NCBI RefSeq assembly: GCF_003334765.1 | Contig: NZ_QOWT01000014.1 | From: Escherichia coli | GTDB lineage: Bacteria > Pseudomonadota > Gammaproteobacteria > Enterobacterales > Enterobacteriaceae | Direction: 5' to 3' (one strand) | Length of the DNA stretch: 64,000 nucleotides | Program-made: the position numbers and the translations under genes | In this document: positions 1 through 64,000 of the stretch, piece by piece | Position numbering within the stretch: position 1 is the first letter of the stretch | Layout of the letters: every line of letters begins with the position of its first letter | The notes under the pieces: generated by a model | Database searches by the model: none | What the model saw: the letters and a program-made list of their open reading frames with translations, nothing else | What the model was told of the DNA's origin: nothing

Positions 1-68
1 CGTGTCAGTGGTGGCGCATTATAGGGAGTTATTCCGGCCTGACAAGAGGAAATTTAAAATAATTTTCT
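1..68 (-). promoter_or_regulatory. rrnB P1: rrnB P1 ribosomal RNA promoter (UP element, -35, -10, TSS) firing leftward out of the window
   Basis: Reverse complement of 1..70 reads TCAGAAAATTATTTTAAATTTCCTCTTGTCAGGCCGGAATAACTCCCTATAATGCGCCACCACTGACACG, matching the rrnB P1 sequence as I recall it: UP element 47..68, -35 TTGTCA 40..45, 16 bp spacer, -10 TATAAT 18..23, TSS near 9. Confidence 0.85.
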
Positions 69-90
69 GACCGCGCAACATTCAACCAAA

Positions 91-948
91 TCAGCCTAAA
101 ACTGCCAGTTTTTCGAGCGTTTCGAAGCCGTAACGCTGTAAAACGGGCAATAATTGTTCAGCTCCTGGCGTCATTGCCATACAAAAGGCAATATTCGCAT
201 CGGCAGATTTTGCATCCGGGGCTTCATGTTCTAACAACCAGGCCGTTCGGCGAGCAATCGCTGCGCCAGAATCCACCAGCCGGGTTCCCTCTGGCAGCAC
301 TTGTAACAGTTCTTCTTGTAGTAGAGGGAAATGGGTGCAACCCAATACAACGGTATCTGGCGGCTCTTTCATTCTTAACCACGGGCGTAGGATACGTTTT
401 AGTGCATCCAGAGAAACATCTTCGCCATGTAGCTTCGCTTCAGCCAACTCAACCATCTCTGCCGAGCCCAGCATTTCTATCTGGCATTCATTAGCGAAAC
501 GCGCGATCAGCTCATGAGTATAAGAACGTTTAATTGTTCCGCGGGTTGCCAGTAATCCGACAATGCCATTTGCCGTCAGACGTGCAGCAGGTTTAATCGC
601 CGGCACGACACCAACAACCGGGAAGTCGAACTTTTCGCGTAATGCAGGAAGTGAAACGGTACTGGCAGTGTTGCAAGCGACCACAGCCAGCGCAAGGGGA
701 TAACGTTCTTGCACCGCGGTGACAATTGCCACCACTCGCTCAACAATAAACGCTTCGCTTTTTTCGCCATACGGGAAAGCGACGTTATCGAAAGCATAAA
801 TGTAATGGAGATCCGGTAAGAGATGCCGGATCTCGTCATAGACCGACAACCCACCGACGCCGGAGTCAAACACCAGCACGGTGGGACGTGGTTCAGAAGG
901 TGTAGCTGCCAGACAAGGTGTATTCCCGTCCTGCAGTTTGGTAGCCAT
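91..948 (-). CDS. murI: glutamate racemase
   Basis: ORF 91..960 translation recognised as MurI ([40 protein letters not shown]...); start set to the MATKL Met, giving 285 aa. Confidence 0.93.
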
Positions 949-2737
949 AGACTGTCTCATAATCTTTGTCGAACAGGTTGGCTATTTTACCACGAACTGT
1001 CAGGTGAGAGGTGACCGGATACGCAACCGCAAGATCCCACAAGCTCACACCGCCCATTTTAACGGTTTGATAAGGATAAGATGAGTAATCCTTATCATAG
1101 CGAGTGCCTAAATACTGATAAGTAATACCCCAGTCGAAGTCATACAACTGCCAGTCGAGCTGGTATTTCACCTGCTGTTTAGCACGGCGTAACAACGGCG
1201 TGTCGGTAATCGCATTGCGCGCATCGACATAATCATAACTCACAGTATGCGTCAGTGGTCCGGTATCAAAATTGGCGGTCGCCTCGACGCCCTTAATCCG
1301 CGCTTTCCCTTCGTTGTAATATTTCAGGGTGTGATCATCATAATCGATCAAGTCACTGACATCGTTACGATATCCGGAAATACGCCAGTTCACCCCAGCG
1401 GTTAAGCCTTCAAACGCGCCTTCCCACTGTTTGCTTTTCTCCGGGTCCAGATTCGGATTTCCGTAGAAGCCATACAGTTGCCCCAGATTTGGTGCCTTAT
1501 AAGATGTCCCGTAGGAAGCAATGAAGCGATAACCTTCGATGAATTCCCAACCGGCGCTGGTTTGCCAGGTTCCATGACGACCAAACTGTGAGTTATCGTC
1601 ACTGCGTGCTGCGCCTTCAAAGGTAAAATCGCCGACTTGTTGCAGCCCGGTCAGATAGATGCCGGTATTACGTTGATCATATCCATCCTCAACATAACCT
1701 GTACCCGGCGTCGTAGTCTGTTTCTGCCAGTCGACACCCGCACCAATACTACCGTGACCAACGATGACATTGTTTGCCCACTGGACGGTGTATTGCTTCA
1801 TCTCATCGAGCGTCGCCGACGAATCATAACGACCATAATGGGGATCGTAGTTGTAATCTTTGCTATGGCTATAGCTGGTAATGAGTTGTGATTTAATCAG
1901 TTCGCCGTTATAGCGCAGCCCGGCGTCCCAACTTTGGCTATAGAGTTTACGGGTATCGAGCAACGGTGAACCGGGAGAATAATACGCGTCATAATTGGTA
2001 CGGTTATCATAGCCATAGCCGCGCACAAAGCCGCTCCAGGCATCAGTAAAGTTATGCTCCAGCGCGCCATAAAGCGTTTTACTTAAAAAACCATCGTTAT
2101 CTGTCTGCGCTTGCGTTCCGGTATTACCATAGGCAACAACATCATAACCATGAGTATGGGCATAATCGCCCAACAGCGTTACCCGTGTCTTATCCCCCAG
2201 TTGTTGCTGCGTAGAGACATCATAGTTCTGATAACTATTGCTTCCCCACCCTGCTGAAATTTCCGTTCCGGGTTCATCGCGCGTCGTGATGATATTCACC
2301 ACCCCGCCTATTGCATCGGAACCATAAACAGCGGAGCGCGGCCCACGGATATATTCAACACGCTGGACAAGCGCAATAGGGAACTGGCTAAGGTCGGCAG
2401 AACCACTCACCCCCGCCAGATTCAGGCGTACGCCATCAATTAACACCAACACATGACTGGCATTTGTACCGCGAATAAAAATAGATGAGAGCTGACCTGA
2501 ACCGCCGTTTTGGGTGATATCGACGCCCGGAAGACGGCGCAGCACATCATTGACCGAGGTCGACTGCCAGCGGTCGATATCCTGACGGGTCACAACGGTG
2601 GTTGGTGCAAGCACAGTGCTGCGCGGCTGTTCAAAACGGTTAGCAGTAACGACGAGAGTATCCGGGCTGGTATCCTGTGCCCAAGCGGAAAATGCCGTGA
2701 CGGAACACGCCGTCAGCAGCGAAGCTTTTTTAATCAT
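893..2737 (-). CDS. btuB: TonB-dependent vitamin B12 outer membrane transporter
   Basis: ORF translation recognised as BtuB; signal peptide [20 protein letters not shown], TonB box DTLVVTA, C-terminal Phe; start at MIKK gives 614 aa. The 3' end overlaps the murI start. Confidence 0.95.
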
Positions 2738-2977
2738 TGTAAAGCATCCACAATAGAAGAAGGATGCCGCAGGTTTCATCAATATTACGCGATGATGAGA
2801 ACCAGATGCGACGTTGGCCGGCAGGTCTTCGGGCTTGGAGGGGTATCTAAGATACTAAGAGATGATGACTTCCCACCGAATGGCAGTGTCCGCATAACGC
2901 AATCATCGCACCTTTCCTTACCGCTGCGCGTCAGCTCCAGATTCGCACTGGATTCCCTATTAACTCACAGGACCGGC
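2738..2977 (-). promoter_or_regulatory. cobalamin (adenosylcobalamin) riboswitch in the btuB 5' leader
   Basis: Minus-strand sequence from 2977 reads GCCGGTCCTGTGAGTTAATAGGGAATCCAGTGCGAATCTGGAGCTGACGCGCAGCGGTAAGGAAAGGTGCG... through to the btuB ATG, matching the ~240 nt btuB leader as I recall it. Confidence 0.85.
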
Positions 2978-3105
2978 AAGTGGATGCTACAGGTTGTAAC
3001 AAGTTACTGTCCAGACGTAGCTCACAAATAGGAATTCATCAAGATCTGGACATCTGATGAGCAATCCCTACAATCGCCGCGTACTTTAATTTTTCAGGAT
3101 ACATC

Positions 3106-4206
3106 ATGACCCCCGAACACCTTCCAACAGAACAGTATGAAGCGCAGTTAGCCGAAAAAGTGGTACGTTTGCAAAGTATGATGGCACCGTTTTCTGACCT
3201 GGTTCCGGAAGTGTTTCGCTCGCCGGTCAGTCATTACCGGATGCGCGCGGAGTTCCGCATCTGGCACGATGGCGATGACCTGTATCACATCATTTTCGAT
3301 CAACAAACCAAAAGCCGCATCCGCGTGGATAGCTTCCCCGCCGCCAGTGAACTTATCAACCAGTTGATGACGGCGATGATTGCGGGTGTGCGTAATAATC
3401 CCGTTCTGCGCCACAAGTTGTTCCAGATTGATTACCTCACTACGCTGAGTAATCAGGCGGTGGTTTCCCTGCTATACCATAAGAAGCTGGATGATGAGTG
3501 GCGTCAGGAAGCGGAGGCCCTGCGCGATGCACTGCGCGCGCAGAATCTGAATGTGCATCTGATTGGTCGGGCAACGAAAACCAAAATCGAGCTGGATCAG
3601 GATTACATCGATGAACGTCTGCCGGTCGCAGGGAAAGAGATGATCTACCGTCAGGTAGAAAACAGCTTTACCCAGCCGAACGCGGCGATGAATATTCAGA
3701 TGCTGGAATGGGCGCTGGACGTAACCAAAGGCTCAAAAGGCGATTTACTGGAGCTGTACTGCGGCAACGGTAACTTTTCATTAGCGCTGGCGCGTAATTT
3801 TGATCGGGTATTAGCCACCGAAATCGCTAAGCCGTCGGTTGCTGCTGCGCAATACAACATCGCAGCTAACCATATTGATAACGTACAAATTATTCGTATG
3901 GCGGCAGAAGAATTTACTCAGGCGATGAATGGTGTGCGCGAGTTTAACCGCCTGCAAGGGATCGACTTAAAGAGTTATCAGTGCGAAACCATTTTTGTCG
4001 ACCCACCGCGCAGCGGTCTGGACAGTGAAACCGAGAAAATGGTGCAGGCGTATCCGCGTATTTTGTACATCTCCTGTAACCCGGAAACGTTATGCAAGAA
4101 TCTGGAAACATTAAGCCAGACGCACAAGGTCGAACGTCTGGCTCTGTTTGATCAGTTCCCCTACACGCACCATATGGAGTGCGGCGTATTACTGACCGCG
4201 AAGTAA
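3106..4206 (+). CDS. trmA: tRNA (uracil54-C5)-methyltransferase
   Basis: 366 aa ORF recognised as TrmA; C-terminal SAM-dependent RNA methyltransferase motifs ([14 protein letters not shown]). Confidence 0.95.
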
Positions 4207-4245
4207 AACCCATGCCGGATGCGCCAGCATCCGGCATAATACCGA

Positions 4246-4605
4246 TTACTCAGCAACTTCCTGCTTACGGTTACGCATCTTCGCGCCAATCCAGAACACC
4301 ATAATGACGGAGAGTACTGCCGGGAAGAAGTTAGAGCCGATATCCGGATATTCCGCACGAACTACCGTGCTGTACAGCAGTACGCCGAGAATAAAACAGG
4401 CAGCTGCCAGACCCGGCAAGCCTACCGGCATAGTGCGATTAAGATAACGTTGATGCAGGCAGTAAACCGTCAGCACCAGGGAAATAATCGGGAATACAGA
4501 AAATGGCACAATGGAGCTAAACAGCGCTGCGAAAGTACCATTAATCGATAAGCCAGCAACTAACGCCAGCAGCAGCGTACCTCTATCTTGATTTGCTTGT
4601 TTCAT
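4246..4605 (-). CDS. yijD: small inner-membrane protein of unknown function (DUF1422 family)
   Basis: 119 aa hydrophobic ORF with about four predicted TM segments; its ATG overlaps the fabR stop (TAATG). Confidence 0.85.
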
Positions 4606-5252
4606 TACTCGTCCTTCACATTTCCCGGAATAATTGCGGTTTTCTCTTGTTCACGGCGATACCAGTAATAAGCCCCTTTCGAAATCATTCGCAGTTGCAG
4701 TACCAGTCGCTCTTCTAATTGCCGACGTTGTTCGACGCCGACGTCCAACGCCTCGGCACCCGCACTGAAGACAATTGTCACCATTGCTTCGGCTTGCGCT
4801 TCAGTAAACGCACGCGGCATATGGTTTTCGAGTTCCAGATAGTCCGCAAGTTCCGCAATGAAGTGCTGAATTTCACGCGCAACGGCGGCACGAAACGCAG
4901 CGGAGGTGCCGGAGCGTTCCCGCAATAATAACCGGAAGGCGTTAGGATTATTACCGATGAACTCCATAAATGTGGAGACCGAGGTGCGGATCACACTCCC
5001 GCCTTTGGCGATACGCTGACGCGCCTGGCGCATGAGTTGGCGTAGCATTAAACCGCTCTCATCAACCATGGTCAGACCCAGTTCGTCTACGTCGCGGAAA
5101 TGCCGATAAAAAGAGGTGGGAGCAATGCCCGCTTCACGCGCCACTTCACGCAAACTCAGGCTGGCGAAGCTGCGTTCAGCACTTAATTGGCTAAATGCGG
5201 CTTCCACCAGCGAACGGCGGGTTTTTTCTTTTTGTTGCGCTCTTACGCCCAT
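4605..5252 (-). CDS. fabR: TetR-family repressor of unsaturated fatty acid biosynthesis
   Basis: ORF 4605..5348 recognised as FabR with an N-terminal TetR HTH ([20 protein letters not shown]). Start uncertain: chosen at MGVRAQQ (215 aa); an upstream Met at 5309 would give 234 aa. Confidence 0.85.
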
Positions 5253-5585
5253 CACGATGTCTGAATCCTTGCCAAAAGTACTGCTGGCACTATACCAGAG
5301 AATGAACATACTGGATTGCTCCAGTATTGTGAATGAACGGTAACGCAATAAAACATATTTACTGCAATTCTTTGGCCGGTTCTTTTACGTACAGCGGAAA
5401 CCTGCCGCTTAAACGGAGAGTATCGTCGATAAAAATCCAATAAAACGTCAGGGCAAAAGTAAGAAACAGACAAAGCAAAGGCCGCTCAGGATATAGCCAG
5501 ATAAATGACGGGGATCAATTGGCTTACCCGCGATAAAATGTTACCATTCTGTTGCTTTTATGTATAAGAACAGGTAAGCCCTACC

Positions 5586-6986
5586 ATGCCACATTCCTAC
5601 GATTACGATGCCATAGTAATAGGTTCCGGCCCCGGCGGCGAAGGCGCTGCAATGGGCCTGGTTAAGCAAGGTGCGCGCGTCGCAGTTATCGAGCGTTATC
5701 AAAATGTTGGCGGCGGTTGCACCCACTGGGGCACCATCCCGTCGAAAGCTCTCCGTCACGCCGTCAGCCGCATTATAGAATTCAATCAAAACCCACTTTA
5801 CAGCGACCATTCCCGACTGCTCCGCTCTTCTTTTGCCGATATCCTTAACCATGCCGATAACGTGATTAATCAACAAACGCGCATGCGTCAGGGATTTTAC
5901 GAACGTAATCACTGTGAAATATTGCAGGGAAACGCTCGCTTTGTTGACGAGCATACGTTGGCGCTGGATTGCCCGGACGGCAGCGTTGAAACACTAACCG
6001 CTGAAAAATTTGTTATTGCCTGCGGCTCTCGTCCATATCATCCAACAGATGTTGATTTCACCCATCCACGCATTTACGACAGCGACTCAATTCTCAGCAT
6101 GCACCACGAACCGCGCCATGTACTTATCTATGGTGCTGGAGTGATCGGCTGTGAATATGCGTCGATCTTCCGCGGTATGGATGTAAAAGTGGATCTGATC
6201 AACACCCGCGATCGCCTGCTGGCATTTCTCGATCAAGAGATGTCAGATTCTCTCTCCTATCACTTCTGGAACAGTGGCGTAGTGATTCGTCACAACGAAG
6301 AGTACGAGAAGATCGAAGGCTGTGACGATGGTGTGATCATGCATCTGAAGTCGGGTAAAAAACTGAAAGCTGACTGCCTGCTCTATGCCAACGGTCGCAC
6401 CGGTAATACCGATTCGCTGGCGTTACAGAACATTGGGCTAGAAACTGACAGCCGCGGACAGCTGAAGGTCAACAGCATGTATCAGACCGCACAGCCACAC
6501 GTTTACGCGGTGGGCGACGTGATTGGTTATCCGAGCCTGGCGTCGGCGGCCTATGACCAGGGGCGCATTGCCGCGCAGGCGCTGGTAAAAGGCGAAGCCA
6601 CCGCACATCTGATTGAAGATATCCCTACCGGTATTTACACCATCCCGGAAATCAGCTCTGTGGGCAAAACCGAACAGCAGCTGACCGCAATGAAAGTGCC
6701 ATATGAAGTGGGCCGCGCCCAGTTTAAACATCTGGCACGCGCACAAATCGTCGGCATGAACGTGGGCACGCTGAAAATTTTGTTCCATCGGGAAACAAAA
6801 GAGATTCTGGGTATTCACTGCTTTGGCGAGCGCGCTGCCGAAATTATTCATATCGGTCAGGCGATTATGGAACAGAAAGGTGGCGGCAACACTATTGAGT
6901 ACTTCGTCAACACCACCTTTAACTACCCGACGATGGCGGAAGCCTATCGGGTAGCTGCGTTAAACGGTTTAAACCGCCTGTTTTAA
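5586..6986 (+). CDS. sthA: soluble pyridine nucleotide transhydrogenase
   Basis: 466 aa ORF with FAD-binding GSGPGG and the disulfide-oxidoreductase fold; recognised as SthA/UdhA. Confidence 0.95.
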
Positions 6987-7886
6987 AACTTTATCGAAAT
7001 GGCCATCCATTCTTGCGCGGATGGCCTCTGCCAGCTGCTCATAGCGGCTGCGCAGCGGTGAGCCAGGACGATAAACCAGGCCAATAGTGCGGCGTGGTTC
7101 CGGCTTAATGCACGGCAGATAAACAACCCCATCGCGTTTGCGCTCCGGCGGCACAGCCAGCGCTGGCAGTAAAGTGATCCCGCTACCTGCCGCCACCATG
7201 TTGCGCAGAGTTTCCAGGCTGGTCGCGCGGAAGTGTGTATCTTCATCCGCCCCGGCTTCAAAACAGAAACCCATTGCCTGATCGCGCAAACAGTGACCAT
7301 CTTCCAGCATCAGCAGTTTTTCCCCTGCCAGATCGGCCATCGGTACGCATTCGCGGTTCGCCCACGGGTGATCTTCATAGATAGCCAGCAACATTGGCTC
7401 ATCAAACAACGGCACTTCAATGAATGCTTCGCTCTCTTTCACCAGCGCGAGGATCACGCAATCGAGTTTGCCGCTGTCCAGTTGCGCCAGTAACTGGTGG
7501 GTCTGTGCTTCATGCAGATACATTTCCAGCTTTGGAAAGGTCTGGTGCAGCATAGGGATAATATGCGGTAGCAGGTACGGTCCAACTGTGGGAATCAAAC
7601 CAATGTGCAGCGGTCCGGACATCGTCTCGCCCTGCTGGCTTGCCATCTCTTTAAGGACTTTCACCTCACGCAGCACGGTACGCGCCTGATCCACCAGCAG
7701 CATTCCCGCCTGGGTGAACAACACTTTACGGCTGGTCCGCTCCAGCAACATCACGCCCAGCTCATCTTCCAGCTTACGAATTTGCCCGCTAAGCGTCGGC
7801 TGGCTAACGTGGCAGGAATCTGCCGCACGCCGAAAATGGCGGTGTTCAGCCAATGCCACCAGGTACTCAAGATCACGAATATTCAT
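6969..7886 (-). CDS. oxyR: LysR-family hydrogen peroxide-responsive regulator
   Basis: Recognised OxyR sequence ([40 protein letters not shown]...); start at MNIRD gives 305 aa. The 3' end overlaps the sthA 3' end by 18 bp. Confidence 0.95.
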
Positions 7887-7980
7887 TATCCATCCTCCAT
7901 CGCCACGATAGTTCATGGCGATAGGTAGAATAGCAATGAACGATTATCCCTATCAAGCATTCTGACTGATAATTGCTCAC
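7887..7980. promoter_or_regulatory. divergent oxyR / oxyS promoter region containing the OxyR operator
   Basis: Position between the oxyR start and the oxyS 5' end; AT-rich with ATAG-containing repeats. Exact OxyR contacts not resolved by eye. Confidence 0.6.
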
Positions 7981-7981
7981 A

Positions 7982-8098
7982 GAAACGGAGCGGCACCTCT
8001 TTTAACCCTTGAAGTCACTGCCCGTTTCGAGAGTTTCTCAACTCGAATAACTAAAGCCAACGTGAACTTTTGCGGATCTCCAGGATCCGCTTTTTTTT
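7982..8098 (+). ncRNA. oxyS: OxyS small regulatory RNA with intrinsic terminator
   Basis: Sequence GAAACGGAGCGGCACCTCTTTTAACCCTTGAAGTCACTGCCCGTTTCGAGAGTTTCTCAACTCGAATAACTAAAGCCAACGTGAACTTTTGCGGATCTCCAGGATCCGC followed by T8 matches OxyS as I recall it; divergent from oxyR. Confidence 0.9.
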
Positions 8099-8152
8099 GC
8101 CATAAAAAAGCCCGGCGATAAGCCAGGCTCAAATTTATACATATAAATGTTC

Positions 8153-9526
8153 TTACCCTAACCGAGCCTGCGCAAAAGCAATCGCCTGCGCCACCTGCTG
8201 CGGTGAGACGCCGCCTTTTGCCGCACGCTTGTCGAGGCACGATTGCAGCGACAGAATCGGATAGACATCTTCGTCAATCACCTGACTGAATTTCTGCAAC
8301 TCACTGAGCGGCAGATCTTCCAGCGGTTTGCCCTGACGAATGGCTTCCACCACCGCTTCACCAACAATATGGTGCGCCTCGCGGAACGGTACGCCTTTCG
8401 CCACCAGATAATCCGCCAGTTCGGTGGCGTTGGCGTAACCCTGCTGAGCCGCTTCCTGGCAACGTGGACGTTTCACCTGAATGCCGTCCAGCACCAGCGC
8501 CGCCATATGCAGGCAGTCCAGCCAGGTATCGAGCGCGTCGAACAGACCTTCTTTGTCTTCCTGCATATCTTTGTTGTAAGCCAGCGGCAAACCTTTCAGC
8601 GTCATCATCATGCCGGTTAACGCCCCCTGCACCCGGCCGCATTTACCGCGAATCAGCTCCAGCGCATCCGGGTTTTTCTTCTGCGGCATTAATGATGAAC
8701 CGGAAGTCACGCGGTCAGAAAGCTCCACAAACCCCGCTTCGCCGGTGTTAAAGAAAATCAGATCTTCAGCAAAACGCGACAGATGCACCATGCCGATAGC
8801 GGCAGCAGAAAGCAGTTCCAACACATGGTCACGGTCAGAAACGCTGTCGAGACTGTTACGGGTCGCCGAAGCAAAGCCCAGCCAGCCTGCTAACTGTTCA
8901 CGGTCGATTTCATAGGCCGTTCCCGCCAGCGCGCCACAGCCTAGCGGGCTGACATCCAGACGCTTAAGCGCATCCTGCAAACGGCTTTCATCACGCGCCA
9001 GCATCTCAACATAGGCCAGGCACCAGTGCGCGAACGTCACCGGCTGGGCGCGTTGCAGGTGAGTGTAACCTGGCATTACCGCGTCCTGATTGTTTTGTGC
9101 GGTTTCCACCAGCGCCGATTGCAGCTGCCGGTTAGCCGTCAGTAACTCGCTAACGGTATCTTTGCACCACAGTTTCAGGTCAGTCGCTACCTGATCATTA
9201 CGGCTACGCCCGGTATGCAGCTTTTTGCCTAACTGGCCCACTTTGTCGATCAGTTTGCCTTCCACCCAGCTATGGATATCTTCGGCGTCGCTTTCAAGGA
9301 TTTGTTGTGGCCTGGCGCGAACATCTTCCAGCAACACGTTCAGCGCCTCTTCCAGTTGCGCCTGCTCTTCTGCGGTTAACACGCCTACCGTGACCAGGGC
9401 TTTGGACCAGGCCACAGAGCCAACAATATCCTGCTCCGCCAGACGGTAATCAAAGCGCAGTGAGTCGTTGAATTGTTTGAACCGTTGATCTGCTGCCTGG
9501 GTAAAACGCCCGCCCCAAAGTGCCAT
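8153..9526 (-). CDS. argH: argininosuccinate lyase
   Basis: 457 aa ORF recognised as ArgH ([34 protein letters not shown]...). Confidence 0.95.
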
Positions 9527-9586
9527 AACTCTGTTTCCTTATTTTGAAATTCAATGCCGGAAAGCTGCGCCTCCGGCCAACAAAAC

Positions 9587-10363
9587 TTAAGCTAAAATCC
9601 GCGTACCCATCGGCATACCGTTAAACAGTGCCGGAAGCTGCTCCGCATGACGCCAGGAGGCGATATCTACCGGACGGCCCAGCGTGCGGGCCGCATCCAG
9701 CGCCGCGTTCACTTTCACTATCATGCCGTCAGTAATAATGCCCTGCTCAATCAGTTGTTCTGCTTTCGCGGCGGTCATTTCGGCAATGCGTTGCCCTTTG
9801 CCGTCGAGAATGCCGCTGACGTCGGAGAGCAAAATCAGATCCGCGCCCAGCGTTGCCGCCAGCGCCGTTGCCGCCTGGTCGGCATTGACGTTCATCAGTT
9901 GCCCTTCGTCTGTTACGCCAATGGAGCTGACCACCGGCAGATAACCGTTCTCCAGCAAGGAGTTGATAAGCTTAGGCGAACCTGGCTGCGCCAGTCCAAC
10001 ATGACCTAACTCTTCATCAAGCTGGGTCACTTTGACGCTGTCGCCGTCACCGAGAAACAAACCTACGGCCGCAATCTGATGTTTCTTCGCCCATGCCAAC
10101 AGGGTTTTATTTGCCGTTCCCGCCAGTGCTCCGGTGATAATGTCTATCTGATCAGCAGGCGTCACCCGCAGGCCGTTTTTCTTTTTCACCGGCAGATTCA
10201 GCCCTTTCATCAGCTCATCCACCACGCAACCGCCGCCGTGCACAATCACCAGCGGACGCTGATGTGACTCACGATAATTCACCAGTGCGCTAAACAGACG
10301 TTCCAGCGCCTCTTCACTATCCAGCAGTACGCCGCCCAGTTTGATAATTAATGGATTCATCAT
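9587..10363 (-). CDS. argB: N-acetylglutamate kinase
   Basis: Recognised ArgB; start set at [11 protein letters not shown] (258 aa) rather than the upstream in-frame Met of the ORF track. Confidence 0.93.
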
Positions 10364-10370
10364 TGCACCC

Positions 10371-11375
10371 TTAAATAAGAGACTGCGTTTCCGCATAGCC
10401 GAAACGAATATTGGCGCACTGTACCGCTTGTGCCGCCGCGCCTTTCAGTAAGTTGTCTTCGGTCGCCACAATAATCAGATGCTCGCCCTGAACGGCAAAC
10501 CCGATATCGCAAAATGGCAGCCCAACGACATTTTTCAGCGCCGGAACGCCTTTGTCATACAGCCGCACCAGCGGTTTATGGGCATACGCCTGCTGTAACA
10601 CTTGCGCGACTTGCGCCTGGGTCACACCCGATTTCAGGCGGCAGGTAATGGTTTCGAGAATGCCGCGCGGGAAATTGCCCAGATGTGGGGTGAAGATAAC
10701 GTCAGCACCGAGGTGTGTGGCGATCTCTGGTTGATGGCGATGAGTAAAGACGCCATACGGTTGCAGGCTAACTTCACAAAAGCTGTTTGAAATGGCCGCT
10801 TTACGCCCTGCACCGCTCACGCCGCTGGTGGCGTTGATCACCGGCCACTGATTGAGGTCAAGAAGATCGGCATCAATCAACGGTTTCAGCGCCAGCTGTG
10901 CCGCCGTCGGATAACAGCCCGGCACCGCAATCAAATTCGCTTCTTTTAATTTATTACCGCACCACTCCGCCAGACCGTAGGCTGCCTGTTCCAACAGTTC
11001 CGGGTATTGATGGGTAAAGCCGTAATATTTTTCATAGAAGGTGGCGTCGTTAACACGAAACGCGCCGGAAAGGTCGAACACCACGCAGCCCGCTTCAAGA
11101 AACTGCGGCGCTAAATCGTGGCTAACTTCATGGGCGGTGGCGAGAAACACTACGTCCACCCCTGGGCTAAACTCGCTGATATCCGACATCGGCTGCAACG
11201 GCAGATCAACGATGCCTTTTAGCTGCGGATGCAAATCGGAGATTAACTTTCCCGCATCATTGCTTTGCGCTGAAACAGTCAAAGCGGTTATGTTCATATG
11301 CGGATGGCGATTTACATAGGTCACTAGCTCTGCGCCAGCGTAGCCGCTGGCACCCACAATCAGCGTATTCAACAT
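10371..11375 (-). CDS. argC: N-acetyl-gamma-glutamyl-phosphate reductase
   Basis: 334 aa ORF recognised as ArgC, with the active-site Cys region (AVPGCYPTA). Confidence 0.95.
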
Positions 11376-11469
11376 CGGGGCTATTCACCTTCTTATGTCT
11401 GGTTGCCAGGTTAAACGTAAAACATTCACCTTACGGCTGGTGGGTTTTATTACGCTCAACGTTAGTGTA

Positions 11470-11510
11470 TTTTTATTCATAAATACTGCATGAATATTGA
11501 TACTATCATG
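11470..11510. promoter_or_regulatory. tandem ARG boxes (ArgR operator) in the divergent argE / argCBH control region
   Basis: TTTATTCATAAATACTGCATGAATATTGATAC contains two adjacent 18 bp palindrome-like boxes of the TGAATwwwwATTCA type. Confidence 0.75.
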
Positions 11511-11528
11511 ACCAGAGGTGTGTCAACA

Positions 11529-12680
11529 ATGAAAAACAAATTACCGCCATTTATCGAGATTTACCGCGCTCTGATTGCCACACCTTCAATAAGCGCCACG
11601 GAAGAGGCACTCGATCAAAGCAATGCAGATTTAATCACTCTGCTGGCGGACTGGTTTAAAGATTTGGGCTTCAATGTGGAAGTGCAGCCTGTTCCAGGAA
11701 CTCGCAACAAATTCAATATGCTGGCAAGTATCGGACAGGGGGCTGGCGGCTTGTTGCTGGCGGGGCATACCGATACGGTGCCATTTGATGACGGTCGCTG
11801 GACGCGCGATCCGTTTACACTGACGGAGCATGACGGCAAGCTTTACGGCTTAGGCACCGCCGACATGAAAGGCTTTTTTGCGTTTATCCTTGATGCGCTA
11901 CGCGATGTCGACGTCACGAAACTGAAAAAACCGCTCTACATTCTGGCGACTGCTGATGAAGAAACCAGTATGGCCGGAGCGCGTTATTTTGCCGAAACTA
12001 CCGCCCTGCGCCCGGATTGCGCCATCATTGGCGAACCGACGTCACTACAACCGGTACGCGCACATAAAGGTCATATCTCTAACGCCATCCGTATTCAGGG
12101 CCAGTCGGGGCACTCCAGCGATCCAGCACGCGGAGTTAACGCTATCGAACTAATGCACGACGCCATCGGGCATATTTTGCAATTGCGCGATAACCTGAAA
12201 GAACGTTATCACTACGAAGCGTTTACCGTGCCATACCCTACGCTCAACCTCGGGCATATTCACGGTGGCGACGCTTCTAACCGTATTTGCGCTTGCTGTG
12301 AGTTGCATATGGATATTCGTCCGCTGCCTGGCATGACACTCAATGAACTTAATGGTTTGCTCAACGATGCATTGGCTCCGGTGAGCGAACGCTGGCCGGG
12401 TCGTCTGACGGTCGACGAGCTGCATCCGCCGATCCCTGGCTATGAATGCCCACCGAATCATCAACTGGTTGAAGTGGTTGAGAAATTGCTCGGAGCAAAA
12501 ACCGAAGTGGTGAACTACTGTACCGAAGCGCCGTTTATTCAAACGTTATGCCCGACGCTGGTGTTGGGGCCTGGCTCAATTAATCAGGCTCATCAACCTG
12601 ATGAATATCTGGAAACACGGTTTATCAAGCCCACCCGCGAACTGATAACCCAGGTAATTCACCATTTTTGCTGGCATTAA
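11529..12680 (+). CDS. argE: acetylornithine deacetylase
   Basis: Recognised ArgE; start at [15 protein letters not shown] gives 383 aa. The ORF-track start at 11490 lies inside the ARG boxes. Confidence 0.93.
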
Positions 12681-12907
12681 AACGTAGGCCGGATAAGGCG
12701 CTCGCGCCGCATCCGGCGCTGTTGCCAAACTCCAGTGCCGCAATAATGTCGGATGCGATGCTTGCGCATCTTATCCGACCTACAGTGACTCAAACGATGC
12801 CCAACCGTAGGCCGGATAAGGCGCTCGCGCCGCATCCGGCACTGTTGCCAAACTCCAGTGCCGCAATAATGTCGGATGCGATACTTGCGCATCTTATCCG
12901 ACCTACA
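12681..12907. repeat. tandem duplication (about 123 bp unit, 2 copies) of a BIME made of two inverted REP palindromes
   Basis: Unit GTAGGCCGGATAAGGCGCTCGCGCCGCATCCGGC...GCCGCAATAATGTCGGATGCGATGCTTGCGCATCTTATCCGACCTACA occurs twice (from about 12684 and 12807), with only single-base differences visible. Confidence 0.9.
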
Positions 12908-13154
12908 CCTTTGGTGTTACTTGGGGCGATTTTTTAACATTTCCATAAGTTACGCTTATTTAAAGCGTCGTGAATTTAATGACGTAAATTCCTGCTATTT
13001 ATTCGTTTGCTGAAGCGATTTCGCAGCATTTGACGTCACCGCTTTTACGTGGCTTTATAAAAGACGACGAAAAGCAAAGCCCGAGCATATTCGCGCCAAT
13101 GCGACGTGAAGGATACAGGGCTATCAAACGATAAGATGGGGTGTCTGGGGTAAT

Positions 13155-15806
13155 ATGAACGAACAATATTCCGCATTGCGTAGTAATGTCAGTATGCTCG
13201 GCAAAGTGCTGGGAGAAACCATCAAGGATGCGTTGGGAGAACACATTCTTGAACGCGTAGAAACTATCCGTAAGTTGTCGAAATCTTCACGCGCTGGCAA
13301 TGATGCTAACCGCCAGGAGTTGCTCACCACCTTACAAAATTTGTCGAACGACGAGCTGCTGCCCGTTGCGCGTGCGTTTAGTCAGTTCCTGAACCTGGCC
13401 AACACCGCCGAGCAATACCACAGCATTTCGCCGAAAGGCGAAGCTGCCAGCAACCCGGAAGTGATCGCCCGCACCCTGCGTAAACTGAAAAACCAGCCGG
13501 AACTGAGCGAAGACACCATCAAAAAAGCAGTGGAATCGCTGTCGCTGGAACTGGTCCTCACGGCTCACCCAACCGAAATTACCCGTCGTACACTGATCCA
13601 CAAAATGGTGGAAGTGAACGCCTGTTTAAAACAGCTCGATAACAAAGATATCGCTGACTACGAACACAACCAGCTGATGCGTCGCCTGCGCCAGTTGATC
13701 GCCCAGTCATGGCATACCGATGAAATCCGTAAGCTGCGTCCAAGCCCGGTAGATGAAGCCAAATGGGGCTTTGCCGTAGTGGAAAACAGCCTGTGGCAAG
13801 GCGTACCAAATTACCTGCGCGAACTGAACGAACAACTGGAAGAGAACCTCGGCTACAAACTGCCCGTCGAATTTGTTCCGGTCCGTTTTACTTCGTGGAT
13901 GGGCGGCGACCGCGACGGCAACCCGAACGTCACTGCCGATATCACCCGCCACGTCCTGCTACTCAGCCGCTGGAAAGCCACCGATTTGTTCCTGAAAGAT
14001 ATTCAGGTGCTGGTTTCTGAACTGTCGATGGTTGAAGCGACCCCTGAACTGCTGGCGCTGGTTGGCGAAGAAGGTGCCGCAGAACCGTATCGCTATCTGA
14101 TGAAAAACCTGCGTTCTCGCCTGATGGCGACACAGGCATGGCTGGAAGCGCGCCTGAAAGGCGAAGAACTGCCAAAACCAGAAGGCCTGCTGACACAAAA
14201 CGAAGAACTGTGGGAACCGCTCTACGCTTGCTACCAGTCACTTCAGGCGTGTGGCATGGGTATTATCGCCAACGGCGATCTGCTCGACACCCTGCGCCGC
14301 GTGAAATGTTTCGGCGTACCGCTGGTCCGTATTGATATCCGTCAGGAGAGCACGCGTCATACCGAAGCGCTGGGCGAGCTGACCCGCTACCTCGGTATCG
14401 GCGACTACGAAAGCTGGTCAGAGGCCGACAAACAAGCGTTCCTGATCCGCGAACTGAACTCCAAACGTCCGCTTCTGCCGCGCAACTGGCAACCAAGCGC
14501 CGAAACGCGCGAAGTGCTCGATACCTGCCAGGTGATTGCCGAAGCACCGCAAGGCTCCATTGCCGCCTACGTGATCTCGATGGCGAAAACGCCGTCCGAC
14601 GTACTGGCTGTCCACCTGCTGCTGAAAGAAGCGGGTATCGGGTTTGCGATGCCGGTTGCTCCGCTGTTTGAAACCCTCGATGATCTGAACAACGCCAACG
14701 ATGTCATGACCCAGCTGCTCAATATTGACTGGTATCGTGGCCTGATTCAGGGCAAACAGATGGTGATGATTGGCTATTCCGACTCAGCAAAAGATGCGGG
14801 AGTGATGGCAGCTTCCTGGGCGCAATATCAGGCACAGGATGCATTAATCAAAACCTGCGAAAAAGCGGGTATTGAGCTGACGTTGTTCCACGGTCGCGGC
14901 GGTTCCATTGGTCGCGGCGGCGCACCTGCTCATGCGGCGCTGCTGTCACAACCGCCAGGAAGCCTGAAAGGCGGCCTGCGCGTAACCGAACAGGGCGAGA
15001 TGATCCGCTTTAAATATGGTCTGCCAGAAATCACCGTCAGCAGCCTGTCGCTTTATACCGGGGCGATTCTGGAAGCCAACCTGCTGCCACCGCCGGAGCC
15101 GAAAGAGAGCTGGCGTCGCATTATGGATGAACTGTCAGTCATCTCCTGCGATGTCTACCGCGGCTACGTACGTGAAAACAAAGATTTTGTGCCTTACTTC
15201 CGCTCCGCTACGCCGGAACAAGAACTGGGCAAACTGCCGTTGGGTTCACGTCCGGCGAAACGTCGCCCAACCGGCGGCGTCGAGTCACTACGCGCCATTC
15301 CGTGGATCTTCGCCTGGACGCAAAACCGTCTGATGCTCCCCGCCTGGCTGGGTGCAGGTACGGCGCTGCAAAAAGTGGTCGAAGACGGCAAACAGAGCGA
15401 GCTGGAGGCTATGTGCCGCGATTGGCCATTCTTCTCGACGCGTCTCGGCATGCTGGAGATGGTCTTCGCCAAAGCAGACCTGTGGCTGGCGGAATACTAT
15501 GACCAACGCCTGGTAGACAAAGCACTGTGGCCGTTAGGTAAAGAGTTACGCAACCTGCAAGAAGAAGACATCAAAGTGGTGCTGGCGATTGCCAACGATT
15601 CCCATCTGATGGCCGATCTGCCGTGGATTGCAGAGTCTATTCAGCTACGGAATATTTACACCGACCCGCTGAACGTATTGCAGGCCGAGTTGCTGCACCG
15701 CTCCCGCCAGGCAGAAAAAGAAGGCCAGGAACCGGATCCTCGCGTCGAACAAGCGTTAATGGTCACTATTGCCGGGATTGCGGCAGGTATGCGTAATACC
15801 GGCTAA
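13155..15806 (+). CDS. ppc: phosphoenolpyruvate carboxylase
   Basis: 883 aa ORF recognised as Ppc; conserved VLTAHPTE and C-terminal ...MRNTG. Confidence 0.97.
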
Positions 15807-15821
15807 TCTTCCTCTTCTGCA

Positions 15822-15850
15822 AACCCTCGTGCTTTTGCGCGAGGGTTTTC
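15822..15850 (+). terminator. intrinsic terminator downstream of ppc
   Basis: GC stem ACCCTCG...CGAGGGT followed by TTTTC. Confidence 0.7.
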
Positions 15851-15987
15851 TGAAATACTTCTGTTCTAACACCCTCGTTTTCAATATATTTCTGTCTGCA
15901 TTTTATTCAAATTCTGAATATACCTTCAGATATCCTTAAGGAATTGTCGTTACATTCGGCGATATTTTTTCAAGACAGGTTCTTACT

Positions 15988-17721
15988 ATGCATTCCACAG
16001 AAGTCCAGGCTAAACCTCTTTTTAGCTGGAAAGCCCTGGGTTGGGCACTGCTCTACTTTTGGTTTTTCTCTACTCTGCTACAGGCCATTATTTACATCAG
16101 TGGTTATAGTGGCACTAACGGCATTCGCGACTCGCTGTTATTCAGTTCGCTGTGGTTGATCCCGGTATTCCTCTTTCCGAAGCGGATTAAAATTATTGCC
16201 GCAGTAATCGGCGTGGTGCTATGGGCGGCCTCTCTGGCGGCGCTGTGCTACTACGTCATCTACGGTCAGGAGTTCTCGCAGAGCGTTCTGTTTGTGATGT
16301 TCGAAACCAACACCAACGAAGCCAGCGAGTATTTAAGCCAGTATTTCAGCCTGAAAATTGTGCTTATCGCGCTGGCCTATACGGCGGTGGCAGTTCTGCT
16401 GTGGACACGCCTGCGCCCGGTCTATATTCCAAAGCCGTGGCGTTATGTTGTCTCTTTTGCCCTGCTTTATGGCTTGATTCTGCATCCGATCGCCATGAAT
16501 ACGTTTATCAAAAACAAGCCGTTTGAGAAAACGTTGGATAACCTGGCCTCGCGTATGGAGCCTGCCGCACCGTGGCAATTCCTGACCGGCTATTATCAGT
16601 ATCGTCAGCAACTAAACTCGCTAACAAAGTTACTGAATGAAAATAATGCCTTGCCGCCACTGGCTAATTTCAAAGATGAATCGGGTAACGAACCGCGCAC
16701 TTTAGTGCTGGTGATTGGCGAGTCGACCCAGCGCGGACGCATGAGTCTGTACGGTTATCCGCGTGAAACCACGCCGGAGCTGGATGCGCTGCATAAAACC
16801 GATCCGAATCTGACCGTGTTTAATAACGTAGTTACGTCTCGTCCGTACACCATTGAAATCCTGCAACAGGCGCTGACCTTTGCCAATGAAAAGAACCCGG
16901 ATCTGTATCTGACGCAGCCGTCGCTGATGAACATGATGAAACAGGCGGGTTATAAAACCTTCTGGATCACCAACCAGCAGACGATGACCGCCCGCAATAC
17001 CATGCTGACGGTATTTTCGCGCCAGACCGACAAGCAGTACTACATGAACCAGCAACGTACGCAGAGTGCGCGTGAATACGACACCAACGTGCTGAAGCCG
17101 TTCCAGGAAGTGCTGAATGACCCTGCGCCGAAGAAACTGATCATTGTTCATCTGCTGGGTACGCATATCAAATACAAATACCGCTACCCGGAAAATCAGG
17201 GCAAGTTTGATGGCAATACCGATCATGTTCCGCCGGGATTAAACGCGGAAGAGCTGGAGTCATATAACGATTATGACAACGCTAACCTGTATAACGATCA
17301 TGTGGTTGCCAGCCTGATTAAAGACTTTAAAGCAGCAAACCCGAACGGTTTCCTGGTTTATTTCTCTGACCACGGTGAAGAGGTTTACGACACGCCGCCG
17401 CACAAAACTCAGGGGCGTAATGAGGACAACCCGACGCGTCATATGTACACCATTCCGTTCCTGCTGTGGACGTCAGAAAAATGGCAAGCGACTCATCCCC
17501 GTGATTTCTCGCAGGATGTTGATCGTAAATACAGCCTGGCGGAACTGATCCACACCTGGTCAGATTTGGCGGGCTTATCTTACGACGGTTACGATCCAAC
17601 CCGTTCAGTGGTGAATCCGCAGTTCAAAGAAACTACCCGCTGGATTGGTAACCCGTATAAGAAAAACGCACTGATCGATTACGACACACTGCCCTATGGC
17701 GATCAGGTGGGTAATCAGTAA
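15988..17721 (+). CDS. eptC: phosphoethanolamine transferase (LPS core modification)
   Basis: 577 aa ORF with N-terminal multi-TM region and C-terminal sulfatase-like domain; recognised as EptC/YijP/CptA. Confidence 0.9.
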   Translation: MHSTEVQAKPLFSWKALGWALLYFWFFSTLLQAIIYISGYSGTNGIRDSLLFSSLWLIPVFLFPKRIKIIAAVIGVVLWAASLAALCYYVIYGQEFSQSVLFVMFETNTNEASEYLSQYFSLKIVLIALAYTAVAVLLWTRLRPVYIPKPWRYVVSFALLYGLILHPIAMNTFIKNKPFEKTLDNLASRMEPAAPWQFLTGYYQYRQQLNSLTKLLNENNALPPLANFKDESGNEPRTLVLVIGESTQRGRMSLYGYPRETTPELDALHKTDPNLTVFNNVVTSRPYTIEILQQALTFANEKNPDLYLTQPSLMNMMKQAGYKTFWITNQQTMTARNTMLTVFSRQTDKQYYMNQQRTQSAREYDTNVLKPFQEVLNDPAPKKLIIVHLLGTHIKYKYRYPENQGKFDGNTDHVPPGLNAEELESYNDYDNANLYNDHVVASLIKDFKAANPNGFLVYFSDHGEEVYDTPPHKTQGRNEDNPTRHMYTIPFLLWTSEKWQATHPRDFSQDVDRKYSLAELIHTWSDLAGLSYDGYDPTRSVVNPQFKETTRWIGNPYKKNALIDYDTLPYGDQVGNQ

Positions 17722-17740
17722 TTATCAGCCAGGCGCTATT

Positions 17741-17825
17741 TGCCGGATGCGACGCTTGACGCGTCTTATCCGGCCTACAGATCGCGGCGGTAGGCTGGAT
17801 AAGGCGTTTACGCCACATCCGGCAA
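17741..17825. repeat. REP pair (BIME) downstream of eptC
   Basis: TGCCGGATGCGACGCTTGACGCGTCTTATCCGGCCTACA and inverted GTAGGCTGGATAAGGCGTTTACGCCACATCCGGCA. Confidence 0.85.
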
Positions 17826-17858
17826 TACAACTGCCGCAATGTTTACATCGAACTCCCC

Positions 17859-17888
17859 TCAGGCCACACTTTTCAGGTGGCCTTTTTT
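17859..17888 (+). terminator. intrinsic terminator between eptC and yijO
   Basis: AGGCCAC-ACTTTTCAG-GTGGCCT followed by TTTTTT. Confidence 0.7.
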
Positions 17889-17935
17889 AATAATGCCAGT
17901 TACTGTTTTCCCGTCTACATACCTAAGGGAATAAC

Positions 17936-18787
17936 ATGTATCACGACGTCAGCTATCTGCTCTCCCGCCTGATCAACGGCCCGCTGTCCCTGCGCCAGAT
18001 TTACTTTGCCAGCAGTAACGGCCCGGTGCCCGATCTTGCGTATCAGGTCGATTTTCCACGGCTGGAAATTGTGCTGGAAGGTGAGTTTGTTGATACCGGC
18101 GCTGGAGCAACGTTAGTTCCCGGCGATGTGCTGTACGTTCCTGCTGGTGGCTGGAATTTTCCACAATGGCAAGCCCCCGCTACTACCTTTAGCGTGCTGT
18201 TTGGCAAACAGCAACTCGGCTTCAGCGTCGTGCAATGGGATGGCAAACAATATCAAAATCTGGCGAAGCAACACGTCGCCCGACGCGGCCCACGCATAGG
18301 TTCTTTTCTGCTACAAACGCTCAATGAAATGCAAATGCAGCCGCAGGAGCAGCAAACGGCAAGGCTTATCGTCGCCAGCCTGCTTAGCCACTGCCGCGAT
18401 TTGCTTGGCAGCCAAATCCAGACCGCCTCACGCAGCCAGGCACTATTTGAAGCTATTCGCGATTATATCGACGAACGCTATGCCTCCGCGCTTACCCGCG
18501 AATCTGTTGCACAGGCGTTTTATATTTCGCCAAATTACCTCTCGCACCTGTTTCAAAAAACGGGGGCCATTGGTTTTAACGAATACCTGAATCACACGCG
18601 ACTGGAGCACGCTAAGACGTTATTGAAAGGCTATGACCTGAAGGTAAAAGAAGTGGCGCACGCCTGCGGCTTTGTCGACAGCAACTACTTCTGCCGTCTG
18701 TTTCGTAAAAACACCGAACGCTCGCCGTCGGAATATCGCCGGCAGTACCACAGCCAACTGACAGAAAAACCGACTACTCCAGAATAA
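17936..18787 (+). CDS. yijO: AraC-family transcriptional regulator of unknown target
   Basis: 283 aa ORF with a C-terminal AraC-type HTH (YISPNYLSHLFQK ... YFCRLFRK); position matches K-12 yijO. Confidence 0.85.
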   Translation: MYHDVSYLLSRLINGPLSLRQIYFASSNGPVPDLAYQVDFPRLEIVLEGEFVDTGAGATLVPGDVLYVPAGGWNFPQWQAPATTFSVLFGKQQLGFSVVQWDGKQYQNLAKQHVARRGPRIGSFLLQTLNEMQMQPQEQQTARLIVASLLSHCRDLLGSQIQTASRSQALFEAIRDYIDERYASALTRESVAQAFYISPNYLSHLFQKTGAIGFNEYLNHTRLEHAKTLLKGYDLKVKEVAHACGFVDSNYFCRLFRKNTERSPSEYRRQYHSQLTEKPTTPE

Positions 18788-19115
18788 GATGGGTTTGCTG
18801 CGGCGCAGAAAGCACTTTGCGCACCGCGCTCATTACCCGCTGCGGCTCACGCAGGAATGCGTAGATGCTGCATTGCACATAGCGGCAATGTTCAAATCGC
18901 TCGGCACCGGCAAGCTCGATATCCGTAATCAACAGAGCAACATCCGCCCGGCGGATATCCTCATCCGCTAAACGATTCTCCGTTCCCAGCGCGCCCTGAG
19001 TTTCAATGCTGACTCCCCACTTCTCTAACAGGCACAACTTTTCCAGCCGTTCCGCCGCCATATAAGTATGCGCCACGCCGCTTACGCAGGCGGTTACTGC
19101 CACCAGGTATGCCAT
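18774..19115 (-). CDS. frwD: PTS fructose-like EIIB component 2
   Basis: Start at MAYLVAVTACVSGVAHTYMAAE gives 113 aa; fructose-type IIB phospho-Cys motif (ACxSGVAHT). The 3' end overlaps the yijO 3' end by 14 bp. Confidence 0.88.
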   Translation of the reverse strand: MAYLVAVTACVSGVAHTYMAAERLEKLCLLEKWGVSIETQGALGTENRLADEDIRRADVALLITDIELAGAERFEHCRYVQCSIYAFLREPQRVMSAVRKVLSAPQQTHLILE

Positions 19116-19116
19116 T

Positions 19117-19995
19117 TTAACCTCCCACGGTAACCTGAAGTCCGGCCCGTTCTGCCATTTCGCGCATCGTTGCCACATCAGCTGACGACGGCGCAGGCAC
19201 CTCTTTCATCGACCATGTTTTCCCCAGCAGGCGGTATTTCGGTTCGCCGTACTGATGAAACGGTAACAGATGGATCTGCCTGATATTCAGCGGGATCAGT
19301 ACATCCAGCGCCTGCTGCATATTCTCCCGGCTGAGCGTGAAACCAGGGATCAGCGGTAAACGCGGGATCACGTTGACGCCCTCACTCACCAGCAAACGCA
19401 GATTCTCCAGCACGCGTGGCAGGTTCATCTTCACCACATCCCGCGCCTGAGTCGCGTCCATAATTTTTAAATCGAACAACACTTCATCGCACAATTTCGC
19501 CAGCGGTAATAGCTTGCTGGCTGGTGCGTCTCCGGCAGTTTCAATGGCGCATGACACACCCCACAGCCGCAGTCGCTGTAAAAAACGGGTAGCAAACTCC
19601 GCCTGCATTAACACTTCGCCGCCAGAAAGCGTGACGCCGCCGCCGGACGTGCGAAAGAAAATGTCATCTTTCATCACTTCCCGTTCCAGAGCGTCAAGGC
19701 TGATATCGCGACCAATCCGTTCAAACGCCCCGGAGGGGCATTCATCCGCATCACGCAAACATTTCGCACAGTGCAGACATTTCGCCTCTCTGCGTACCGT
19801 CTGGATTTTGCCGGAGATCGACTCCGGATTAGCACACCACGGGCAAAGATGCGGACAGCCTTTAAAAAAGACCACCGTACGAATGCCCTCGCCGTCATTC
19901 AGTGAATAACGCTGAATGTTGAAAATGCGCGCCACATCATCGCGGCGCGTTTCCACAACGTTACAGCTGATGCGCTGTCCGGCGGATGATGTCAT
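19117..19995 (-). CDS. pflC: glycyl-radical enzyme activating enzyme (radical SAM)
   Basis: Start at MTSSAGQ gives 292 aa; radical-SAM CPHLCPWC motif plus a second Cys cluster CLHCAKCLRDADECP. Confidence 0.9.
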   Translation of the reverse strand: MTSSAGQRISCNVVETRRDDVARIFNIQRYSLNDGEGIRTVVFFKGCPHLCPWCANPESISGKIQTVRREAKCLHCAKCLRDADECPSGAFERIGRDISLDALEREVMKDDIFFRTSGGGVTLSGGEVLMQAEFATRFLQRLRLWGVSCAIETAGDAPASKLLPLAKLCDEVLFDLKIMDATQARDVVKMNLPRVLENLRLLVSEGVNVIPRLPLIPGFTLSRENMQQALDVLIPLNIRQIHLLPFHQYGEPKYRLLGKTWSMKEVPAPSSADVATMREMAERAGLQVTVGG

Positions 19996-22258
19996 CCTGG
20001 ATCTCCTTCGACAGTTCGACAAAGAAGGCGCTGTATCCGGCAACGCGCACCACCAGCCCGGCATAATCTTGTGGGCGCTGTTGCGCTTCCCGCAACGTGT
20101 CGGCGTTCACCACGTTAAACTGAATATGTTGTAACTTAAGCTGGGTAAACGCCCGTAAGAAGTCGGCCAGTTTGCGTAATCCTGCTTCACCTTCCAGGGT
20201 CGCCGGAGTGAATTTCACGTTCAGCAACGTACCGTTAGACAGCAGCGTGTTATCGAGCTTACTGACTGACTTCAGTACCGCTGTTGGCCCTTGTGCGTCC
20301 TGGCCCAGCATGGGTGACAAGCCGCCGTCTGCCAGCTGTTCTCCGGCAAAACGACCGTCTGGCGTCGCGCCAACCACCGATCCCAACGGGACGTGAGCAG
20401 AAACGGTATACGATCCCGGCGTGAAGTAGCCGCCGCGCGGGTTCTGGTATTTTTCCACTTCTTTGCAGTAGTGGCGCAACAGTTCGGCGCTGATGTTATC
20501 CACCTCGTCGATATCGTTACCGTATTTCTCGAAGCGGTTAATTAAGCGAGCGCGGACTTTTTCGCCTTCTGGCGTTGCGAAGTTGGCTTTTAATACCGAC
20601 AGCAATTCGTCAAAACTTAAACGCTGTTGCTCAAAAACCATCCCTTTCAACGCATGGAGAGAATCGCTCAGGTTGGCGATACCGATCCCCTGTACGCCGG
20701 AGAAGTTATAACGCGCGCCGCCATCGGTAATATCGCGGCCTTTTTCCAGACAATCGCTGATAAACGATGAGAGCAGCGGTACAGGTGCCCAGTCGCGATG
20801 GCCGATATCACAAATATTGCTGCCCTCAACCATCAGGGTGATGTAGTGGCTGATCTTGGCGCGGATCTGCTCCAGTAAACCTTCATAAGTCAGCGCAGCA
20901 TTGCCTTCATTTTCATGCAGGCAGATTTCCATCACTTTCAGCAGATTAAACATCGCGATGTCATGCAAGCCGTAGGTTCTGCCGGGAATAGATAATTCCA
21001 CACAGCCCACTACGGAATAGTCGCGCGCATCTTCCAGCGAAACGCCACGGTTGAGGAACGCTGGCACCACCACTTCATCGTTAAATATTTGCGGAATACC
21101 GGTGCCGAAGCGAATGGTTTCGGCGGTTTTCATCAGGAACGGCGTGTCGATCAAGGCGTTAGTGCGCACGCCGAGGTTCGGTTGCGGTAATTGCACGCTT
21201 TGATAGGCGTCAAGGCAAAGGAACGAAAGCACGTTCACCGCGCTACGTCCGTTCTCGGTTAACCCGCCGAGCAGTGCGGTATAGCCGGTCGGGAAACCGG
21301 CGAAATAACGCGCGCTACTGGTGGAGCGCAACAGCACGATGTCGTTGCATTTCACCCATAAAGATTCGAGCAGTTCTTTCAGGAACGCCGCATCTTCGCC
21401 CTGGGTTAATGATGTCTGATAGAACGGCAACATATACTGGTCGAAGCGCCCCAACGATAGCGAACTGGCGTTGGATTCGTATTGCAGAATGATGTTCATG
21501 TACCAGAATAACTGGCACGCCTGCCAGAACGTCTGCGGCTTATGTTGCGCGTTATGGCGGGAGATCTCTGCAATAGTCAGCAGCTCTTCGCGACGCTGGG
21601 CATCTGTGCAGTTTGCCGCCATCGTTTCCGCCAGTTCGGCGTAACGCAAAATGTGTTTCTGCGAGGCTTCCAGCAGTAACAACGCGGCCTGATAAAAGTG
21701 ATTCTCCGGCTGTTGCTGACAATGTTGCTGCATCTGTGCCACCAGCTCACCCAGCCCGTGATTCAACAGGCGTGGGTAATCAATAATAATGTGCCCCTGG
21801 CCTTTATCCGTCTGGTTGATGCTGAAAATCTGCGTGTTGGTCGCGGCTTTTACTTCATCTGTCATCTGCCCGTTGATGAAATCTTTCATCGAACGTTTTT
21901 CCCAGTACGGGAACAACTCTTCACGGTAGATACGTTTATCTTCTTCGCTGATAGCAAAGCGGTCCTGCGGACGCGTCGGGAATTGATCCAGCTCTTTCAG
22001 CAGCCAGTAAGGGTCCATTTCCGGCGACATAATCCCGGCGCGCGGTTTTACGGTGCGGTTACCGGCAATCAGTTCTTCATCACGAATCGAAATTTCAACA
22101 TGTTCAAGGATATACGCTGTTGCTTTCGCCCGGCGCAATATCACCGGTTCGCCTTCGGTTTGCCGATGGCTGGCGGTATAAAGCAGCGCCCGCTCCAGCG
22201 AGATTTCACGGGTATTGGCAAACAGTGCAGTTTTGAGGCGAGAGATACGATTCGTCAT
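19961..22258 (-). CDS. pflD: glycyl radical enzyme (annotated formate acetyltransferase 2; true activity unassigned)
   Basis: 765 aa ORF with C-terminal glycyl radical motif RVAGYSA and active-site region VVGCVELSIPG. Confidence 0.9.
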   Translation of the reverse strand: MTNRISRLKTALFANTREISLERALLYTASHRQTEGEPVILRRAKATAYILEHVEISIRDEELIAGNRTVKPRAGIMSPEMDPYWLLKELDQFPTRPQDRFAISEEDKRIYREELFPYWEKRSMKDFINGQMTDEVKAATNTQIFSINQTDKGQGHIIIDYPRLLNHGLGELVAQMQQHCQQQPENHFYQAALLLLEASQKHILRYAELAETMAANCTDAQRREELLTIAEISRHNAQHKPQTFWQACQLFWYMNIILQYESNASSLSLGRFDQYMLPFYQTSLTQGEDAAFLKELLESLWVKCNDIVLLRSTSSARYFAGFPTGYTALLGGLTENGRSAVNVLSFLCLDAYQSVQLPQPNLGVRTNALIDTPFLMKTAETIRFGTGIPQIFNDEVVVPAFLNRGVSLEDARDYSVVGCVELSIPGRTYGLHDIAMFNLLKVMEICLHENEGNAALTYEGLLEQIRAKISHYITLMVEGSNICDIGHRDWAPVPLLSSFISDCLEKGRDITDGGARYNFSGVQGIGIANLSDSLHALKGMVFEQQRLSFDELLSVLKANFATPEGEKVRARLINRFEKYGNDIDEVDNISAELLRHYCKEVEKYQNPRGGYFTPGSYTVSAHVPLGSVVGATPDGRFAGEQLADGGLSPMLGQDAQGPTAVLKSVSKLDNTLLSNGTLLNVKFTPATLEGEAGLRKLADFLRAFTQLKLQHIQFNVVNADTLREAQQRPQDYAGLVVRVAGYSAFFVELSKEIQDDIIRRTAHQL

Positions 22259-22308
22259 GAGGAACTCCTGTGGGAAAGCGAACCCGCCCTTGCGAGCGGG
22301 AGAAGAAC

Positions 22309-22629
22309 TTAAGCGGTTTGCGCCAGGTGAGCTTCAATTTTGCTCATAATGGCGTCAGCACGTTTTACTGCATCGCTGATGTTGACGCGCACGATGGTCT
22401 TGCCAGCAAAACGCTCTTCAAACTTGATGCCGATATCTTTGGTCAGAATCACCATATCAGCGCTCGCCACATCTTCCGCAGTCAGTTCATTTTCCAGACC
22501 AATTGACCCCTGGGTTTCTACTTTCACTTCCCAGCCTTTCGCTTTCGCGGCACTTTCCAGCGCCTCTGCTGCCATATAGGTATGGGCAACACCTGAAGGA
22601 CATGCGGTTACTGCAATAATTTTCGTCAT
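22309..22629 (-). CDS. frwB: PTS fructose-like EIIB component 1
   Basis: 106 aa ORF with MTKIIAVTACPSGVAHTYMAAE (IIB-Fru-type phospho-Cys motif). Confidence 0.9.
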   Translation of the reverse strand: MTKIIAVTACPSGVAHTYMAAEALESAAKAKGWEVKVETQGSIGLENELTAEDVASADMVILTKDIGIKFEERFAGKTIVRVNISDAVKRADAIMSKIEAHLAQTA

Positions 22630-22643
22630 GGCTCGTTCCTCAA

Positions 22644-23723
22644 TTAATTAATTTCAAAATCCAAATCCAGGTCGTCTTCTTTTTCATCAGTCGAAGACCC
22701 ATTTTTACGCGCCAGACTTTTCAGCACGTTCACACAAACAGCCGTCACCACTGCTCCGACAGCCACTGCTGCGATATAACCCAGCTTGCCTTCAACCACC
22801 GGCAGCACAATCAGACCACCCCAGCCTGCATAGCACTGCGCACCGACCAGCGCCGCAGTTACTGCACCACAAACTGAACCGACCATGATGGAAGGAATGA
22901 CACGCAGCGGATCGGCAGCGGCGAAAGGAATCGCCCCTTCAGTAACGCCAACACAGCCCATCACCAGTGCCGCTTTGCCGGTTTCGCGCTCTTCTGCGGA
23001 GAAATTTTTACGACCAATCAGCGTCGCCAGCCCCATCCCCAGCGGCGGGATACAAATACCCACGGCAGCGATGGCCACCACGGTATAAACACCCTGAGCA
23101 ACGCAAATCAGCATGAAGGCATAGGCCACTTTGTTAACCGGACCGCCCATATCGAACGCCAGCATCAGACCCATGATCACCGCCAGCATAACAATGCTGC
23201 CCTGCTGCATCCCCTGAAGCCACTGAGTCAGGCTGTTGGTCAACGCCCCTACAGGCTCGCCCAAGCCCCACATCATGATGCCTGCGGTAATCAGTGTGCC
23301 GACGATAGGAATAATGAAGATAGGCATCACCGAGCGCAGAACTTTATGCACCGGAATTTTCTTCAGGTAATGCACCACGATGCCGCCGATAATCCCGGCG
23401 ATCAGTGCACCAAAGAAGCCCGCACCAAAGCTGTTACCAACCCAGGCACCGATAGCGCACGGAGCCAGCGCAGAACGCTCTGCAATGGAATAACCGATGT
23501 ACGCTGCGAGGAAAGGCACCATCAGCGTCAAGCCCGCAACGCCGATATCAAACAGTTTTTTCAGATTTGGATCGGCTACGGCATCCGGCACTGCGCCTTT
23601 GCCATACAACATGACGGAAACCGCCAGCAAAATACCGCCCGATACCACGAAGGGAATCATGTGTGAAACGCCCGTCATTAAATGCTGACGGGTATTTTTC
23701 AGGATCTGCACCAACTCATTCAT
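22644..23723 (-). CDS. frwC: PTS fructose-like EIIC permease
   Basis: 359 aa polytopic membrane ORF; EIIC-Fru family glycine-rich loops. Confidence 0.9.
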   Translation of the reverse strand: MNELVQILKNTRQHLMTGVSHMIPFVVSGGILLAVSVMLYGKGAVPDAVADPNLKKLFDIGVAGLTLMVPFLAAYIGYSIAERSALAPCAIGAWVGNSFGAGFFGALIAGIIGGIVVHYLKKIPVHKVLRSVMPIFIIPIVGTLITAGIMMWGLGEPVGALTNSLTQWLQGMQQGSIVMLAVIMGLMLAFDMGGPVNKVAYAFMLICVAQGVYTVVAIAAVGICIPPLGMGLATLIGRKNFSAEERETGKAALVMGCVGVTEGAIPFAAADPLRVIPSIMVGSVCGAVTAALVGAQCYAGWGGLIVLPVVEGKLGYIAAVAVGAVVTAVCVNVLKSLARKNGSSTDEKEDDLDLDFEIN

Positions 23724-24031
23724 AAGCTGCTCCCGGGCTTGCGAAAGCCCATGTCCATATTTTTGATGGAGGAAACAATAGGCAATCGCAGGCGGAGCAA
23801 ACAGTGGATAAAAAGGCCATTTACTGGACTTTTGTAATATCAGTACAAAAATGCGATCCGCCTCATAACTTGCGATAAACCGGAAGCATGCCGCAAAACA
23901 GCGTCTTGTGAGACGCGTCGCAAATTGACGGTTACATTACATTTGTCCAGCTTTTGGCAGATTTGTCACATGGCAGGCCGTTGCCGTGCGCTCTTATCCT
24001 GTAAACAGAAAACCGTACCGGGAGAGAGGCA

Positions 24032-26533
24032 ATGGCCCTGATTGTGGAATTTATTTGTGAGCTACCTAACGGCGTACATGCGCGTCCGGCAAGCCACGTT
24101 GAAACGCTGTGTAATACTTTTTCATCACAAATTGAGTGGCATAACCTGCGCACTGACCGCAAGGGCAACGCCAAAAGCGCCCTTGCGCTGATTGGCACCG
24201 ATACGCTGGCGGGCGATAACTGCCAGTTACTGATTTCCGGGGCCGACGAACAGGAAGCGCACCAGCGTTTAAGCCAATGGCTGCGCGATGAATTCCCCCA
24301 CTGCGATGCGCCGCTGGCGGAAGTTAAATCTGACGAACTGGAACCACTGCCGGTTTCACTGACCAATCTGAATCCGCAAATTATCCGCGCCCGCACCGTG
24401 TGCAGCGGTAGTGCAGGCGGCATTCTGACGCCGATCTCTTCTTTAGATCTCAATGCGCTGGGTAATCTTCCCGCAGCCAAAGGCGTTGACGCCGAGCAAT
24501 CCGCACTGGAAAACGGCCTGACGCTGGTACTGAAAAACATTGAGTTTCGTCTGCTGGATAGCGACGGTGCTACCAGCGCGATTCTGGAAGCTCACCGATC
24601 CCTGGCTGGCGATACTTCCCTGCGCGAACATTTACTGGCAGGCGTCAGCGCCGGATTAAGCTGCGCCGAAGCAATTGTTGCCAGCGCGAATCACTTTTGC
24701 GAAGAGTTTTCCCGTTCCAGCAGCAGCTACCTGCAAGAACGTGCCCTGGACGTACGCGACGTCTGCTTCCAGTTACTCCAGCAAATCTACGGTGAGCAAC
24801 GCTTCCCGGCACCGGGCAAACTGACGCAGCCCGCCATTTGTATGGCTGATGAACTGACCCCCAGCCAGTTCCTCGAACTGGATAAAAATCACCTCAAAGG
24901 ATTGTTGCTCAAAAGCGGCGGCACCACCTCACATACGGTGATCCTTGCCCGTTCGTTCAACATTCCAACGCTGGTTGGTGTGGATATTGATGCCCTTACT
25001 CCGTGGCAGCAACAAACGATTTATATCGACGGCAACGCCGGGGCGATTGTGGTTGAGCCAGGGGAAGCCGTAGCTCGTTATTATCAGCAAGAAGCCCGCG
25101 TACAGGACGCCCTGCGTGAGCAACAGCGTGTCTGGCTGACCCAACAAGCCCGTACCGCTGACGGTATCCGCATTGAAATTGCCGCTAACATCGCTCACTC
25201 CGTGGAAGCGCAGGCCGCATTCGGCAATGGTGCGGAAGGCGTTGGTTTGTTCCGCACTGAAATGCTCTATATGGATCGCACCAGCGCACCGGGCGAAAGC
25301 GAGTTGTACAACATTTTTTGTCAGGCGCTGGAATCCGCCAACGGACGCAGCATTATTGTGCGCACTATGGACATTGGCGGCGACAAACCCGTTGATTATC
25401 TGAACATTCCCGCAGAGGCAAACCCGTTCCTCGGTTATCGCGCCGTGCGTATTTATGAAGAGTACGCGTCGTTGTTTACCACGCAGCTACGGTCGATCCT
25501 CCGCGCCTCCGCTCACGGCAGCCTGAAAATCATGATCCCGATGATCTCCTCAATGGAAGAGATCTTATGGGTGAAAGAAAAACTGGCGGAAGCCAAACAG
25601 CAACTACGTAACGAACACATTCCGTTTGATGAGAAAATCCAGCTCGGCATCATGCTGGAAGTGCCGTCGGTGATGTTCATCATCGATCAATGCTGCGAAG
25701 AGATTGATTTCTTTAGTATTGGTAGTAATGACCTGACGCAGTATCTGCTGGCGGTGGATCGCGATAACGCTAAGGTTACTCGTCACTACAACAGCCTGAA
25801 TCCGGCATTCTTGCGGGCGCTCGATTACGCCGTGCAAGCGGTGCATCGCCAGGGCAAATGGATTGGTCTGTGCGGTGAGCTGGGAGCGAAAGGTTCCGTG
25901 CTGCCGTTGCTGGTCGGCTTAGGGCTGGATGAACTCAGCATGAGCGCACCATCAATTCCGGCGGCGAAAGCTCGGATGGCGCAACTTGATAGCCGTGAGT
26001 GCCGCAAGTTGCTCAACCAGGCAATGGCCTGCCGTACTTCGCTGGAAGTGGAACACCTGCTGGCGCAATTCCGCATGACCCAACAAGACGCACCGCTGGT
26101 CACCGCCGAGTGCATCACACTGGAAAGCGACTGGCGCAGCAAAGAAGAAGTGCTCAAAGGCATGACCGATAACCTGCTGCTGGCGGGCCGCTGCCGCTAT
26201 CCGCGTAAACTGGAAGCCGACTTGTGGGCGCGCGAGGCCGTTTTCTCTACCGGTCTGGGCTTTAGTTTTGCCATTCCACACAGCAAATCAGAACACATTG
26301 AGCAATCCACCATCAGCGTGGCGCGTCTGCAAGCGCCGGTGCGCTGGGGCGATGATGAAGCGCAATTCATCATTATGTTAACCCTGAACAAACACGCTGC
26401 GGGCGATCAGCATATGCGCATTTTCTCGCGCCTCGCTCGCCGCATCATGCACGAAGAATTCCGTAACGCGCTGGTTAACGCCGCCTCTGCCGACGCTATC
26501 GCCAGCCTGCTGCAACATGAACTGGAACTGTAA
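24032..26533 (+). CDS. ptsA: multiphosphoryl transfer protein: HPr-like, Enzyme I-like and EIIA(Fru)-like domains
   Basis: 833 aa ORF: N-terminal HPr-like His motif (NGVHARPA), central PEP-utilising His motif ([13 protein letters not shown]) and EI TIM-barrel motifs, C-terminal EIIA motif (AIPHSKSEH). Confidence 0.9.
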
Positions 26534-26544
26534 AAGGAAACATC

Positions 26545-27207
26545 ATGGAACTGTATCTGGACACCGCTAACGTCGCAGAAGTCGAACGTCTGGCACGCAT
26601 ATTCCCCATTGCCGGGGTGACAACTAACCCGAGCATTATCGCTGCCAGCAAGGAGTCCATATGGGAAGTGCTGCCGCGTCTGCAAAAAGCGATTGGTGAT
26701 GAGGGCATTCTGTTTGCTCAGACCATGAGCCGCGACGCGCAGGGGATGGTGGAAGAAGCGAAGCGCCTGCGCGACGCTATTCCGGGTATTGTGGTGAAAA
26801 TCCCGGTGACTTCCGAAGGTCTGGCAGCAATTAAAATACTGAAAAAAGAGGGTATTACTACACTTGGCACTGCTGTATATAGCGCCGCACAAGGGTTATT
26901 AGCCGCACTGGCAGGGGCAAAATACGTTGCTCCGTATGTTAACCGCGTAGATGCCCAGGGCGGAGACGGCATTCGTACGGTTCAGGAGCTGCAAACGCTG
27001 TTAGAAATGCACGCGCCAGAAAGCATGGTGCTGGCAGCCAGCTTTAAAACGCCGCGTCAGGCGCTGGACTGTTTACTGGCAGGATGTGAATCCATCACCC
27101 TGCCCTTAGATGTAGCGCAACAAATGCTCAACACCCCTGCGGTAGAGTCAGCTATAGAGAAGTTCGAACACGACTGGAATGCCGCATTTGGCACTACTCA
27201 TCTCTAA
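26545..27207 (+). CDS. fsaB: fructose-6-phosphate aldolase 2 (transaldolase-like)
   Basis: 220 aa ORF recognised as FsaB/TalC ([32 protein letters not shown]...). Confidence 0.93.
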
Positions 27208-27217
27208 AGGAGCAATT

Positions 27218-28321
27218 ATGGACCGCATTATTCAATCACCGGGTAAATACATCCAGGGCGCTGATGTGATTAATCGTCTGGGCGAATACCTGAAGCCGCT
27301 GGCAGAACGCTGGTTAGTGGTGGGTGACAAATTTGTTTTAGGTTTTGCTCAATCCACTGTCGAGAAAAGCTTTAAAGATGCTGGACTGGTAGTAGAAATT
27401 GCGCCGTTTGGCGGTGAATGTTCGCAAAATGAGATCGACCGTCTGCGTGGCATCGCGGAGACTGCGCAGTGTGGCGCAATTCTCGGTATCGGTGGCGGAA
27501 AAACCCTCGATACTGCCAAAGCACTGGCACATTTCATGGGTGTTCCGGTAGCGATCGCACCGACTATCGCCTCTACCGATGCACCGTGCAGCGCATTGTC
27601 TGTTATCTACACCGATGAGGGTGAGTTTGACCGCTATCTGCTGTTGCCAAATAACCCGAATATGGTCATTGTCGACACCAAAATCGTCGCTGGCGCACCT
27701 GCACGTCTGTTAGCGGCGGGTATCGGCGATGCGCTGGCAACCTGGTTTGAAGCGCGTGCCTGCTCTCGTAGCGGCGCGACCACCATGGCGGGCGGCAAGT
27801 GCACCCAGGCTGCGCTGGCACTGGCTGAACTGTGCTACAACACCCTGCTGGAAGAAGGCGAAAAAGCGATGCTTGCTGCCGAACAGCATGTAGTGACTCC
27901 GGCGCTGGAGCGCGTGATTGAAGCGAACACCTATTTGAGCGGTGTTGGTTTTGAAAGTGGTGGTCTGGCTGCGGCGCACGCAGTGCATAACGGCCTGACC
28001 GCTATCCCGGACGCGCATCACTATTATCACGGTGAAAAAGTGGCATTCGGTACGCTGACGCAGCTGGTTCTGGAAAATGCGCCGGTGGAGGAAATCGAAA
28101 CCGTAGCTGCCCTTAGCCATGCGGTAGGTTTGCCAATAACTCTCGCTCAACTGGATATTAAAGAAGATGTCCCGGCGAAAATGCGAATTGTGGCAGAAGC
28201 GGCATGTGCAGAAGGTGAAACCATTCACAACATGCCTGGCGGCGCGACGCCAGATCAGGTTTACGCCGCTCTGCTGGTAGCCGACCAGTACGGTCAGCGT
28301 TTCCTGCAAGAGTGGGAATAA
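27218..28321 (+). CDS. gldA: glycerol dehydrogenase
   Basis: Start at [17 protein letters not shown] gives 367 aa; iron-containing alcohol dehydrogenase family. Confidence 0.93.
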
Positions 28322-28366
28322 CCTACTCCAAACTCCCGGCTTGTCCGGGAGTTTGAACGCAAAATT

Positions 28367-28466
28367 GCCTGATGCGCTACGCTTATCAGGCCTACGCAAT
28401 CTCTGCAATATATTGAATTTGCGTGCTTTTGTAGGCCGGATAAGGCGTTCACTCCGCATCCGGCAC
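28367..28466. repeat. RIP-type BIME: two inverted REP palindromes flanking a central AT-rich (IHF-site-like) core
   Basis: GCCTGATGCGCTACGCTTATCAGGCCTAC - GCAATCTCTGCAATATATTGAATTTGCGTGC - TTTTGTAGGCCGGATAAGGCGTTCACTCCGCATCCGGCA. Confidence 0.85.
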
Positions 28467-28595
28467 TCTGTGCCAGTAATCTGAAACTCCCACGTTGTTC
28501 AGGAATTTTTTATCCGCTTCTGGACATTTTCTCTACAGAACAATCGTTAGCCCGGAAGGTCGAATCTGTGACTCTTATTTTCACGGACGAACCAG

Positions 28596-29213
28596 ATGAA
28601 AGCTTCACTGGCGCTGCTCAGCCTGCTAACGGCATTTACCAGCCACTCCTTAAAATCTCCCGCCGTTCCACCAACCGTGGTACAAATCCAGGCCAATACC
28701 AACCTTGCCATCGCAGACGGTGCCAGACAGCAAATTGGCAGCACGCTATTTTACGATCCGGCGTATGTGCAGCTTACTTATCCTGGCGGTGATGTTCCGC
28801 AAGAACGCGGTGTATGTTCCGATGTGGTGATCCGCGCATTGCGCAGCCAGAAGGTCGATTTGCAGAAACTGGTTCACGAAGATATGGCGAAGAATTTTGC
28901 TGAGTACCCGCAAAAATGGAAGTTAAAGCGCCCGGACAGCAACATCGATCACCGTCGGGTGCCTAATCTGGAAACCTGGTTTAGCCGCCATGATAAAACA
29001 CGCCCCACCAGCAAGAACCCCAGTGACTATCAAGCGGGCGATATTGTCTCCTGGCGACTGGATAACGGGCTGGCACATATTGGGGTGGTTTCAGATGGCT
29101 TCGCCCGCGACGGTACGCCGCTGGTGATACATAACATTGGCGCAGGCGCGCAGGAAGAAGATGTGCTGTTTAACTGGCGGATGGTGGGGCATTATCGTTA
29201 TTTTGTTAAATAA
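28596..29213 (+). CDS. yijF: secreted protein of unknown function (DUF1287 family)
   Basis: 205 aa ORF with an N-terminal signal peptide (MKASLALLSLLTAFTSHS); position matches K-12 yijF. Confidence 0.85.
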   Translation: MKASLALLSLLTAFTSHSLKSPAVPPTVVQIQANTNLAIADGARQQIGSTLFYDPAYVQLTYPGGDVPQERGVCSDVVIRALRSQKVDLQKLVHEDMAKNFAEYPQKWKLKRPDSNIDHRRVPNLETWFSRHDKTRPTSKNPSDYQAGDIVSWRLDNGLAHIGVVSDGFARDGTPLVIHNIGAGAQEEDVLFNWRMVGHYRYFVK

Positions 29214-29239
29214 GAGATCGCCCCACATGAAGAAAAAAT

Positions 29240-30145
29240 TCAGATCCTTTTTACACTGACGGCTTCTTTTTTCTTACGGCTCACCAGCGCCAGTGCCAGC
29301 ACAATCAGCACAATACCGCTACCTTCAACGGCCCCCGGATTCTCGCCGAGCAGCCACCAGGAAAAGAGTACGCCGCAAACGGGAACGGCCAGTGTGCTTA
29401 AGCTGGCAATACTGGCAGGCAAGTTTTTCAATACAAACAACCATAAGCTCCACGCCAGTGCCGTCGCCAGAATCGCACTGTAGGCCAGCGCCCAGAACAC
29501 GGTGGGCTGCCAGTCAATTTCACGTTGCGGCACCAGTAAAGCGACCACACTCATCACCAGCGCCGCATACAGCATCTGCCAGGATGTTAACGACAATAAA
29601 TCCACGCGCGGATGACGGGCATACAGACGTTTAGCAACAATCGCGCTCGCCCCCCAACTGACGCCGGAGAGGATTGCCAGCATGGCACTTTTCATCGAAG
29701 AGAAATCGAGTTGCCACGGCTGCAACACCAAAAATAAGCCGAAAGCGGCAATCAGAATCGCGAAATATTGCCCACGTCGCAGGCGTTCACCGAGAAACAA
29801 CGCGGCGAAAATCACCACCCAGAACGGCATGGTATAGCTCAGGATCGCCACCTTCCCCGCACCTCCGCTGACCAACGCCCACTGCGCCAGACCAACCATC
29901 CCGCAGGTTTGTAACAGGGCAATGGCTAAGGTGTATTTAAACGGTGTCGGGCGCATTCCGCGACCACGTAATAAAAGGACGATGAATAAAACGAGAGCGC
30001 CGAAAATGCAGCGTAAGGCGGTAAAGTCGAAGGCACCGATGTAACTGGTGACTTGCTTCATGAAAATCCAGCTATAACTCCAGATAAGTGTGAGCACAAC
30101 CAGGCCACTGATTGCCAGTGGGTTGCTCTTTCCTGCGGCAGACAT
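29240..30145 (-). CDS. yijE: EamA/DMT-family inner-membrane transporter
   Basis: Start at [17 protein letters not shown] gives 301 aa; ten-TM duplicated EamA architecture. Confidence 0.85.
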
Positions 30146-30237
30146 GAGAGATCCAGTGTGTAGTTTTCGTTCGCCCACTATACGCTGGTAAAGAACGTTC
30201 AGCGACTGCCAGCAAGCAGCCGCTGAACGGGGTCAGA

Positions 30238-32472
<2,235 letters not shown>

Positions 32473-32746
32473 TTATAATTGAATTAATCCACGGATGCGA
32501 TAGTTGAGATCTTACATATTGTTGGTTAAAGAGATGTAGATCAAATTGATCTTAATTAAGCTTTTTTGATTATGTCCGAATTCGGACAAATGCTTTATAA
32601 AAAAGGGTTTTAGCTTCATATCCTTCAAGTAATGAGGGAGAAAACAAGGCTGATAACCTTATTTTCCCGCCCTCATTTCGAGGCAGCATTTTGTGCTCTG
32701 TTTAAAATTTGTGATCACTGTGTGATTTTCACAAAAGCCACACTAT

Positions 32747-33640
<894 letters not shown>

Positions 33641-33985
33641 TTACCTCATCAATCGCTTGTAGTTATATGTTGTGTTGTGCACATCTATCCGTTTAGACGT
33701 CCAGATGTAAAGATGAAGGAAAAGCCGAAGGGCGTCAACCGAAAAATGACCAATGATGGTGAGGAAAAATCAGGGAAGATGAAAAAACTTCAGGATGGTA
33801 AGAAAAAGAAAATCCGGTATGCAAAGCAAACCGGACTGCAAATATAAACTAACCATGTACTTATTGCTTCTTGCCGGATTCGTCGTAAACGCTTAATCCG
33901 GCCTAATCCTATGATAATTCAATATATTTCATTAGAAACCATAAACCCGAAAACATGAGTACCGGGCATTATTAAATTTCTGAAA

Positions 33986-36418
33986 TTACAACAACTGTGC
34001 CAGTCGGTTGATATCCGACTGAATCGCCCCGGCGGTGACGTCGCGCCCAGCGCCAGGTCCGCGGATCACCAGAGGGTTATCGCGATACCAGCGGCTTTCG
34101 ATGGCAAAGACGTTATCGCACGGCAGCAGTGATGCCAACGGATGATCTTCACGCACCGCTTCCACGCCTACACGCGCTTTACCGTTGGCATCGAAACGCG
34201 CCACGTAGCGCAGCACCAGCCCCATTTCGCGGGCCGCTTCCAGCCGTTGCACCATCTGCTCGTTCAGTTCATCGCCATTTTCAAAGAAATGGTCGATGCT
34301 GCCGCCTTCGCAATGAGCAGGCACCAGCGATTCCACACGTACCTGATCCGGTTCGATGTTGTAACCTGCTTCACGCGCCAGAATCACCAGCTTGCGCATC
34401 ACGTCTTTGCCAGAGAGATCGTCACGCGGGTCAGGTTCGGTTAAGCCCTGCTGCCACGCCTGATCCACCAGCTCGGTAAACGGCACGCTACCGTCGAATT
34501 GCAGGAACAGCCAGGAGAGCGTGCCGGAGAAGATCCCGCTGATCGACAAAATAGTATCGCCGCTGTCGATCAGATCGCGCACGGTGTGGTTGATCGGCAA
34601 GCCCGCACCGACGGTGGCATTGTACAGCCAGTGACGCCCGGTTTTTTCGAAGGCGTCGTGGATCTGGCGATATTTATTGCTGTCGCTGGCTCCCGCCAGT
34701 TTGTTGGCGCTGATAACGTGGAAACCGTGGCTGGCGAAATCAAGATACTGATCAGCAAGCTGCTGGCTGGCGGTAACGTCCAGCACCACTAAATCATCAT
34801 ACGGATGGGCGCGCATCCACAGGAACAACGACTCTTCATCCTGCTCAACCGCTTCATCGTTGAAGAAGGCTAACGCGCGGCTGGCGTCCAGCCCGTCATA
34901 GCTCAACAGGCTGCGGCGGCTGTCCACCACACCTGCCAGCACAAACTCAAAGCCGGTACGTGCCGAAAGCGTGCTCTGCTCACGGGCGAACAGTTCCAGC
35001 CAACGGGAACCGATATTGCCCTTACCGAACAATACCAGGCCGATGCGTTTTTCTGCGCGGAAGACGGACTGATGCAGCCCCTGAATCAGGCTTTCGGTCG
35101 GGCCGGTGCGCAGTACTGCCACCAGGCTGATGCCGTCATCGGACTGCCAGGTAAATTCGACCGGCTGGCCTTTCAGTTGCTGCCAGAAGCGGTGGCAATG
35201 CAGCGGGTTACGGGTGACGCCTGCACCGACCATCGCCACCAGCGCCAGCCCCTGACGCAGGCGCAGTTCGCCAGGTAATCCCGCTTCGTCGAGGATTTTC
35301 AGCGCACTGTCGGCCACTTCTGAGGTGTAGCAAAATTGCAGCAACTGGCGATCGTTATGTACGCCAACCGCCAGCGGGCGTACCTGCGCGCGTTTCAGGA
35401 TTTGGTCGATCTCTTTATGCGCCAGTTTGAAATCCTGACTGGCGGGCACCTGAAACTCAATCAAACAGACATCATCGTGGCTGGTGACAATACGCGCACC
35501 AGTACCGGAGGCCAGCACGCGTTCAATGCGCGTGGAACCTTGATCCGGCGTGTAGCTACAGCGCAGTTGCAGGTCGATTTCGCTGCCAGAAACCGGCTGT
35601 AAAGTACGGGCGTGAAGAACGGGAGCCGCCAGGCGCGCCAGTTCGCTGGCCTCATCCAGACGCAGCAACGGCAGCAGGCAGGCATCTTTCACTTTACGCG
35701 GGTCGGCACTGTATACCCCGGCGACGTCGCTCCAGATGGTTACGCGAGAAACACCCGCCAGCGCACCGATTTGTGTCGCGGAATAGTCGGAACCGTTACG
35801 CCCCAGCAGCACCGTTTCACCGGCGTTGTTGCGGCTGATAAATCCGGTCACCACCAGACGTTTGCCCGGATGTTGCACCAGCAGCTGTTGCAGCAACGGG
35901 TAAGAAAGCCCTTCATCAACCTGCGGTTGTGCGGCGCGTTCAGCGCGTAAAAACTCGCGGGCATCAAGCCAGGCCGCTGGCAGCCCTTGTTGATTAAGTA
36001 CCGCAGACATCAGACGTGCCGACCATACTTCCCCGTGGCCCACCACTTCCGCATACACTGCGTCGTTAATACCGCTGTCGAGCAGCGCCGCCAGGCGCTC
36101 AAGGTCGCTGACAAAAGCGCTAATGAGGCTATCGGCTTCTTCAGCGGGTAGCAGACCGCTAATCAGATCGCACTGATAGCGACGCAGCGTTTGTTGAACC
36201 TGATGCGCAGAGAGACGATCGGTCTGGCTTAGTTTCAACCAGTTAATCAACTGGTTAGTGGTGCTACCGGCGGCGGAAACCACCATCATATCGTCAGGCT
36301 GAGAGTACTCCGCCATAATGCCCGCGACACGCAAATAACACTTCACATCAGCCAGACTACTGCCACCAAATTTATGCAGCTGACGACCTTTCGCCCCTGC
36401 CTGCGCAATCACACTCAT
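33986..36418 (-). CDS. metL: bifunctional aspartokinase II / homoserine dehydrogenase II
   Basis: 810 aa ORF recognised as MetL; aspartokinase N-domain (KFGGSSLAD) and homoserine dehydrogenase C-domain. Confidence 0.95.
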   Translation of the reverse strand: MSVIAQAGAKGRQLHKFGGSSLADVKCYLRVAGIMAEYSQPDDMMVVSAAGSTTNQLINWLKLSQTDRLSAHQVQQTLRRYQCDLISGLLPAEEADSLISAFVSDLERLAALLDSGINDAVYAEVVGHGEVWSARLMSAVLNQQGLPAAWLDAREFLRAERAAQPQVDEGLSYPLLQQLLVQHPGKRLVVTGFISRNNAGETVLLGRNGSDYSATQIGALAGVSRVTIWSDVAGVYSADPRKVKDACLLPLLRLDEASELARLAAPVLHARTLQPVSGSEIDLQLRCSYTPDQGSTRIERVLASGTGARIVTSHDDVCLIEFQVPASQDFKLAHKEIDQILKRAQVRPLAVGVHNDRQLLQFCYTSEVADSALKILDEAGLPGELRLRQGLALVAMVGAGVTRNPLHCHRFWQQLKGQPVEFTWQSDDGISLVAVLRTGPTESLIQGLHQSVFRAEKRIGLVLFGKGNIGSRWLELFAREQSTLSARTGFEFVLAGVVDSRRSLLSYDGLDASRALAFFNDEAVEQDEESLFLWMRAHPYDDLVVLDVTASQQLADQYLDFASHGFHVISANKLAGASDSNKYRQIHDAFEKTGRHWLYNATVGAGLPINHTVRDLIDSGDTILSISGIFSGTLSWLFLQFDGSVPFTELVDQAWQQGLTEPDPRDDLSGKDVMRKLVILAREAGYNIEPDQVRVESLVPAHCEGGSIDHFFENGDELNEQMVQRLEAAREMGLVLRYVARFDANGKARVGVEAVREDHPLASLLPCDNVFAIESRWYRDNPLVIRGPGAGRDVTAGAIQSDINRLAQLL

Positions 36419-36420
36419 TT

Positions 36421-51780: not shown

Positions 51781-52527
51781 ATGGCTGATTGGGTAACAGG
51801 CAAAGTCACTAAAGTGCAGAACTGGACCGACGCCCTGTTTAGTCTCACCGTTCACGCCCCCGTGCTTCCGTTTACCGCCGGGCAATTTACCAAGCTTGGC
51901 CTTGAAATCGACGGCGAACGCGTCCAGCGCGCCTACTCCTATGTAAACTCGCCCGATAATCCCGATCTGGAGTTTTACCTGGTCACCGTCCCCGATGGCA
52001 AATTAAGCCCACGACTGGCGGCACTGAAACCAGGCGATGAAGTGCAGGTGGTTAGCGAAGCGGCAGGATTCTTTGTGCTCGATGAAGTGCCGCACTGCGA
52101 AACGCTATGGATGCTGGCAACCGGTACAGCGATTGGCCCTTATTTATCGATTCTGCAACTAGGTAAAGATTTAGATCGCTTCAAAAATCTGGTCCTGGTG
52201 CACGCCGCACGTTATGCCGCCGACTTAAGCTATTTGCCACTGATGCAGGAACTGGAAAAACGCTACGAAGGAAAACTGCGCATTCAGACGGTGGTCAGTC
52301 GGGAAACGGCAGCGGGGTCGCTCACCGGACGGATACCGGCATTAATTGAAAGTGGGGAACTGGAAAGCACGATTGGCCTGCCGATGAATAAAGAAACCAG
52401 CCATGTGATGCTGTGCGGCAATCCACAGATGGTGCGCGATACACAACAGTTGCTGAAAGAGACCCGGCAGATGACGAAACATTTACGTCGCCGACCGGGC
52501 CATATGACAGCGGAGCATTACTGGTAA
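51781..52527 (+). CDS. fpr: ferredoxin/flavodoxin-NADP+ reductase
   Basis: 248 aa ORF with FAD-binding RAYSY and NADP-binding motifs and C-terminal ...AEHYW. Confidence 0.95.
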   Translation: MADWVTGKVTKVQNWTDALFSLTVHAPVLPFTAGQFTKLGLEIDGERVQRAYSYVNSPDNPDLEFYLVTVPDGKLSPRLAALKPGDEVQVVSEAAGFFVLDEVPHCETLWMLATGTAIGPYLSILQLGKDLDRFKNLVLVHAARYAADLSYLPLMQELEKRYEGKLRIQTVVSRETAAGSLTGRIPALIESGELESTIGLPMNKETSHVMLCGNPQMVRDTQQLLKETRQMTKHLRRRPGHMTAEHYW

Positions 52528-52531
52528 GCGG

Positions 52532-52960
52532 TTACTTATCGATAAACGGCACGATGAGCAAATCCGCACTCATCTTATTGATCATCCCGCGATATGCCGG
52601 CATCAAACGGTTGATAAATGAGTGATGATGACCACAGACAAGGAGGTCGCACTGCTCTTTTTGCATAATTTCCAGCAGTGTTTCCGGCATTTCTCCGCGT
52701 TCAATACGCAGTTTTGTCTTCGGCCATTGAATATTTTTCGTCAGTTTATACAGCTTGTTATCCGACTTATTCTTCAACAATTGAAGAATATCTTCTGTTG
52801 CAGGGAAGTAGATACCCGGATACAACTCGCTTAAGCCATCATCAATATGAATTAACGTCAGGTGAGCGTCATTATGTCTGGCGAGCTCCAGGGCTTTATT
52901 CACCAGTAAGGCATCTTCTTCATTCCCGGAAATTGCCACGCCAATGTGTTTATAAGCCAT
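52532..52960 (-). CDS. uspD: universal stress protein D
   Basis: 142 aa ORF recognised as UspD/YiiT ([41 protein letters not shown]...). Confidence 0.92.
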
Positions 52961-52986
52961 GTTTAACTCCTTCTAAAGCAACTCCA

Positions 52987-53286
52987 TCAAGCTAACGAAC
53001 GCAGTGATAACTCAAAAATAATCATCTCGGCCTGGCATGAGAAAGTGAAGGCCGCATCAAGCTCAACTTGCCCCTCCAGATCCTTAATCTTATAGGCCAC
53101 GCTGGCCCCTTCATCTGCAGAGGATGTAGCGGCGGCAAGCTCTTTCAGTTTGGTCATAAAAGACTCTGCTTCTTCGCGGGTGGCAAAAAAGCGCGAAAAC
53201 TTACTGGTACAGTTGTCGTTATCAATCACCGTACCGATATCAATCGCACATCCTTTAGTACTGCATTTATCTACGACATCTTTCAT
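52987..53286 (-). CDS. yiiS: small protein of unknown function (DUF406/UPF0381)
   Basis: 99 aa ORF; position and sequence match K-12 yiiS. Confidence 0.85.
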
Positions 53287-53497
53287 AGGGCACCTCTGTA
53301 TATTCGCCTCTCTGTCGATTACGACTTAAGAATAATGCGCCGTTAAGGGAAGAACAAACAAGTAATGATCTTATGGATTACCATTTTTTTTGATATTGCT
53401 TAAGGTGAAGAGTTCAGAAGGATTTTCCGGGTATTGTCATTTGCATCGTGGAAATAACAATCCCGGAAAAAAATAGCAGTAAGAGATATATTAAAGG

Positions 53498-53938
53498 TTA
53501 ATTACTTGATTTATTGTCGGCTTTATACTTCACATCCTGAGTATCTTTACCATATTTATTTTCGCCTTGTGTGCCAACAAACGCACCAAGATCGATAAGC
53601 ATCATCACCAGAATCAACGTCGGGACAAAACGCCCCACCGCCCATTGCCAGACACCCGGTAAAATCGCCCAGTTACCCGCCAGCAGCATCCACGCCACAA
53701 TCATCAGAAATGCCCATGCGCCGGAACGCCCGCGATCATGCAAGCGCTTAACAGTTACTGCCGCTGTTGGCCAGAGCAAGCACACAAGGCAAAACGCCGC
53801 GGTCTGAATATCGAGTAGATTCTTACCCGCCAGTGAGAAAAGCACCAGCATGCCTGCGAACCACAGGCCTATCCAAATCCAGAAATCACGGCGTCCAATA
53901 CGCCCTTTAAATGAGAATAACCATTGCTGTATGGTCAT
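53498..53938 (-). CDS. yiiR: inner-membrane protein of unknown function (DUF805)
   Basis: 146 aa ORF with three to four hydrophobic segments; matches K-12 yiiR. Confidence 0.85.
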   Translation of the reverse strand: MTIQQWLFSFKGRIGRRDFWIWIGLWFAGMLVLFSLAGKNLLDIQTAAFCLVCLLWPTAAVTVKRLHDRGRSGAWAFLMIVAWMLLAGNWAILPGVWQWAVGRFVPTLILVMMLIDLGAFVGTQGENKYGKDTQDVKYKADNKSSN

Positions 53939-54038
53939 GTAAGTTCCTTGATGGTTGTCTTTTCCAGGATTCTACCCTTTTGACAAGGGCGACAGATATC
54001 GTTTTAATCGGAGCCAGTCATAACAAAAGGTACTGTCA

Positions 54039-54638
54039 ATGAAGCCAGGGTGTACGCTGTTTTTTCTCTTATGTTCTGCATTAACCGTTACAACAGCGGC
54101 GCATGCACAAACACCAGATACGGCAACGACCGCGCCTTATCTGCTGGCTGGAGCCCCTACTTTCGATCTCTCCATCAGCCAGTTTCGAGAAGACTTTAAC
54201 AGCCAGAATCCCAGCCTGCCACTGAACGAATTTCGTGCCATCGACAGCAGTCCCGACAAAGCCAATCTCACTCGTGCTGCAAGTAAAATTAATGAGAACT
54301 TGTATGCTTCTACAGCGCTGGAGCGCGGTACCTTAAAAATCAAAAGCATTCAAATGACCTGGCTACCCATCCAGGGGCCAGAGCAAAAAGCCGCGAAAGC
54401 GAAAGCTCAGGAATACATGGCAGCGGTGATCCGCACACTCACCCCATTAATGACCAAAACACAAAGCCAGAAAAAACTGCAGTCGCTACTAACGGCGGGG
54501 AAAAACAAACGTTATTACACCGAGACAGAAGGTGCACTGCGTTATGTTGTCGCGGACAACGGCGAAAAGGGGCTGACCTTCGCTGTTGAACCGATTAAGC
54601 TGGCGCTATCTGAATCGCTTGAAGGTTTGAATAAATGA
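54039..54638 (+). CDS. yiiQ: secreted protein of unknown function (DUF1454)
   Basis: 199 aa ORF with signal peptide (MKPGCTLFFLLCSALTVTTAAHA); matches K-12 yiiQ. Confidence 0.85.
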   Translation: MKPGCTLFFLLCSALTVTTAAHAQTPDTATTAPYLLAGAPTFDLSISQFREDFNSQNPSLPLNEFRAIDSSPDKANLTRAASKINENLYASTALERGTLKIKSIQMTWLPIQGPEQKAAKAKAQEYMAAVIRTLTPLMTKTQSQKKLQSLLTAGKNKRYYTETEGALRYVVADNGEKGLTFAVEPIKLALSESLEGLNK

Positions 54639-54745
54639 CAAAAAGCAAAGCCTTTGTGCCGATGAATCTCTATACTGTTTCACAGACCTGCTGCCCTGCG
54701 GGGCGGCCATCTTCCTTTATTCGCTTATAAGCGTGGAGAATTAAA

Positions 54746-55513
54746 ATGCGACATCCTTTAGTGATGGGTAACTGGAAACTGAACGGCAGCCGCCACATGG
54801 TTCACGAGCTGGTTTCTAACCTGCGTAAAGAGCTGGCAGGTGTTGCTGGCTGTGCGGTTGCAATCGCACCACCGGAAATGTATATCGATATGGCGAAGCG
54901 CGAAGCTGAAGGCAGCCACATCATGCTGGGTGCGCAAAACGTGGACCTGAACCTGTCCGGCGCATTCACCGGTGAAACCTCTGCTGCTATGCTGAAAGAC
55001 ATCGGCGCACAGTACATCATCATCGGTCACTCTGAACGTCGTACTTACCACAAAGAATCTGACGAACTGATCGCGAAAAAATTCGCGGTGCTGAAAGAGC
55101 AGGGCCTGACTCCGGTTCTGTGCATCGGTGAAACCGAAGCTGAAAATGAAGCGGGCAAAACTGAAGAAGTTTGCGCACGTCAGATCGACGCGGTACTGAA
55201 AACTCAGGGTGCTGCGGCATTCGAAGGTGCGGTTATCGCTTACGAACCTGTATGGGCAATCGGTACTGGCAAATCTGCAACTCCGGCTCAGGCACAGGCT
55301 GTTCACAAATTCATCCGTGACCACATCGCTAAAGTTGACGCTAACATCGCTGAACAAGTGATCATTCAGTACGGCGGCTCTGTAAACGCGTCTAACGCTG
55401 CAGAACTGTTTGCTCAGCCGGATATCGACGGCGCGCTGGTTGGTGGTGCTTCTCTGAAAGCTGACGCCTTCGCAGTAATCGTTAAAGCTGCAGAAGCGGC
55501 TAAACAGGCTTAA
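54746..55513 (+). CDS. tpiA: triosephosphate isomerase
   Basis: 255 aa ORF with the TIM active-site region ([18 protein letters not shown]). Confidence 0.97.
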
Positions 55514-55567
55514 GTCTGACAGGTGCCGGATTTCATATCCGGCACTTACTTTCCTTAACTCTTCGCC

Positions 55568-56323
55568 TTAACGCAAAATCTCACACTGATGATCCTGAAT
55601 TTCCTCGGCTGAAGCACGGTTAAGCGTCAGTAGATTTCGTTGTGTCGCCAGCAATACAAATGAGTTATCACTCTGCCGTACCATCGCCAGCCCGTAGCGT
55701 CCCATATGTTCCCGCGCCTCAGGTACTTCTTCTGCCAGCATCATAAATGGGCTGCGTTGTACCAGTTCGCTTTCCGTTACCCGACGCGCCAGGTATTCAT
55801 GCCCGCGCAAACCACCTGGCAGTGGCAACCAGCGGCTGCTGATGTTCGCCAGATTGTTATCCAGCTGTTTGCGCACATCAGGACGAATACAAGAGATATG
55901 AATATGAAAATGGTTTTGCGTACGCCCGGTGCGGGAGTTGATCGCCAAAGAAACCGCGCGATCGGGAACCGGCTGGCCGTATTTTTTGCTCATAAAATCA
56001 CGCGCCTGCCAAGCCAACCAAAAGAAGTTCGGCGTTGAAGGATCGGTCAACAAAGGACTTTCAGTACCGTTAATACGATACGTTGGCATCAACAGATATT
56101 GCAGTGGGCCATTAAGATCTTTTAAAACCACGTATCCGGCATTGGGTTTGACTTCCGCACATGGCGAAGGATTTTGATTTTGCTGCTGATTGGGCAAACA
56201 TTCCTCAAGGACAATCTTACGTAATGTATCCGACTCTTCACCGGTTAATTTCCAGTAACCAATACCGGCAGCCACAACGGCGATAACTATCATCACCAAA
56301 AAAAGAAGACCCGCTTTTTTCAT
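55568..56323 (-). CDS. cdh: CDP-diacylglycerol pyrophosphatase
   Basis: Start at [24 protein letters not shown] gives 251 aa with a single N-terminal TM anchor; the ORF-track extension to 56515 is spurious. Confidence 0.9.
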
Positions 56324-56375
56324 CTTTTTTTCCCTGTACCTCAAAGAGATGCAAGGGTAACGCAAAATCGTGACA

Positions 56376-56408
56376 AATAAAAAACCCGGTCGCGAGAAAC
56401 CACCGGGT
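56376..56408 (-). terminator. intrinsic terminator downstream of sbp
   Basis: Minus strand reads AAACCCGGTGGTTTCTCGCGACCGGGTTTTTTATT: hairpin plus T-tract. Confidence 0.75.
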
Positions 56409-56429
56409 TTGATAATTATCCTGGGGAAA

Positions 56430-57419
56430 TCAGCGTTTGCTGATCTGATCGAACGTACCGCCGTTAGCAAAATGCTCTTTTTGCGCTTTCGTCCAGCCGC
56501 CGAACTCTTCATCAATGGTGAATAACTTCAGCTTTGGAAACGCATTTTCGTACTTTTTCGCCACCTCAGCGTCGCGCGGACGGTAGTAGTTTTTCGCGGC
56601 AATTTCCTGACCTTCTGGCGAGTAGAGATATTTCAGGTAGGCTTCCGCCACCTCTTTAGTACCTTTTTTCTCGACCACTTTATCGACCACCGACACGGTT
56701 GGCTCTGCGAGGATAGACTCACTCGGCGTGACGATTTCGAATTTATCTTTCCCCAGTTCATTCGCTGCCAGCAGAGCTTCGTTTTCCCAGGCAATCAGTA
56801 CATCGCCAATTCCGCGCTCGACAAAAGTGTTAGTGGAGCCACGCGCGCCAGAATCCAGAACTTCGACGTTTTTATACAGTGCCCGAACAAAATCCTGTGC
56901 TTTTGCCTGATCGTTGTTGTTGTGATGCAGCGCGTAGCCCCAGGCTGCCAGGTAGTTCCAGCGCGCGCCACCAGAGCTTTTCGGATTAGGCGTGATCACC
57001 GAAACACCCGGTTTAATCAGATCGTTCCAGTCATGGATCTGCTTCGGATTTCCCTTACGTACCAGGAAAACAATGGTGGAAGTGTACGGTGCGGAGTTAT
57101 CCGGCAGACGTTTGATCCACTCTTTATCAATCCGCCCGCGTTCCGCAATTGCGTCCACGTCATAGGCCAGAGCCAGCGTGACAACATCAGCTTCAATACC
57201 GTTGATTACCGACGTCGCTTGTTTACCTGAGCCACCGTGTGACTGACGAATCACCACGTTATCACCAGTTTGCTGTTTCCAGTGGGCGCTGAATGCCTTG
57301 TTGTACTGTTCGTACAATTCGCGCGTTGGATCATATGAAACGTTAAGAAGCTGAATATCCTTTGCCATAACGCTGGTTGCCGCCAGCAAAAATGTTAACC
57401 CTACGCCCCACTTGTTCAT
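56430..57419 (-). CDS. sbp: periplasmic sulfate-binding protein
   Basis: 329 aa ORF with signal peptide ([19 protein letters not shown]); recognised as Sbp. Confidence 0.95.
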
Positions 57420-57583
57420 CGCCCGACTCTCTTATGTTGTGTTGTGATGAGCAAAGCGTGCCAGAAGGTTAACCAAACATTAAAGAATAAAAAAAGATTG
57501 GCTATAACTTGCGGGTATATGTTGAGGGATTAAAAAGGCGGAAGAAATCCGCCTCATATTGCTGACAAAGTGCGCTTTGTCCA

Positions 57584-57683
57584 TGCCGGATGCGGCGCGA
57601 ACGCCTTATCCGGCCTACAAAAGTTTGCAAATTCAATAAATTGCAGAATTCATGTAGGCCTGATAAGCGAAGCGCATCAGGCA
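57584..57683. repeat. RIP-type BIME (third copy in window, opposite orientation)
   Basis: TGCCGGATGCGGCGCGAACGCCTTATCCGGCCTACAA - AAGTTTGCAAATTCAATAAATTGCAGAATTCATG - TAGGCCTGATAAGCGAAGCGCATCAGGCA. Confidence 0.85.
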
Positions 57684-57738
57684 TTTTTGCTTCTGTCATC
57701 GGTTTCAGGGTAAAGGAATCTGCCTTTTTCCGAAATCA

Positions 57739-58701
57739 TTAATACAGTTTTTTCGCGCAGTCCAGCCAGTCACCTTTGAACGGACGCTTCATGTTTTCGA
57801 TAGCGTCGATGATGTCGTGGTGAACCAGCTGTTCGTTCTGGATACCTACACAACGACCGCCGTAACCTGCCAGCAGCAGATCGATAGCGTAAGCGCCCAT
57901 ACGGGAAGCCAGAATACGGTCGTAAGGCACCGGAGAACCACCGCGCTGGATGTGGCCCAGCACAGTTGCGCGGGTTTCACGACCGGTTTCTTTCTCGATG
58001 AAATGCGCCAGTTCGTCAACATCACACATATGTTCGGTAATCGCCACGATCGCGTGTTTTTTACCTTTCGCGATACCCGCTTTGATTTCGTTTACCAGGT
58101 CTTCACGGCTGAATTCAACTTCCGGAACCACAACGAATTCACAGCCACCGGCAATGGCCGCAGCCAACGTCAGATCTCCACAATAACGGCCCATCACTTC
58201 CACCACGGAAATACGCTGGTGAGAAGAAGAGGTGTCACGCAGACGGTCGATCGCTTCTACAACGGTGCTCAGCGCAGTGAAGAAACCGATAGTGTAGTCA
58301 GTGCCTTTGATGTCGTTGTCGATAGTGCCCGGCAGACCGATGCACGGGAAGCCCATTTCGGTCAGACGCATTGCACCCATGTAGGAACCGTCACCGCCGA
58401 TAACCACCAGCGCGTCGATACCACGTTTTTTCAGGTTTTCGATAGCCACGGCGCGGATGTTCTCGTCGCGGAATTCCGGGAAACGCGCAGAACCGAGGAA
58501 CGTACCGCCACGGTTGATCATGTCAGACACGCTGTAACGGTCTAGCTGTACCATACGGTCTTCATACAGACCCAGATAGCCGTCATAAATACCCATTACT
58601 TCCAGACCTTCTGTCAGCGCAGAACGAACAACCCCGCGAATTGCGGCGTTCATGCCTGGCGCATCACCGCCGCTTGTCAACACACCGATTTTCTTAATCA
58701 T
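57739..58701 (-). CDS. pfkA: ATP-dependent 6-phosphofructokinase I
   Basis: Start at [23 protein letters not shown] gives 320 aa; the ORF-track 5' extension is spurious. Confidence 0.95.
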
Positions 58702-58881
58702 GACTACCTCTGAACTTTGGAATGCAAAATGAAATCTGTTGCCGGAAGTCTTCTTGCACATCGAAGTGATCCAACGAATGTGCAAATAGTATAACAATCA
58801 CTTCCTGCTGAATTGATTCAGGTCAGGCCAAATGGCGGTATTTTATACACAAAATGCGGGTCTGGCTCTCTTTTATACTGA

Positions 58882-59784
58882 TTATGAAAGCATAGACCGT
58901 TTACCCTCCCTGGGTACGACGGAACAGGGGTCCTGATGGATAATTACATCCGATCCCGGAAAACGCCGTAAAATAGCCTGCTCTACCTGATCCGCCACCA
59001 TATGTGCCTGAACCAAAGGCAGAGAGTCTTCCATTTCCAAATGAATCTGAATAAAGCGGGTCGGCCCTGACTGCCGCGTGCGAAGATCGTGAGCGCCGCT
59101 AACACCCGGCCAGGAAGTCACGATATCAATAATTTCTTGCCGTTCCTCATCAGGCAATGCGCGATCCAGTAATGACTGTACCGCCTCATATCCCATGCGT
59201 AACGCGCTATATAAAATATAGATGCCGATTCCCAATGCAAACAGAGCATCGGCGCGATGCCAGCCGTACCAGGACAACCCCAGCGCCAGCAGAATTGCGC
59301 CGTTCATCATAACATCAGACTGGTAATGTAGCATATCAGCCCGCACCGCCTGGCTTTGCGTCCGCCGCACCACCCAACGCTGAAACGAGACAAGGATAAT
59401 CGTACAAATTAGCGCCACAATTGTCACGATAACCCCGACGCCTGGATCTGTCATCGGTGTTGGAGATATCAGATGTTGAATACCCGTCAAAAACAGGAAT
59501 AGTGCCGAACCGGAGATAAACATACTTTGCGCCAGCGCCGCGAGGGACTCAGCTTTACCGTGACCAAACGAGTGATTATCGTCGGCAGGTTGCAGGGAAT
59601 ATCGCACCACCAATAAATTCGTCAACGACGCGCCGATATCCACCAGCGAATCCACCAGCGCGGCGAGAATACTCACCGACCCGGTATACCACCATGCAAA
59701 AATTTTAATCAGCAATAGCAGCGAAGCCATCGCCGTCGCAGCAATCGCCGCCCGACTGACCAGCCGTCCATAAGATTGATTCAT
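58882..59784 (-). CDS. fieF: cation diffusion facilitator (Zn/Fe/Cd efflux)
   Basis: Start at [38 protein letters not shown] gives 300 aa; CDF-family six-TM domain plus cytoplasmic domain. Confidence 0.93.
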
Positions 59785-59865
59785 AAATACTCCCGCTATC
59801 AACTGACGCTAGTATAACGGAAGCAAATCATCTGCAATGCATTAAGCAGCAGGCAAATTGAGGAT

Positions 59866-59892
59866 AAAAAAAACCCCCACAGCATGTGGGGG
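59866..59892 (-). terminator. intrinsic terminator downstream of cpxP
   Basis: Minus strand reads CCCCCACATGCTGTGGGGG followed by TTTTTTTT. Confidence 0.8.
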
Positions 59893-59932
59893 AAGACAGG
59901 GATGGTGTCTATGGCAAGGAAAACAGGGTTTA

Positions 59933-60433
59933 CTACTGGGAACGTGAGTTGCTACTACTCAATAGCTTCAACGATGAACTTTTTTGCCATTGCGTCACGT
60001 CACGCAACTGCTCCATTCGTTGTTGATGTTTCTCGTTTAAAACCGCTTGCTGCTCCGGCGTTAACAGGCGATACATTTGGTTGCGGACTTTTGCCATCTC
60101 AACCTGACGAGCAATTTGCTCATTCGCCATTTTTTCTGCCTGTGCGCGCACAGCGTTTTCATCAAAATTTTCTGCGGTGACAAGGCGATGCATTGTCTCC
60201 AGTTCGCTAACATTAACAGGAGGCTGTTCGTGCCGGGCCTGTTGCATAAGATCTCGCATCTGCTGACGCTGATGTTCGGTTAAACTTATGCCGTCGAACA
60301 TATGGCTCTGCGTACTGCGCTGCGTAAGTTCTTCACCCGGATGCCAGTTATCGCCTGAACCGACTTCAGCAGCGTGGCTTAATGAACTGACTGCCAGCGT
60401 TGAGGCCATGACGGCAGCGGTAACTATGCGCAT
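59933..60433 (-). CDS. cpxP: periplasmic Cpx pathway inhibitor/adaptor
   Basis: Start at [21 protein letters not shown] gives 166 aa; two LTxxQ motifs ([16 protein letters not shown]). Confidence 0.93.
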
Positions 60434-60512
60434 CATTTGCTCCCAAAATCTTTCTGTCGCGATTCAACGATAGAGAGTTTACGATTCAGGCTGCAAACAT
60501 GCGTCAGGGGGT

Positions 60513-60527
60513 GTAAAACAACGTAAA
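60513..60527. promoter_or_regulatory. CpxR-P binding box (GTAAA-N5-GTAAA) in the cpxP / cpxRA divergent region
   Basis: GTAAAACAACGTAAA is an exact match to the direct-repeat consensus, between the divergent cpxP and cpxR starts. Confidence 0.8.
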
Positions 60528-60582
60528 GTCATGGATTAGCGACGTCTGATGACGTAATTTCTGCCTCGGAGGTATTTAAACA

Positions 60583-61281
60583 ATGAATAAAATCCTGTTA
60601 GTTGATGATGACCGAGAGCTGACTTCCCTATTAAAGGAGCTGCTCGAGATGGAAGGCTTCAACGTGATTGTTGCCCACGATGGGGAACAGGCGCTTGATC
60701 TTCTGGACGACAGCATTGATTTACTTTTGCTTGACGTAATGATGCCGAAGAAAAATGGTATCGACACATTAAAAGCACTTCGCCAGACACACCAGACGCC
60801 TGTCATTATGTTGACGGCGCGCGGCAGTGAACTTGATCGCGTTCTCGGCCTTGAGCTGGGCGCAGATGACTATCTCCCGAAACCGTTTAATGATCGTGAG
60901 CTGGTGGCACGTATTCGCGCGATCCTGCGCCGTTCGCACTGGAGCGAGCAACAGCAAAACAACGACAACGGTTCACCGACACTGGAAGTTGATGCCTTAG
61001 TGCTGAATCCAGGCCGTCAGGAAGCCAGCTTCGACGGGCAAACGCTGGAGTTAACCGGTACTGAGTTTACCCTGCTCTATTTGCTGGCACAGCATCTGGG
61101 TCAGGTGGTTTCCCGTGAACATTTAAGCCAGGAAGTGTTGGGCAAACGCCTGACGCCTTTCGACCGCGCTATTGATATGCACATTTCCAACCTGCGTCGT
61201 AAACTGCCGGATCGTAAAGATGGTCACCCGTGGTTTAAAACCTTGCGTGGTCGCGGCTATCTGATGGTTTCTGCTTCATGA
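60583..61281 (+). CDS. cpxR: OmpR-family envelope stress response regulator
   Basis: 232 aa ORF with receiver Asp (LLLLDVMMP) and winged-helix output domain. Confidence 0.97.
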   Translation: MNKILLVDDDRELTSLLKELLEMEGFNVIVAHDGEQALDLLDDSIDLLLLDVMMPKKNGIDTLKALRQTHQTPVIMLTARGSELDRVLGLELGADDYLPKPFNDRELVARIRAILRRSHWSEQQQNNDNGSPTLEVDALVLNPGRQEASFDGQTLELTGTEFTLLYLLAQHLGQVVSREHLSQEVLGKRLTPFDRAIDMHISNLRRKLPDRKDGHPWFKTLRGRGYLMVSAS

Positions 61282-62651
61282 TAGGCAGCTTAACCGCGCG
61301 CATCTTCGCCATCTTCTGGCTGACGCTGGCGCTGGTGTTGATGTTGGTTTTGATGTTACCCAAGCTCGATTCACGCCAGATGACCGAGCTTCTGGATAGC
61401 GAACAGCGTCAGGGGCTGATGATTGAGCAGCATGTCGAAGCGGAGCTGGCGAACGATCCGCCCAACGATTTAATGTGGTGGCGGCGTCTGTTCCGGGCGA
61501 TTGATAAGTGGGCACCGCCAGGACAGCGTTTGTTATTGGTGACCACCGAAGGCCGCGTGATCGGCGCTGAACGCAGCGAAATGCAGATCATTCGTAACTT
61601 TATTGGTCAGGCCGATAACGCCGATCATCCGCAGAAGAAAAAGTATGGCCGCGTGGAACTGGTCGGTCCGTTCTCCGTGCGTGATGGCGAAGATAATTAC
61701 CAACTTTATCTGATTCGTCCGGCCAGCAGTTCTCAATCCGATTTCATTAACTTACTGTTTGACCGCCCGCTATTACTGCTGATTGTCACCATGTTGGTCA
61801 GTACGCCGCTGCTGTTGTGGTTGGCCTGGAGTCTGGCAAAACCGGCGCGTAAGCTGAAAAACGCTGCCGATGAAGTTGCCCAGGGAAACTTACGCCAGCA
61901 CCCGGAACTGGAAGCGGGGCCACAGGAATTCCTTGCCGCAGGTGCCAGTTTTAACCAGATGGTCACCGCGCTGGAGCGCATGATGACCTCTCAGCAGCGT
62001 CTGCTTTCTGATATCTCTCACGAGCTGCGCACCCCGCTGACGCGTCTGCAACTGGGTACGGCGTTACTGCGCCGTCGTAGCGGTGAAAGCAAGGAACTGG
62101 AGCGTATTGAAACCGAAGCGCAACGTCTGGACAGCATGATCAACGATCTGTTGGTGATGTCACGTAATCAGCAAAAAAACGCGCTGGTTAGCGAAACCAT
62201 CAAAGCCAACCAGTTGTGGAGTGAAGTGCTGGATAACGCGGCGTTCGAAGCCGAGCAAATGGGCAAGTCGTTGACAGTTAACTTCCCGCCTGGGCCGTGG
62301 CCGCTGTACGGCAATCCGAACGCCCTGGAAAGTGCGCTGGAAAACATTGTTCGTAATGCTCTGCGTTATTCCCATACGAAGATTGAAGTGGGCTTTGCGG
62401 TAGATAAAGACGGTATCACCATTACGGTGGACGACGATGGTCCTGGCGTTAGCCCGGAAGATCGCGAACAGATTTTCCGTCCGTTCTATCGTACCGATGA
62501 AGCACGCGATCGTGAATCTGGCGGTACAGGTTTGGGGCTGGCGATTGTTGAAACCGCCATTCAGCAGCATCGTGGCTGGGTGAAGGCAGAAGACAGCCCG
62601 CTGGGCGGTTTACGGCTGGTGATTTGGTTGCCGCTGTATAAGCGGAGTTAA
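61278..62651 (+). CDS. cpxA: envelope stress sensor histidine kinase
   Basis: 457 aa ORF with two TM segments, HAMP, H-box (SHELRTPLTRL) and G-boxes; ATGA overlap with the cpxR stop. Confidence 0.97.
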   Translation: MIGSLTARIFAIFWLTLALVLMLVLMLPKLDSRQMTELLDSEQRQGLMIEQHVEAELANDPPNDLMWWRRLFRAIDKWAPPGQRLLLVTTEGRVIGAERSEMQIIRNFIGQADNADHPQKKKYGRVELVGPFSVRDGEDNYQLYLIRPASSSQSDFINLLFDRPLLLLIVTMLVSTPLLLWLAWSLAKPARKLKNAADEVAQGNLRQHPELEAGPQEFLAAGASFNQMVTALERMMTSQQRLLSDISHELRTPLTRLQLGTALLRRRSGESKELERIETEAQRLDSMINDLLVMSRNQQKNALVSETIKANQLWSEVLDNAAFEAEQMGKSLTVNFPPGPWPLYGNPNALESALENIVRNALRYSHTKIEVGFAVDKDGITITVDDDGPGVSPEDREQIFRPFYRTDEARDRESGGTGLGLAIVETAIQQHRGWVKAEDSPLGGLRLVIWLPLYKRS

Positions 62652-62662
62652 ACTTCGCATTT

Positions 62663-62747
62663 GCAGGCAGGATAAGGCGTTTACGCCGCATCCGGCATTT
62701 GAGCAGGATGCCTGATGCGACGCTGATAGCGTCTTATCAGGCCTACA
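62663..62747. repeat. REP pair (BIME) downstream of cpxA
   Basis: GCAGGCAGGATAAGGCGTTTACGCCGCATCCGGCA and inverted GCCTGATGCGACGCTGATAGCGTCTTATCAGGCCTACA. Confidence 0.85.
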
Positions 62748-62756
62748 CTCCGGGGG

Positions 62757-63431
62757 TTATTTTCCCCACAACCGGCGGGAAAAATCTTCGATCTTGCCGC
62801 TCAGTCGGCGCTTTTGCATCGTCCGCGTCCAGCTTTTCGATAACCCGGCAGCGGAGAGTAAACGGTGATATTGATCGTCATCAAACGGCATATGCCATGC
62901 GATGGCGGCAGCCTCCTGCACGGTCACATCGCTGACACGGGAAACCAACTCCAGCGGCGCGTCCGCAGACACTTTCCCTGGCGCTATCACGCTATACAAC
63001 CACCCCACCTTACCTGTGTTTTGCATCAACTGCGCTATATCGCTGATATCAAAATGGTAATTGAGTTTATAGCAAGGCGAGCGCGGCTGGCTGACCTGAA
63101 TTAATGCCTCTCCCCAGCGGAAAATATCGCCCATATAAACATTACTTTCCGTCAGGCCGTCGGTTGAGAGGTTTTCACCAAACGCAGGCGCAACAAACAA
63201 CTCCGCCTGTTCCGGAAATTCCCGCGCCCAGTAGAGATAATGCTCACGAGGATAATGACACAGCGCTCTGTCTGGCCCGCCGTGAACCTTTTTCTCCGCC
63301 TGCTCGTCACCTTCCAGCCCCAGCTCCGTCAGCATCAACTCACCATCAACCTGGATTTTAGCAATTGCGCTGGGTTTGCCTTCGGGATAAGCCTGAATCT
63401 TGCCTGTGTATACATCAACCGGATATCGCAT
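62757..63431 (-). CDS. yiiM: MOSC-domain protein (molybdenum-cofactor-dependent N-hydroxylated base detoxification)
   Basis: Start at MRYPVDVYTGKIQAYPEGKPSAIAK gives 224 aa; matches K-12 YiiM. Confidence 0.88.
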   Translation of the reverse strand: MRYPVDVYTGKIQAYPEGKPSAIAKIQVDGELMLTELGLEGDEQAEKKVHGGPDRALCHYPREHYLYWAREFPEQAELFVAPAFGENLSTDGLTESNVYMGDIFRWGEALIQVSQPRSPCYKLNYHFDISDIAQLMQNTGKVGWLYSVIAPGKVSADAPLELVSRVSDVTVQEAAAIAWHMPFDDDQYHRLLSAAGLSKSWTRTMQKRRLSGKIEDFSRRLWGK

Positions 63432-63579
63432 CTGTTCCCTCTCCACGAGAAATTTCCCCATTAGACCATATTTATTTTATGTCAGGCGTGCTGTTTTCGC
63501 GGTAAGTATCCAGGCAGGAACTCAATAGCAAACCGGACGAACGTTAGTTCATCCGGCTGTGGGGATTAAGGAAGCAGGT

Positions 63580-64000
63580 TTATTTCACCGTACCTAAAAT
63601 TTCGATTTTCGCTGCTCTGGCTTTGACTTTACGTGACCAGATAGAGGTAAGAATTGGCACCAGAATCGAAGTCACAATGACCGCCGTCGCTACCAGCGAA
63701 GTTGCTGCCGGAGCCATCGGTTTAAACGCAGGCACCATTTCTGCAATCAGCACAGGTGTCGCTACCGCGGCCCCTGCGGAACTGGAAGCGGCAATTCCGG
63801 CAGTGCCATCGCCACCGCCAATCAATTTATCGGCGATAATCAACGGAATACCGGTCACGATAATTACTGCCACACCCAACAGGATCCCCAGCAAACCAGT
63901 CTGGGCAATCACAGTCAAATCAATGGTATTGCCCAGCGCGAAGGCAAAGAATGGAATCAGCGTTTGCACCGCTTTGCTGAAAAATTCTCGCAATTCAGGG
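63580..64000 (-). CDS. kdgT: 2-keto-3-deoxygluconate permease, C-terminal part (5' end lies beyond the window)
   Basis: Hydrophobic ORF still open at the window edge; C-terminal sequence ...[28 protein letters not shown] and position beside yiiM match KdgT. Confidence 0.8.

Follow-up and report, generated by a model that had tools for sequence, protein, structure and literature searches.

FryA (YpdD), the 'multiphosphoryl transfer protein 1' of E. coli, joins HPr, EI and EIIA domains in this order and carries the motifs GLHARPA, GRTSHTL and AIPHTKS. Its gene has stand-alone IIB and IIC genes and one for an AraC-family regulator as neighbours, and its locus companions are M24 and M42 peptidases (ypdF, ypdE). 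[quoted passage not shown] The same authors described the FruB-type multiphosphoryl transfer proteins (MTPs), FruB(HI) of Rhodobacter capsulatus and the enteric FPr/DTP, which combine EIIA-Fru with HPr (and with EI in Rhodobacter), are dedicated to a fructose-class permease, and were inferred to have been assembled independently (PMC2405797). A further fusion, DhaM, consists of EIIA-Man, HPr and a truncated EI. The general PTS proteins are separate polypeptides that serve many EIIs.

We analysed a window of 64,000 nucleotides of E. coli DNA, in which an ORF uninterrupted from ATG to stop encodes an 833-residue fused protein (Table 1), whereas the opposite strand carries many stops. The ORF is ptsA (b3947), with the UniProt name 'Multiphosphoryl transfer protein 2'; close orthologs are named either so or 'fructose-specific PTS system IIA-like component' in the sources. 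Its DNA is 100% identical over the full length to E. coli chromosomes. The gene was found in 5426/5426 complete E. coli genomes and was full-length in 5405 of them; in 21 of the 5426, no match reached 80% coverage of the gene. The length of 833 residues is constant in PtsA orthologs across Enterobacterales.

PtsA and FryA are paralogs that align collinearly from end to end at 45% identity. Their genes lie at different loci. Both have stand-alone IIB, IIC and AraC-family neighbours, whereas ptsA is accompanied by genes for a glycyl radical enzyme, aldolase and dehydrogenase in place of the peptidases. As is characteristic of the PtsA/FryA group, PtsA is a single collinear chain of ~830 residues, and the fructose-class IIB and IIC that adjoin it have no EIIA of their own; it does not differ in kind from the C-terminal IIA-Fru fusions of PMC2405797. 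The FruB-type proteins have the opposite domain order, with EIIA at the N-terminus, and the FruB model NF008319 gave 63 bits with PtsA (cut-off 302). General EI (PtsI), HPr (PtsH) and EIIA-Mtl/EIIA-Ntr share folds and catalytic residues with PtsA. Its EI part is ~34% identical to EI by structural alignment and ~40% identical by sequence to stand-alone EI representatives, and the PtsI equivalog NF008382 gave 432 bits (cut-off 824). In DhaM, HPr is followed by the N-terminal part of EI, as in PtsA, and NF008478 aligns residues 5-339 of PtsA to 158-470 of DhaM. A DhaM-like identity was rejected, as Pfam found no EIIA-Man domain, the EI is complete, and NF008478 reached 88.6 bits (cut-off 520). 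The two systems are nevertheless linked thematically by dihydroxyacetone/hydroxyacetone metabolism, via fsaB and gldA.

The gene, its three-domain architecture and its reading as a self-contained phosphoryl chain are already known from standard annotation and from the literature on PTS evolution; being catalogued and ordinary, they leave little room for discovery. In the searchable literature, however, PtsA and FryA appeared in annotation-level mentions only; we found no published phosphotransfer assay of any PtsA step and no biochemical characterisation of fused EI paralogs of this class.

Table 1. Features of the ptsA locus, with positions in the window
Feature	Length or residues	Position	Strand	Basis
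yijO, AraC-family regulator flanking the module		17936..18787	+	RefSeq; AraC-family matches
frwD, second stand-alone fructose-type EIIB, Cys10 in VTACVSGVAHT	113 aa	18774..19115	-	NF007747, 224 vs 153 bits
pflC, glycyl-radical-enzyme activase	292 aa	19117..19995	-	NF007483, 627 bits; RefSeq
pflD, glycyl radical enzyme	765 aa	19961..22258	-	NF007437, 1722 bits
frwB, stand-alone fructose-type EIIB, Cys10 in VTACPSGVAHT	106 aa	22309..22629	-	NF007783, 208 vs 135 bits
frwC, stand-alone fructose-type EIIC	359 aa	22644..23723	-	NF007787, 718 bits vs cut-off 426; RefSeq
frwC/ptsA divergent intergenic region	308 bp	23724..24031	.	CRP site(s), Shine-Dalgarno-like element
ptsA CDS, fused HPr-EI-EIIA multiphosphoryl transfer protein	833 aa + stop	24032..26533	+	ORF list, translation
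HPr-like domain	1-90	24032..24301	+	PF00381 7-84, E 2.5e-14
His16 codon	16	24077-79	+	GVHARPA
HPr-to-EI linker	91-109	24302..24358	+	model confidence, dN/dS, length variation
Enzyme I module	about 110-683	24359..26080	+	TIGR01417, PF05524, PF00391, PF02896
EI sub-part EIN	110-265		+	
EI sub-part, mobile His domain	266-340		+	
EI sub-part, PEP-binding barrel	363-653		+	
His301 codon	301	24932-34	+	GGTTSHTV
Cys614 codon	614	25871-25873	+	PEP-binding barrel
EIIA type-2 domain (fructose/mannitol/Ntr class)	690-833	26099..26530	+	PF00359 E 2.2e-33
His750 codon	750	26279-81	+	AIPHSKSEH
fsaB, fructose-6-phosphate aldolase	220 aa	26545..27207	+	TIGR00875, 354.6 bits
gldA, glycerol / L-1,2-propanediol dehydrogenase	367 aa	27218..28321	+	NF047954, 752.6 vs 700 bits; RefSeq

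Domains and catalytic residues

The original prediction had claimed a fusion of HPr-like, Enzyme I-like and EIIA-like domains with three phosphohistidine motifs in order. The HMM domain search proposed with it as a check bore out the fusion, as five Pfam domains were found in order in the intact ORF: PTS-HPr at residues 7-84, three Enzyme I domains at 123-653 (PEP-utilisers_N, 6.8e-10; PEP-utilizers, 5.1e-15; PEP-utilizers_C, 2.3e-120) and PTS_EIIA_2 at 690-829. Each motif is present once and in the predicted order, namely GVHARPA (residues 14-20, with His16), GGTTSHTV (296-303, with His301) and AIPHSKSEH (747-755, with His750 and His755). Because they lie within significant Pfam domains and align to the catalytic residues of solved structures, these motifs are not chance matches. 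The second histidine of the EIIA motif did not withstand the comparison: only His750 is a conserved phospho-acceptor position, while at His755 the family consensus has no majority residue and FryA has Trp. We assessed conservation in 100 full-length collinear relatives with 32-90% identity to PtsA, and careful alignment showed His16, His301, Cys614 and His750 to be retained in 99-100 of them. Edwardsiella has the same four residues.

In the HPr domain, His16 occupies the position of His15 in HPr, where Crh has Gln, and Arg18 corresponds to Arg17 of HPr. The two residues were kept in 100/100 and 99/100 relatives, respectively. The secondary structure elements of the AlphaFold2 (AF2) model follow the order beta-alpha-beta-beta-alpha-beta-alpha. 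The TIGR01003 (HPr) score of 35.3 bits was below the NCBIfam cut-off of 47.9, and we therefore base the family assignment on the Pfam match together with the fold and the aligned residues.

The Enzyme I module scored 481.1 bits with TIGR01417, above the cut-off of 341.7, and PF05524, PF00391 and PF02896 follow one another as in the three-part Enzyme I architecture. In the alignment to E. coli EI (2kx9/2hwg), His301 fell on His189 (GGRTSHT) and Cys614 on Cys502. Among the catalytic residues and PEP/Mg ligands, His301, Cys614, Lys452 and Glu543 were kept in all 100 relatives, and Arg408, Arg444, Asp447, Asn566 and Asp567 in 98-99 of 100. Using Foldseek, we matched the module to full-length EI (2wqd/2hwg), with TM 0.95-0.97 for the EIC domains. 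Conservation across the family is lowest in EIN, where the relatives average 25% identity.

The His750, Arg734 and His794 residues of the EIIA domain align to His65, Arg49 and His111 of IIA-Mtl (1a3a). In a second IIA-Mtl entry, 2few, which is presumably the H65Q mutant, Gln stands in the His750 column, which confirms the alignment. Among the relatives, His750 and Arg734 were each kept in 99/100 and His794 in 93/100. Foldseek matched the domain to IIA-Ntr and IIA-Mtl with TM 0.77-0.83. The best-scoring EIIA model was that for fructose EIIA, TIGR00848, with 96.2 bits, just under its cut-off of 103.5. As their scores are under the curated NCBIfam cut-offs, the HPr and EIIA domains of PtsA are divergent members of their families.

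We used the AF2 model (pLDDT 92.3, pTM 0.83) to set domain boundaries, to gauge confidence in the linker and to match folds. Its lowest-confidence block (pLDDT 68, residues 91-100) lies in the HPr-to-EI linker; between alignment positions 88 and 123, the relatives have segments of 31-49 residues. Residues 91-122 also showed the highest dN/dS against Salmonella, 0.26, compared to 0.056 overall and 0.03-0.07 per domain, with dS about 1. All three domains are under purifying selection. Clustering at 50% identity gave over 90 clusters that share the collinear HPr-EI-EIIA architecture, and PtsA aligns over its full length with 96 distant collinear representatives. We also note that the order of the domains along the chain (HPr-EI-EIIA) differs from the order of the phosphoryl flow, EI to HPr to EIIA.

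The locus and the proposed relay

The locus is laid out as yijO, frwD-pflC-pflD-frwB-frwC and ptsA-fsaB-gldA. The last three genes were reported to form one operon, and deletion of ptsA left aerobic growth on dihydroxyacetone unaffected (PMC6643234). The fsaB gene starts 11 bp past the ptsA stop codon. PDB 8yjo, titled 'Probable dehydratase PflD', is a near-identical match to PflD (1739 bits). The regulator gene yijO travels with the module, being syntenic in Salmonella and also in Edwardsiella, whose neighbourhood otherwise differs. Of the six loci that we examined, four (ptsA/yijO, fryA/ypdC, Hafnia and Tolumonas) have an AraC-type regulator along with the MTP.

At the ptsA locus, we found no EIIA other than that of PtsA, although IIB (frwB, frwD) and IIC (frwC) are present. 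The FryA, Hafnia, Photobacterium and Tolumonas loci likewise have an MTP beside a stand-alone IIB and no separate EIIA-2; a stand-alone IIC is present in three of these four, while Photobacterium shows only IIB. Since the locus supplies stand-alone IIB and IIC and no other EIIA, a self-contained chain is the best reading of PtsA. We consider it likely that PtsA is a complete soluble PTS chain, with HPr, a full Enzyme I and a fructose/mannitol-class EIIA, feeding FrwB/D-FrwC in an anaerobic module. The dedicated phosphorelay put forward in the original prediction thus holds up, given the intact and conserved domains, the purifying selection, the IIB/IIC partners without another EIIA, and the recurrent pairing.

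In the proposed relay, His301 on the mobile EI domain would be phosphorylated from PEP with the help of Cys614 and the conserved PEP/Mg site. The tethered HPr domain would then accept the phosphoryl group at His16 and hand it to the tethered EIIA domain at His750, from which it would go to Cys10 of the separately encoded EIIBs FrwB and/or FrwD. The final acceptor would be a sugar entering through FrwC. We infer every phosphotransfer step, the FrwB/D/C partnership and the independence from general EI and HPr; transfer might be intramolecular or might take place between the subunits of the EI dimer. What points to the Frw partnership is adjacency and complementarity, since ptsA is transcribed with fsaB-gldA and not with frwCB.

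The locus is most likely an anaerobic catabolic module. According to the part of PMC12441222 that summarises Ma et al. 2024, PTS phosphorylation is followed by PflD cleavage of 1,5-anhydromannitol-6-phosphate to 1-deoxyfructose-6-phosphate, and 1,5-anhydromannitol is, on the strength of that summary, the likely substrate. The PTS would deliver 1,5-anhydromannitol-6-phosphate, which PflD would open to 1-deoxyfructose-6-phosphate. FsaB would cleave this product and GldA would reduce the resulting hydroxyacetone, two steps that reportedly go back to Ma et al. 2024. We propose only tentatively that PtsA, FrwB/D and FrwC together carry out autonomous anaerobic uptake and phosphorylation of 1,5-anhydromannitol, or of a related anhydro- or deoxy-hexitol, without PtsI or PtsH. 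If this is true, the use of this gut-relevant sugar neither alters nor depends on the phosphorylation state of EIIA-Glc, and the duplicated EIIB (FrwB, FrwD) might add a regulatory branch. The PflD assignment, as far as the summary conveys it, provides the first candidate substrate for testing the independence of a fused relay, and the same substrate could help to explain the retention of five EI paralogs in E. coli.

Regulation and alternative readings

The activity of cAMP-CRP depends on the general PTS via EIIA-Glc. Between ptsA and frwC, a published CRP ChIP peak contains the site TGCGATCCGCCTCATA (PMC4287617), which we mapped to positions 23852-23867 of the window. The ChIP site and that dependence make it probable that ptsA expression is still subject to global PTS control. 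The insulation from global PTS regulation that had been suggested as a consequence of the relay is hence partly contradicted at the transcriptional level. A second CRP-like site, TGTGAGACGCGTCGCA, lies at 23907-23922, with one mismatch to the consensus. The case for CRP comes from the published ChIP site and not from our consensus search, which gave two matches in the window against 1.8 expected, a count that is not significant. No sigma-70 consensus match emerged when we scanned the intergenic region for promoters. A Shine-Dalgarno-like element, GGGAGAGAGG, ends four bases upstream of the ptsA ATG. We found no FNR box (TTGAT-N4-ATCAA, up to two mismatches) in 23724-24031, so the sequence lends no support to the idea of anaerobic regulation.

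It is conceivable, if rather unlikely, that the chain is not insulated at all, and that PtsA is an auxiliary, condition-specific entry rather than a bypass, exchanging phosphoryl groups with the general PTS and expressed under cAMP-CRP. General HPr~P could phosphorylate the EIIA domain of PtsA, or its HPr domain could serve other EIIs. The CRP ChIP site fits such an arrangement, as do the His/Arg signature that the HPr domain retains in common with general HPr and the class of the EIIA, which is that of EIIAs served by general HPr. E. coli has documented cases of cross-talk between PTS paralogs, such as that of FPr with HPr. However, the HPr and EIN parts of PtsA are far diverged: the HPr domain matched solved HPrs with E-values of only 1e-3 to 1e-2, and EIN is the part in which the family is most variable. 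Covalent tethering would also kinetically favour self-transfer. Moreover, ptsI mutants are PTS-negative, meaning that PtsA is no visible replacement for EI under standard conditions.

PtsA could also be mainly a regulatory phosphorelay like PTS-Ntr (EI-Ntr/NPr/EIIA-Ntr) that does not serve to energise transport. The phosphorylation state of its EIIA would then control, for example, YijO, PflD/PflC, FsaB or GldA, or some other regulator or enzyme. The closest solved relatives of the EIIA by sequence are indeed IIA-Ntr (2a0j, 8.9e-11, vs 1.1e-5 for IIA-Mtl), and 2a0j also ranked first among EIIAs in Foldseek. The co-transcription of ptsA with metabolic enzymes and not with permease genes, and the AraC-type regulators noted above, point the same way. 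We nevertheless regard this role as improbable. Among the NCBIfam models, fructose EIIA (TIGR00848, 96 bits) outscored PtsN (TIGR01419, 54 bits). In nearly every locus examined, the MTP is adjoined by EIIA-less stand-alone IIB (phospho-Cys) and IIC, which need an EIIA donor, and the reported pathway, in the summary cited above (PMC12441222), opens with PTS phosphorylation.

That ptsA is a cryptic or decaying relic, with nonfunctional domains and leftover motifs, is strongly disfavoured and highly improbable, for although the deletion had no phenotype on dihydroxyacetone (PMC6643234), the gene was historically termed 'putative' and 21 of 5426 genomes have no match that spans 80% or more of it, the low dN/dS of each of the three modules, the constant length across Enterobacterales, the catalytic residues kept in diverse relatives and the 5405 full-length copies all stand against decay.

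The ptsP symbol

The RefSeq symbol for ptsA is 'ptsP'. A PtsP/EI-Ntr identity was rejected, as Pfam found no GAF domain; moreover, the PtsP model NF008283 gave 376.8 bits against a cut-off of 583, with the match confined to the EI part (model positions 234-739). The 'ptsP' label is a naming artefact.

Identity and architecture of PtsA

The ptsA gene is an unbroken ORF of 833 codons from ATG to stop (ORF list, translation), preceded by a purine-rich, Shine-Dalgarno-like GGGAGAGAGG that ends 4 bases 5' of the ATG; the opposite strand of this interval contains stops throughout. Its 2,502 bases are 100% identical to many E. coli strain chromosomes, and a match was present in 5,426 of 5,426 complete E. 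coli genomes of the collection (at least 80% query coverage in 5,405). The surrounding 20 kb share 99.97% identity with strain 300709. The locus is the classical ptsA (b3947) locus, and the orthologs are named "Multiphosphoryl transfer protein 2" by the sources. This E. coli core gene and its architecture are already known, the gene is annotated, and its product is real and functional-looking.

Genuine ptsP lies at a different locus and codes for the GAF-containing EI-Ntr. RefSeq/PGAP gives the symbol 'ptsP' to the identical gene in 10 of the 10 best-matching E. coli genomes listed (e.g. NZ_CP025903.1). We rejected this identity, and consider the label a misleading naming artefact, because a GAF domain is absent from the Pfam results and the score of the PtsP model (376.8 bits) stays below its cut-off of 583.

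The fusion of HPr, Enzyme I (EI) and EIIA domains was borne out by the Pfam search, which returned five domains in that order (see table), and the NCBIfam Enzyme I domain model TIGR01417 scored 481 bits (cut-off 341.7). The motifs GVHARPA (14-20), GGTTSHTV (296-303) and AIPHSKSEH (747-755) occur once each; with the ORF intact, the coordinates and description of the original prediction are therefore correct. In alignments to solved structures, His16 and Arg18 correspond to His15 and Arg17 of HPr, His301 and Cys614 to His189 (GGRTSHT) and Cys502 of E. coli EI, and His750, Arg734 and His794 to His65, Arg49 and His111 of IIA-Mtl. The best solved match to the HPr domain was Crh, with its characteristic Gln in the His16 column. 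A second IIA-Mtl entry, 2few, which we take to be the H65Q mutant, has Gln in the His750 column. The second His of the third quoted motif, His755, lacks conservation: the family consensus has no majority residue there and the E. coli paralog FryA has Trp.

The AlphaFold2 model, computed from a 100-sequence alignment, was confident (mean pLDDT 92.3, pTM 0.83), with the inter-domain linkers among its weakest stretches (residues 91-100, pLDDT 68; 681-690, pLDDT 78). Foldseek matched it to full-length EI (2wqd, 2hwg); for its matches to EI C-domains the TM was 0.95-0.97, and for those to IIA-Ntr and IIA-Mtl 0.77-0.83.

Domains of PtsA (residue numbers) and features of the window (nucleotide positions)
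Feature	Position	Strand	Evidence or remark
PTS-HPr	residues 7-84		Pfam, E 2.5e-14
PEP-utilisers_N	residues 123-237		Pfam, E 6.8e-10
PEP-utilizers mobile domain	residues 266-337		Pfam, E 5.1e-15
PEP-utilizers_C	residues 363-653		Pfam, E 2.3e-120
PTS_EIIA_2	residues 690-829		Pfam, E 2.2e-33
yijO, AraC-type regulator		+	annotation, family scores
frwD-pflC-pflD-frwB-frwC		-	annotation, family scores
frwD	18774-19115	-
frwB	22309-22629	-
yijO/frwD overlap	18774-18787
pflD/pflC overlap	19961-19995	-
frwC/ptsA intergenic region			308 bp
CRP site TGCGATCCGCCTCATA	23852-23867		published site
CRP-like site TGTGAGACGCGTCGCA	23907-23922
ptsA-fsaB-gldA		+	annotation, family scores
ptsA	24032-26533	+
yijF, yijE, katG, metF			after ptsA-fsaB-gldA
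btuB cobalamin riboswitch	2803-2992	-	Rfam, above gathering score
OxyS sRNA	7982-8091		Rfam, above gathering score
ES036 element	38226-38267		Rfam, above gathering score
L31 leader	39247-39299	-	Rfam, above gathering score
ClpQY (hslVU) promoter element	43911-43968		Rfam, above gathering score
ES036 element	57620-57661		Rfam, above gathering score
naRNA4	62666-62743		Rfam, above gathering score
FNR-type palindrome TTGATCGTCATCAA	62871-62884		within yiiM

Putative phosphorelay and its partners

When 1.84 billion cluster representatives were searched exhaustively (E up to 0.001), 22,494 relatives emerged. Among the top 150, over 90 were full-length (about 820-880 aa), collinear HPr-EI-EIIA proteins with only 34-65% identity to PtsA. 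In an alignment of 100 collinear proteins (PtsA, 3 close orthologs and 96 distant representatives), His16, His301 and Cys614 were each present in 100/100, His750, Arg18 and Arg734 in 99/100, and the EI PEP/Mg ligands in 98-100/100. Careful alignment clearly revealed no loss of the phosphohistidines, kept in 99-100 of the 100 relatives.

At the ptsA locus, frwC codes for a fructose-class IIC, and frwB and frwD for two fructose-class IIBs in which the active-site Cys is kept (VTAC[PV]SGVAHT). The sole EIIA domain among the annotated genes of the locus is that of PtsA. Because these IIB/IIC partners lack an EIIA and the pairing recurs elsewhere, the best-supported mechanism is a chain whose every phosphotransfer step we infer: PEP would phosphorylate His301 of the EI part, the phosphoryl group would pass to His16 of the HPr part and then to His750 of the EIIA part, FrwB and/or FrwD would accept it at Cys10, and it would end on the sugar that FrwC translocates. 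Transfer may be intramolecular or run between the subunits of the EI dimer. The dedicated phosphorelay of the original prediction, already the standard reading, agrees with what the analysis shows on domain content, catalytic residues, selection and IIB/IIC gene partnership, and a bypass of general EI and HPr is plausible.

The collinear FryA shares 45% identity with PtsA and, as at the ptsA locus, has IIB (fryB) and IIC (fryC) genes beside it, together with the AraC-type ypdC. The multiphosphoryl transfer protein (MTP) loci of other genera read MTP-IIC-GatZ-IIB-aldolase-AraC-IIB in Hafnia, IIC-IIB-MTP with an AraC-type gene beside it in Tolumonas, and IIB-MTP in Photobacterium. The stand-alone fructose-type EIIB genes frwB and frwD, with Cys10 intact in both, accompany a single IIC; the Hafnia locus likewise has a second IIB gene. 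The 90%-identity cluster of FryA (P0123/P0271) includes P0282, a 346-aa 'aminopeptidase [Citrobacter portucalensis]', which appears to be an artefact of clustering or gene calling, not a real relative; ypdE, a 345-aa M42 peptidase gene, lies directly upstream of E. coli fryA (fryA locus L004, 5939-6976).

According to PMC2405797, five EI paralogs exist in E. coli K-12. A leaky chain, in which PtsA cross-talks with the general PTS, is compatible with the proposed relay. A purely regulatory, PTS-Ntr-like role is unlikely: among solved proteins, IIA-Ntr comes closest in sequence to the EIIA domain, but the domain's fructose-EIIA score exceeds the Ntr-type score (96 vs 54 bits), and this, like the neighbouring IIB/IIC without EIIA, points to transport. 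That ptsA is a cryptic relic is highly improbable and is ruled out by selection data, as overall dN/dS against the Salmonella ortholog is 0.056 (dS about 1.0). By domain, HPr had a value of 0.069, the parts of EI 0.03-0.07 and EIIA 0.028, and only residues 91-122, spanning the HPr-EI linker, were relaxed (0.26). Orthologs across Enterobacterales share 84-91% identity, and nearly all also have 833 aa. Judged from its sequence, ptsA is not a decaying gene.

Transcriptional control

The activity of cAMP-CRP is set by the general PTS via EIIA-Glc. For this reason, and because a CRP ChIP peak lies between ptsA and frwC, the proposed insulation from global PTS regulation, a speculation, is probably wrong at the level of transcription. 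The peak was reported with the site TGCGATCCGCCTCATA (PMC4287617), which maps to the divergent ptsA/frwC intergenic region. It is followed, 40 bp downstream, by a second CRP-like site nearer the consensus, TGTGAGACGCGTCGCA. Although the genes are reputed to be anaerobic, this intergenic region contained neither a sigma-70 consensus promoter nor an FNR-like box when up to 2 mismatches were allowed. A relaxed FNR-like pattern occurred 54 times in the window (28 expected from shuffles), and a perfect FNR-type palindrome, TTGATCGTCATCAA, is located within the yiiM coding region (coordinate mapping to strain 300709).

Substrate and genomic setting

As outlined in a review (PMC12441222) on work by Ma et al. 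(JACS 2024, pmid 39283600), anaerobic breakdown of 1,5-anhydroglucitol and 1,5-anhydromannitol starts with PTS phosphorylation to the 6-phosphates, which are then cleaved to 1-deoxyfructose-6-phosphate by two glycyl radical enzymes, YbiW and PflD. PDB structures exist for PflD (8yjo) and YbiW (8yjn, 8id7). FsaA/FsaB reportedly split this product into glyceraldehyde-3-phosphate and hydroxyacetone, which GldA is said to reduce to 1,2-propanediol. Together, these steps would unite the whole ptsA locus in a single module for anaerobic catabolism, in which PtsA and FrwBCD form the entry step and 1,5-anhydromannitol is the likely substrate. Our literature search turned up no fused relay of the PtsA/FryA type that had been characterised biochemically; with the newly proposed substrate, such a test becomes feasible. 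ptsA-fsaB-gldA has been described as a single operon, and ptsA deletion left aerobic growth on dihydroxyacetone unchanged (PMC6643234).

The yijO-to-fsaB module is syntenic between Salmonella and E. coli. Edwardsiella tarda (CP100795.1, 1817-11175) has the full yijO-frwD-pflC-pflD-frwB-frwC / ptsA-fsaB module, the counterpart of window positions 17936-27207, and its PtsA shares 86% identity with that of E. coli. There the module lacks gldA and its surroundings are unrelated, with McrBC to one side and a LacI regulator plus a mannose-type PTS to the other. These observations suggest horizontal transfer of the module as one unit.

Elsewhere, from murI/btuB through cpxA/kdgT, the window carries ordinary E. 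coli chromosomal sequence, and the Rfam matches are all expected for this region. The pflD and pflC genes overlap by 35 bases, and the convergent yijO and frwD overlap at their 3' ends by 14 bases.

Follow-up and report, generated by a model that had tools for sequence, protein, structure and literature searches.

Three intergenic elements in the window, by which we mean the whole 64-kb stretch of Escherichia coli DNA analysed here, are on their sequence members of the BIME-1 (RIP, RIB) family of E. coli, a family already known and described in 1991–1993. The best explanation, and in our judgment a highly probable one, is that BIME-1 copies represent a small non-coding mobile element inserted at terminator hairpins and not locally evolved regulatory sites. 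Across the family, a locus-specific hairpin, usually an intrinsic terminator, is directly duplicated just outside the outer motifs of the element at 27–31 of 56 independent sites.

Three BIME-1 copies and their family

A first-pass annotation had described three copies of a roughly 100-bp RIP-type element at separate intergenic sites. The copies are real: when read directly, each interval could be dissected into a 29-nt Y REP, a 34–35-nt L linker and an inverted 35-nt Z REP, and the coordinates given earlier turned out to be accurate, at most one base off the limits of the parts. Copy C is inverted, as had been claimed (Y 57654–57682, L 57619–57653 and Z1 57584–57618, all on the - strand). A length of about 100 bp applies to the REP–linker–REP core, but not to the conserved unit of the family, which measures ~152 nt. 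The gene names attached to the sites were right: gldA>yijF for copy A, metJ>yiiX for copy B and pfkA>sbp for copy C. These sites had also been called operon boundaries; all three do follow a stop codon and precede the next gene in the same direction, but are better termed 3′ UTRs at terminators. There is one unit per locus, 29–56 nt from the stop codon of gldA, metJ or pfkA, and all three copies have the same orientation relative to transcription. The window is E. coli K-12 sequence, a 1-kb probe from it being 100% identical to MG1655-type records. It is the reverse complement of NC_000913.3 (MG1655 coordinate = 4166253 - window coordinate), so that A, B and C fall at MG1655 4137788–4137886, 4127951–4128048 and 4108571–4108669, and the RefSeq table of NC_000913.3 has no repeat_region features along the stretch. 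The parts of the three copies and their immediate flanks are listed below in window coordinates, each with its strand and the basis of its assignment.

A, 28330..28354, + strand: left copy of the duplicated gldA terminator hairpin (AAACTCCCGGCTTGTCCGGGAGTTT), without T-run; folds at -19.2 kcal/mol
A, 28355..28366, + strand: remnant of the 5′ external motif (GAACGCAAAATT); ortholog alignment and family consensus
A, 28367..28395, + strand: Y-type REP (GCCTGATGCGCTACGCTTATCAGGCCTAC); direct reading and three-way alignment
A, 28396..28430, + strand: L linker, 35 nt, including TGCAATATATTGAATTTGC; alignment and block search
A, 28406..28418, - strand: IHF-consensus-like 13-mer ATTCAATATATTG, one mismatch; consensus scan
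A, 28431..28465, + strand: Z1-type REP, inverted relative to Y; repeat search and dissection
A, 28466..28483, + strand: remnant of the 3′ external motif (CTCTGTGCCAGTAATCTG); family consensus
A, 28484..28511, + strand: right hairpin copy and T-run (AAACTCCCACGTTGTTCAGGAATTTTTT); sequence comparison with orthologs
B, 38185..38198, + strand: left arm of the metJ intrinsic terminator and part of its loop (GAGCGGCGCGGAGT); comparison with the empty allele
B, 38205..38233, + strand: Y-type REP; dissection
B, 38234..38267, + strand: L linker, 34 nt; dissection
B, 38243..38255, - strand: IHF-consensus-like 13-mer ATTCAATAAATTG; consensus scan
B, 38268..38302, + strand: Z1-type REP; dissection
B, 38303..38331, + strand: 3′ external motif (TAAACAACGAGCACGTTGTCTGCGACCCA), including a small hairpin ACAACGagcaCGTTGT; 20/30 to the family consensus
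B, 38332..38340, + strand: right arm and T-run of the metJ terminator (CCGCTTTTT); comparison with the empty allele
C, 57713..57725, - strand: degenerate left copy of the pfkA terminator hairpin (AGGCAGATTCCTT); flank comparison
C, 57683..57707, - strand: 5′ external motif (TGAAACCGATGACAGAAGCAAAAAT); 19/25 to the family consensus, 24/25 kept in E. albertii
C, 57654..57682, - strand: Y-type REP; dissection
C, 57619..57653, - strand: L linker, 35 nt; dissection
C, 57631..57643, + strand: IHF-consensus-like 13-mer ATTCAATAAATTG; consensus scan
C, 57584..57618, - strand: Z1-type REP; dissection
C, 57555..57583, - strand: 3′ external motif (TGGACAAAGCGCACTTTGTCAGCAATATG); 28/30 to the family consensus
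C, 57532..57554, - strand: pfkA intrinsic terminator (AGGCGGATTTCTTCCGCCTTTTT), right hairpin copy; direct reading, folds at -13.7 kcal/mol

Pairwise alignment, which had been named as a check on the first reading, bore it out. The identity exceeds generic REP similarity, since the likeness continues through the AT-rich linker. Mean column identity in the three-way alignment is 88% over ~120 columns, and a repeat search found 107 nt shared by A and C at 88% and 85 nt shared by B and C at 86%. Part by part, pairs of copies agree at 28–29 of 29 positions in Y, 33–34 of 35 in Z1 and 25–28 of 35 in L, which corresponds to 94–100% identity for the REPs and 71–80% for the linkers. All linkers contain an invariant 19-nt block, TGCAATWTATTGAATTTGC, whose three exact occurrences in the 64-kb window all fall in the cores of A, B and C. 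REPs are abundant, and at least four other REP loci are present in the window, so one might ask whether generic REP similarity combined with chance in an AT-rich spacer could produce such a picture. The probability of this is negligible: the chance expectation for the block in the window is 0.06 matches even with three mismatches permitted, the remaining REP pairs of the window are separated by unrelated linkers of 10–11 nt (GATCGCGGCG, TTTGAGCAGGA), and over 130 copies from two genera have this linker.

BIME-1 has been defined by a y and a z1 REP, present as a single copy and separated by a long conserved linker L that often has an IHF site (Ton-Hoang 2012, PMC3333891; Nunvar 2010, PMC2817692). 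BIME-1 is the name in the Gilson/Bachellier nomenclature. The name RIB goes back to Boccard and Prentki 1993 and RIP to Oppenheim et al. 1993, as cited in passages of Nunvar 2010 (PMC2817692) and Delihas 2011 (PMC3184786). In all three copies we found Y as GCCTGATGCG..TTATCAGGCCTAC and Z as GTAGGCCGGATAAGGCGTTCACGCCGCATCCGGCA, inverted to each other. The loop of Z is GTTCAC, which we take to mark the Z1 subtype, versus GTTTAC in the BIME-2-like REPs of the window. The long conserved linker is present at A, B and C as well as in the copies from other genomes, and each of the three is a single extragenic copy at the 3′ end of a transcription unit.

The consensus of ~130 aligned copies of the family reads 5′-GAGACTGATGACAAACGCAAAATT, Y, L, Z1, TGAACAAAGCGCACTTTGTCAGCAATCTGA-3′ and spans ~152 nt; in its alignment form, the 5′ external part ahead of Y is TGAGnCTGATGACAAACGCAAAATT, with TGAACAAAGCGCACTTTGTCAGCAATCTGA again beyond Z1. 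The published size of BIME-1 is ~140 bp (Chiapello 2005). Outside the REPs, the unit carries imperfect 15-nt terminal inverted repeats (GAGACTGATGACAAA versus the complement of TTTGTCAGCAATCTGA, 12/15). Both outer motifs are present in C, the 3′ motif alone in B, and remnants of both in A. The full ~152-nt unit is represented in the window by copy C only (57555–57707). The tail that follows Z1 at B recurs after Z1 in the glyA, uvrB-yvcK and tkt copies.

A search for further genomic copies, likewise suggested at the outset, found them in abundance. When all 5,426 complete E. coli genomes were queried with a 48-nt core (E ≤ 1), matches occurred at a median of 17 places per genome (range 3–33), counts that represent a lower bound. 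An exact-pattern scan for the linker followed by GTAGG, with one genome per species, yielded at least 120 stretches. Among the matches listed, the linker adjoins a REP in E. coli, E. albertii, E. whittamii, two further Escherichia species and three Pseudocitrobacter genomes. True elements were also among the matches listed for tiny or MAG contigs of Desulfosporosinus, Alkalicoccobacillus, Bacteroides and Collinsella; these look like Escherichia contamination. Three matches in cyanobacterial or Thiohalobacter contigs lack REPs and were discarded as chance hits.

Copies of the family favor a particular genomic setting. Among 102 classifiable copies, 54 are located between convergent genes, 47 between co-directional genes and one between divergent genes, so that 101 of them sit 3′ of at least one gene, and promoter regions are not their setting. 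With respect to transcription, the co-directional copies are split into 29 forward and 18 reverse. Given this weak bias, the shared orientation of the three window copies is probably due to chance.

Terminator hairpins duplicated around the element

To assess duplication, we compared the left and right flanks of the same copy, taking mismatched flanks from other loci as the control; the set comprised 78 single copies at 56 distinct sites. Flank repeats scored above the 99th percentile of the control at 27 of the 56 sites and above the 95th at 31, and about half of the sites had no clear duplication. Most of the flank repeats (26 of 33) fold at -5 kcal/mol or better. They stop ~24 nt before Y and resume ~29–31 nt after Z1, where a T-run often comes after the right copy. 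Perfect duplications occur in Pseudocitrobacter and E. whittamii. The duplicated hairpin includes the A/T extensions of its stem, with the T-run lost upstream and kept downstream. The length of the target duplication appears to be defined by structure and ranges from 17 to 36 nt.

Alleles that differ by the element display the same arrangement. In the aspC-gloC region, O157:H7 has one GCCCGCTGAAAAGCGGGCT followed by a T-run, and K-12 has the hairpin, the ~152-nt element and the hairpin again; this site is filled in 2811 of the 5426 genomes. Between narP and ccmH, IAI39 has one TAGCCCGATGGCATCACCATCGGGCC, and K-12 strain C600 has two copies of it flanking a ~152-nt element; this site is filled in 1505 of the 5426 genomes. 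Judged by these flanks and alleles, BIME-1 inserts at the terminator hairpin and duplicates all of it. Insertion would take place at the foot of the intrinsic-terminator hairpin, with the entire hairpin being duplicated in the process. As a pattern in the DNA, the signature of hairpin duplication itself is solid.

Hairpin pairs also flank copies A and C of the window. At A, the hairpin at 28330–28354 is a direct repeat of 28484–28508, and the pair is found in E. albertii, E. whittamii and Escherichia sp. E1V33 as well. The right hairpin of A is mutated in K-12 (..CAGGAATTTTTT) and forms an intact intrinsic terminator (..CGGGAGTTTTTT) in the other three. The 5′ external motif of A is 11 nt shorter than in the E. 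whittamii ortholog. At C, the hairpin repeat is clearer in E. albertii, as seen from the comparison of AGGCAGATTTCTTTAGCCT with AGGCGGATTTCTTCCGCCT. The pfkA terminator at 57532..57554 was missed by a consensus terminator scan; its hairpin is also present in the fold of the entire pfkA 3′ UTR.

Copies A and C are, as far as their distribution tells, old and nearly fixed in E. coli. At a cover of at least 80%, site A was found in 4589 and site C in 5312 of the 5426 E. coli genomes. Both have orthologs in E. albertii, where their Y and L are 94–100% identical, versus 87–93% for the mostly coding flanks. When synthetic empty-site sequences of A and C served as queries, all the matches listed were filled alleles, hit in split form. 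This suggests that empty alleles of the two sites are rare or absent, although the ranking of matches could hide divergent ones. In ~15% of genomes, the position of site A is taken by an unrelated repeat that lacks both REPs and the L linker.

Copy B differs from the other two and, from the comparison of alleles, is best described as an atypical, 5′-truncated copy inside the metJ terminator. Site B is filled in 2715 of the 5426 genomes. The empty allele, carried by O157:H7 and the urinary isolate 81009 among others, is 124 bp shorter and has a clean terminator, AAAAGAGCGGCgcggagttaaccaGCCGCTTTTTT. In K-12, copy B separates the two arms of the metJ terminator and has neither the 5′ motif nor a hairpin duplication. 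The filled allele was also found in E. whittamii, and filled and empty alleles both occur on divergent yiiX haplotypes. An outgroup search for metJ-yiiX based on exact MetJ look-ups returned only filled or empty E. coli-like alleles with diverse yiiX haplotypes.

Collectively, the family has several features of a MITE: terminal inverted repeats, a non-coding sequence, direct repeats at 27–31 of 56 sites, and filled and empty alleles at three loci. Its target duplication is atypical for a MITE in being of variable length and equal to a whole hairpin. It also does not fit the standard model of REP movement, since the RAYT or IS200-type mechanism makes no target duplication; the literature on REP mobility proposes IS200-type chemistry of exactly this kind. 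In addition, REPs have been described in a review as lacking MITE signatures (Delihas 2011, PMC3184786). Duplication of a flanking terminator hairpin is not mentioned in the recent papers on REP and BIME mobility that the analysis covered. That BIME-1 is a MITE-like element which shares its terminal inverted repeats with a boxC-like repeat, targets intrinsic-terminator hairpins and duplicates them whole is offered tentatively: we would lean against the joint proposition that this has been read correctly and is also absent from the older BIME literature.

If the MITE-like reading holds, integration might occur at both feet of an extruded hairpin or cruciform; alternatively, the duplication might arise by template switching at a hairpin-stalled fork. 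Under the same reading, insertion would be nearly neutral because a functional terminator is regenerated downstream. Should hairpin duplication indeed be absent from the older literature, it would provide a concrete, testable signature of BIME-1 movement. It would then also explain how the element comes to be located at 3′ ends without breaking termination, a question left open by the RAYT model.

IHF, RNA structure and alternative explanations

The three elements had been proposed to act as IHF or gyrase sites or as insulators, and the presence of an IHF consensus in their cores had been put forward as a check. The outcome was mixed. None of the three cores has an exact match to the IHF consensus WATCAANNNNTTR, but ATTCAATAWATTG, one mismatch away from it, occurs at the equivalent position in A, B and C. 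One-mismatch matches are common by chance (58 across the window versus 47.6 expected), so a single match is not significant and the consensus scan alone proves nothing about IHF. The case for IHF would instead be built on the same position in every copy together with the published footprints of the family. That BIME-1 binds IHF is stated in passages of several papers that cite such footprints (Ton-Hoang 2012, PMC3333891; Nunvar 2010, PMC2817692; Delihas 2011, PMC3184786). The gyrase and insulator part of the proposal was not supported for this subtype. A published genome-wide map shows enrichment of gyrase cleavage sites in BIME-2 and their slight depletion at IHF sites (Sutormin 2019, PMC6379681). 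The suggestion suits BIME-2, not BIME-1.

At the RNA level, the predicted structures of the elements reach -42 to -44 kcal/mol with z-scores of -4.4 to -4.9, and element C lies between the pfkA stop codon and the pfkA terminator. A promoter scan found no promoter-like sites within or beside the three elements. The Rfam family RF02751 (ES036, CssrF), which has a gathering score of 37.6, matched at C with 48.2 bits (57620–57661, + strand) and at B with 39.6 bits (38226–38267, - strand); a match to the linker of A (- strand) had 34.8 bits, below that score. The ES036 consensus, AAAUUUGUGCAAAUUCAAUAAAUUGCAGGAAAUACGUAGGCCU, equals the L linker together with the beginning of the Y REP. It differs from BIME-1 in being an sRNA label on an RNA-seq signal that covers 43 nt of a ~152-nt repeat, and our analysis yielded no evidence of an independent gene.

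How do these observations bear on what the elements are? They could be host-domesticated architectural sites, where IHF and the REPs organize the nucleoid, recruit gyrase or insulate from supercoiling, and where this function keeps them in place. Such a role would agree with the IHF binding reported for the family, with the conservation of A and C between E. coli and E. albertii, which equals or exceeds that of mostly coding flanks, and with a passage of a review according to which a BIME blocked supercoil diffusion in a synthetic cassette (PMC6907758). However, only 2715 of 5426 genomes carry copy B, 2811 carry the aspC copy and 1505 the narP copy, and ~15% of genomes have the unrelated repeat at the position of A. 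BIME-1 is, moreover, mostly strain-variable, with 71% of its length in 'loops' (Chiapello 2005), and gyrase cleavage maps to BIME-2, with IHF sites slightly depleted (Sutormin 2019, PMC6379681). We consider architectural sites an unlikely explanation. Since many copies are dispensable across strains, the IHF site can be regarded as part of the element's own biology. By analogy with other IHF-dependent transposable elements, it most likely serves the element, any benefit to the host being secondary.

An explanation at the RNA level is possible, if doubtful: the element would be a 3′ UTR module whose REP–REP hairpin stabilizes the upstream mRNA or attenuates read-through into yijF, yiiX and sbp, with the IHF site being incidental. 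All three copies lie 29–56 nt past a stop codon in the same orientation to transcription, C lies between stop codon and terminator, the predicted RNA structures have z-scores of -4.4 to -4.9, and REPs have been described as 3′-end protectors and attenuators (Ton-Hoang 2012, PMC3333891; Dar and Sorek 2018, PMC6061677). Yet the orientation of the family is weakly biased (29 forward versus 18 reverse), convergent genes flank over half of the copies, and an RNA role leaves the conservation of the AT-rich linker unexplained. It is very improbable that the cores are sRNA genes of the ES036 family, even though the model matches the linker plus GTAGGCCT at C and B, and to a lesser degree at A, and although ES-numbered transcripts were found by RNA-seq in intergenic regions of MG1655 (Rau 2015, PMC4676190). 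The 43-nt model amounts to the linker's palindromic centre, its matches run antisense to the neighbouring genes with no promoter-like site nearby in the scan, the sequence is the core of a multi-copy mobile element, and the source study reported no function for ES036 (Rau 2015, PMC4676190). We read the ES036 matches in the window as repeat cores, not as genes.

Insertion of a mobile element at terminator hairpins remains the explanation we favor, and it leaves room for effects on both RNA and DNA. The gldA and pfkA transcripts would read through the element and end at the regenerated downstream terminator, which would make the element part of the 3′ UTR. In the RNA, the two REPs may pair into a stable hairpin (about -42 kcal/mol) or fold separately; by analogy with the published behavior of REPs, the paired form could block 3′-to-5′ exonucleases or attenuate read-through. 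In the DNA, IHF bound to L would be expected to bend the linker, so that the two REPs come close to each other.

In practical terms, the three copies themselves amount to the re-identification of a known repeat and say nothing new about E. coli K-12. For annotation, the three intergenic regions can be labeled as BIME-1 and need not be targets in promoter or sRNA searches, and ES036 matches can be treated as repeat cores.

Relation to known repeat systems

The closest known system is BIME-1/RIP/RIB itself. The shared features are a Y REP and an inverted Z1 REP, a single copy, a long L with an IHF consensus, an extragenic location at 3′ ends, and presence or absence of the whole unit among isolates. 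Nothing essential differs, except that A and B lack part of the outer motifs. BIME-2 and atypical BIMEs belong to the same REP superfamily and have REPs in alternating orientation; examples in the window are located at 12680–12907, 17741–17824 and 62663–62747. These BIMEs combine Y with Z2 REPs in tandem arrays; their linkers are short and variable and contain neither the L motif nor an IHF site, and they are preferred targets of gyrase cleavage. In contrast, A, B and C are single-copy units with a long L and do not have the makeup of BIME-2.

REPIN/RAYT (TnpA-REP) systems resemble BIME-1 in having an inverted REP doublet which can fold into a single hairpin and has been proposed to be non-autonomous and mobilized in trans. 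Their Y1 (IS200/IS605-type) transposition proceeds without target duplication, whereas BIME-1 is associated with the duplication of a long hairpin and has extra terminal inverted repeats. Also, the REPs on either side of the RAYT gene of E. coli are of the Y and Z2 types and not of the Z1 type (Nunvar 2010, PMC2817692).

Another similar system is represented by the Correia/NEMIS elements, the MITEs of Neisseria. Like BIME-1, they are ~100–160 bp long and non-coding, have terminal inverted repeats and an internal IHF-binding site, are intergenic and co-transcribed, and form long RNA hairpins (Delihas 2011, PMC3184786). There is no sequence relationship between the two, and they differ in what is duplicated. 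Correia elements duplicate a TA dinucleotide, whereas BIME-1 appears to duplicate a hairpin of 17–36 nt.

Terminator hairpins flanking BIME-1

Full-length BIME-1 units (a Y REP, an L linker and an inverted Z1 REP) are flanked on either side by direct copies of a locus-specific terminator hairpin of 17-36 nt. Empty alleles carry a single copy of the hairpin, whereas in filled alleles it is duplicated around BIME-1. The duplication was seen at aspC-gloC (sequence stretches L139/L138), at narP-ccmH (L141/L140) and, among the matches listed, at about half of the 56 sites compared in stretches L008-L127. Moreover, perfect hairpin duplications were observed at BIME-1 in Pseudocitrobacter, E. whittamii and Escherichia sp. 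E1V33, and this perfection suggests that BIME-1 inserted recently in these three.

Genuine BIME-1 copies are also present in contigs assigned to Desulfosporosinus sp. OT (262 nt long), to Alkalicoccobacillus porphyridii (720 nt long) and to Bacteroides and Collinsella MAGs (L023, L024, L079, L080). It is likely that these represent Escherichia contamination or misbinning.

Haplotypes at metJ-yiiX and other elements of the window

Next to the metJ-yiiX copy, the yiiX gene (38359-38967) is unusually variable, with 91-100% identity to K-12 among E. coli-like genomes. When this interval was compared with stretches L002-L004 and L128-L137, filled and empty metJ-yiiX alleles were each found scattered across divergent yiiX haplotypes, a distribution that suggests recombination around this site.

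The window contains several other REP loci. Within each of the 123-nt units at ppc-argE, a long spacer accompanies one Z-type and one Y-like REP; the two units form a BIME-2-like or atypical BIME. The REP pair at yiiM-cpxA reaches 78.6 bits with Rfam naRNA4 (RF02564), whose gathering score is 59.5. Four further Rfam matches at the gathering level bear no relation to the BIME-1 copies.

Other REP loci and Rfam matches in the window
2803-2992, - strand, cobalamin riboswitch (Rfam)
7982-8091, + strand, OxyS sRNA (Rfam)
12680-12907, tandem pair of 123-nt units sharing 97% identity, placed between ppc and argE by coordinates
17741-17824, Y REP, 10-nt linker and Z2 REP
39247-39299, - strand, L31 ribosomal-protein leader (Rfam)
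43911-43968, + strand, ClpQY (hslVU) promoter element (Rfam)
50543-50577, degenerate single REP upstream of glpX, beginning 4 nt past the stop codon of glpK
62663-62747, Z2 REP, 11-nt linker and Y REP between convergent yiiM and cpxA

BIME-1 compared with tandem arrays and a boxC-like repeat

Although BIME-1 has been described as single-copy, tandem arrays with the L linker were found outside E. coli. In Escherichia sp. MOD1-EC7003 a 107-nt unit is present 8 times in a row (L124, 2667-3524), and the array of a Pseudocitrobacter MAG holds 4.1 copies of an 82-nt unit (L043, 2044-2376).

At the gldA/yijF site, Y-L-Z1 is replaced in about 15% of E. coli genomes by a G-rich boxC-like repeat of about 182 nt (containing CCCCTCGCCCTTTCAGGGAGAGGG), bounded by the same hairpin pair (window 28330-28511; L142, 256-437; L144, 120-300). 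This repeat is dispersed, occupying a median of 6 places per genome. In K-12, the copy at ygfF-gcvP, with termini GAGATTGCTAACAAAC and CTTTGTCATCTGAC, adjoins a terminator. BIME-1 and the boxC-like repeat have the same terminal inverted repeats, but differ in their cargo.

Follow-up and report, generated by a model that had tools for sequence, protein, structure and literature searches.

The four small genes located between fpr and tpiA in Escherichia coli (uspD, yiiS, yiiR, and yiiQ) are annotated core genes of the species, and quite likely belong to three separate transcription units of differing evolutionary age. As three separate units of different ages at one junction, the finding is mostly ordinary. 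The genes would have been added stepwise at the fpr-tpiA junction. We favor this stepwise model with good confidence; it implies three independent transcription units. Nothing points to a joint action of the four proteins. We report here which genes are present, how their synteny is layered, and which motifs are conserved; the operon and its regulators are taken from the literature.

Gene content of the fpr-tpiA junction

The window, which is the whole stretch of 64,000 nucleotides analysed, corresponds, in reverse complement, to about 4102253-4166375 of E. coli K-12 MG1655 (99.99% identity). The 2.4 kb segment was found in 5426/5426 complete E. coli genomes, and the RefSeq names for all four genes are identical. 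The genes, their spacers, and the flanking genes are as follows:

51781-52527, + strand: fpr, flavodoxin/ferredoxin-NADP+ reductase, left flank (open reading frame and K-12 annotation)
52532-52960, - strand: uspD, 142 aa, class I (UspA-type) universal stress protein, operon gene 2
52961-52986, - strand: yiiS-uspD spacer, 26 nt, AAGGAG ribosome-binding site (from sequence)
52987-53286, - strand: yiiS, 99 aa, DUF406/TIGR00743, operon gene 1
53287-53497: yiiR-yiiS gap, 211 bp
53498-53938, - strand: yiiR, 146 aa, DUF805, predicted inner-membrane protein
53939-54038: yiiR-yiiQ gap, 100 bp
54039-54638, + strand: yiiQ, 199 aa, DUF1454, predicted periplasmic protein
54639-54745, + strand: yiiQ-tpiA spacer, with a GC-rich stem-loop at 54690-54707
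54746-55513, + strand: tpiA, triose-phosphate isomerase, right flank, constant neighbour 3' of yiiQ

The fpr and uspD genes are convergent, with 4 nt between their stop codons. A preliminary description of this DNA had placed four open reading frames between fpr and tpiA; their coordinates, strands, and sizes were all confirmed, and its gap sizes of 211 bp and 100 bp are exact. Its family assignments also stood, since the Pfam families Usp, DUF406, DUF805, and DUF1454 were all matched, and UspD and YiiS scored above the cut-offs of their NCBIfam equivalogs. The segment had further been called the largest stretch in the window without an assigned biochemical function. This is correct if 'putative' names are counted as assignments, and incorrect otherwise; the ptsA-frwC-frwB-pflD-pflC-frwD-yijO block of the same window covers about 8.6 kb with 'putative' product names only. 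An Rfam scan of 51500-55800 (E <= 1) gave no relevant match, only a chance microRNA match inside tpiA. PADLOC gave no defence-system match, and the PHROGs matches were limited to a generic Usp family and two weak hits.

Synteny and relative age of the genes

A tblastn survey anchored on YiiQ, with a 9-sequence YiiQ alignment as the query, provided 80 species loci. These are the best 80 of 334 YiiQ-encoding species genomes, and all belong to the Enterobacteriaceae. The fpr-yiiR gap was scored in 79 of the surveyed loci; 77 are non-Escherichia. Six more distant Enterobacterales loci, including that of Tatumella ptyseos, carry yiiQ followed by tpiA on one strand.

The oldest layer would be yiiQ beside tpiA, with a promoter motif of its own in the Enterobacteriaceae. 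In every informative locus, yiiQ immediately precedes tpiA in the same orientation. This adjacency survives changes in the surrounding context (L096, L098, and L100), and the spacer is 32-62 nt in two distant loci. As the second layer, yiiR would have been placed between fpr and yiiQ, in divergent orientation, in the sampled Enterobacteriaceae, and not in the distant loci. It is found between the two genes in 79/79 scored Enterobacteriaceae loci (best 80 of 334 genomes). None of the six distant loci has a DUF805 gene between yiiQ-tpiA and the upstream neighbour, and fpr is directly upstream of yiiQ in five of them, from a 17 nt overlap to 27 nt apart.

The third layer would be the bicistronic stress operon yiiS-uspD, which came to lie between fpr and yiiR in the genus Escherichia only. 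Among the best 80 of 334 genomes, yiiS and uspD occur at this junction only in Escherichia (L003, L004; K-12 L001; E. fergusonii L088), where the fpr-yiiR gap is 953-970 nt. The gap is <=121 nt, with neither yiiS nor uspD, in 77/77 non-Escherichia Enterobacteriaceae loci, and 0-9 nt in 51/79 scored loci (both for the best 80 of 334). The four genes had been taken as one run, to be checked by conservation of the neighbourhood. The complete run is confined to Escherichia (E. coli, E. albertii, and E. fergusonii); it was found in 0/77 non-Escherichia Enterobacteriaceae loci (best 80 of 334 genomes) and in 0/6 distant loci. We infer the direction of events, insertion and not loss, by parsimony over the sampled loci.

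Promoter motifs and the hairpin downstream of yiiR

The candidate regulatory elements of the two intergenic gaps are listed below:

53325-53393, - strand: conserved block of ~70 nt upstream of yiiS, containing TAAT-N10-ATTA
53415-53389, - strand: sigma-E-type motif tGAACTc-N16-TCAAA for yiiS-uspD (one match in 64 kb, 0.15 expected by chance)
53423-53470, - strand: long hairpin 28 nt past the yiiR stop codon, immediately upstream of the sigma-E -35
53969-53974, - strand: candidate yiiR -10, TAGAAT in E. coli and TAAACT in most other genera (inferred)
53980-54008, + strand: candidate sigma-70-type yiiQ promoter TTGACA-17 nt-TTTAAT (from alignment)

The promoters suspected earlier in both gaps thus have putative counterparts, a sigma-E-type motif in the 211 bp gap and TTGACA-17-TTTAAT in the 100 bp gap; all promoter positions given here are motif-based. 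In the consensus of 58 distinct intergenic sequences from the Enterobacteriaceae, both yiiQ promoter blocks, TTTTGACAAG and CGTTTTAATC, reach >=90% conservation. The A at position 2 of a -10 element is usually critical. The yiiQ -10 TTTAAT has no A at this position, which explains why the consensus scanner missed this promoter. In general, the consensus promoter/terminator scan gave counts no higher than those of shuffled sequences, and its strict -10 rule missed both conserved motifs. A terminator-like match inside yiiS (53192-53168) was taken as chance. The candidate yiiR -10 lies in the conserved block AGTTTACCC of the intergenic alignment, and no convincing -35 was found upstream of yiiR.

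The hairpin has perfect arms of nine nt, with a dG of -22.8 kcal/mol and z = -6.2, and its stem is retained across three Escherichia species, where one pair is compensatory. It does not have the form of an intrinsic terminator: on the yiiR strand the stem runs into AAAAUCC, on the opposite strand into A7, with no U-tract on either, and the terminator scan did not list it. The hairpin was also considered as an ancestral fpr/yiiR terminator. This was rejected; other genera have no gap at this position or have REP-like (repetitive extragenic palindrome) sequences.

YiiR, YiiQ, and the yiiQ-tpiA adjacency

All the biochemical roles considered for the four proteins are ones that we infer. YiiR resembles the DUF805 family in its Pfam match (PF05656, E = 9.5e-19, residues 7-131) and in its four hydrophobic segments, with hydropathy peaks at residues 19-37, 44-62, 75-93, and 104-122, from which a multi-helix membrane topology is predicted. 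YiiR gave no match to an NCBIfam model and no solved relative in the PDB sequence search, and a literature search found no functional study.

YiiQ is a full-length member of the DUF1454 family (PF07305, E = 5.5e-92, residues 9-192). It had been described as secreted, which holds as a prediction: the hydrophobic N-terminal segment (residues 1-23) is predicted to act as a Sec signal peptide and carries a signal-peptidase-type site, AHA|Q, and neither a lipobox nor a second hydrophobic segment was found in YiiQ. Hydrophobic N-termini are present in 29/29 aligned family members. The AlphaFold model of YiiQ has a pLDDT of 88. The AlphaFold-database matches listed for it are all annotated as DUF1454/YiiQ or as uncharacterised, and nearly all come from genera of the Enterobacterales. 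DUF2066 and the UTRA/chorismate-lyase-like domains are remote fold neighbours, and no relative was found in the PDB sequence search. In a Salmonella transposon screen, yiiQ was among the desiccation-survival genes (PMC5596212).

The constant adjacency of yiiQ and tpiA could be frozen synteny and not a functional link. The whole glpFKX-fpr-tpiA-cdh-sbp-pfkA region is syntenic, so that the adjacency may be inertia. It is possible, though unlikely, that yiiQ is functionally tied to tpiA by read-through co-transcription, or by a role in a triose-phosphate-linked process, and that the adjacency is not neutral. The same-strand order in every informative locus, its persistence in altered contexts, and the short spacers of the two distant loci are consistent with such a tie. 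However, the 107 nt spacer of E. coli has a stem-loop, and, according to a published statement, the predicted tpiA promoter is contained in a fragment that begins 150 bp before the tpiA ATG (PMC4006690). The stem-loop is a terminator-like match whose fold is not significant (z = -0.7); neither the fpr/uspD junction nor the yiiQ-tpiA spacer folded better than shuffled sequence. There is also no evident link between a predicted periplasmic protein and a cytoplasmic glycolytic enzyme.

The yiiS-uspD operon and its regulation

The yiiS and uspD genes have the arrangement of an operon. They are on the same strand, and their 26 nt spacer holds a ribosome-binding site only. The promoter/terminator scan gave no match within this spacer, which has no room for a separate promoter plus a terminator because of its length. 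E. fergusonii and the asr island copy described below keep the pair as well, with 27-29 nt between the two genes.

Transcription of the operon would start from the 211 bp gap, the site of the sigma-E-type motif. The sigma-E consensus has a GGAACTT-like -35 and a TCAAA-like -10, with about 16 nt between them. The motif found here lies upstream of yiiS on the yiiS strand. In E. albertii and E. fergusonii (one genome each), the -10 region is kept and the -35 GAAC is absent; the sigma-E motif may therefore be just part of the promoter story. The conserved block of ~70 nt recurs ahead of the yiiS homologues that Klebsiella and Kluyvera carry at other chromosomal sites. It is probably a promoter or leader that travelled with yiiS.

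The regulation of the operon has been studied in K-12. The two genes were assigned to one transcription unit and are co-induced (PMC4222967). ChIP-chip and EMSA placed a YdeO site in the 211 bp yiiR-yiiS spacer, from which yiiS-uspD is activated. In RT-qPCR, YdeO overproduction raised yiiS and uspD (log10 0.72 and 0.70, respectively), and yiiR was unaffected (PMC4222967), contrary to a shared expression of the run. Sigma-E dependence of yiiS/uspD has been published (PMC2731931; PMC6941253); as a sigma-E reporter, yiiS went up in an rseA mutant and went down on degS deletion in a prc mutant (PMC6941253). The name yiiS was not found in the text of the sigma-E paper of Rhodius et al. 2006. An involvement of GadX/GadE in yiiS-uspD has been published, and there are further regulation papers (PMC4918353, PMC5493296). 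Reported inducers of uspD are sigma-E (PMC2731931; PMC6941253), YdeO (PMC4222967), mitomycin C, cadmium, and H2O2.

The operon of the window is at the same locus as the published yiiS-uspD (yiiS-yiiT) operon of K-12, a member of the YdeO, sigma-E, and GadEWX regulons, and is essentially identical to it in sequence. Our comparison adds the Escherichia-only site (best 80 of 334 genomes), a -35 specific to E. coli among the three Escherichia species examined, and a second copy of the gene pair on a rare island. The four genes had also been called uncharacterised. Regulators of the operon, phenotypes of UspD, and the YiiS structure 2k3i have already been published, so the run is less uncharacterised than claimed.

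The UspD and YiiS proteins

UspD has a full-length Usp domain (Pfam Usp, E = 1.3e-20, residues 3-138) and scores 329 bits with the NCBIfam equivalog NF007436 (cut-off 203). Its closest solved relative is H. influenzae UspA (1jmv, E = 7e-22). The ATP motif G-x2-G-x9-G-[ST] was not found in UspD by a regular-expression search, as is characteristic of class I; UspA-type proteins do not bind ATP (PMC8509486). UspD is like the class I proteins UspA and UspC in the full-length domain, the small single-domain architecture, and the missing ATP-binding glycine motif. However, it is far under their equivalog cut-offs (96 vs 202 bits for UspA; 81 vs 167 bits for UspC), and differs in its very narrow distribution and its translation from an operon with a DUF406 gene. 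At E <= 1e-10, its relatives come almost exclusively from Escherichia/Shigella. UspD would be a cytoplasmic, UspA-type, ATP-independent protein. According to a review, it is protective against superoxide and affects intracellular iron (PMC8509486).

YiiS matches Pfam DUF406 (E = 1.3e-28) and the NCBIfam models NF007435 (197 bits, cut-off 130) and TIGR00743 (131 bits). The PDB entry 2k3i is its Shigella orthologue (99/99 residues matched, E = 3.4e-59). The NMR structures of the DUF406 family, which are YiiS (2k3i), VPA0419 (2jz5), and VC_A0919 (2khd), share a beta-alpha-beta-beta-alpha fold; their authors noted only distant similarity to pterin-4a-carbinolamine dehydratase (PMC2860719). The AlphaFold core of YiiS agrees with this fold, and residues 1-23 have pLDDT <50. 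Residues 1-28 were treated as disordered in the structural work, and VPA0419 was truncated. However, the N-terminal segment up to C26 and the C84-Q-A-E motif are the most conserved part of the enterobacterial YiiS proteins. Cys8, Cys13, Cys26, and Cys84 are invariant in an alignment of 16 homologues (47-100% identical); the Vibrio DUF406 proteins keep only the first Cys pair. YiiS would be a small cytoplasmic alpha/beta protein with an invariant cysteine-rich N-terminus.

A second DUF406-Usp pair was found on a rare island, directly downstream of asrABC, which encodes an Fe-S/flavin anaerobic sulfite reductase. UspD-like and DUF406-Usp genes occur on the island and on plasmids, which indicates that such genes are mobile. 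It is conceivable, but distinctly unlikely, that the pair is a mobile two-gene stress cassette with YiiS and UspD as partners, in which the YiiS cysteines sense a metal, an Fe-S cluster, or redox state and relay this to UspD. The candidate binding site would comprise C8, C13, C26, and C84, next to the conserved E87. A relay from YiiS to an ATP-independent UspD would explain the iron and superoxide phenotypes of UspD. The presence of the pair in two unrelated contexts, the Escherichia core locus by fpr and the asrABC island, is in keeping with a function linked to redox or iron. For folding of the cysteine-rich N-terminus onto the core, the full-length AlphaFold model has pLDDT <50 over residues 1-23.

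Origin of the four-gene segment

The YiiS homologues of Klebsiella and Kluyvera are solitary genes at other chromosomal sites. These DUF406 genes with the same upstream block suggest that yiiS is old within the family. They also fit a history in which yiiS-uspD, and possibly yiiR, was ancestral at the junction and was repeatedly deleted in other lineages. Such a history is highly unlikely. Many independent clean deletions would be needed, with the fpr and yiiR stop codons only 0-9 nt apart in most genera; moreover, the UspD relatives are essentially limited to Escherichia, and the UspD-like and DUF406-Usp genes are mobile.

That the four genes form one envelope/oxidative stress module beside the redox gene fpr, with YiiS and UspD in the cytoplasm, YiiR in the membrane, and YiiQ in the periplasm, is very improbable: their adjacency in every E. 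coli genome, predicted locations that cover all three compartments, the response of yiiS-uspD to the envelope-stress sigma factor (PMC2731931; PMC6941253), and the recovery of yiiQ in the desiccation screen (PMC5596212) would agree with it, but occurrence in every genome is expected of any core segment, the run is absent outside Escherichia (best 80 of 334 genomes), yiiS homologues elsewhere stand alone, the distant Enterobacterales have no yiiR beside yiiQ (0/6 loci), YdeO does not raise yiiR (PMC4222967), and the strong hairpin and the separate promoter motifs split the units.

Conclusions

Much of the locus was already known, including the annotation of all four genes, the yiiS-uspD operon with its regulators, and the solved structure of YiiS. 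The second DUF406-Usp pair by asrABC, the four invariant YiiS cysteines, and the conserved hairpin after yiiR are small new points. As a correction, the run should not be handled as a candidate functional cluster. Three parts merit study of their own: the Enterobacterales-wide yiiQ-tpiA pairing, the yiiR gene of the Enterobacteriaceae, and the Escherichia-only yiiS-uspD operon. The locus illustrates how genes stack up where convergent genes meet, and how an operon that arrived recently is wired into the stress regulons of its host (sigma-E, YdeO, and GadX). If true, the partnership of YiiS and UspD would give a first biochemical handle on the ATP-independent universal stress proteins.

Gene content and identity of the segment

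The run uspD, yiiS, yiiR and yiiQ lies between fpr and tpiA, and its features are as follows.

51781-52527, + strand: fpr, flank of the run
52532-52960, - strand: uspD, 142 aa, universal stress protein (Usp) family
52987-53286, - strand: yiiS, 99 aa, DUF406
53287-53497: yiiS-yiiR gap, 211 bp
53498-53938, - strand: yiiR, 146 aa, DUF805
53939-54038: yiiR-yiiQ gap, 100 bp
54039-54638, + strand: yiiQ, 199 aa, DUF1454
54746-55513, + strand: tpiA, flank of the run

The ORF list and the sequence agree exactly with the preliminary description in gene positions and in both gaps; the families were recovered by Pfam and NCBIfam, and the RefSeq names of the four genes are identical. The same description called this run the largest stretch of the window without an assigned function. 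That holds only conditionally, as the 8.6-kb ptsA-frwCB-pflDC-frwD-yijO block has only "putative" product names. The window corresponds, in reverse-complement orientation, to about 4102253-4166375 of E. coli K-12 MG1655 (99.99% identity), and the 2.4-kb four-gene segment was found in all of the complete E. coli genomes (5426/5426). At 12683-12907, in the ppc-argE intergenic region, the alignment to MG1655 splits into two overlapping pieces; the window has about 123 bases more there, probably one further copy of an intergenic repeat.

Neighbourhood comparison across Enterobacterales

YiiQ relatives were identified in 334 genomes (one genome per species scanned), and nine E. coli proteins from this stretch served as queries against the best 80 of the 334 loci. 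Among these 80, yiiS and uspD occur at the YiiQ locus in Escherichia only; the four-gene run was seen in E. fergusonii as well. All 77 non-Escherichia loci show the order glpX-fpr / yiiR <> yiiQ-tpiA, and they come from Citrobacter, Salmonella, Klebsiella, Raoultella, Enterobacter, Kosakonia, Kluyvera, Lelliottia, Cedecea, Buttiauxella and Pluralibacter. As a unit the four genes are not conserved in these loci: the run is found in Escherichia alone, and 77/77 loci of other genera are without yiiS and uspD.

Six further, divergent YiiQ loci were compared, one of them from Tatumella ptyseos (Erwiniaceae), with TpiA 75-84% and YiiQ 32-55% identical to the E. coli proteins. In all six, yiiQ and tpiA follow each other on the same strand, with spacers down to 32-62 nt; fpr lies directly upstream of yiiQ in five of the six (the two genes overlap by 17 nt at one extreme and are separated by 27 nt at the other), and a DUF805 gene beside yiiQ was found in none. 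Structure-based matches placed DUF1454 in Yersinia, Serratia, Dickeya, Sodalis, Erwinia and Pantoea, and also in Hafnia, Edwardsiella, Budvicia, Proteus, Providencia and Photorhabdus, genera that cover the families of Enterobacterales. DUF1454 is a small family: a set of 1.84 billion proteins contains 111 representatives of it at the 50% identity level.

The convergent stop codons of fpr and uspD are 4 nt apart (TAA gcgg TTA, 52525-52534), which leaves no room for terminators, and the junction folds no better than shuffled sequence. The stop codons of fpr and yiiR abut (0-9 nt) or overlap in most non-Escherichia Enterobacteriaceae loci; this distance is 0-9 nt for 51 of 79 scored loci, and 953-970 nt in Escherichia only. 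The gap is 39-121 nt in Salmonella and Citrobacter (comparison loci L005, L010, L013, L015 and L016), where it is filled by a GC-rich palindromic sequence resembling the repetitive extragenic palindrome (REP), GCCGGATAAGGCG...CATCCGGC. This filler occupies the junction that carries yiiS-uspD in Escherichia.

Mobility of yiiS and uspD

The YiiS homologues of Klebsiella and Kluyvera (57-63% identical) are solitary genes elsewhere in the genome and lack a Usp neighbour. Escherichia, Klebsiella and Kluyvera share a conserved block of some 70 nt ahead of yiiS, which contains TAAT-N10-ATTA (in loci L084 and L086, upstream of position 5001). Because this block is kept at unrelated loci, yiiS seems to have moved along with its regulatory region. 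UspD relatives at E<=1e-10 are nearly all from Escherichia/Shigella. A second DUF406 (62%) and Usp (57%) pair lies immediately 3' of asrABC (anaerobic sulfite reductase), on an island that also carries AlpA, Hha and YfjJ-type genes (L090, OU349843.1, 3232-6423; also L091, L092 and L102). This pair was found on three contigs and in 3-4 of the 5426 complete E. coli genomes; strain TUM12357 has a decayed DUF406 copy. UspD-like genes that stand alone, with 57-65% tblastn identity to UspD and no DUF406 neighbour, are carried by conjugative Salmonella IncFIB plasmids (such as pSA20051401.2, L101, 4001-4441) and by a Salmonella contig (L093). The copies on the island and the plasmids show that these genes are mobile; as they are paired at some sites and single at others, the pairing recurs and is not obligate.

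In a metagenome contig (L094, 2543-4918), a tandem arrangement yiiR-yiiS-(chimeric Usp::DUF805 ORF)-yiiS-uspD was observed, which reflects either a genuine duplication of the yiiR(3')-yiiS-uspD(5') segment or an error of assembly.

Signals in the intergenic regions

Three features were located in the 211-bp yiiS-yiiR gap.

53423-53470: hairpin, 28 nt past the yiiR stop codon and directly upstream of the sigma-E-type motif
53415-53389, - strand (that of yiiS): sigma-E-type motif tGAACTc-N16-TCAAA, from motif search
53325-53393: the conserved ~70-nt block preceding yiiS, with TAAT-N10-ATTA and a possible TTGnnn-17/18-TATnCT promoter

The sigma-E-type motif, a good fit to the sigma-E promoter consensus, is the sole match in the 64-kb window (0.15 expected by chance). 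Its -35 element GAAC is present in E. coli only and is missing from E. albertii and E. fergusonii (one sequence each). The hairpin has perfect arms of nine nt extending to about 24 pairs (dG -22.8 kcal/mol, z = -6.2), and its stem persists, with a compensatory change at one pair, in the two other Escherichia species compared (E. albertii and E. fergusonii). Since a U-run precedes the stem and an A-run follows it on either strand, this is not a canonical intrinsic terminator; it presumably acts as an insulator or 3'-end-stabilising structure separating yiiR from yiiS. The block upstream of yiiS has no Rfam match, and may serve as an activator site or as a leader element. The spacer between yiiS and uspD is 26 nt, with a ribosome-binding site as its sole content. 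For the four-gene region, there was no Rfam or PADLOC match and no relevant PHROG match.

IS1 interrupts the yiiR-yiiS spacer, in the yiiS-uspD promoter region, in three or more complete E. coli genomes; for strain WEM25 the site is at 1244-1941 of comparison locus L104. A terminator-like stem with a T-rich tail within the yiiS coding sequence (53168-53192, -, sense strand) is probably due to chance, because the regional number of such hits equals the shuffle expectation.

Alignment of the 100-bp gap from 58 distinct Enterobacteriaceae sequences showed two blocks that are the same in at least 90% of the sequences, amid otherwise variable DNA. The yiiQ-side block, TTTTGACAAG plus CGTTTTAATC, gives TTGACA-17 nt-TTTAAT at 53980-54008, with the right placement for yiiQ. 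The yiiR-side block, AGTTTACCC, contains on the yiiR strand a -10-like TAAACT, which is TAGAAT in E. coli (53974-53969). In Citrobacter gillenii and a Citrobacter sp. (L019 and L020), the spacer is 225 nt, against the usual ~100-115 nt, owing to the insertion of a repeat of about 125 nt that resembles an ERIC element (enterobacterial repetitive intergenic consensus). This repeat splits the -35 from the -10 block of the conserved yiiQ promoter motif.

Published regulation and protein features

The regulation of this region is mostly published already. Binding of YdeO to the yiiR-yiiS spacer was seen by ChIP-chip in vivo and by EMSA in vitro; overproduction of YdeO raised yiiS and uspD equally (log10 0.72 and 0.70), a yiiS-lacZ fusion responded, yiiR was not affected, and yiiS and uspD were handled as a single transcription unit (Yamanaka et al., PMC4222967). 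The operon is in the sigma-E regulon list (PMC2731931), and yiiS served as a sigma-E reporter, up in an rseA mutant and down on degS deletion in a prc mutant (PMC6941253). Regulation of both genes by GadX and GadE was reported, and a yiiS knockout was linked to general acid resistance (PMC4918353). SELEX with the sigma-S holoenzyme also gave a peak in this region (PMC5493296). For yiiQ and yiiR, only incidental mentions were found in the literature; yiiQ was among the genes named in a Salmonella desiccation screen. The promoters expected in both gaps are thus supported by published experiment for yiiS, by conservation for yiiQ, and likewise, more weakly, for yiiR.

UspD belongs to the class I universal stress proteins and is reported to protect against superoxide and to influence intracellular iron (review PMC8509486). 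Its closest solved relative is H. influenzae UspA, and the ATP-binding glycine motif was not found in UspD. In YiiS, Cys8, Cys13, Cys26 and Cys84 are invariant across the enterobacterial homologues aligned (16 sequences, the most distant 47% identical); the Vibrio homologues retain the first Cys pair only. Cys84 is within the C-Q-A-E motif, which in the depositors' numbering contains the most conserved residue of the family and was proposed as a ligand site (PMC2860719). Shigella YiiS has an NMR structure (2k3i). Because residues 1-28 were disordered by NMR in 10 mM DTT (PMC2860719) and residues 1-23 have low AlphaFold confidence, a metal- or redox-dependent N-terminus can be put forward as a hypothesis only. 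YiiR has four hydrophobic segments, and no informative relatives among NCBIfam models or in the PDB.

Evolutionary interpretation

The simplest reading of these distributions is stepwise accretion at the fpr-tpiA junction. An ancient fpr-yiiQ-tpiA backbone would have gained yiiR in the Enterobacteriaceae lineage, and yiiS-uspD would have been added in Escherichia. Repeated clean loss instead of accretion is judged much less likely. The observation in the preliminary description was correct and its interpretation is partly supported, with no four-gene module: the region is three independent units differing in age, namely yiiQ, yiiR and yiiS-uspD. It is an ordinary region, and what is new here is a few minor comparative details.
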